Origin: Candidatus Iainarchaeum sp.
GTDB lineage: Archaea; Iainarchaeota; Iainarchaeia; JAGGVJ01
Direction: 5' to 3'
NCBI GenBank assembly: GCA_021158055.1
Contig: JAGGVJ010000020.1
Coordinates: 1 to 20,165, forward strand
DNA: 20,165 bases
Shown here: one piece after another, positions 1-20,165 of the stretch
How positions within the stretch are numbered: position 1 is the first letter of the stretch
Layout of the letters: every line of letters begins with the position of its first letter
Notes under the pieces: model-generated
Seen by the model: the letters and a program-made list of their open reading frames with translations, nothing else
Databases searched by the model: none
What the model was told of the DNA's origin: nothing
Made by a program: the position numbers and the translations under genes

Positions 1-1646
1 CGGTTGTAGATGTGGACTTCATCGATCTGGCCGTTGAAATAATTTATAGCGCCTGGTCTATTACCTATTAACCCAACTGCTTCGGTAGTGGATAATGTTT
101 TAACACTACTTACATCGAAAACACCATTTACATATATGGTTACCGTCGTGCCATCATAACTTACTGCAAGGTGAGTCCAATCAGTAGTTATGGGTAAAAC
201 CCCAGCAAGGTCGTTGTAGAATCCTACAAAATAAGATTTTCCATTAGAAATTCCAATTGCAAAAGAAGCGGAAGTTGCTCCACTTCCTAACCCAACCGCC
301 ATTGTCATAGGAATTACATCGTTAGATTTCACCCATGCAGATATTGTTCTTGGATTCGAACCGCTAATACCCATATTAGAAACTGTTTGTACATAATCCC
401 CGCTCCCGTCAAAACTCAATGCCTGGTCGTATCTGCCGTCGACGTAATGAGTGTCGCCCTGCAGAGTTCCTGCGTTGCTGTTTCCACTTGAATCATGAGC
501 TATGGTCCCCGAACCTTCATCAAAATGCCAGCTGCCGACCAGACCTGTCTCGTCATAAACAGGGTTGTCAACCTTCACCTGATAACCAGCCAAAGCAGAA
601 CCTCCGGTATTGTCAATCTCTATCGCTTTCCTGAAAGAAAAAGTCCTGTCCGACTGCTCAGAACTAACATAAATTGTCGGTTCGGGGGAAGTGTATTTGC
701 GGGCGCGAATGTTATCCCATCTACTTGGATAACTACTACAGTTCCCCGCCGAAGCACTTGTGTATAACCTTAAATCATTTGATGCCGTTAATCCTGATGC
801 TGTCTGTTGGGTTTTTTGAACCCCATCAACATAAAATGTCCACGTATCACCTAACCTAGTAACTTTATGACGGTGCAATCCGGCAGTCACTGTATTTGAA
901 CCAGAATCATAACCTATTGCCGGAGAAGTACCGGATGTGGAAAAAGTATATCCACAATAGCCCCCTGATCCTGCCTTATTGCCATTATCAACATAAATAA
1001 ACGTAACAGATCCCTGCTGTAAAGAATTACCATACGCGTCCTTTCCCTGAATATAATAATCCCACTCCCAACACCCGTCTTCTGCTAAATTTTGGCTCTT
1101 GCGGATCCCACACCCGCAAACACTGCTTTTCATTCTTTTACTTGTTACCCCGTCTAAGCTTTCTTCTGCAACAACATAATTAGCATTGTCATTCCAGTCA
1201 GAAATATCTCCATCTTCAAAATCATCAAAAAAATCAAAAACTGCACTGCCATCACTCGCGCTCACAGCACCCGGATTGCCGTAATACATGTGAATATCAA
1301 CTGAAGAGTTTGCAGGAACACTTGGAACATTCACCCAAACCTTTGTATTTGTGGTGCCGCAACCCGACTCAACCCAGTAACTCAACTCCTGTGCTCCGGA
1401 ACTGTCAGCAAACCTCAAATCACTGCAATCACTGTTCATACTCCCGGCAGAAATCAGGGATTGAAAATCAAACTCAACCAAGACCTGAAAATCAGCCAGA
1501 TCAGAACCGCTGGTGTCAGTAACAGTAATTACTTTCCTGTACTCCCAGCTTGAATCCCACCAGGCGCCGGCTGAAAGGACAGGGGACAAAAAAAGAACAA
1601 CGATTAAAAAAACAAATGATTTAGTCAACGCATTCAAAAACAACAC
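1..1646 (-). CDS. Secreted/surface protein with DUF2341 and LamG (concanavalin A-like) domains; 3' end runs off the window
   Basis: Manual translation of the minus strand is open from GTG 1646 (or TTG 1637 after an AAGGTG RBS) to base 1. It is absent from the ORF track because the stop lies outside the window. Signal peptide (FVFLIVVLFLSPVLSA), then WWDSSWEYRKVITV...DCSDLRF...YWVE...VWVNVP...MYYGNP...FFDDF (DUF2341-type), then GLVGSWHFDEGSG...ALSFDGSGDYV...WTHLAVSYDG...FNGQIDEVHIYNR (LamG-type). Confidence 0.9.
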   Translation of the reverse strand, partial: MLFLNALTKSFVFLIVVLFLSPVLSAGAWWDSSWEYRKVITVTDTSGSDLADFQVLVEFDFQSLISAGSMNSDCSDLRFADSSGAQELSYWVESGCGTTNTKVWVNVPSVPANSSVDIHMYYGNPGAVSASDGSAVFDFFDDFEDGDISDWNDNANYVVAEESLDGVTSKRMKSSVCGCGIRKSQNLAEDGCWEWDYYIQGKDAYGNSLQQGSVTFIYVDNGNKAGSGGYCGYTFSTSGTSPAIGYDSGSNTVTAGLHRHKVTRLGDTWTFYVDGVQKTQQTASGLTASNDLRLYTSASAGNCSSYPSRWDNIRARKYTSPEPTIYVSSEQSDRTFSFRKAIEIDNTGGSALAGYQVKVDNPVYDETGLVGSWHFDEGSGTIAHDSSGNSNAGTLQGDTHYVDGRYDQALSFDGSGDYVQTVSNMGISGSNPRTISAWVKSNDVIPMTMAVGLGSGATSASFAIGISNGKSYFVGFYNDLAGVLPITTDWTHLAVSYDGTTVTIYVNGVFDVSSVKTLSTTEAVGLIGNRPGAINYFNGQIDEVHIYN

Positions 1647-1867
1647 CTTGTTTTCATTTTTTCTCTTTCAACAAAAAAACTCAGTGAATCTGTACAGTAA
1701 AACACAAACAAAGTAACTAAAAAGGCATACTAAAAAGTATCGCTGAAACAAAAAATGCAGTGTCGATAATCAAAGAATACCGGCAAAAAATAATAACCTG
1801 GAGAGTCAATAATAATACACTTATAATCAAAAACACAATATCAAAATACAATCATAATAACACGATC

Positions 1868-1904
1868 ATAATTAAACAAACTTAAACAGATAATTAAACA
1901 AACT
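1868..1904. repeat. Direct repeat ATAATTAAACAAACT x2 (22-bp period) upstream of the RecJ-like gene
   Basis: Exact 15-mer at 1868-1882 and 1890-1904 in an AT-rich divergent intergenic region. Confidence 0.6.
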
Positions 1905-1922
1905 CATGAACAAAGTGATTTC

Positions 1923-3407
1923 TTGGAAAAAACAAAAACAAACGAAAGCGGATTTACAGAAACTGCGCAAAAGGCAGCTGACTGGATAGCTGAACGCGAC
2001 GACTTTCACGTAATCGGGCACTTTGATGCTGACGGCCTGACTTCAATCGGGATAATCGGGCAGACCTTGTTTCGTCTCGGGAAAAAGTTTGAGTCAAAAG
2101 CAATCAAGCAGCTTTACGCTGACGAGCTTGACGGGATTGAAAAACAAAACATAATTTTTCTTGACCTCGGCTCAGGGCAGATAAACACAATCAGGGAAAA
2201 ACTGAAGGGAAAAAACATCCTGATCCTTGACCACCACACCCCGGAAGAAACCGGCAGTGCGAAAACAGGCAACAGTGAATCCGGATCAAGCAAAGACGAA
2301 TCTGAATCAATCAAAAGCGAACCTGAATCAGAGATCCTTGAATTCAACCCGCACATGTTCGGCATTGACGGGGGGACAGAAATTTCCGGGGCCGGGATGT
2401 CTTTTTTTGTGGCAAGCCGGTTCGGGTTCAATGACTTGTCAGCGCTTGCAATAGTGGGCGCCGCAGGAGACATGCAGGACTACAGCCATGCAAGGCTTGT
2501 GGGAAAAAACCGCGAAATTCTTGACATTGCAAAAAAAGAGAAAGTGCTTGAATACAAAAACGACCTGCGTTTGTACGGCAGAATGAGCAGGCCGATTCTT
2601 CAAATGCTTGTGTATTCAACTGACCCCGTGCTTCCGAACCTCACTGCAGACGAAAAAAACAGTTTGTATTTTCTTGAAAAACTATGCATTCCCCTGAAAA
2701 CGCGCGACGGGGAATGGCGCACTTACTCCGGACTGGAACCAAGTGAAAAAAAGGCGCTTGTTTCAGCGCTCATCAACCATTGCATTGCAAACAACCTTTC
2801 AAGGTACAAAATGAAATTCCTGATAGGGGAAGTGTATGAACTGCTGCTTGAAGAACCCGGCTCTCCCTTGCGCGACGCAAAAGAATTCGCAACCATTTTG
2901 AACTCGTGCGGAAGGAACAACAAGCCCGACATTGGAATCCGCCTTTGCATGGGTGAACGCGACCAGGCATACAAAGAAGCGCTTTTGATGTGGGCAAAGC
3001 ACAAAACAGCACTTCGAACCGGAATCGAATTCATTCAGGCGACCGGGATTCAGGAAAAAAAAAACTATCTTCTGATTGACGGAAAAGACCGGATAAGCGA
3101 AAGCATAATCGGGATAATCGCGGGAATGCTTTACAGTTCAAACAACATCCCCCACAACAAGCCCATCTTTGCGCTTGCATGCGACGGAAGCGAAAAACTG
3201 AAAATTTCAGCCAGGGGAAACCGCGACCTTGTCTTCAAAGGACTTGACCTGAGCGCGGCCATGAAAACAGCGTGTGAAAAAGTAGACGGGGAAGGCGGGG
3301 GGCACAAAATAGCTGCCGGGGCAAAAATAAACGCTGCAAAAAAAGACGAGTTTTTCAAAGTAATAGACGAGGTTATGAAACAGCAGATGACTGCTCAAGG
3401 CAAGTGA
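1923..3407 (+). CDS. recJ: Archaeal RecJ/Cdc45-like DHH-family phosphoesterase (ssDNA exonuclease) with DHHA1 domain
   Basis: 494 aa with HFDADG, DLGSG, DHH, GAAGDMQ and C-terminal SARG...GGGHKIAAGA motifs. TTG start follows AAGTGA. Confidence 0.9.
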   Translation: MEKTKTNESGFTETAQKAADWIAERDDFHVIGHFDADGLTSIGIIGQTLFRLGKKFESKAIKQLYADELDGIEKQNIIFLDLGSGQINTIREKLKGKNILILDHHTPEETGSAKTGNSESGSSKDESESIKSEPESEILEFNPHMFGIDGGTEISGAGMSFFVASRFGFNDLSALAIVGAAGDMQDYSHARLVGKNREILDIAKKEKVLEYKNDLRLYGRMSRPILQMLVYSTDPVLPNLTADEKNSLYFLEKLCIPLKTRDGEWRTYSGLEPSEKKALVSALINHCIANNLSRYKMKFLIGEVYELLLEEPGSPLRDAKEFATILNSCGRNNKPDIGIRLCMGERDQAYKEALLMWAKHKTALRTGIEFIQATGIQEKKNYLLIDGKDRISESIIGIIAGMLYSSNNIPHNKPIFALACDGSEKLKISARGNRDLVFKGLDLSAAMKTACEKVDGEGGGHKIAAGAKINAAKKDEFFKVIDEVMKQQMTAQGK

Positions 3408-3441
3408 CTGTTCAGATAAAACCTCCGCAGGCAGGCATTGT

Positions 3442-4902
3442 TCAAATAAGGTCTGTGCGGCGAACCACCACAATTGCAACTGTAATCAGGACTATTATGA
3501 GAACTGCGAAAAGAACCATATTGAAACTGGAACCTGCATCTCCGGAACCGACGAAACCATCAAAAACCCCTGATATGTTCTTGTCTTCTTTTGCCTGGTC
3601 TTCAAGCAGTTTTTCAGCCATCAAAATTGAGTCTTTCTTATTCACATTCACTTCTTTTGTAACGGAAGACTCGGCTCCAAGATTGTCAACCACTGTCAGC
3701 TTAACTGAAAACACACCGTCTTTAAGGAAAGTGTGCTGCACAATTTTTCCTGAAGCGCTTTTCCCGTCCCCGAAATCAAATGTGTACTTCACTATTTCAC
3801 CGTCGTCTGAAGAGCCTGACGCGTCAAAACTTGCCTGCTTGCCGGCCACTACAGACCCGGGAACTGAAAAAACAGGCACCGGAGAATCATTTTTTGGTTC
3901 CGGTTGCTGCGGGTTCAGCGCCTTGACATAGCCGGAGTACGCAACTGAATAAAACAAAACATTGTCAAATGACTGCACTGAATCGCTGATCCCTGAAATG
4001 CAGTTCATGTTCTGGGTGAGTTCAGGTGAAGAGATCCCGCTTCCAAGCCTGCTCAAGTCGAAAACCGCGAAAGCTGTTTCCTCAATTGTCATCCCGGTAA
4101 GATTCGGCGACCAGCCCCCGTCAAAGGACTGGTTTGAAAGGATGAATGATTTTGCCGCTTCCCTGTCAAACGATGCGCTTGTGTGAGTCAGGGCATAAAG
4201 CACGGAAAGAGTGGATGTCAGGTTTGCCTTTGACAACAGGTCCGGCGTCCTTGACCAGCCCCCCTCGTCATCAAAAACAGAATCCGGGGAGTCGTGCTTG
4301 AACTGCATGGCTTCAAGCTCTGAAAACAAAACTTCTGCCCCCGGGTCCCCGGCGGCTTCAAGCGCCATTGCAGCAAAGGCCTTGTTGCAGATTTCGTCAA
4401 CGCAGACATACTCGATGCCGTAAGCGTCGTTCATCAATGCTTTTGAATAATCCTGCTTTTTCAGGTACGCGACTGCATCTTCTATCGGCTGCCCTTTGAC
4501 ACCGAAACTGTCAAGCCCTTTGACAATCATTGACGTTGTCCTCGGGTTGTTTGCCCAGCTGCCGTTCGGGGTCTGGCTGTCCAGTGCCCAGTCAATCATT
4601 TTTTGAACCCCGCCCTGGAAAGTCCCGGCATCTGATTTGACTGTCCACACCGTGTCCTTTGAATAGCCGACATCAGAAAAGACAAGCAAAGCATATGCGG
4701 TCGCAACAGAAGAGTTTTTCATGCTGCCGTTTTCCGCCTGGCTGTTCTTAAAGCCGTCGATTGCGTAATCGTAAGGGGTTGCCGCAAAAGCAGAAAACAG
4801 CATGAATGAAACAAAAAGCAACACAAAAATGAATCTAAAATAAAAAGGAATAACAGCACCCTTAAAGGGACTTTGTGTTGTGTGCATGCATGAAACACTC
4901 AT
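3442..4902 (-). CDS. Membrane-anchored surface protein with prenyltransferase/squalene-cyclase-like alpha-alpha repeats and a PKD domain
   Basis: N-terminal hydrophobic signal; QW-like repeats (SQAENGS, SQTPNGSW, DEGGW, NQSFDGGW); PKD motifs (FDASGSSDDGEIVKYTFDFGDG, VKLTVVDNLG); C-terminal TM helix followed by RR. Confidence 0.8.
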   Translation of the reverse strand: MSVSCMHTTQSPFKGAVIPFYFRFIFVLLFVSFMLFSAFAATPYDYAIDGFKNSQAENGSMKNSSVATAYALLVFSDVGYSKDTVWTVKSDAGTFQGGVQKMIDWALDSQTPNGSWANNPRTTSMIVKGLDSFGVKGQPIEDAVAYLKKQDYSKALMNDAYGIEYVCVDEICNKAFAAMALEAAGDPGAEVLFSELEAMQFKHDSPDSVFDDEGGWSRTPDLLSKANLTSTLSVLYALTHTSASFDREAAKSFILSNQSFDGGWSPNLTGMTIEETAFAVFDLSRLGSGISSPELTQNMNCISGISDSVQSFDNVLFYSVAYSGYVKALNPQQPEPKNDSPVPVFSVPGSVVAGKQASFDASGSSDDGEIVKYTFDFGDGKSASGKIVQHTFLKDGVFSVKLTVVDNLGAESSVTKEVNVNKKDSILMAEKLLEDQAKEDKNISGVFDGFVGSGDAGSSFNMVLFAVLIIVLITVAIVVVRRTDLI

Positions 4903-5049
4903 AAGCTTACCTTTTTGTTTTATTTTTCAAAATTCCGGCAACTTTCAAAATCTTTGACAAGTCACAAAATAACTATTCCTTTATAACTTATAAATCTTCT
5001 TAAACAAAACTCAAAACCGCAACCGGTTAACTCAAGCCAGGGCAAAACA

Positions 5050-5865
5050 TCAATATCGAGTCCACTCAATTGAAAGCTTTTCAAGTGCCTGTTCAATGGT
5101 TTTTCTTTCTGTCGAGCGCAGGCCCTTGCTGTCAAAAGCCGCAAACTCTACTTTTTGCCTGGTTTTTTCAACTGCCTGTTTCACCATTTCAAAATCAACG
5201 TCTTGTGCAGCCCACTTTGGAACTATGTGGGAAAGCGCAAATTCTTCCTCCATTTCTTTGCGCGCAAGCAAAGGGCAGTAATGGGGGCCGCCAAAACCCA
5301 GCGCAACAGGGAACTTTGAAATGGCGTTTGATTCAAAGTCGTCAACGCTTTCGCTAATCACCCCTGCAACCATTGCCCCGCCGTCAATGCGTTTCCAGTC
5401 ATGTTCGGTGCTCCCGAGTTCAACAAAAACGCATGGTTTTTTCAGCGCGGTGGGGCCGTGGTGAGTGGCTTCAAGAGCCACTTCAAAATCTTTCTGGTCA
5501 AGCGAAAGCAGTTTTGAAAACGCATGCCTTTGAAAAAGAGCGTCTGAAAACGCAAGTTCTTTGTCGCGTCCCCCGAACTTTGCCTCCCCGAAATTTCCCG
5601 GCGCATGAACGCAAAAAGACGGCCTTCCTGATTCGCTTGCGTGCCTTGAGGCAAAAACAAAAAGGTCGGGATCAAAAAAATCATTCAAGTGGTCGGCGAA
5701 AACCTGGCTTTCCTTTAAAAACACCATCTTTGACTTGTTTCTTTGAAACACCTTGAAACCCTCAAAATACTCACCTGAGTCCTCAAACCCGTGGTTTTCA
5801 ATCAAATGGGCTGCTATGTTTTTTCCTGCCAGGTCAGTGTCTGAAACAACAATTACTGTGCTCAT
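5050..5865 (-). CDS. dtdA: D-aminoacyl-tRNA deacylase, archaeal DTD2/GEK1 type
   Basis: 271 aa with SRHAS, VHAPGNFGEAKFGG, EATHHGPT, FVELGS and GFGGPHY motifs. Confidence 0.93.
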   Translation of the reverse strand: MSTVIVVSDTDLAGKNIAAHLIENHGFEDSGEYFEGFKVFQRNKSKMVFLKESQVFADHLNDFFDPDLFVFASRHASESGRPSFCVHAPGNFGEAKFGGRDKELAFSDALFQRHAFSKLLSLDQKDFEVALEATHHGPTALKKPCVFVELGSTEHDWKRIDGGAMVAGVISESVDDFESNAISKFPVALGFGGPHYCPLLARKEMEEEFALSHIVPKWAAQDVDFEMVKQAVEKTRQKVEFAAFDSKGLRSTERKTIEQALEKLSIEWTRY

Positions 5866-5885
5866 AACAAAAATAAGGGTGACCG

Positions 5886-5917
5886 TAAATAAAAAAGCCG
5901 GGTTTTCTCAAGAACCC
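5886..5917 (-). promoter_or_regulatory. Short hairpin plus T-run (possible terminator of the upstream gene) overlapping a TATA-like box about 30 nt before the dtdA ATG
   Basis: Minus strand reads GGGTT-CTTGAGAA-AACCC GGC TTTTTTATTTA. Confidence 0.4.
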
Positions 5918-5934
5918 TTGTTTTTTTGAGTTCT

Positions 5935-7038
5935 TCAAAACCCCAGATAATTTGTGTAAAACACTGGTTCGCTGCCAACGCTCACTTCAAGTGATTTGCC
6001 CACAACACACTCGAAAAACCCCACATTCACTTTGTCGCCGTCAAACAAATCCACTGACTTTGCCCGAATCCACGGGTTTGCGTGCTTTCCGTCAACAACG
6101 AATTCAAAAGACGAAGCTTTAACTTGGCCAGAACCCGAAAACTCAAACAGGAAGCTTTCAGTTGAACTGCAACTGGTCGGAGCGTCAGTTAAAGACAACC
6201 TGCCATCAAGGGGTTTAACAGGTACTGAAACAACTGAATCATTCATAACATTAACTTGCGGAACAAAACTTTTTTCCTGGTGCAAAAATTCCTCTTCAAC
6301 AGGGAAATCGCCCGAATCAGAACCGAACACACCCGGTAAAGAAAACCCCTTACCAAAAACCCCCTCTGAAATACCTGAAAAATCAATGGCGGTTGCTGAA
6401 AAAAATAAAAATGCACTTAAAAGCACAATGACCACCGGAAACAAAACACCGCGTTTGTTTACTTTCCGCGCCGGATTGCCCGGGCCGCTTGAAGGATCAA
6501 GGGGGGTTTTTGATTTTGCTTTCCGGATAAAATCCTTTTTCCCGGATTTTTTCTGCCCCGCAACAACAGGCACTGCATACACTGGCCTGACAAGCAAAAC
6601 ACTGCCGGCAACAGCTTTCGCAAAAGAAGACATTGAAGACAACAGAAAAACCGCTGCTTTGTCTGAAAAAAACACTGTTTTTTTGAGGATGCCTGAAACA
6701 AAATAAACCGGAAAAAGCAAAAAGTTAACCAAAGAAGACCTTGACGGCAACAGGAATTTAAGTAAGCCAAGCCACTTCTTTGCTTTCAGCGTCTTTGCAT
6801 TTGCAGAATCGCGTTTTGTCCGCCCCGGCACAGACAAAGCAGCTTCTTTAATCAATTTTCTTCCAGTGTTAAACCTGGATCTTTGTGAATAAGAGTCCAT
6901 GTGCAACGACACTTCCTGAACATCTTCAATCGTAAAACCTGCTGAGTAAAGCAACTCCCGCGTGCCCGAGTCAGACTCGCCCTGTCCTCTGAGTTTTGCA
7001 ATCAAACCTGCAATTTCTTCTTTTTCTTTATCATTCAT
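5935..7038 (-). CDS. Hypothetical membrane protein
   Basis: Long ORF. ATG 7038 is preferred over the track's TTG 7074 because it follows AAGGTGAG. Basic N-terminal half with hydrophobic stretches, a clear TM helix (VLFPVVIVLLSAFLFFSA) and a beta-rich C-terminal domain. Confidence 0.7.
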   Translation of the reverse strand: MNDKEKEEIAGLIAKLRGQGESDSGTRELLYSAGFTIEDVQEVSLHMDSYSQRSRFNTGRKLIKEAALSVPGRTKRDSANAKTLKAKKWLGLLKFLLPSRSSLVNFLLFPVYFVSGILKKTVFFSDKAAVFLLSSMSSFAKAVAGSVLLVRPVYAVPVVAGQKKSGKKDFIRKAKSKTPLDPSSGPGNPARKVNKRGVLFPVVIVLLSAFLFFSATAIDFSGISEGVFGKGFSLPGVFGSDSGDFPVEEEFLHQEKSFVPQVNVMNDSVVSVPVKPLDGRLSLTDAPTSCSSTESFLFEFSGSGQVKASSFEFVVDGKHANPWIRAKSVDLFDGDKVNVGFFECVVGKSLEVSVGSEPVFYTNYLGF

Positions 7039-7131
7039 AATCTCACCTTCTGCAAGCCAAGGAATATAATCCAAAAATACTATGTAAAAGTCAAAACATC
7101 TGATAAGCGTACATTATACCCGCAACAATGA

Positions 7132-7139
7132 TATTTAAA
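7132..7139 (-). promoter_or_regulatory. Putative TATA box for the 5935-7038 gene
   Basis: Minus strand CAAAGA-TTTAAATA (purine-rich BRE-like bases followed by TATA). Confidence 0.4.
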
Positions 7140-7506
7140 TCTTTGCAAAAAAAATACATTAATCAGTGATGCCACAGATCCGGCAGCCGCCTGCCACATA
7201 AATGACTATCACTAACACAATTGCAAAATACACGCCAATCAGACCATTAAACTGCCAGATCGTTTGACTGTAAGACTGGGTCAGCTCGCCTAAAATTTGA
7301 AGAATATCCTAAGATAAACCTGGTATAAAAACTTTGAGTATGTGATCCAAAAAATTAAGCGGCATAAAAACCGGTTCTGAAAAAGTACAAAAAAGAAAAA
7401 CTTTTTATCCGAAACCACTTTATTCATATAGTGTTCTTTGTTCAAAATTGTTCAAAAAACCAGTAAATAAGCTGCAAAAAAATCCAAAGACAAACTGGTG
7501 CCGTAA

Positions 7507-7998
7507 ATGCCGAAAACAAACCTGCCGGAAGCGCAATACATCGAAAAAACCATCACGATTAGGGAAATGAGGCTCCCACCCGAAGTGGAAATGACAAAAA
7601 AGTCACTTGTAAGGTGGTTTGCCCTGTCAATAGGGCTGATTTCAGAAGACGAAAGCAGGCAAACTGTGCTTGACGTGCTTGATGCATTCCTGCACTACCA
7701 GTTCAGGGAAGGAATAGACCCCACAACAAACGACATATTTGACCACATGAAGAAAAAAAATAAAGCCTATTCAAAAAGATCCCCGCAGTCCACAGAAAAA
7801 CTCATAAGGTACCACTTAAACCACCTTTCCTCGCTCAACATAGCCAAAAGAAAGGGCAGGACTTACACGCTGATAAAGCACCCGACATCTTCAGACATAA
7901 CAGACTCCATACAGCACTCGCTTGACTCAAACGTGTCAAACGCCTTTGACCACATAACAAAAGGGTTCGTAAAACTCTCGGACATGTACAAGCATTAA
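7507..7998 (+). CDS. Hypothetical protein, probable winged-helix DNA-binding/regulatory protein
   Basis: 163 aa after a GGTG RBS. TTNDIF...TEKLIRYHLNHLSSLNIAKRKGRTYTL resembles a recognition helix plus wing (ArsR/TrmB-like pattern). Confidence 0.6.
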   Translation: MPKTNLPEAQYIEKTITIREMRLPPEVEMTKKSLVRWFALSIGLISEDESRQTVLDVLDAFLHYQFREGIDPTTNDIFDHMKKKNKAYSKRSPQSTEKLIRYHLNHLSSLNIAKRKGRTYTLIKHPTSSDITDSIQHSLDSNVSNAFDHITKGFVKLSDMYKH

Positions 7999-8047
7999 CC
8001 CCAATGAATTTATTTCCCTTAACCAATATTTATACAGGTGATTTTTC

Positions 8048-8410
8048 ATGGCAAACAAATTTGCAGTCAAAACAAGTTTTCATCCCTACCGCATGGTCAT
8101 TAAAAGAAAAGAAAAAGTGGAAATGCGCGTGGAAATAACAAACACAAGCGAAGAAGAGAAAATGACTTCGCTCACAGTGGAAACCCCAAAAGGCCTCAGC
8201 CTCAACGAAACCTTAAACATTACCTCGCTTGAAAAAAGACTGGGAATCCTGAAACCAAAACAAACCGCGCGCATTTTTTTCAACATCCACCCGCGTTTCG
8301 ACACACCGCCCGGGCCGAAAGAAATCAGTTTAAGCCTCATAGAACACCACAAAAGCTACGACTTTGTATCTGACCAGTTTGACAGCAAAATAACCCTTAA
8401 AACAGAATAA
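8048..8410 (+). CDS. Hypothetical protein, single Ig-like beta-sandwich (CARDB/NEW3-like pattern), no signal peptide
   Basis: Strong AGGTGA RBS. VEMRVEITN...LTVETPKGL...LGILKPKQT...FNIHP...PPG pattern. Confidence 0.6.
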   Translation: MANKFAVKTSFHPYRMVIKRKEKVEMRVEITNTSEEEKMTSLTVETPKGLSLNETLNITSLEKRLGILKPKQTARIFFNIHPRFDTPPGPKEISLSLIEHHKSYDFVSDQFDSKITLKTE

Positions 8411-8488
8411 CTGCTGAAATCATATTTCTTTCAAACAGAATAACTGCTGAAATCATATTTCTTTCAAACAGAATGACTGCTGAAATCA
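8400..8488 (+). repeat. 33-bp tandem repeat, 2.7 copies, starting across the stop codon of the 8048-8410 gene
   Basis: AAACAGAATAACTGCTGAAATCATATTTCTTTC at 8400-8432 and 8433-8465 (identical), plus a partial copy at 8466-8488 with one substitution. Confidence 0.95.
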
Positions 8489-8558
8489 AACAAAAAACTG
8501 CGTTTTTGCCCACTTGGTTTCGGCAATCACCAACAAAACAAAAAAACCTTAACAAATC

Positions 8559-8566
8559 TTTTAAAT
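8559..8566 (+). promoter_or_regulatory. Putative TATA box of a leaderless transcript
   Basis: TTTTAAAT begins 29 nt before ATG 8588. Confidence 0.5.
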
Positions 8567-8587
8567 CACAAACACATTAAGTCTTAT

Positions 8588-9163
8588 ATGATGGCAAATA
8601 TGGCTACAAAACTAACAGCTATTTTTATGGTTTTCGTGCTGGCACTGTCAGGATGCATATATCCCACGGCAGACACCGGCGATGAAATACCCGAAGGGTT
8701 TGTTAAGGTGCCCGGCACGGCAGACTGCCAAAAACTCACCGGAAACAATGAAGAATGCTACTACAAAGCAGCGCTGTGGGAAAACAACCCTGAAAGCTGC
8801 GGCAAGGCAGGTCCATTAAAAGACCGGTGCTTCAGGGAACTTGCCCTGATGGAATTTGACAGCGAATTATGCAAACTGGCCGGAACCCAGGAAGGCCAAT
8901 GCATGTACGAGTTTGCAATGCTTGAAATTGACGAAACCTTGTGCGAAAAAGCAAAAGACCAAAAAGCCCTGTGCTACCACCAGCTTGCACTCCTTACACT
9001 AAATCCTGAATTATGCAAAAAAACAGACACGCAGTTTCAGAAAAACCTGTGCACAGAAGAAGTTGAATTTGAAATCTACTTAAAGGAAAAAAAACTTCTG
9101 GAAAAACAAGAACTGGATGAAGAACTCGAAAAACTCCTTGGAGAAAGTGAAACAACAGAATAA
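8588..9163 (+). CDS. Putative lipoprotein with 24-aa cysteine-paired helical repeats
   Basis: Hydrophobic signal ending in LSGC lipobox; ten further Cys with alternating 9/13-residue spacing; acidic/charged C-terminus. Confidence 0.75.
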   Translation: MMANMATKLTAIFMVFVLALSGCIYPTADTGDEIPEGFVKVPGTADCQKLTGNNEECYYKAALWENNPESCGKAGPLKDRCFRELALMEFDSELCKLAGTQEGQCMYEFAMLEIDETLCEKAKDQKALCYHQLALLTLNPELCKKTDTQFQKNLCTEEVEFEIYLKEKKLLEKQELDEELEKLLGESETTE

Positions 9164-9235
9164 AACAAGACAAACAGCCCCCCCAGAGCATTCAAATCAA
9201 GGCAAAAACAAGCCGACAAACAGGAAAGTGAAAAA

Positions 9236-9769
9236 ATGAAAGAAATACGAATACACGGCCGCGGAGGCCAGGGCGCGGTAACCGCAGCCGAACTTCTTGC
9301 GGTTGCGGCATTTCTTGAAGGAAAATGGTGCCAGGCATTCCCCCACTTCGGAGTGGAACGAAGGGGAGCACCAGTAGCCGCATTCACAAGAATAGACAGC
9401 GAGCAAATCAGGTTGCACCAGCAGGTCTACAACCCCGACTACGTCATTGTCCTGGACGCAAGCCTCACCAAATCAGTCAATGTTGCAGAAGGGCTCAAGG
9501 AAAACGGGCTGATCATCATCAACTCTTCAAAAACCCCGAAACAACTCGGGCTTGAAAACAATACCGTCACAGTCGACGCAACAAAAATCGCGGTAAAAGA
9601 AATAGGCAAGCCCATAACAAACACCACCATGCTCGGGGCGTTTGCAGGCGCAACAAAAGAAATTGACGTGGAAAGCCTTGTTTCCGCAATAAAAGAACGG
9701 TTCCCTGAAAAACTCGCCAAGGCAAACGAAGCAGCGATAAGAGCCGCGTTCAGCGAGGTGAGCAAATGA
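9236..9769 (+). CDS. porC: Pyruvate/2-oxoacid:ferredoxin oxidoreductase gamma subunit (porC/porG)
   Basis: [31 protein letters not shown] motifs. Confidence 0.96.
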
Positions 9770-10029
9770 AAGTAAGCATTGCGGGAATAATCAGCGAACC
9801 CGGAAACTCAACCGAAAACAAGACCGGGGACTGGAGGACATTCAGACCCGTCGTGGACCTGAAAAAATGCAAAAAATGCGGAATATGCGCAAAATTCTGC
9901 CCTGACTCGGCCATAACCGTCTCAAAAGAAAAAGGCGCGGAAATTGACTACGATTACTGCAAAGGGTGCATGATATGCATGCACGAATGCCCGTTCAACG
10001 CAATAACACAGGAAGACGAGGAAAAATAA
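9766..10029 (+). CDS. porD: Pyruvate/2-oxoacid:ferredoxin oxidoreductase delta subunit (2x[4Fe-4S])
   Basis: [10 protein letters not shown]; [12 protein letters not shown] and [12 protein letters not shown]; ATGA overlap with porC and a GAGGTGA RBS. Confidence 0.96.
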
Positions 10030-10114
10030 CCCCTTGCGCGCAAAAAGCAGGCAGATAATACAGGGCAGAAAAGAACAGAAAAAAATTTCAGATTTAGAAA
10101 GGAGAAGTGGTTTT

Positions 10115-11284
10115 TTGAAAAAAATAATCAACGGTTCAAAAGCAGTCGCAGAAGCCGTTAAATTGTGCAGGCCAAAAGTGCTGCCAATGTACCCTGTCAC
10201 CCCCTCAACCCACATACCCGAAGCCCTCACCCAAATGAAGGCAGACGGAGAGCTTGAAGGGACACCCATAACCGTTGAAAGCGAATTCTCGGCTATTTCA
10301 GCATGCATCGGCGCAAGCGCAACCGGGGTCCGGACATTTACCGCTACGTCATCCCAGGGGCTTGCCCTCATGCACGAGGTTTTGCACACAACATCAGGGA
10401 TGCGCCTCCCGGTAGTGATCGCTGTTGCCAACAGGGCATTAAGCGCACCCATAAACATCTGGAACGACTGGCAGGACTCGATCTCGCAACGGGACACCGG
10501 GTGGATCCAGCTTTACTGCGAAAGCAACCAGGAAGCACTTGACACAATGATCCAGGCATACAAAATCGCAGAAGACAAACGCGTGCTTCTCCCGGTCATG
10601 GTCTGCATGGACGGGTTTTACATCACTCACGCAACAGAACCGGTTGACATACCTGAACAGGAAACAGTTGACTCTTTCCTGCCCGAGTACAAACCGGAAC
10701 ACGCCTACCTTGACACAGAAAAACCGATTACTCAGGGCCCGTTCAGCGGGCCTGACTCTTTCATCCAGATAAAATTCGAGCAAAGCACTGCAACAGACCG
10801 CTCGCTTGAAGTGATAAAAGAAGTCGCAAAAGAATTCGGGGAAAAATTCGGCAGGCACTACCCTGTTGTTGAAACCTACAAGACAAAAGACGCAGACAAA
10901 GTGATCCTGACAATGGGAACGCTTGCCGGAACCGCAAAAGACGCGGTTGACGAAATGCGGGAAGAAGGAAAAAAAGTCGGGCTTGTGAAACTCAAGGCAT
11001 TCAGGCCGCTTGCAAAAAAAGAACTGATTGAAGCTTTGTCAAACGCAAGCGAAGTAAGCGTCATTGAAAAAAACATTTCTTTGGGGACAAACTCTGGAGC
11101 GGTCTTCACAGAGCTCAGGAGCCTGCTTTACGGGACAGACCCCATCCCGAAAACCGTCAACTACATTGTCGGAATCGGGGGCAGGGATGTTCCGAAAATC
11201 GACCTGAAAGCCGCTGTAAAAAACACTTCGGGCTGCGGTGACGGGGAAATTTTCTGGGTCGGGGTTGAAGAGGTGGTCAGATGA
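10115..11284 (+). CDS. porA: Pyruvate/2-oxoacid:ferredoxin oxidoreductase alpha subunit
   Basis: YPVTPST, VESEFSA, TATSSQGL, ANRALSAPINI, DGFYITH motifs. TTG 10115 (after AGGAGAAGTGG) fits the family N-terminus better than the track's 10034. Confidence 0.95.
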   Translation: MKKIINGSKAVAEAVKLCRPKVLPMYPVTPSTHIPEALTQMKADGELEGTPITVESEFSAISACIGASATGVRTFTATSSQGLALMHEVLHTTSGMRLPVVIAVANRALSAPINIWNDWQDSISQRDTGWIQLYCESNQEALDTMIQAYKIAEDKRVLLPVMVCMDGFYITHATEPVDIPEQETVDSFLPEYKPEHAYLDTEKPITQGPFSGPDSFIQIKFEQSTATDRSLEVIKEVAKEFGEKFGRHYPVVETYKTKDADKVILTMGTLAGTAKDAVDEMREEGKKVGLVKLKAFRPLAKKELIEALSNASEVSVIEKNISLGTNSGAVFTELRSLLYGTDPIPKTVNYIVGIGGRDVPKIDLKAAVKNTSGCGDGEIFWVGVEEVVR

Positions 11285-12171
11285 AGGAATTTTACGCGCC
11301 GGGACACAGGACTTGCGCGGGATGCGGGCCGGCTGTCGCAGTCAGGCACATTTTGGACGCTTTCGGCAAAAACACGATAATAACCAATTCAACAGGGTGC
11401 ATTGAAGTCACGGGCTCGCCTTACCCGCAGACATCCTGGAGACTGCCCTACCTTCACGCAAACTTCGAGAACGCTCCAAGCATTGCCTGCGGCGTGGTTG
11501 AAGCCCTCAGGCAGCAGGGAAAAGAAGACGTCAAAGTATTGTCTCTGGGTGGAGACGGAGGAACCGTGGACATAGGCTTTGGTGCATTGAGCGGTGCGTT
11601 TGAAAGGCGGCACAACTTCACTTACATCTGCTACGACAACGAATCCTATGCAAACACAGGAGTTCAATGCTCGGGCTCAACTCCTTTTGCGGCGTGGAGC
11701 AGCACTTCCCCTGTCGGAAAAGTCAAGCAGGGAAAAGACCGCTGGAAAAAAAACACGGCGTTCATCATGGCCATGCACGGCGCAGACTACGTCGCCACCG
11801 CTTCCATTGCAGACCCTGACGACCTGAAAAAAAAGATCAAAAAAGGCCTTGAATACGACGGCTCGAAATACATTCACGTGCTCACCCCCTGCCCGATCGG
11901 CTGGAAATTTGACTCGCAAAAGACCATTGAATACGCGCGACTGGCAGTAAACAGCGGCATGTGGGCCTTGTTTGAAATAGACCAGGGTGAATTCCGAATA
12001 ACTGAAAAGCCAAAAGATTTGGGTAACATAGGGGAATACATAAAAGGACAGGGCAGGTTCAAACACGTCACTGCATCGCAGTTAAAGGAAATGCAGTCTC
12101 ACGTGAAAAAATCGTGGAAAGAGCTTGAAAAACTTGAAAAATCAGGACTCAACCTCAAGACAATGCTTTGA
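11281..12171 (+). CDS. porB: Pyruvate/2-oxoacid:ferredoxin oxidoreductase beta subunit (TPP-binding)
   Basis: GHRTCAGCG, TGC, GGDGG...YDNESYANTG, PCPIGW motifs; ATGA overlap with porA and a GAGGTGG RBS. Confidence 0.96.
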   Translation: MKEFYAPGHRTCAGCGPAVAVRHILDAFGKNTIITNSTGCIEVTGSPYPQTSWRLPYLHANFENAPSIACGVVEALRQQGKEDVKVLSLGGDGGTVDIGFGALSGAFERRHNFTYICYDNESYANTGVQCSGSTPFAAWSSTSPVGKVKQGKDRWKKNTAFIMAMHGADYVATASIADPDDLKKKIKKGLEYDGSKYIHVLTPCPIGWKFDSQKTIEYARLAVNSGMWALFEIDQGEFRITEKPKDLGNIGEYIKGQGRFKHVTASQLKEMQSHVKKSWKELEKLEKSGLNLKTML

Positions 12172-12243
12172 TTCGTTAACAATATCAAAACATTTAGAAG
12201 CACTGTCAACAAAAATACCAAAAACTCACCTCAATTATCTTAA

Positions 12244-12324
12244 TTACGAAAATCCGTAAGGATTTATGCCATTTTCTTACGGAAAAAGGTAAAGTTTATA
12301 TATTCACATCAACACTGAAGAGTT
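12244..12324 (+). promoter_or_regulatory. Promoter of ATPase gene 1: two imperfect palindromic boxes (33-bp period), TATA, TCACATCAAC, leaderless ATG
   Basis: TTACGAAAATCCGTAA at 12244 and TTACGGAAAAAGGTAA at 12277; TTTATATA at 12295; TCACATCAAC at 12304-12313; ATG at 12325. Confidence 0.7.
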
Positions 12325-13614
12325 ATGATTGAAAAAAACATTAAAAAAACCATACTTAAATATAAGGAATTAATCCCTGAAAACATTTTTCAGAGGGATT
12401 TAAAATTGCATGAAGTCAAATTTGACAAAGCTAATGTAATTGTCGGACCGAGGAGATCAGGAAAAACTTTTTTTTTATATAATCTGGCAAAAAAACAAAA
12501 AAATCCTGTATTGATTAATTTTGAGGATAATCTACTGGGTGAATTGAAAAGCTCTGATCTTAATAAAATATTGGATTGCTCTAAAGAACTATTTGAAAAA
12601 GAATCGTTATGTTTTTTTTTGGATGAAATACAAAATGTAAACGGTTGGGAAAAATTTGTCGTATCTTTGTTAAATGAACATTATCCTGTCTACATAACTG
12701 GTTCAAATTCAAAATTATTAAGCAGGGAAATAGCCACTTCATTAAGGGGAAAAGCATTGCCGTACCTGATGCTGCCATTATCTTTTAAGGAACATTTACG
12801 ATTCAAGGGCATTGTGCTCCAAAAAAATTATGAATATACTGATCAGGCATTTGTACTCAAACAACAGTTTAAAGACTATTTTAAATATGGCAGTTTTCCT
12901 GAGGTTTTGTTGTCTGATTCTTTATATCTAAAAAATAAGCTGTTGAATACTTATTTTGATTCAATTGTATACAAAGACCTGGTAGACCGGCTTAATCTAA
13001 AAAATATACGTCTGGTGGAAATAACCATAAAATATCTGCTTAATATTTATGGCAATATGTTTTCCATCTCTGTTTTTGAGAAATACCTAAAATCAAATAA
13101 GATCCCATATAGCCTGGAAGACATATACAATATCCTTAAAGCTTTACAGGATGTTTTCATGGTAAACTATGTCAAGGAATATTCAAAATCCTTCAAAAAA
13201 AGTGAAATATCCCGTTCTAAAGTTTATCTGTTTGATACAGGATACATTCATTTCTTATCCGGCGAACATGAGGATTACGGGCGAATCTTAGAAAATATTG
13301 TATTCATAGAATTATTCAGAAGACAAGACAATATTGAAAATAAAAATATTTTTTATTATAAATCAAAAAACAATAAAGAATGCGATTTTGTAATAACCAA
13401 TAGAGACAAGGTCTATGAAGCAATACAAGTCACATATGACTTTAATGAACTAAACCGTGAAAGAGAAATCAATGGCCTCTTAAGTGCAGTCCGTTTCTTC
13501 AATTTAAAAAAGGGATTAATCTTAACTTATGATCAGGACGATGAATTTCAGGCAAACGGTGTAGCGATAAAAGTGATGCCTGTTTGGAAATGGTCAATAA
13601 AATATACTTGTTAG
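12325..13614 (+). CDS. COG1373-type ATP-binding protein (AAA_14 + DUF4143; C-terminal restriction-endonuclease-like fold)
   Basis: Walker A GPRRSGKT, Walker B FFLDEIQN, TGSNS, GSFPE, KVYLFDTG, LENIVFIEL, ECDFVI...AIQV. Much more AT-rich than por (17/60 GC at 12481-12540 vs 38/60 at 11281-11340). Confidence 0.92.
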   Translation: MIEKNIKKTILKYKELIPENIFQRDLKLHEVKFDKANVIVGPRRSGKTFFLYNLAKKQKNPVLINFEDNLLGELKSSDLNKILDCSKELFEKESLCFFLDEIQNVNGWEKFVVSLLNEHYPVYITGSNSKLLSREIATSLRGKALPYLMLPLSFKEHLRFKGIVLQKNYEYTDQAFVLKQQFKDYFKYGSFPEVLLSDSLYLKNKLLNTYFDSIVYKDLVDRLNLKNIRLVEITIKYLLNIYGNMFSISVFEKYLKSNKIPYSLEDIYNILKALQDVFMVNYVKEYSKSFKKSEISRSKVYLFDTGYIHFLSGEHEDYGRILENIVFIELFRRQDNIENKNIFYYKSKNNKECDFVITNRDKVYEAIQVTYDFNELNREREINGLLSAVRFFNLKKGLILTYDQDDEFQANGVAIKVMPVWKWSIKYTC

Positions 13615-13735
13615 ATCTTTATCATAAAGACCTTCAATAGTCCTTGTTTTTGCATTTTTTTAATACGGTTGTATGTTTTGCGCCATACTCCACATCACTT
13701 CGTTCCTTGCCACGCTGCGCTTTCCTTTTATTCAC

Positions 13736-13798
13736 CTGGAACGACTGGCAGGACTCGATTTCGCAACGGGGGGAATCAATATAAAAACAATGCTTTGA
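13736..13798 (+). pseudogene. Fused relic of an internal porA fragment and a porB 3' end
   Basis: 13736-13770 matches 10459-10493 at 34/35 nt. 13772-13798 matches 12145-12171 at 22/27 nt (GINIKTML* vs GLNLKTML*). Confidence 0.85.
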
Positions 13799-13960
13799 CT
13801 CAACCCTAAAACACCGCTTACCAAAGTGAAAAAGCAAACGAACCGGGTAAAAATCCTGCTGAAGAAATGGAATTTGATGACTTTATTGACGGGATGAAAA
13901 AATGACAGGCGTAATTGCAGAAAACCAAGGCAAACATGCCGCCTAAATGCATATATGAAT

Positions 13961-14041
13961 TTATCGTTTATAATCGACAGAAATATCAAAACTTATCGTT
14001 TATAATCGACAGAAACATCAAAACTTATCGTTTATAATCGA
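13961..14041. repeat. 32-bp tandem repeat, 2.5 copies, with a near-palindromic core; homologous to the promoter repeat of ATPase gene 2
   Basis: TTATCGTTTATAATCGACAGAAAYATCAAAAC at 13961 and 13993, partial at 14025. Confidence 0.93.
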
Positions 14042-14122
14042 TGAACTGGGAAAATTTATCTATCATATCAGAAGGGGTTTTCAATACCTTTTCGTTGACG
14101 GCGCAGCCTTTCTCATCAAATT

Positions 14123-14202
14123 GCCTGTCAGCTTCCCCTGACGGGTGGGCCTTGAAACCCATTGCTTCGTGGTTTCGTATGGGTGCTGACACACACCCGT
14201 AC
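14123..14202 (+). other. Three adjacent stem-loops (candidate structured RNA or terminator cluster)
   Basis: Stems 14123-14131/14138-14146, 14154-14159/14171-14176 and 14177-14185/14194-14202. The non-Watson-Crick pairs within these stems are G-U on the plus strand. Confidence 0.45.
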
Positions 14203-14217
14203 AGCTTATGTGGGTGA

Positions 14218-15489
14218 TTATTCAAGCGCCCATAACCAAATGGGTTTCAATTCAATTGTCTTGCCATTGATTCTGATTATGTCTTCCTGATCCCCTGTGA
14301 GTATGAGTCCCGAGTCAAGCCCGTAAGCATCCATTGCATTCAGGAGCCCTTGAAACTCCCGTTTTTCATTTTTATGTTCTAATTCTTTTGTCACCTGTAT
14401 CGCAGAAATTATCGTGTTCTTGTCTTTTATCACAAAATCACATTCATTTTTTTCTAAATGATAGTATGTTTCTTTTCCGCGTCTGCAAAGTTCTATAAAA
14501 ACCATATTTTCAAGAAGCCTGCCTGAATTTTTTGAAAAACTGAAACCCACCGCCGTTGCAAGACCGGTATCTATGCAATATATCTTTTTTGAGCCCAACA
14601 TCTGCTTCTTTAATGAATATGAATATCTGCTCAACCCAAAAAACATGAAACTATTCTCAAAATAATCAAGATAATTTTTAATACTGCTTATGCTTTTTAT
14701 TCCGCTTATGTCTTTTAATGTATTATATGAATGAATCTTGCTTATATTGGATGCCAGAAAATTGCTGATTTTTTTCATTTCATTGACTTTTGTTATGGAA
14801 TGTCTTGCAATTATGTCCCTGTAAAATATGTCATTGTAATAATCTTTAAGCAACTCTTTATTTTTTTCTTTCAGGACTTGCGGGAATCCCCCCAAGGCGA
14901 TATACTCATTGAACCTGCGTTTAATTTTTGTTTTTTTTATTGTTGTAAGTTTTGAGATTTCAAATGTTTCATTGTTTAGTTTAAGATACTCCTTAAAGCT
15001 GAATGGGAACAATTCAAGAACCACATTTCTTCCCGTAAGTGATGTCGCAATTTCAGAACTGAGCAGGGTTGCATTAGATCCGGTAACAAATATCTTTATT
15101 CCTTTTTCATACATCCTGTTCAGGAATTTTTCCCAGCCAAAAGCATTTTGTATCTCATCAAAGAAAAAGACAATCTTATTTTGTTCGGGGTTGAATTCCT
15201 CAAGGAATATTGAAAAGATGTTATTGAAATCATCTGCGCTTAAATCTATGAATCGTTCATCATCAAAATTAAGGTATAATATATTATTTTTATCTGTTTT
15301 TTTAAGGATTTCATCTTTTATGATATACATTAATGATGATTTTCCGCACCGCCTTATTCCCGTGATGACAACAATCTGTTGCGTGTTTATGTATTTCTTA
15401 AGGCCTATATCTCTCTGCATCAATTCTTTTTTCTCAAAAAAAGATTCTCTTTGATCAAGCATTATTTCTTTTAGCCTGCTTTTTAACAT
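14218..15489 (-). CDS. COG1373-type ATP-binding protein (AAA_14 + DUF4143), second paralogue
   Basis: GIRRCGKS, FFFDEIQN, TGSNA, GGFP, KKIYCIDTG, LENMVFIEL, ECDFVI...AIQV. ATG 15489 is preferred because the track's ATG 15513 lies inside the TATA box, whereas 15489 is 29 nt downstream of it. Confidence 0.92.
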   Translation of the reverse strand: MLKSRLKEIMLDQRESFFEKKELMQRDIGLKKYINTQQIVVITGIRRCGKSSLMYIIKDEILKKTDKNNILYLNFDDERFIDLSADDFNNIFSIFLEEFNPEQNKIVFFFDEIQNAFGWEKFLNRMYEKGIKIFVTGSNATLLSSEIATSLTGRNVVLELFPFSFKEYLKLNNETFEISKLTTIKKTKIKRRFNEYIALGGFPQVLKEKNKELLKDYYNDIFYRDIIARHSITKVNEMKKISNFLASNISKIHSYNTLKDISGIKSISSIKNYLDYFENSFMFFGLSRYSYSLKKQMLGSKKIYCIDTGLATAVGFSFSKNSGRLLENMVFIELCRRGKETYYHLEKNECDFVIKDKNTIISAIQVTKELEHKNEKREFQGLLNAMDAYGLDSGLILTGDQEDIIRINGKTIELKPIWLWALE

Positions 15490-15571
15490 AATTATATCTG
15501 GTTGATGTGACATATAAACCTTTCGTTTGAAAAGAACGTTTTATATCAAAACCTTTCGTTTGAAAAGAACG
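15490..15571 (-). promoter_or_regulatory. Promoter of ATPase gene 2: perfect 23-bp direct repeat (33-bp period), TATA, TCACATCAAC
   Basis: AAACCTTTCGTTTGAAAAGAACG (plus strand) at 15516-15538 and 15549-15571, with core CGTT-N7-AACG. Minus-strand TTTATATG starts at 15518; TCACATCAAC at 15510-15501. Confidence 0.75.
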
Positions 15572-15667
15572 AAAACCTGATTTTTTTTCTCCGGAACATC
15601 AATATCTGAACCGCATCAATATCCGGACAGGTCTCAAGCCACACCATGCCCTCACGCACCGTAGAAA

Positions 15668-15711
15668 CAAAAAAAGACCAAACCCTGCTTTTGTCCCGCA
15701 AAAGCAAGGTT
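15668..15711 (-). terminator. Hairpin plus T-run terminator of the giant surface-protein gene
   Basis: Minus strand AACCTTGCTTTTG-CGGGA-CAAAAGCAGGGTT (13-bp stem, one G-U) followed by TGGTCTTTTTTT, 35 nt after the stop codon. Confidence 0.7.
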
Positions 15712-15746
15712 GCTGATTTTCTGCGGTTTGGCAATCTGCCCAACAA

Positions 15747-18700
15747 CTATTTCTTCTTTGAATGCTTGTGGACAATGGGTTTGTGCGGGTTTGATTTTTT
15801 GTGCTTTTCCTCTTTTCTCTTGAGCTTATTGTAGTTGTAATCAAACATCAGGTCATTCCAGAAGTCACGAACGAGTTTTCTTTTCACATATGCAACCAGT
15901 AAAACTACAATCAACAAAAGGCCACCCATTAAAATCAGGCCTGTCTGCAGTTGGTCTGCCGGCGGAACAATTTCTTCCGGTTCCTTGTCTTCCGAACCGG
16001 TTTCTTCATCATCGTCCGGAGGCAGGATTTCAGAGTCATCAACGTCAATGACTATCGTGCATTCATTGTTCTGGCAGACCTGGTTTTGCCAGTCGCAATC
16101 GCAGTCAGTGCAGCAGTTTGCAGAATTTTCCGTGTCCTGGCAAACCCCGTCGCCGCACACTGCCTGTTGCTCCGGCTCTTCTTCAGGCATCCCTTCAAAC
16201 TCAATCGCGGGGTCAGTGAACAGCCCTGAAGCTGTTTCAACCTGAAGGATCTCATAGCCGACTTCAACTTCCTGTCCCGGCAAGAGCGAGTCGATTATCC
16301 ATTCAATCACAGGGTCTTCCTCAATCACAATGTAGTTTCCGTTGAAAATAGCTTTCGGAATGTCTTTCCTGGTCTTCCTGTCAAAAACAGTCTCGTTTAC
16401 ATTGCTTAAAACTGATTTTGGAATCGTTTCCCTTACGCGCACATTTCTCATTGTTTCCCCGGTCGGGTTCCTGACCCTCAAGGTAATGGTTGATTTCGGG
16501 TAGTCGTAAAGATCTGTCCTCAGCCCGGTCGTTTCCTCTTCATACCTTTTCTGGTGTTTTATCTCACGGGTTATGACTGGCATTTGTTTTTCAGCTTTTG
16601 ATTCCGAAACAACCAGCGTCATTGTTCTTAAATCCGCGGGATCATCGCGGAACGTGACAACAGCGGTTATTTTGTAAGAGCCTGTGTCAAGCTCTTTTAA
16701 GGCAGTTGCATATACCGTCATGTCCACCGGTTCGTAAATCAAGAACTTTTCAGGGATTGTCGGGTTTGTGAATGAAAAACAATCACTGCAATCCGACTCA
16801 AATTCAATTTTCACATCTTCCCCGTAAATCAAGAACCCGGAAACGTTTGCCAGGCCAAGCTCAAGTTTTGTTCTTTCTCCTTTCTCCCCGTTAATGTGAG
16901 TTAAAATCGGGTAATTGAGAATTTCAATGCAACTGACGCCCTCTGTAGTTGAACCGCCTGAAGTCCCCCCGCCGCCAGTGCCTCCGCCAAGGCGTGTAAC
17001 GGTGATTGTATCAGACTGCACGCTTTCGTTTCCTGCAAGGTCAACTGCCGTGACAAAAATTGCGTTGTCGCCCGCTGCAAGCCCGACTGAAGACGCCGAA
17101 TAGCTTCCGGAAGTCGCTGTGACTGATTTTGAAAGCGATCCCTTGACATACACATTGACTGTGGCATCTGACTCTGCGCCTCCCGCAACAGTTGTTGTTG
17201 AAGTCACCAGCATTTCGTTGTCTGCAGGGGAAGTTATTGTCGGCTTTGCCGGCGGTGTCGTGTCTGTGTACGCTCCTCCTGCCAGAGACAGGTCCGTAAC
17301 CGGATTGCCTGCCAGATCGCTTGCAGTAACCGTCACGTCTTCTGCAACAGTTCCGACTGCTGCCACGTCAACTGCAATTGTCCTTGTGAACATGTAGACA
17401 TTTCCTGAAACAAGTGTCATTGTTTGTGAAGACACATCGTTTGCAGTGCCTTCCGCCTCCACAGAGTAAGTGGGTGCTGCCTGAAGGGCCTCGTTTGCTT
17501 CAACTTTTACATAATACGTGCCTGCTTTCAGGTGAACCGGCGGTGACGGCGCAATCAAAAGACCTGCGTCAAGGTAATAAGTCATCGTAAACGTCGGCGG
17601 CACTGAATCTGTTACCTGTGTGAAATTAAAATCAGCCGTTGGAACGCTTGAGTTTCCCGCGGCGTCTGTCGCAGTCAAAGTCACTGCTTTGGGAGTTGAA
17701 TAGTCAGTCGCTGAAACAATTCCCGCAGTTTCAAGGTTTGCGTTTGAAAAGTTAAAATCACCGCTTCCGTCAGCTGAAATGCTTACATTTGAATCGGCAC
17801 CGTCAACGAAAAGCTTCACTGTTGAATTTGGCTCTGCTGTCCCGCTCAAAGTCACAGTCGGCTTGGTCACCTGGGTTATCTCATACGGGTTTGTTGCCGG
17901 AACACTAATGACCGGAACTGCCGGAGTGTTTGCGTCAATCGTCTTGTTGACATCTGTCCCGTTTACTGCCGCACTTATGTTTCCTGCAGGATCAGTCAAG
18001 GTAACATTAACCAACTGCAACGGAGCCAACTGATCAGCCTGGCCCTCAACAACAGCATAAGTCGCAGTATAAGTCACACCGCCGTCACCGGTACTCCAAG
18101 CCAAAGCCCCGCCATTGTAACTGGCAGGAAGAACAGTCAAACCGGTTTCAGCAACAAGCGGGGAAACCGTAAACGTAATTGACTCACCGACCTTCAACAC
18201 ACCGGCACCAGTCGCGTCAGAAGTAACCAAGGAAACAGTAGGCGAATTCGCATCAACAGCCAGAGTATTGGCATCAACTGAAGTAAACACTGGATTCAAA
18301 TTTCCCGCAACATCGCTCAAAACAACACTCGCAGTCATTGCACCGGACAAGACATCTGAATCGCCTTCCGAAACAACATAATCAACCGAATACACTCCCC
18401 CGCCCAAATCCTGGAAATTAGAGGAAGCCACATCAACACCATTCACAACAACCGCATCCGCAGAATAACCTGCCTCATCAGCAGTAATTGTCAGTACAAC
18501 AGTATCACTCACTCTTGCAGTCCCGGAACCCGGAGAAACCGCAAGAGCACTCACGACAGGCGAATTCGCGTCAATCGTTTTATTTACATCTGTTCCGTCT
18601 TTTGAAGTGCTTATATTGCCTGCAGGATCAGTCAAAGTAACATTTGTTAACTGCAAAGGAGTTGACTGATCAGCCTGGCCCTCAACAACAATATAAGTCG

Positions 18701-20165
18701 CGGTATAATCCGAACCATCAACAGTCGACCAACTCAAAGCCCCACCATTGTAAACGGCCGGAAGAACAGTCAAACCAGTTTCAGTAACTGTTGGAGTGAC
18801 TGTGAAAACAATCTCATTATCAACCTTCAGTACACCTGAAGCAGTTGCATCTGAAACAACCGAAACGATTGCCGGTGTATTCGCATCAATTGTCTTATTG
18901 ACATCACTCCCATCTGCTGGGGTGCTTGTGTTTCCCGCGGCGTCAGTAATCGTAACACCTGTTATCTGAAGAGGGCTTGTTTGGTCGTTTTCGCCTTCAT
19001 TTATTGTGTAAGTTCCGGTATAAGTCACACCGCTATTATCAGTGCTCCAGCTCAAAACCTCGCTGTTATACGAACCTGAAACACTTGCGCCTAATTCAGT
19101 GGTGCTTGGGGTTAAAGTAAAAGTAATTGAATTCGCGACCTTCAACACACCAGAAGCAGTTGCATCTGAAGTTATTGAAGTTATTGTCGGGGCAATCGTA
19201 TCCTGAACATAATTATATGCTGTTGAAACAACTGACTCGTTTCCTGCCGCGTCTGTTGCAGTCAAAGTCACTGCTTTCGGGGTTGAATAATCTGTCCCTG
19301 AAACAATTCCGGCTGTGGTTAAATTTTCGTTTGAAAAAGAATAACTTCCACTTGTTGCAGTGGTACTCAACCCACTGTCAACCGAATCAACATAAAGCTT
19401 CACTGTTGAATCTGCTTCCGCACTTCCAGCAATTACCTGCGCTGACTTGTTTGCAATGTTAATTACAACAGTTGTTGTGCCTGGGCTTACCACCACAGGT
19501 GCATTTGGCGCAACAGTGTCAATTACAAACGAACCGGTTGTATCAACATCCATTGTGTTTCCAGCTTTGTCTGTTGAACCGCCCACTGACAAAGTAGCTG
19601 TTCCATTGTTATGGCCTGGAAGAACCGTTGCTGTCCCAGTCCATTGATTTGCAGCATAAGTGCTTTTTGTGACTGTTACTGCTGCTCCGCCTGACGGCGT
19701 AAATTCAACTGTCGGGCTTAAAGTGTAATCCAGACCGCTTCCGGTTTCAGTGTACTTGACTGTTACATTGATTGTTCCTGCTTTTGCAGGATCAGGGGTG
19801 ATCTCTGTGCTTGCGACAACCGGTTTTGTCACGTCATACTGAATGTTATCTGCACTGTAACTTGTTGTTATTTTGCCTGACGCATCCTGGCATTCAAGCT
19901 TGATGCAATAATAGTTCCCGTCTGTTCCCGTGAAGGAAATTCCGCTTGAAGTGTTCCAAGGGGTTGAAATAGTATAAGAGAGAGTGCCGTCACAAGTTGC
20001 TATTGGAGACGCGCTTCCATCTGAATACGAAACCTGATAAGGGGTTGTTGCGTGCATTCCGTAATTAACTGTTCCCGCGGTGTCTGTGCAGGTTCCCGCT
20101 GACGCAATATCAACAGTTGTTGCTGTGTTGTCGTAAGAAAGAGTCGAGGGGTTGACTCCTGTTGC
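15747..20165 (-). CDS. Giant membrane-anchored surface protein with tandem bacterial-Ig-like repeats; 5' end outside the window
   Basis: The frame stays open for 36 more codons upstream of the track's ATG 20057 to the window edge. Many DxAGN-ending Ig-like modules, a Gly-rich linker, a CGDGVC...NCCTDC Cys-rich motif, an acidic linker, a TM helix and a basic tail. Confidence 0.9.
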   Translation of the reverse strand, partial: ATGVNPSTLSYDNTATTVDIASAGTCTDTAGTVNYGMHATTPYQVSYSDGSASPIATCDGTLSYTISTPWNTSSGISFTGTDGNYYCIKLECQDASGKITTSYSADNIQYDVTKPVVASTEITPDPAKAGTINVTVKYTETGSGLDYTLSPTVEFTPSGGAAVTVTKSTYAANQWTGTATVLPGHNNGTATLSVGGSTDKAGNTMDVDTTGSFVIDTVAPNAPVVVSPGTTTVVINIANKSAQVIAGSAEADSTVKLYVDSVDSGLSTTATSGSYSFSNENLTTAGIVSGTDYSTPKAVTLTATDAAGNESVVSTAYNYVQDTIAPTITSITSDATASGVLKVANSITFTLTPSTTELGASVSGSYNSEVLSWSTDNSGVTYTGTYTINEGENDQTSPLQITGVTITDAAGNTSTPADGSDVNKTIDANTPAIVSVVSDATASGVLKVDNEIVFTVTPTVTETGLTVLPAVYNGGALSWSTVDGSDYTATYIVVEGQADQSTPLQLTNVTLTDPAGNISTSKDGTDVNKTIDANSPVVSALAVSPGSGTARVSDTVVLTITADEAGYSADAVVVNGVDVASSNFQDLGGGVYSVDYVVSEGDSDVLSGAMTASVVLSDVAGNLNPVFTSVDANTLAVDANSPTVSLVTSDATGAGVLKVGESITFTVSPLVAETGLTVLPASYNGGALAWSTGDGGVTYTATYAVVEGQADQLAPLQLVNVTLTDPAGNISAAVNGTDVNKTIDANTPAVPVISVPATNPYEITQVTKPTVTLSGTAEPNSTVKLFVDGADSNVSISADGSGDFNFSNANLETAGIVSATDYSTPKAVTLTATDAAGNSSVPTADFNFTQVTDSVPPTFTMTYYLDAGLLIAPSPPVHLKAGTYYVKVEANEALQAAPTYSVEAEGTANDVSSQTMTLVSGNVYMFTRTIAVDVAAVGTVAEDVTVTASDLAGNPVTDLSLAGGAYTDTTPPAKPTITSPADNEMLVTSTTTVAGGAESDATVNVYVKGSLSKSVTATSGSYSASSVGLAAGDNAIFVTAVDLAGNESVQSDTITVTRLGGGTGGGGTSGGSTTEGVSCIEILNYPILTHINGEKGERTKLELGLANVSGFLIYGEDVKIEFESDCSDCFSFTNPTIPEKFLIYEPVDMTVYATALKELDTGSYKITAVVTFRDDPADLRTMTLVVSESKAEKQMPVITREIKHQKRYEEETTGLRTDLYDYPKSTITLRVRNPTGETMRNVRVRETIPKSVLSNVNETVFDRKTRKDIPKAIFNGNYIVIEEDPVIEWIIDSLLPGQEVEVGYEILQVETASGLFTDPAIEFEGMPEEEPEQQAVCGDGVCQDTENSANCCTDCDCDWQNQVCQNNECTIVIDVDDSEILPPDDDEETGSEDKEPEEIVPPADQLQTGLILMGGLLLIVVLLVAYVKRKLVRDFWNDLMFDYNYNKLKRKEEKHKKSNPHKPIVHKHSKKK

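Follow-up and report, generated by a model that had tools for sequence, protein, structure and literature searches.

Two genes in the window, a 20,165-nt stretch of contig JAGGVJ010000020.1 from “Candidatus Iainarchaeum” sp., encode related ATPases, and each start codon is preceded by a pair of palindromic boxes placed next to a TATA box. The question raised by this locus is whether these proteins recognize their own boxes and thereby control their own genes. A sequence-only reading of this DNA had described two boxes at a 33-bp period, the last one abutting the TATA box, and a leaderless ATG 29 to 30 nt from the TATA start. Direct reading and measurement bear out this layout for both genes, with the ATG 30 nt away in gene 1 and 29 nt away in gene 2 (Table 1). 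Upstream of gene 2, 23 nt recur exactly at 15516 and 15549, a distance of 33 bp, and include CGTTCTTTTCAAACG at 15524 and 15557. The start of this gene at 15489 is favored because its homologs are 423 aa long; the upstream ATG of the ORF finder, at 15513, falls within the TATA box. The box pair of gene 1 is weak when taken alone, with a score of 23 and perfect arms of only 4 nt in the proximal box.

Table 1. Promoter, box, and coding features of the two cassettes and of the orphan array (window coordinates)
Feature	Position	Strand	Details
Gene 1 distal box TTACGAAAATCCGTAA	12244-12259	+	TTACG-N6-CGTAA palindrome; unique in genome
Gene 1 proximal box TTACGGAAAAAGGTAA	12277-12292	+	33 bp start-to-start from distal box; TATA box 2 nt away
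Gene 1 TATA box TTTATATA	12295-12302	+	TTTATAT from 12295; ATG at 12325, 30 nt from TATA start
TCACATCAAC at gene 1	12304-12313	+	After TATA box, same place as in gene 2; unexplained
Gene 1	12325-13614	+	AAA_14 + DUF4143, 429 aa, PDC-S01 type, leaderless start; Pfam, PADLOC E 1e-95
Gene 1 stretch aligning with gene 2 helix-turn-helix	13057-13155	+	Residues ~245-277, approximate; BLASTP alignment mapped onto gene 2 model
Orphan operator-like array, box ATCGTTTATAATCGA x3	13951-14048	.	32-bp spacing; no AAA_14+DUF4143 gene attached
Gene 2	14218-15489	-	AAA_14 + DUF4143, 423 aa, PDC-S01 type, leaderless start 15489; Pfam, PADLOC E 1e-119
Gene 2 helix 2-turn-helix 3 of predicted winged helix	14650-14736	-	Residues 252-280; likely DNA-reading part (model)
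TCACATCAAC at gene 2	15501-15510 (15510-15501)	-	Direct reading, genome count
Gene 2 TATA box TTTATATG	15511-15518 (15518-15511)	-	29 nt from TATA start to ATG at 15489
Gene 2 proximal box CGTTCTTTTCAAACG	15524-15538	-	Direct reading, repeat measurement
Gene 2 distal box, full palindrome TTTCGTT-N7-AACGAAA	15554-15574	-	CGTTCTTTTCAAACG core 15557-15571, 33 bp from proximal box

The two proteins are 35% identical, and both combine the AAA_14 domain (107 and 130 bits in Pfam; cut-off, 27) with DUF4143 (76 and 82 bits; cut-off, 28.1). In addition to both Pfam domains, they give full-length matches to the PADLOC PDC-S01 model PDLC04787, with E values of 1e-95 (residues 21 to 425) and 1e-119 (residues 22 to 423). 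According to its published description, PDC-S01 fuses an ATPase to a PD-(D/E)xK domain, ranks as the fourth most common defense candidate in prokaryotes, and is enriched in Archaea (PMC12988326). In E. coli B, 4 of 8 candidates gave protection, and the PDC-S01 representative included in that test is not reported as one of them (bioRxiv 10.1101/2024.09.26.614923); PDC-S01 is treated here as a candidate defense family. In the papers searched, we found nothing on PDC-S01 promoters, operators, DNA sequence specificity, or autoregulation. No family match was found in NCBIfam, and a Phmmer search of PDB sequences found no relative; Rfam (E of ≤1) and ARAGORN searches of the window yielded nothing relevant, with one chance-level miRNA match elsewhere and no tRNA.

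The architecture that the sequence-only reading had ascribed to such proteins, in which a winged helix lies between an AAA+ core and a PD-(D/E)xK-like C terminus, reappears in an AlphaFold2 model of gene 2 and in fold searches with it. This model (pLDDT of 91) was built with a 70-sequence alignment, a single-sequence fold being unusable (pLDDT of 38), and places a predicted winged helix at residues 233 to 306, between the AAA+ and nuclease-like parts. Among the 70 aligned sequences, genes 1 and 2 included, the Walker A residues G44, G49, and K50 (GxxxxGK) and the Walker B pair D111-E112 are invariant. So are the C-terminal residues E327, E349, D351, and Q365; the position where (D/E)xK would be expected reads Q-V-T/K, and the predicted layout of this domain is alpha-beta-beta-beta-alpha-beta. 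The nearest solved folds of the model are archaeal AAA+ ATPases, Orc1/Cdc6, and STAND NTPases. Its best structural matches are the archaeal Walker-type ATPases SSO1545 (2fna; E of 4e-8) and PAB2304 (2qen; E of 1.5e-7), which belong to Pfam ATPase_2, a family that gene 2 matches only weakly, below the Pfam cut-off; we know of no function for either protein. The earlier suggestion of relatedness to Orc1/Cdc6 fits this model-based comparison, in which Orc1/Cdc6 on origin DNA (2qby) is among the best fold matches (E of 1e-7; TM, 0.35); in sequence, no Cdc6, Orc, or related match was found in Pfam at an E of ≤0.01, and the proteins are no members of Orc1/Cdc6 by this measure.

The 1.15-Mb genome, which is 95% complete, carries about 12 copies of the AAA_14+DUF4143 gene, about 10 of them besides genes 1 and 2. 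A TATA-like motif starts at -29 to -34 from the start codon in all 11 paralogs examined, and 8 of these have their own, differing palindrome centered at about -41/-42. A second copy of that palindrome lies 33 to 34 bp upstream in six of the eight and 33 bp downstream in one. No box was seen in two of the 11 (C7 and C15+), and the C18 paralog departs from the common layout, its palindrome (-29 to +2) following the TATA box. As a within-genome control, a perfect palindrome abuts the TATA motif at 17 of 137 sites that combine TATA with a leaderless ORF, and 6 of these 17 are promoters of this family. The boxes had been proposed to be paralog specific, and they are: they differ among paralogs, and in a genome-wide search each was found only at its own promoter, the sole exception being a C34-type orphan upstream of the C7 gene. 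Because of this uniqueness, the idea of one regulon per box was rejected for this genome. The box of the orphan array between genes 1 and 2 was likewise found nowhere else, and its repeat unit is 74% like that of gene 2. A 33-bp tandem repeat at 8400-8488 is non-palindromic and adjoins no AAA_14+DUF4143 gene and therefore is no part of the system.

The sequence-only reading had also singled out an identical element, TCACATCAAC, downstream of both TATA boxes. It is indeed present at both genes but proved to be a local feature that is not conserved in orthologs: it is not kept in six gene 1 orthologs with readable upstream regions (L102 to L107), and an 83% identical ortholog of gene 2 keeps just 6 of its 10 positions. 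There are 5 copies in the genome, against about 2 expected for a 10-mer in 2.3 Mb (two strands; hand estimate), and only those of genes 1 and 2 adjoin a TATA box; with two of five copies at promoters, a genome-wide initiator motif was rejected.

The boxes themselves, unlike this element, are retained. Gene 1 orthologs at 50 to 68% identity display, as judged by eye, TTAC(G/C)-N6-(C/G)GTAA twice at 33 bp beside the TATA box with a different spacer, and this box type is kept in L102 to L107. Inspection by eye also shows that the 83% ortholog of gene 2 retains the 33-bp units and the proximal half-site and that orthologs of the C35 paralog retain TTTGGT-N7-ACCAAA. The half-site is common to 96% of gene pairs at 60 to 80% protein identity, 66% at 50 to 60%, and at most 22% below 50%. 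These footprints bear on the idea that the boxes are bound by another host factor or are functionless leftovers of a tandem duplication of a box-plus-TATA unit. The distal 33-bp units of genes 1 and 2 do contain a degenerate TATA-like stretch after the box, as such a duplication would give. However, orthologs keep boxes and spacing while the spacers drift, the boxes differ between paralogs of one genome, so that one host factor cannot serve them all, and the same frame is seen in archaea and bacteria despite their different core promoters, which makes this explanation highly improbable.

If the proteins read their own boxes, box sequence would be expected to vary with the predicted DNA-reading part. 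The proposed covariation with the helix-turn-helix (HTH) was found in part: box distance correlates best with the HTH window, residues 249 to 283, in 6 of 9 analysis variants (r of 0.44 to 0.63), but an AAA+ stretch (residues 134 to 160) comes first in the other three, including the all-gene variants, and all nine are confounded by shared ancestry, with residue-to-base pairings that follow clades. The nuclease domain shows the lowest correlation. The type of half-site goes with the first residues of the recognition helix, GSMNT with CTCATT, GSVNT with TTCATT, and SATTI with TTTGGT.

The island carrying the cassettes is AT-rich, its middle is a patchwork of recombination debris, copy number differs among relatives, and bacterial homologs are 50 to 55% identical; these are indirect signs of the mobility that had been ascribed to the module. 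In 201 class-level genomes, neither an empty site nor any outside relative of intergenic region 13615-14217 came to light: the search returned only fragments from the same genome and one 35-nt match at chance level. Could the boxes then mark the termini of a mobile cassette with a single gene, or serve as its recombination sites, being recognized by the nuclease domain and lying at the promoter incidentally? The compact cassettes, which run from distal box to stop codon, would suit such an element, as would the AT-rich setting, the gene 1 stop that falls within a ParE-like gene remnant, the gene-less box arrays at 13951-14048 and upstream of the C7 gene, and the tandem arrays with homogenized 3′ ends seen in another genome. 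Yet no box copy lies 3′ of any cassette, on which ground transposon-like ends were rejected, or elsewhere in the genome; box position is fixed to the TATA box or the -35 element rather than to gene ends; and box identity follows the HTH and the nuclease domain least. We consider recombination sites quite unlikely.

Phased upstream repeats extend to most members of the wider family in both domains of life: a two-box palindrome score of at least 26 was reached by 97 of 169 non-redundant upstream regions versus 3 of 154 3′ flanks. In a labeled replication set, the figures are 17 of 25 archaeal genes, 24 of 39 bacterial genes, and 1 of 62 flanks. A 31- to 35-bp repeat is present in 87 of the 169 upstream regions versus 11 of the 154 flanks. 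In a set of 104 non-redundant upstream regions, a direct match of 9 of 10 positions occurs at an offset of 33 in 40, compared with about 1 in 3′ flanks or dinucleotide shuffles, and at offsets of 32, 34, and 23 in 11, 4, and 8 (flanks and shuffles, about 1). Three-turn phasing is approximate, at 32 to 33 bp, with 33 dominant across the family, but a minority has 23 bp instead. These statistics exclude a chance origin of the layout, which is not universal: about 40% of the genes in the main sets fall below the threshold, and distant members on viral contigs pass in only 5 of 37 cases. With start codons and promoter classes set by simple rules, the proximal center lies at -40 to -44 in 33 of 46 archaeal-type promoters, and 16 of 94 genes, of which 15 are of bacterial type, have TTGAC(A) no more than 5 nt from a box dyad. 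Among bacterial genes of the family, the boxes fall on the -35 hexamer and the -10/start region, and some archaeal genes have a second box over the start site.

The recurrence of this layout across archaea and bacteria suggests that each protein controls its own gene. We put at roughly 60% the probability that each protein binds the operators of the gene that encodes it and represses that gene. The gene would then be a self-contained cassette with one ORF, its core promoter, and two operators. Reading of the palindrome, which is private to the gene and about 21 bp long, would fall to the start of the winged-helix recognition helix, probably in a dimer, at two sites 33 bp apart (32 to 34 bp; in a minority, 23 bp). 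In archaea, the proximal site, centered some 41 to 42 nt before the leaderless start, would cover the BRE and abut the TATA box, and the second site would be shifted by one step, either upstream or, over the start site, downstream; in bacteria, the dyad of one site would contain the -35 hexamer, and the other site would lie over the -10 element and start site. Occupancy may block TFB/TBP or sigma-RNA polymerase, and by such a block of polymerase recruitment each paralog would repress only itself. Occlusion of BRE and TATA, as originally proposed, fits the position of the boxes in archaea, just as occlusion of the -35 element and start site fits their position in bacteria. The layout with its conservation, the privacy of the boxes, their covariation with the HTH, and the predicted fold are what the analysis shows; that the proteins bind, that they form dimers or oligomers, that ATP plays any part, and that regulation is negative are inferred.

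Archaeal transcription can also be activated from sites immediately upstream of the TATA box, and because both boxes of genes 1 and 2 lie upstream of TATA, their regulation may be of either sign. The proteins might bind their own boxes mainly for purposes other than repression, with the boxes as a platform for docking or assembly that keeps the AAA+ nuclease inactive on self DNA or as an activator site that recruits TFB/TBP, regulation being positive or secondary. This activation-compatible position, the predicted fold, similar to those of Orc1/Cdc6 and STAND proteins, whose assembly takes place on a ligand, and the fixed 33-bp frame, suggestive of a defined higher-order complex, all agree with that option. 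We nevertheless regard it as unlikely, since bacterial boxes on the -35 hexamer and the -10/start region form a classical repressor layout and the second box lies over the start site in some archaeal members.

Autoregulation through boxes at a gene's own promoter has precedents. DnaA regulates its own gene through DnaA boxes in the dnaA promoter, and in the operons of restriction-modification controller (C) proteins and type II toxin-antitoxin systems the paired palindromic operators bound by the product overlie the promoter from which it is expressed. With DnaA, the AAA_14+DUF4143 proteins share an AAA+ core and repeated dyad boxes near the own gene; with Orc1/Cdc6, they share such boxes and an AAA+ core followed, in the model, by a winged helix (fold match 2qby). 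They differ from both in the extra C-terminal nuclease-like domain and in having many paralogs per genome, each with a private box on core promoter elements, and there is no sign of an origin at genes 1 and 2. The likeness to C proteins and antitoxins is purely functional: a mobile, potentially harmful gene would be kept in check, with specificity groups that do not cross-talk. The AAA_14+DUF4143 proteins are no members of those families, which are small, separate HTH or ribbon-helix-helix (RHH) proteins, whereas here the DNA reader would be the effector's own domain, joined to an AAA+ ATPase. The cassettes consist of a single ORF of 423 to 429 aa, with no small stand-alone HTH or RHH regulator beside the effector.

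A broader, more speculative possibility, which we think rather doubtful, is that COG1373/PDC-S01 amounts to a huge natural collection of single-gene repressor-operator cassettes, each orthogonal to the others. Private specificity for about 21 bp would be set by a few residues where the recognition helix begins, and the fixed 33-bp two-site frame would be indifferent to promoter type, its gap or dyad being able to hold a TATA box, a sigma-70 -35 or -10 element, or the Bacteroidetes -33 element. With this indifference, an exchange of the core promoter would be all that a cassette needs to pass between Archaea and Bacteria. On self DNA, the operator pair might also serve as the parking place of the AAA+ nuclease; a trigger would drive ATP-dependent reassembly, and the resulting loss of occupancy would release the nuclease as well as derepress the gene.

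PDC-S01 is a common candidate without a known mechanism, and with the operator frame the family would acquire a first molecular property that is concrete and testable: recognition of specific DNA sequences by the putative winged helix. The frame also indicates which DNA to choose for reporter assays and for binding and structural work. Cloning a cassette together with its native upstream region would bring in its own operators as well, which may bear on the outcome of heterologous tests. The natural series of protein-site pairs is one from which a recognition code could be read, and a single regulatory design superimposed on three different core promoter types would bear on the movement of genes between Archaea and Bacteria.

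The genome whose contig C8 forms the window is archaeal, 1.15 Mb in size, and 95% complete; the listed relatives of the same class have genomes of ~0.5 to 1.3 Mb. Alongside archaeal housekeeping genes, which include those for an archaeal-type D-aminoacyl-tRNA deacylase and a DHH/RecJ-like protein, the contig contains an island with a G+C content of ~31%, versus ~46% in the flanks, bounded by the last oxidoreductase gene and a gene for a 1436-aa surface protein. The island carries two convergent genes whose products share 35% identity and, along their whole length, match the PADLOC candidate PDC-S01. The promoter features that the sequence-only reading had described for both genes, namely two paralog-specific boxes, a TATA box, a shared 10-mer, and a leaderless ATG, are all present. 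The TATA element starts 30 nt before the start codon in gene 1 and 29 nt before it in gene 2. An alternative in-frame upstream ATG of gene 2, chosen by the ORF finder, falls within the TATA box; the length of gene 2 homologs is 423 aa. The 10-mer is placed identically in the two promoters; it does not behave as a motif across the genome and orthologs do not conserve it, and its presence in both promoters could reflect local exchange between them.

Features of the island, its housekeeping neighbor, and the predicted gene 2 protein
Feature	Position	Strand	Description	Basis
Pyruvate:ferredoxin oxidoreductase, four subunits	9236-12171		archaeal housekeeping neighbor	Pfam
Gene 1 boxes	12244; 12277	+	TTACGAAAATCCGTAA; TTACGGAAAAAGGTAA	sequence reading
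Gene 1, after second box		+	AG, TTTATATA, T, TCACATCAAC, 11 nt, ATG	sequence reading
Gene 1	12325-13614	+	AAA_14 plus DUF4143	Pfam
Gene 2	14218-15489	-	AAA_14 plus DUF4143	Pfam
Gene 2, after boxes		-	AAAGG, TTTATATG, TCACATCAAC, 11 nt, ATG	sequence reading
Gene 2 boxes		-	CGTTCTTTTCAAACG twice, inside exact 23-nt repeat, 33 bp apart	sequence reading
AAA+ core	residues 36-164			AF2 model
Helical lid	residues 165-232			AF2 model
Winged helix	residues 233-306		helices 235-247, 255-262, 267-279; wing 283-305	AF2 model
Alpha/beta domain	residues 307-423		invariant E327, E349, D351, Q365	AF2 model and alignment

The boxes are conserved together with the genes. In by-eye readings of ortholog footprints, all six gene 1 orthologs from other small archaeal genomes (68, 61, 55, 54, 53, and 50% identity) carry two copies of TTAC(G/C)-N6-(C/G)GTAA at a 33-bp spacing; the second copy adjoins TATA, and the inter-box sequence is unrelated. 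In a gene 2 ortholog at 83% identity, the proximal TCTTTTCAAACGAAAGGTTTATAT is retained along with the 33-bp units, and orthologs of paralog C35 retain two copies of TTTGGT-N7-ACCAAA. When all gene pairs are considered, the half-site (one arm of the palindrome) is common to 96% of those at 60 to 80% protein identity, 66% at 50 to 60%, and at most 22% below 50%. Gene 2 has a few close archaeal relatives (62 to 87%); its best other homologs (50 to 55%) bear bacterial names (Bacteroidales, Chlorobi, Magnetomorum), which points to transfer between domains. In another genome (G017; records L004, L010, and L013), at least 6 copies of family genes are 94 to 100% identical over their last 190 to 240 nt, while the rest of the gene is barely alignable as DNA and contigs break in the shared 3' segment, a pattern suggestive of tandem arrays whose 3' ends undergo gene conversion.

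The 33-bp period recurs across the family. For family genes collected together with their upstream 125 nt from class-level relatives and metagenome contigs, a 9-of-10 direct match at offset 33 was found in 40 of 104 nonredundant upstream regions; offsets 32, 34, and 23 gave 11, 4, and 8, respectively, against a background of ~1 match at the remaining offsets, in the genes' own 3' flanks, and in dinucleotide shuffles. A repeat of this kind at an offset of 31 to 35 bp is present in 87 of 169 nonredundant upstream regions versus 11 of 154 flanks. With a two-box score that sums the palindromy of the two sites and their mutual identity, 97 of the 169 upstream regions reach the threshold (≥26) versus 3 of the 154 flanks. 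Of 46 promoters assigned to the archaeal class, 33 have the proximal site centered between -40 and -44, and a second cluster lies at -10 to -19. In a replication set of named genome records, the two-box frame is found in 17 of 25 genes from archaea and 24 of 39 from bacteria, versus 1 of 62 flanks, and offset 33 dominates in each domain. The 33-bp two-site layout is the rule in the family but is not universal: among distant members on viral contigs, 5 of 37 pass the two-box threshold (flanks, 0/37). We collected 171 relatives on viral-classed contigs (L255 to L334), 29 to 40% identical to gene 2; many of them, as read by eye, have in place of the 33-bp pair one palindrome just upstream of the -35 element and a matching half-site at an extended -10.

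The genome itself encodes about twelve family paralogs (tblastn), 11 of which are full length and were surveyed for promoters. A TATA-like motif starts 29 to 34 nt before the start codon in all 11, so all of them look leaderless. In 8 of the 11, a palindrome is centered at about -41/-42. No two of these palindromes are alike; among them are ATGTTAC-N8-GTAACAT, TTGCGTTATAACGCAA, CTATTATAATAG, AGGTTGCTA-N6-TAGCAACCT, GTCTTCT-GA-AGAAGAC, and TATTTGGT-N7-ACCAAATA. Six of these 8 have a second copy 33 to 34 bp upstream. Another of the 8, paralog C1, has its second box 33 bp downstream, over the start site. Outside the 8, paralog C18 has a palindrome at -29 to +2; no box palindrome was found in the promoters of C7 and C15+. 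In a control scan, perfect palindromes with arms of at least 6 abut TATA at 17 of all 137 genome sites where a TATA motif precedes a leaderless ORF of ≥80 aa, and 6 of the 17 are promoters of the PDC-S01-type family. The boxes are genome-unique, each at its own promoter, with the sole exception of a C34-type pair upstream of the C7 gene. This pair (GTCTT..AAGAC twice) belongs to an orphan promoter with a TATA-like TTTAAATA at ~1220-1290 of contig C7, ~120 nt upstream of the gene's own promoter, which has no clear palindrome.

Several other stretches of the window deserve mention. The segment between gene 1 and gene 2 (13596-13905) is a patchwork of fragments: the 3'-terminal 12 codons of a ParE/RelE-type toxin gene, overlapping the gene 1 stop (86% to C15 11443-11520); a 38-nt partial copy of the oxidoreductase alpha-subunit gene (13733-13770; 95% to 10456-10493); 30 nt resembling the 3' end of the beta-subunit gene (13772-13801); and a C-terminal remnant of a MazE-like antitoxin (13864-13904). 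The toxin-antitoxin pair is intact on contig C15, downstream of another family paralog (Pfam). At 13951-14048, a genome-unique near-palindromic box, ATCGTTTATAATCGA, occurs three times at 32-bp spacing in a unit 74% like that of the gene 2 operator, with no family gene attached; this array resembles operators left behind by a cassette that has been lost. Two copies of CATCAATATC, 17 bp apart and framed at both ends by TCCGGA (15595-15632), lie just outside the gene 2 distal box, within the 3' region of the large surface-protein gene. A 33-bp tandem repeat at 8400-8488 (2.7 copies, 98% matching), between two ORFs without Pfam families, was ruled out as a member of the system, as it shows no palindromy and adjoins no family gene.

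Placement of the sites relative to the core promoter was read by eye, apart from the TTGAC(A) count. In bacterial members, the -35 hexamer TTGACA sits at the dyad of the first site, a 19- to 21-bp palindrome of the form NNNNCATTGACAATGNNNN; of 94 genes, 16 have TTGAC(A) no more than 5 nt from a dyad, and 15 of these are of bacterial type. In the same members, the -10 element falls within the 12-bp inter-site gap and the second site extends over the edge of the -10 and the start point, which is textbook repressor geometry. The sites in Bacteroidetes records are spaced 23 bp apart, and the TTTG preceding a TAnnTTTG element lies inside the proximal one. Archaeal promoters have the TATA box either in the inter-site gap (flanking type) or directly after the proximal site (upstream type, as in gene 1 and gene 2). 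Thus, three kinds of core promoter share a single two-site frame. Repression is favored by the way the boxes overlap BRE/TATA, the -35 element, and the start site; that the boxes serve docking or activation instead appears unlikely.

The AF2 model of the gene 2 protein, built from a 70-sequence alignment (pLDDT 91, pTM 0.90), has as its closest folds the archaeal ATPases SSO1545 and PAB2304, Orc1/Cdc6 on origin DNA, and STAND NTPases; a PDB sequence search found no relative. The sequence-only reading had proposed testing whether box sequence covaries with the helix-turn-helix (HTH) region. For genes with clear two-site operators, distances between consensus half-sites were correlated with protein distances computed window by window along the protein. 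A first set of 49 genes gave a peak at residues 252 to 271 (r = 0.49, versus 0.32 for the whole protein), and the nuclease domain gives 0.05 to 0.13. In a larger set, the HTH window (249-283) ranks first of ~130 windows in 6 of nine variants; these 6 include all three variants limited to moderately related pairs, in which it fills the first four or five ranks (r up to 0.63). In the remaining three variants, a highly conserved AAA+ stretch (134-160) comes first and the HTH window ranks 2nd, 4th, and 8th. Half-site classes sort with the residues that begin the recognition helix, but the same classes are also clades. Covariation thus supports the winged helix well, though not decisively, as the putative reader of the boxes. 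The boxes might alternatively be recombination ends, which we consider improbable because no box lies 3' of any cassette in the genome and the nuclease domain tracks the boxes least.

The open-access literature on DUF4143, COG1373, and PDC-S01 yielded only surveys and domain catalogs; passages of PMC3424549, PMC12988326, 10.64898/2026.10.19.760177, 10.1101/2024.01.29.577857, and 10.1101/2024.09.26.614923 mention no operators, DNA specificity, or autoregulation for the family. In the last of these, one PDC-S01 representative assayed in E. coli B was outside the 4 of 8 candidates that proved protective. Binding of the boxes by another factor, or their lack of any function, seems very improbable. 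The boxes are private, fixed at promoters, conserved with the gene, and changing with the HTH, and the cassette includes no other gene; the simplest account is therefore that each protein binds its own operators. We infer, with a probability of roughly 60%, that each protein of the family would bind its own putative operators and thereby repress its own gene.

What the first reader, a model, noticed from the sequence alone, without database searches (positions are those of the whole stretch)
13736..13770. 35-nt near-perfect copy of internal porA sequence, 3.3 kb from its source and fused to the porB-end copy
Seen: CTGGAACGACTGGCAGGACTCGATTTCGCAACGGG vs 10459-10493, differing only by a synonymous ATC/ATT. 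It joins through a G-run directly to the porB 3' copy, skipping the about 1.65 kb that separates these sequences in the operon. Simple reading: the remnant of a second porAB allele collapsed by microhomology deletion. Speculative reading: a spacer-sized captured fragment. A leftward transcript from the orphan promoter at about 13959 would be antisense to both porA and the porB stop region, i.e. a candidate regulatory or guide RNA encoded between two ATPase-nuclease genes.
Basis: partly seen in the sequence, partly recalled or inferred. Interest (0 to 1): 0.7.

Follow-up and report, generated by a model that had tools for sequence, protein, structure and literature searches.

The report
Recombination scar beside a defence island
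The short copy of a metabolic gene is real, but it is most likely an ordinary leftover from a second gene copy that was pushed aside when defence genes were inserted and then mostly deleted, not a guide RNA.

Summary
In detail: 13736-13770 matches porA 10459-10493 at 34/35 and abuts a 22/27 copy of the porB end, skipping 1,651 nt. Contigs from two samples cross both junctions, so mis-assembly is unlikely. The scrap lies in a 3.5-kb, 33%-GC island of two COG1373 (PADLOC PDC-S01) genes that a 94%-identical relative lacks. The same 350-nt spacer holds relE and abrB relics cut by similar deletions. The por differences look allelic (4 of 5 at third codon positions), and an IleRS gene end is duplicated the same way elsewhere in the genome. 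Best reading (0.7): the displaced, collapsed remnant of a second porAB allele, left by homology-anchored additive insertion. The guide or antisense reading lacks support: no cas1, array, Argonaute or Rfam match, no RNA structure, and 0 of 25 COG1373 loci in relatives carry such scraps. The orphan promoter resembles that of the neighbouring COG1373 gene. No RNA data exist. A second 31-34-nt host-gene scrap (C4/C25) stays unexplained. The scan's index showed no earlier report of this. Ordinary scar; low interest.

The parts
9236..12171 (+). Resident por operon (gamma 9236-9769, delta 9766-10029, alpha to 11284, beta 11281-12171), the only por set found in the genome; GC 0.50
   Evidence: Pfam; NCBIfam (PorA_Arch and PRK08534 over cut-off); single tblastn locus; GC
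10459..10493 (+). Source of the scrap inside porA (WNDWQDSISQR motif)
12145..12171 (+). Resident porB 3' end (GLNLKTML*; GINLKTML* in P0002 and P0004)
12172..15657 (.). Accessory island, GC 0.33; absent from a cold-seep relative whose contig joins 12171 to 15669
   Evidence: table 5 (X4, one contig, 25 letters on the short side)
12325..13614 (+). COG1373-type ATPase-nuclease gene 1 (AAA_14 + DUF4143; PADLOC PDC-S01); its last codons overlap the relE relic
13595..13672 (+). Relic: 3' end and post-stop flank of a ParE/RelE-family gene, 86% to the intact paralogue C15:11443-11520
13673..13735 (.). 63 nt of unassigned sequence; no significant match to por or to the C15 module
   Evidence: 247/1000 and 805/1000 shuffles reach the score
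13736..13770 (+). The 35-nt porA scrap (34/35)
   Evidence: crossed by contigs in X1 and X2
13772..13798 (+). Copy of the porB 3' end with its stop codon (22/27 to resident, 23/27 to the X2/X4 allele)
13799..13814 (+). Post-stop flank resembling the island-free relative's porB flank (9 of 16 letters; resident flank 5 of 16); suggestive only
   Evidence: by-eye count against table 5c; binomial p 0.026
13829..13904 (+). Relic of an AbrB/MazE antitoxin gene: two collinear blocks joined by a 63-nt deletion at a shared CTGAA
   Evidence: 0/1000 shuffles
13949..14048 (-). Orphan promoter/operator array (three 32-nt units with a palindrome) like the upstream region of gene 2; its gene is inferred lost
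   Evidence: 0/1000 shuffles against 15511-15600; direction inferred by analogy
14218..15513 (-). COG1373-type ATPase-nuclease gene 2 (PDC-S01)
15658..15711 (.). Native porB downstream flank and hairpin terminator, where the relative's sequence resumes
   Evidence: (joint to 15669)

Best explanation
The scrap is a recombination scar with no function of its own. Shown: a 3.5-kb accessory island sits between the porB stop and its terminator, and inside it lie, in operon order and orientation, 35 nt of porA, the last 27 nt of porB and a few letters of porB-like flank. Inferred step 1: DNA from a related strain, carrying por genes followed by a COG1373 gene and a toxin-antitoxin pair, entered by homologous recombination in the por operon and joined illegitimately at its far end inside the old porA. 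This pushed the old porA 3' part, old porB and an older island (gene 2) downstream. Inferred step 2: the redundant 1.7-kb copy lost 1,651 nt between two G runs, leaving its two ends. The same erosion cut the toxin-antitoxin genes and removed the gene of the orphan promoter.
For: Island absent in relative X4 (94% identical, 68 differences in 1,129 nt), which joins porB to the terminator. Pieces are collinear with the operon. Against the X2/X4 allele the copy has 5 differences in 62 nt, 4 at third codon positions (p 0.045), with the stop kept, and it has the Ile of P0002 and P0004. Its post-stop flank is closer to X4's (9/16) than the resident flank is (5/16). Two more skip-junctions lie within 350 nt: gene 1 to relE tail, and abrB to abrB at a 5-nt repeat. 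In-genome twin: the IleRS end plus flank is duplicated (46/52; stop TGA to TAA) beyond a lower-GC gene, the top downstream outlier of 877 genes, 34/42 against next best 28. RadA is present. The same architecture was proposed for Vibrio T6SS and Rhs arrays (PMC5361080, passages).
Against: No intermediate with a longer por piece was found; no genome of the same family was among those searched. The porB-end copy alone is within genome background. All five changes are also GC-to-AT, as neutral decay would give; against the resident allele the third-position excess is not significant (4 of 6, p 0.10). The X4 joint rests on one contig with 25 letters on the short side. A third, older porB-end copy at the right edge was not significant (669/2000 and 549/2000; 554/1000). 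The C4/C25 scrap has no collinear flanks, so this model does not cover it well. No general excess of displaced gene ends in G000 or in 583 genes of relatives.
Confidence: 0.7

Rival explanations
1. Two events: the left half of the island integrated as a circle at the porB end, duplicating 27 nt like an attachment site, and the porA piece was patched in separately by short-patch illegitimate recombination (SPDIR-like) from nearby single-stranded DNA.
For: Size fits the 3-100 bp of SPDIR (10.1101/2023.11.22.568220). A second isolated scrap (31/31 exact, 33/34 extended) lies about 12.2 kb from its source in direct orientation with no collinear flanks. The porA piece is closer to resident (1/35) than the porB piece (5/27), Fisher p 0.08. 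A COG1373 block in L039 is bracketed by an exact 27-nt repeat.
Against: It needs a chance landing exactly beside the porB copy, in operon order. No integrase in the island; the genome's one tyrosine recombinase is on C21. Unrelated porA genes match the 35-mer at up to 33/35, so high identity does not show a younger age. With the X2 allele Fisher p is 0.16.
Confidence: 0.2
2. The scrap is a functional captured fragment, transcribed leftward from the orphan promoter as an antisense RNA to por mRNA or as a guide for the flanking ATPase-nucleases.
For: Spacer-like length; a promoter-like array points toward it; a second scrap of similar size sits near COG1373 genes in this genome; the function of PDC-S01 is unvalidated (PMC12988326, passages).
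Against: 0 of 25 COG1373-bearing loci and 0 of 15 other loci of relatives hold a coding-to-noncoding short copy within 20 kb, while the window is detected as a control. Of the other 11 COG1373 gene or gene-end entries in G000, none has such a scrap within 1.2 kb. No repeats flank it and the two scraps share no flank. No cas1, array or Piwi in a 95%-complete genome. No Rfam match; 187 of 200 shuffles fold as well. A six-U tract at 13897-13902 lies between promoter and scrap. The spacer has no real match in 200 other genomes of the phylum (one 35-nt hit at E 5e-4).
Confidence: 0.04
3. Assembly artefact.
For: The genome is a 45-contig metagenome assembly; no single contig spans the whole locus; X1 may be the source sample and X2 is from the same study.
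Against: Separately assembled contigs of two samples cross both junctions at normal depth (17.6 vs 16.6; 10.3 vs 14.4) with one differing letter each, and the copy carries its own variants.
Confidence: 0.02

Closest known systems
Homology-facilitated illegitimate recombination with sequential displacement (Vibrio cholerae T6SS effector-immunity arrays; Rhs orphan 3' ends; PMC5361080, passages read)
   Same: A conserved upstream gene acts as anchor, a new module is added behind it, and the old 3' end and older modules are shifted downstream as relics.
   Different: Here the anchor is a housekeeping operon in a small archaeon, the cargo is PDC-S01 and toxin-antitoxin genes, and the displaced piece is eroded to 62 nt. 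DNA uptake was not tested.
[quoted passage not shown]
   Same: Short patch (3-100 bp) copied from inside the genome.
   Different: The patch here is followed by a second collinear por piece; the replaced sequence is unknown, so microhomologies cannot be checked. It fits the C4/C25 scrap better.
Attachment-site duplication of integrative elements at gene 3' ends (recalled, no call)
   Same: A direct repeat of a gene's last codons brackets inserted DNA and the gene stays intact.
   Different: No integrase in the island, the repeat is only 22/27, and an internal porA piece is attached.
CRISPR spacer or Argonaute guide
   Same: Length of about 35 nt; next to predicted nucleases.
   Different: No repeats, array, cas1 or Piwi; self-derived; not recurrent at related loci.
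PADLOC PDC-S01 / COG1373 / DUF4143 ATPase-nucleases (PMC12988326 and PMC3424549, passages read)
   Same: Both flanking genes are members; common single-gene defence candidates.
   Different: No associated RNA or captured DNA is described in the passages read, and none was found at 25 related loci.

Membership tests
CRISPR spacer | Length of about 30-40 nt | tested here: met
   35 nt
CRISPR spacer | Flanked by two copies of a repeat, or part of an array | tested here: not met
   No flanking repeat; 0 array candidates in 45 contigs
CRISPR spacer | cas1 in the genome | tested here: not met
   Best hit 17.7 bits, below cut-off 22.3; genome 95% complete
Argonaute guide | Piwi-domain protein in the genome | tested here: not met
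   0 candidates
Regulatory antisense or small RNA | Known family or stable structure | tested here: not met
   No Rfam match near the locus at E<=1; z +1.30
Regulatory antisense or small RNA | A transcript exists | not testable with these tools
   Only DNA contigs could be laid
Regulatory antisense or small RNA | Recurs at related loci | tested here: not met
   0 of 25 COG1373 loci; relatives are only of the same class, so the test is coarse
Homology-anchored additive insertion (HFIR-type displacement) | Foreign insert behind a conserved anchor, absent in a relative | tested here: met
   GC 0.33 vs 0.50; X4 joint 12171-15669, one contig
Homology-anchored additive insertion (HFIR-type displacement) | Old 3' end displaced downstream, differing like an allele | tested here: inconclusive
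   Collinear copy; 4 of 5 changes at third positions (p 0.045), flank 9/16 (p 0.026); both weak
Homology-anchored additive insertion (HFIR-type displacement) | Microhomology at the illegitimate joint | tested here: inconclusive
   2 of 3 letters shared left of the scrap; G run at the internal joint; donor sequence unknown
Homology-anchored additive insertion (HFIR-type displacement) | Recombinase and DNA uptake | tested here: inconclusive
   RadA present; uptake not tested
SPDIR patch | 3-100 bp, donor inside the genome | tested here: met
SPDIR patch | Microhomologies to the replaced sequence at both ends | not testable with these tools
Site-specific integrative element | Integrase within the element | tested here: not met
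   One tyrosine recombinase, on contig C21; none in the window
PDC-S01 / COG1373 (flanking genes) | AAA_14 plus DUF4143; PADLOC model | tested here: met
   (E 1e-95 and 1e-119)

The most novel reading that the evidence does not exclude
This archaeon stores spacer-sized pieces of nearby host genes (porA here, a DUF7343 gene at C4/C25) at the edges of PDC-S01 islands, because the ATPase-nucleases cut DNA and the breaks are patched from local templates, and the leftward promoter turns the porA/porB piece into an antisense or guide RNA that lets the island throttle pyruvate oxidation. That would be an RNA-linked function for a very common, unvalidated defence candidate.
Probability: 0.04. Interest if true: 0.8.

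Novelty: new member of a known kind. Interest (0 to 1): 0.15.

Why it matters
As a scar it matters little. It is a small example that a reduced archaeon can add defence cassettes behind housekeeping genes without an integrase, and that short repeats erode what is displaced. It also warns that spacer-sized host-gene copies near nucleases arise without CRISPR. If the antisense or guide reading were true, it would give PDC-S01, called the fourth most common defence candidate in PMC12988326, a testable RNA partner.

Tried and rejected
No RNA holder was listed, so expression is untested. A degenerate porB-end pattern gave 4 chance matches in metagenome contigs (no por or window homology) and 0 in viral contigs. 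The first 24 letters of the scrap gave 0 viral matches and 5 genome records: 4 are porA genes at 49-55% protein identity, 1 has no por hit. The spacer has no phage match. A protein search with the porB C-terminus found only its own cluster; no protein ending GINIKTML was seen among its 4 members. A third porB-end copy at 15630-15669 was not significant. A relE 5' relic at 13901-13948 was not significant (113/1000). The idea that the 35-mer is unusually conserved in the class failed (rank 526 of 1132 windows in 15 relatives), yet GC-rich unrelated porA genes match up to 33/35. REP-like motifs in 13673-13735 do not form a family (motif variants recalled). The sigma-70 scan was at background (18 vs 15.7) and does not model archaeal promoters. 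X3 has low-depth cover over the spacer bins, but the listed rows do not show whether it holds the scrap. Literature: 'COG1373' 8 papers, 'DUF4143'+'ATPase' 4, 'PDC-S01' 7 (6 listed), 'DPANN'+'genomic island'+'microhomology' 1; no listing or passage seen describes host-gene scraps at such loci. Supplements were not opened. Look-ups of earlier findings near the locus, by sequence and by words returned nothing.

Full report
Setting. The window is contig C8 of a 1.15-Mb, 45-contig genome, 95% complete, held by hydrothermal-vent runs. The label DPANN comes from earlier scan notes; I did not test it beyond seeing por matches of 49-57% in small-archaeon records. The locus reads porGDAB (9236-12171), a COG1373 gene (+, 12325-13614), a 603-nt spacer, a second COG1373 gene (-, 14218-15513) and a large surface-protein gene. 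Both COG1373 genes match PADLOC PDC-S01; the genome has 12 DUF4143 matches.

Observation. 13736-13770 equals porA 10459-10493 at 34/35, the difference being ATC/ATT; E 3.5e-10 in the genome. It is followed by a G run and a 22/27 copy of the porB end with its stop. The skip is 1,651 nt and the pieces are out of frame. The porB copy beats 2000 of 2000 local shuffles but is not exceptional genome-wide; its weight comes from its position. Contigs of X1 (possible source) and X2 (another sample, same study) cross both junctions with one differing letter each. The feature is real DNA.

The island. 12172-15657 has GC 0.33 against 0.50 in por. In cold-seep run X4 a contig 94% identical over porAB continues from the porB stop through 16 other letters into 15669, skipping 3,497 nt. 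This is one contig with 25 letters on the short side, a kind of joint the tool warns about, but the long side is a clear orthologue (a 96%-identical PorB, P0004, comes from a Logan contig of the same length). Run X3 holds pieces of both COG1373 genes at 94-96%. So the island was inserted between porB and its terminator, and it varies among relatives.

The spacer is a graveyard. 13595-13672 is the 3' end of a ParE/RelE-family gene, 86% to an intact COG1373-abrB-relE module on C15, fused to the last codons of gene 1. 13829-13904 is an abrB relic in two blocks joined by a 63-nt deletion at a shared CTGAA (0/1000 shuffles). 13949-14048 is a three-unit palindrome array like the upstream region of gene 2 (0/1000); other COG1373 genes here also have such arrays. 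I infer that it is the promoter of a lost third gene. The por scrap is thus one of three skip-junctions within 350 nt, all in the same orientation.

The copy looks like another allele. X2 and X4 have A at 12148, as the copy does, and P0002 and P0004 end GINLKTML. Against that allele the 62 copied letters differ at 5 places, 4 at third codon positions (p 0.045); against the resident allele 4 of 6 (p 0.10). All five are also GC-to-AT, so neutral decay is not excluded. After the stop the copy matches X4's flank at 9 of 16 letters and the resident flank matches at 5 of 16 (by eye; p 0.026). The near-identity of the porA piece does not date it: unrelated porA genes match the 35-mer at up to 33/35, and the two pieces do not differ significantly in divergence (Fisher p 0.08-0.16).

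Other cases in the genome. On C17 the last six codons of IleRS plus flank recur at 46/52 beyond a lower-GC phosphodiesterase gene, with the stop changed TGA to TAA; it is the top downstream outlier of 877 genes. On C4 a non-coding 31/31 (33/34) copy of an internal piece of a DUF7343 gene lies about 12.2 kb from its source in direct orientation, once the 127-nt C4/C25 overlap is used. It has no collinear flanks and shares no flank with the window's scrap. It looks more like a short patch and remains unexplained.

Test of the guide idea. None holds an isolated coding-to-noncoding copy of 22-75 nt apart from a T-rich low-complexity pair in L065; the window was found as control. The test sees only sources within the same piece. 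No displaced housekeeping end stood out among 583 genes. G000 has no cas1 over cut-off, no array and no Piwi. The putative RNA has no Rfam match, folds worse than most shuffles and would have to pass a six-U tract. Transcription could not be tested.

Mechanism. Most likely (0.7), DNA from a relative carrying por, a COG1373 gene and a toxin-antitoxin pair recombined into the por operon and joined illegitimately inside the old porA, pushing the old porA 3' part, porB and an older island downstream. A deletion between G runs then removed all but the ends. The island, the collinear pieces and the deletions are shown; the order of events and the donor are inferred. The main rival (0.2) is an attachment-like duplication of the porB end plus a separate short patch. 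Function as antisense or guide RNA is 0.04, mis-assembly 0.02.

Known kinds. The architecture matches the displacement model for Vibrio T6SS and Rhs arrays (PMC5361080, passages). SPDIR gives patches of this size (10.1101/2023.11.22.568220, part 1 of 3). Partial duplication during transformation is known (PMC3784515, abstract and outline). DUF4143 is a PD-(D/E)XK family of unknown function (PMC3424549, one passage), and most PDC systems await validation (PMC12988326, passages). My searches showed no report of host-gene scraps at such loci; other papers were seen as listings only, and supplements were not opened. Verdict: a real but ordinary scar, a new member of a known kind, interest 0.15.

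Noticed in passing
L036 (G000:C4) 216-249 and L037 (G000:C25:12090-12123): Non-coding 33/34 (31/31 exact) copy of an internal piece of a DUF7343 membrane-protein gene, in direct orientation about 12.2 kb from its source, between a KaiC-like operon and the RPA gene; no collinear flanks.
   Followed up: partly
L088 (G000:C17) 1738-1789 and 3074-3125: The last six codons of IleRS plus flank are duplicated at 46/52, stop TGA to TAA, on the far side of a lower-GC phosphodiesterase gene.
   Followed up: partly
window 13949-14048 and 15511-15570; upstream of COG1373 genes on C1, C12, C35 and in L058: COG1373 genes are often preceded by tandem palindromic repeats, each gene with its own sequence, which suggests self-regulation by operator arrays.
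   Followed up: partly
L058 (G018:C29) 5300-7500: In another family a COG1373 gene also lies directly downstream of porB (convergent), with no por scrap.
   Followed up: partly
L039 8448-8474 and 10944-10970: An exact 27-nt non-coding direct repeat brackets a 2.5-kb block that includes a COG1373 gene.
   Followed up: partly
window 14043 and 14218-15513: Contigs of X1, X2 and X3 all have one more A behind 14043 than the window, a likely error in this assembly. The exact protein of gene 2 is not in the collection under the start I used.
   Followed up: no
window 8397-8495: Three tandem 33-nt repeats in the spacer upstream of a lipoprotein gene.
   Followed up: no
window 10029-10115: The porD-porA spacer differs in X4 (51 nt replaced by 13); porA probably starts at 10115 (P0007), not 10034.
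   Followed up: no
L001 (G000:C15) 11716-13122: IscB-like RRXRR-HNH gene next to the intact abrB-relE module; its end sequence recurs near several islands in the genome.
   Followed up: no
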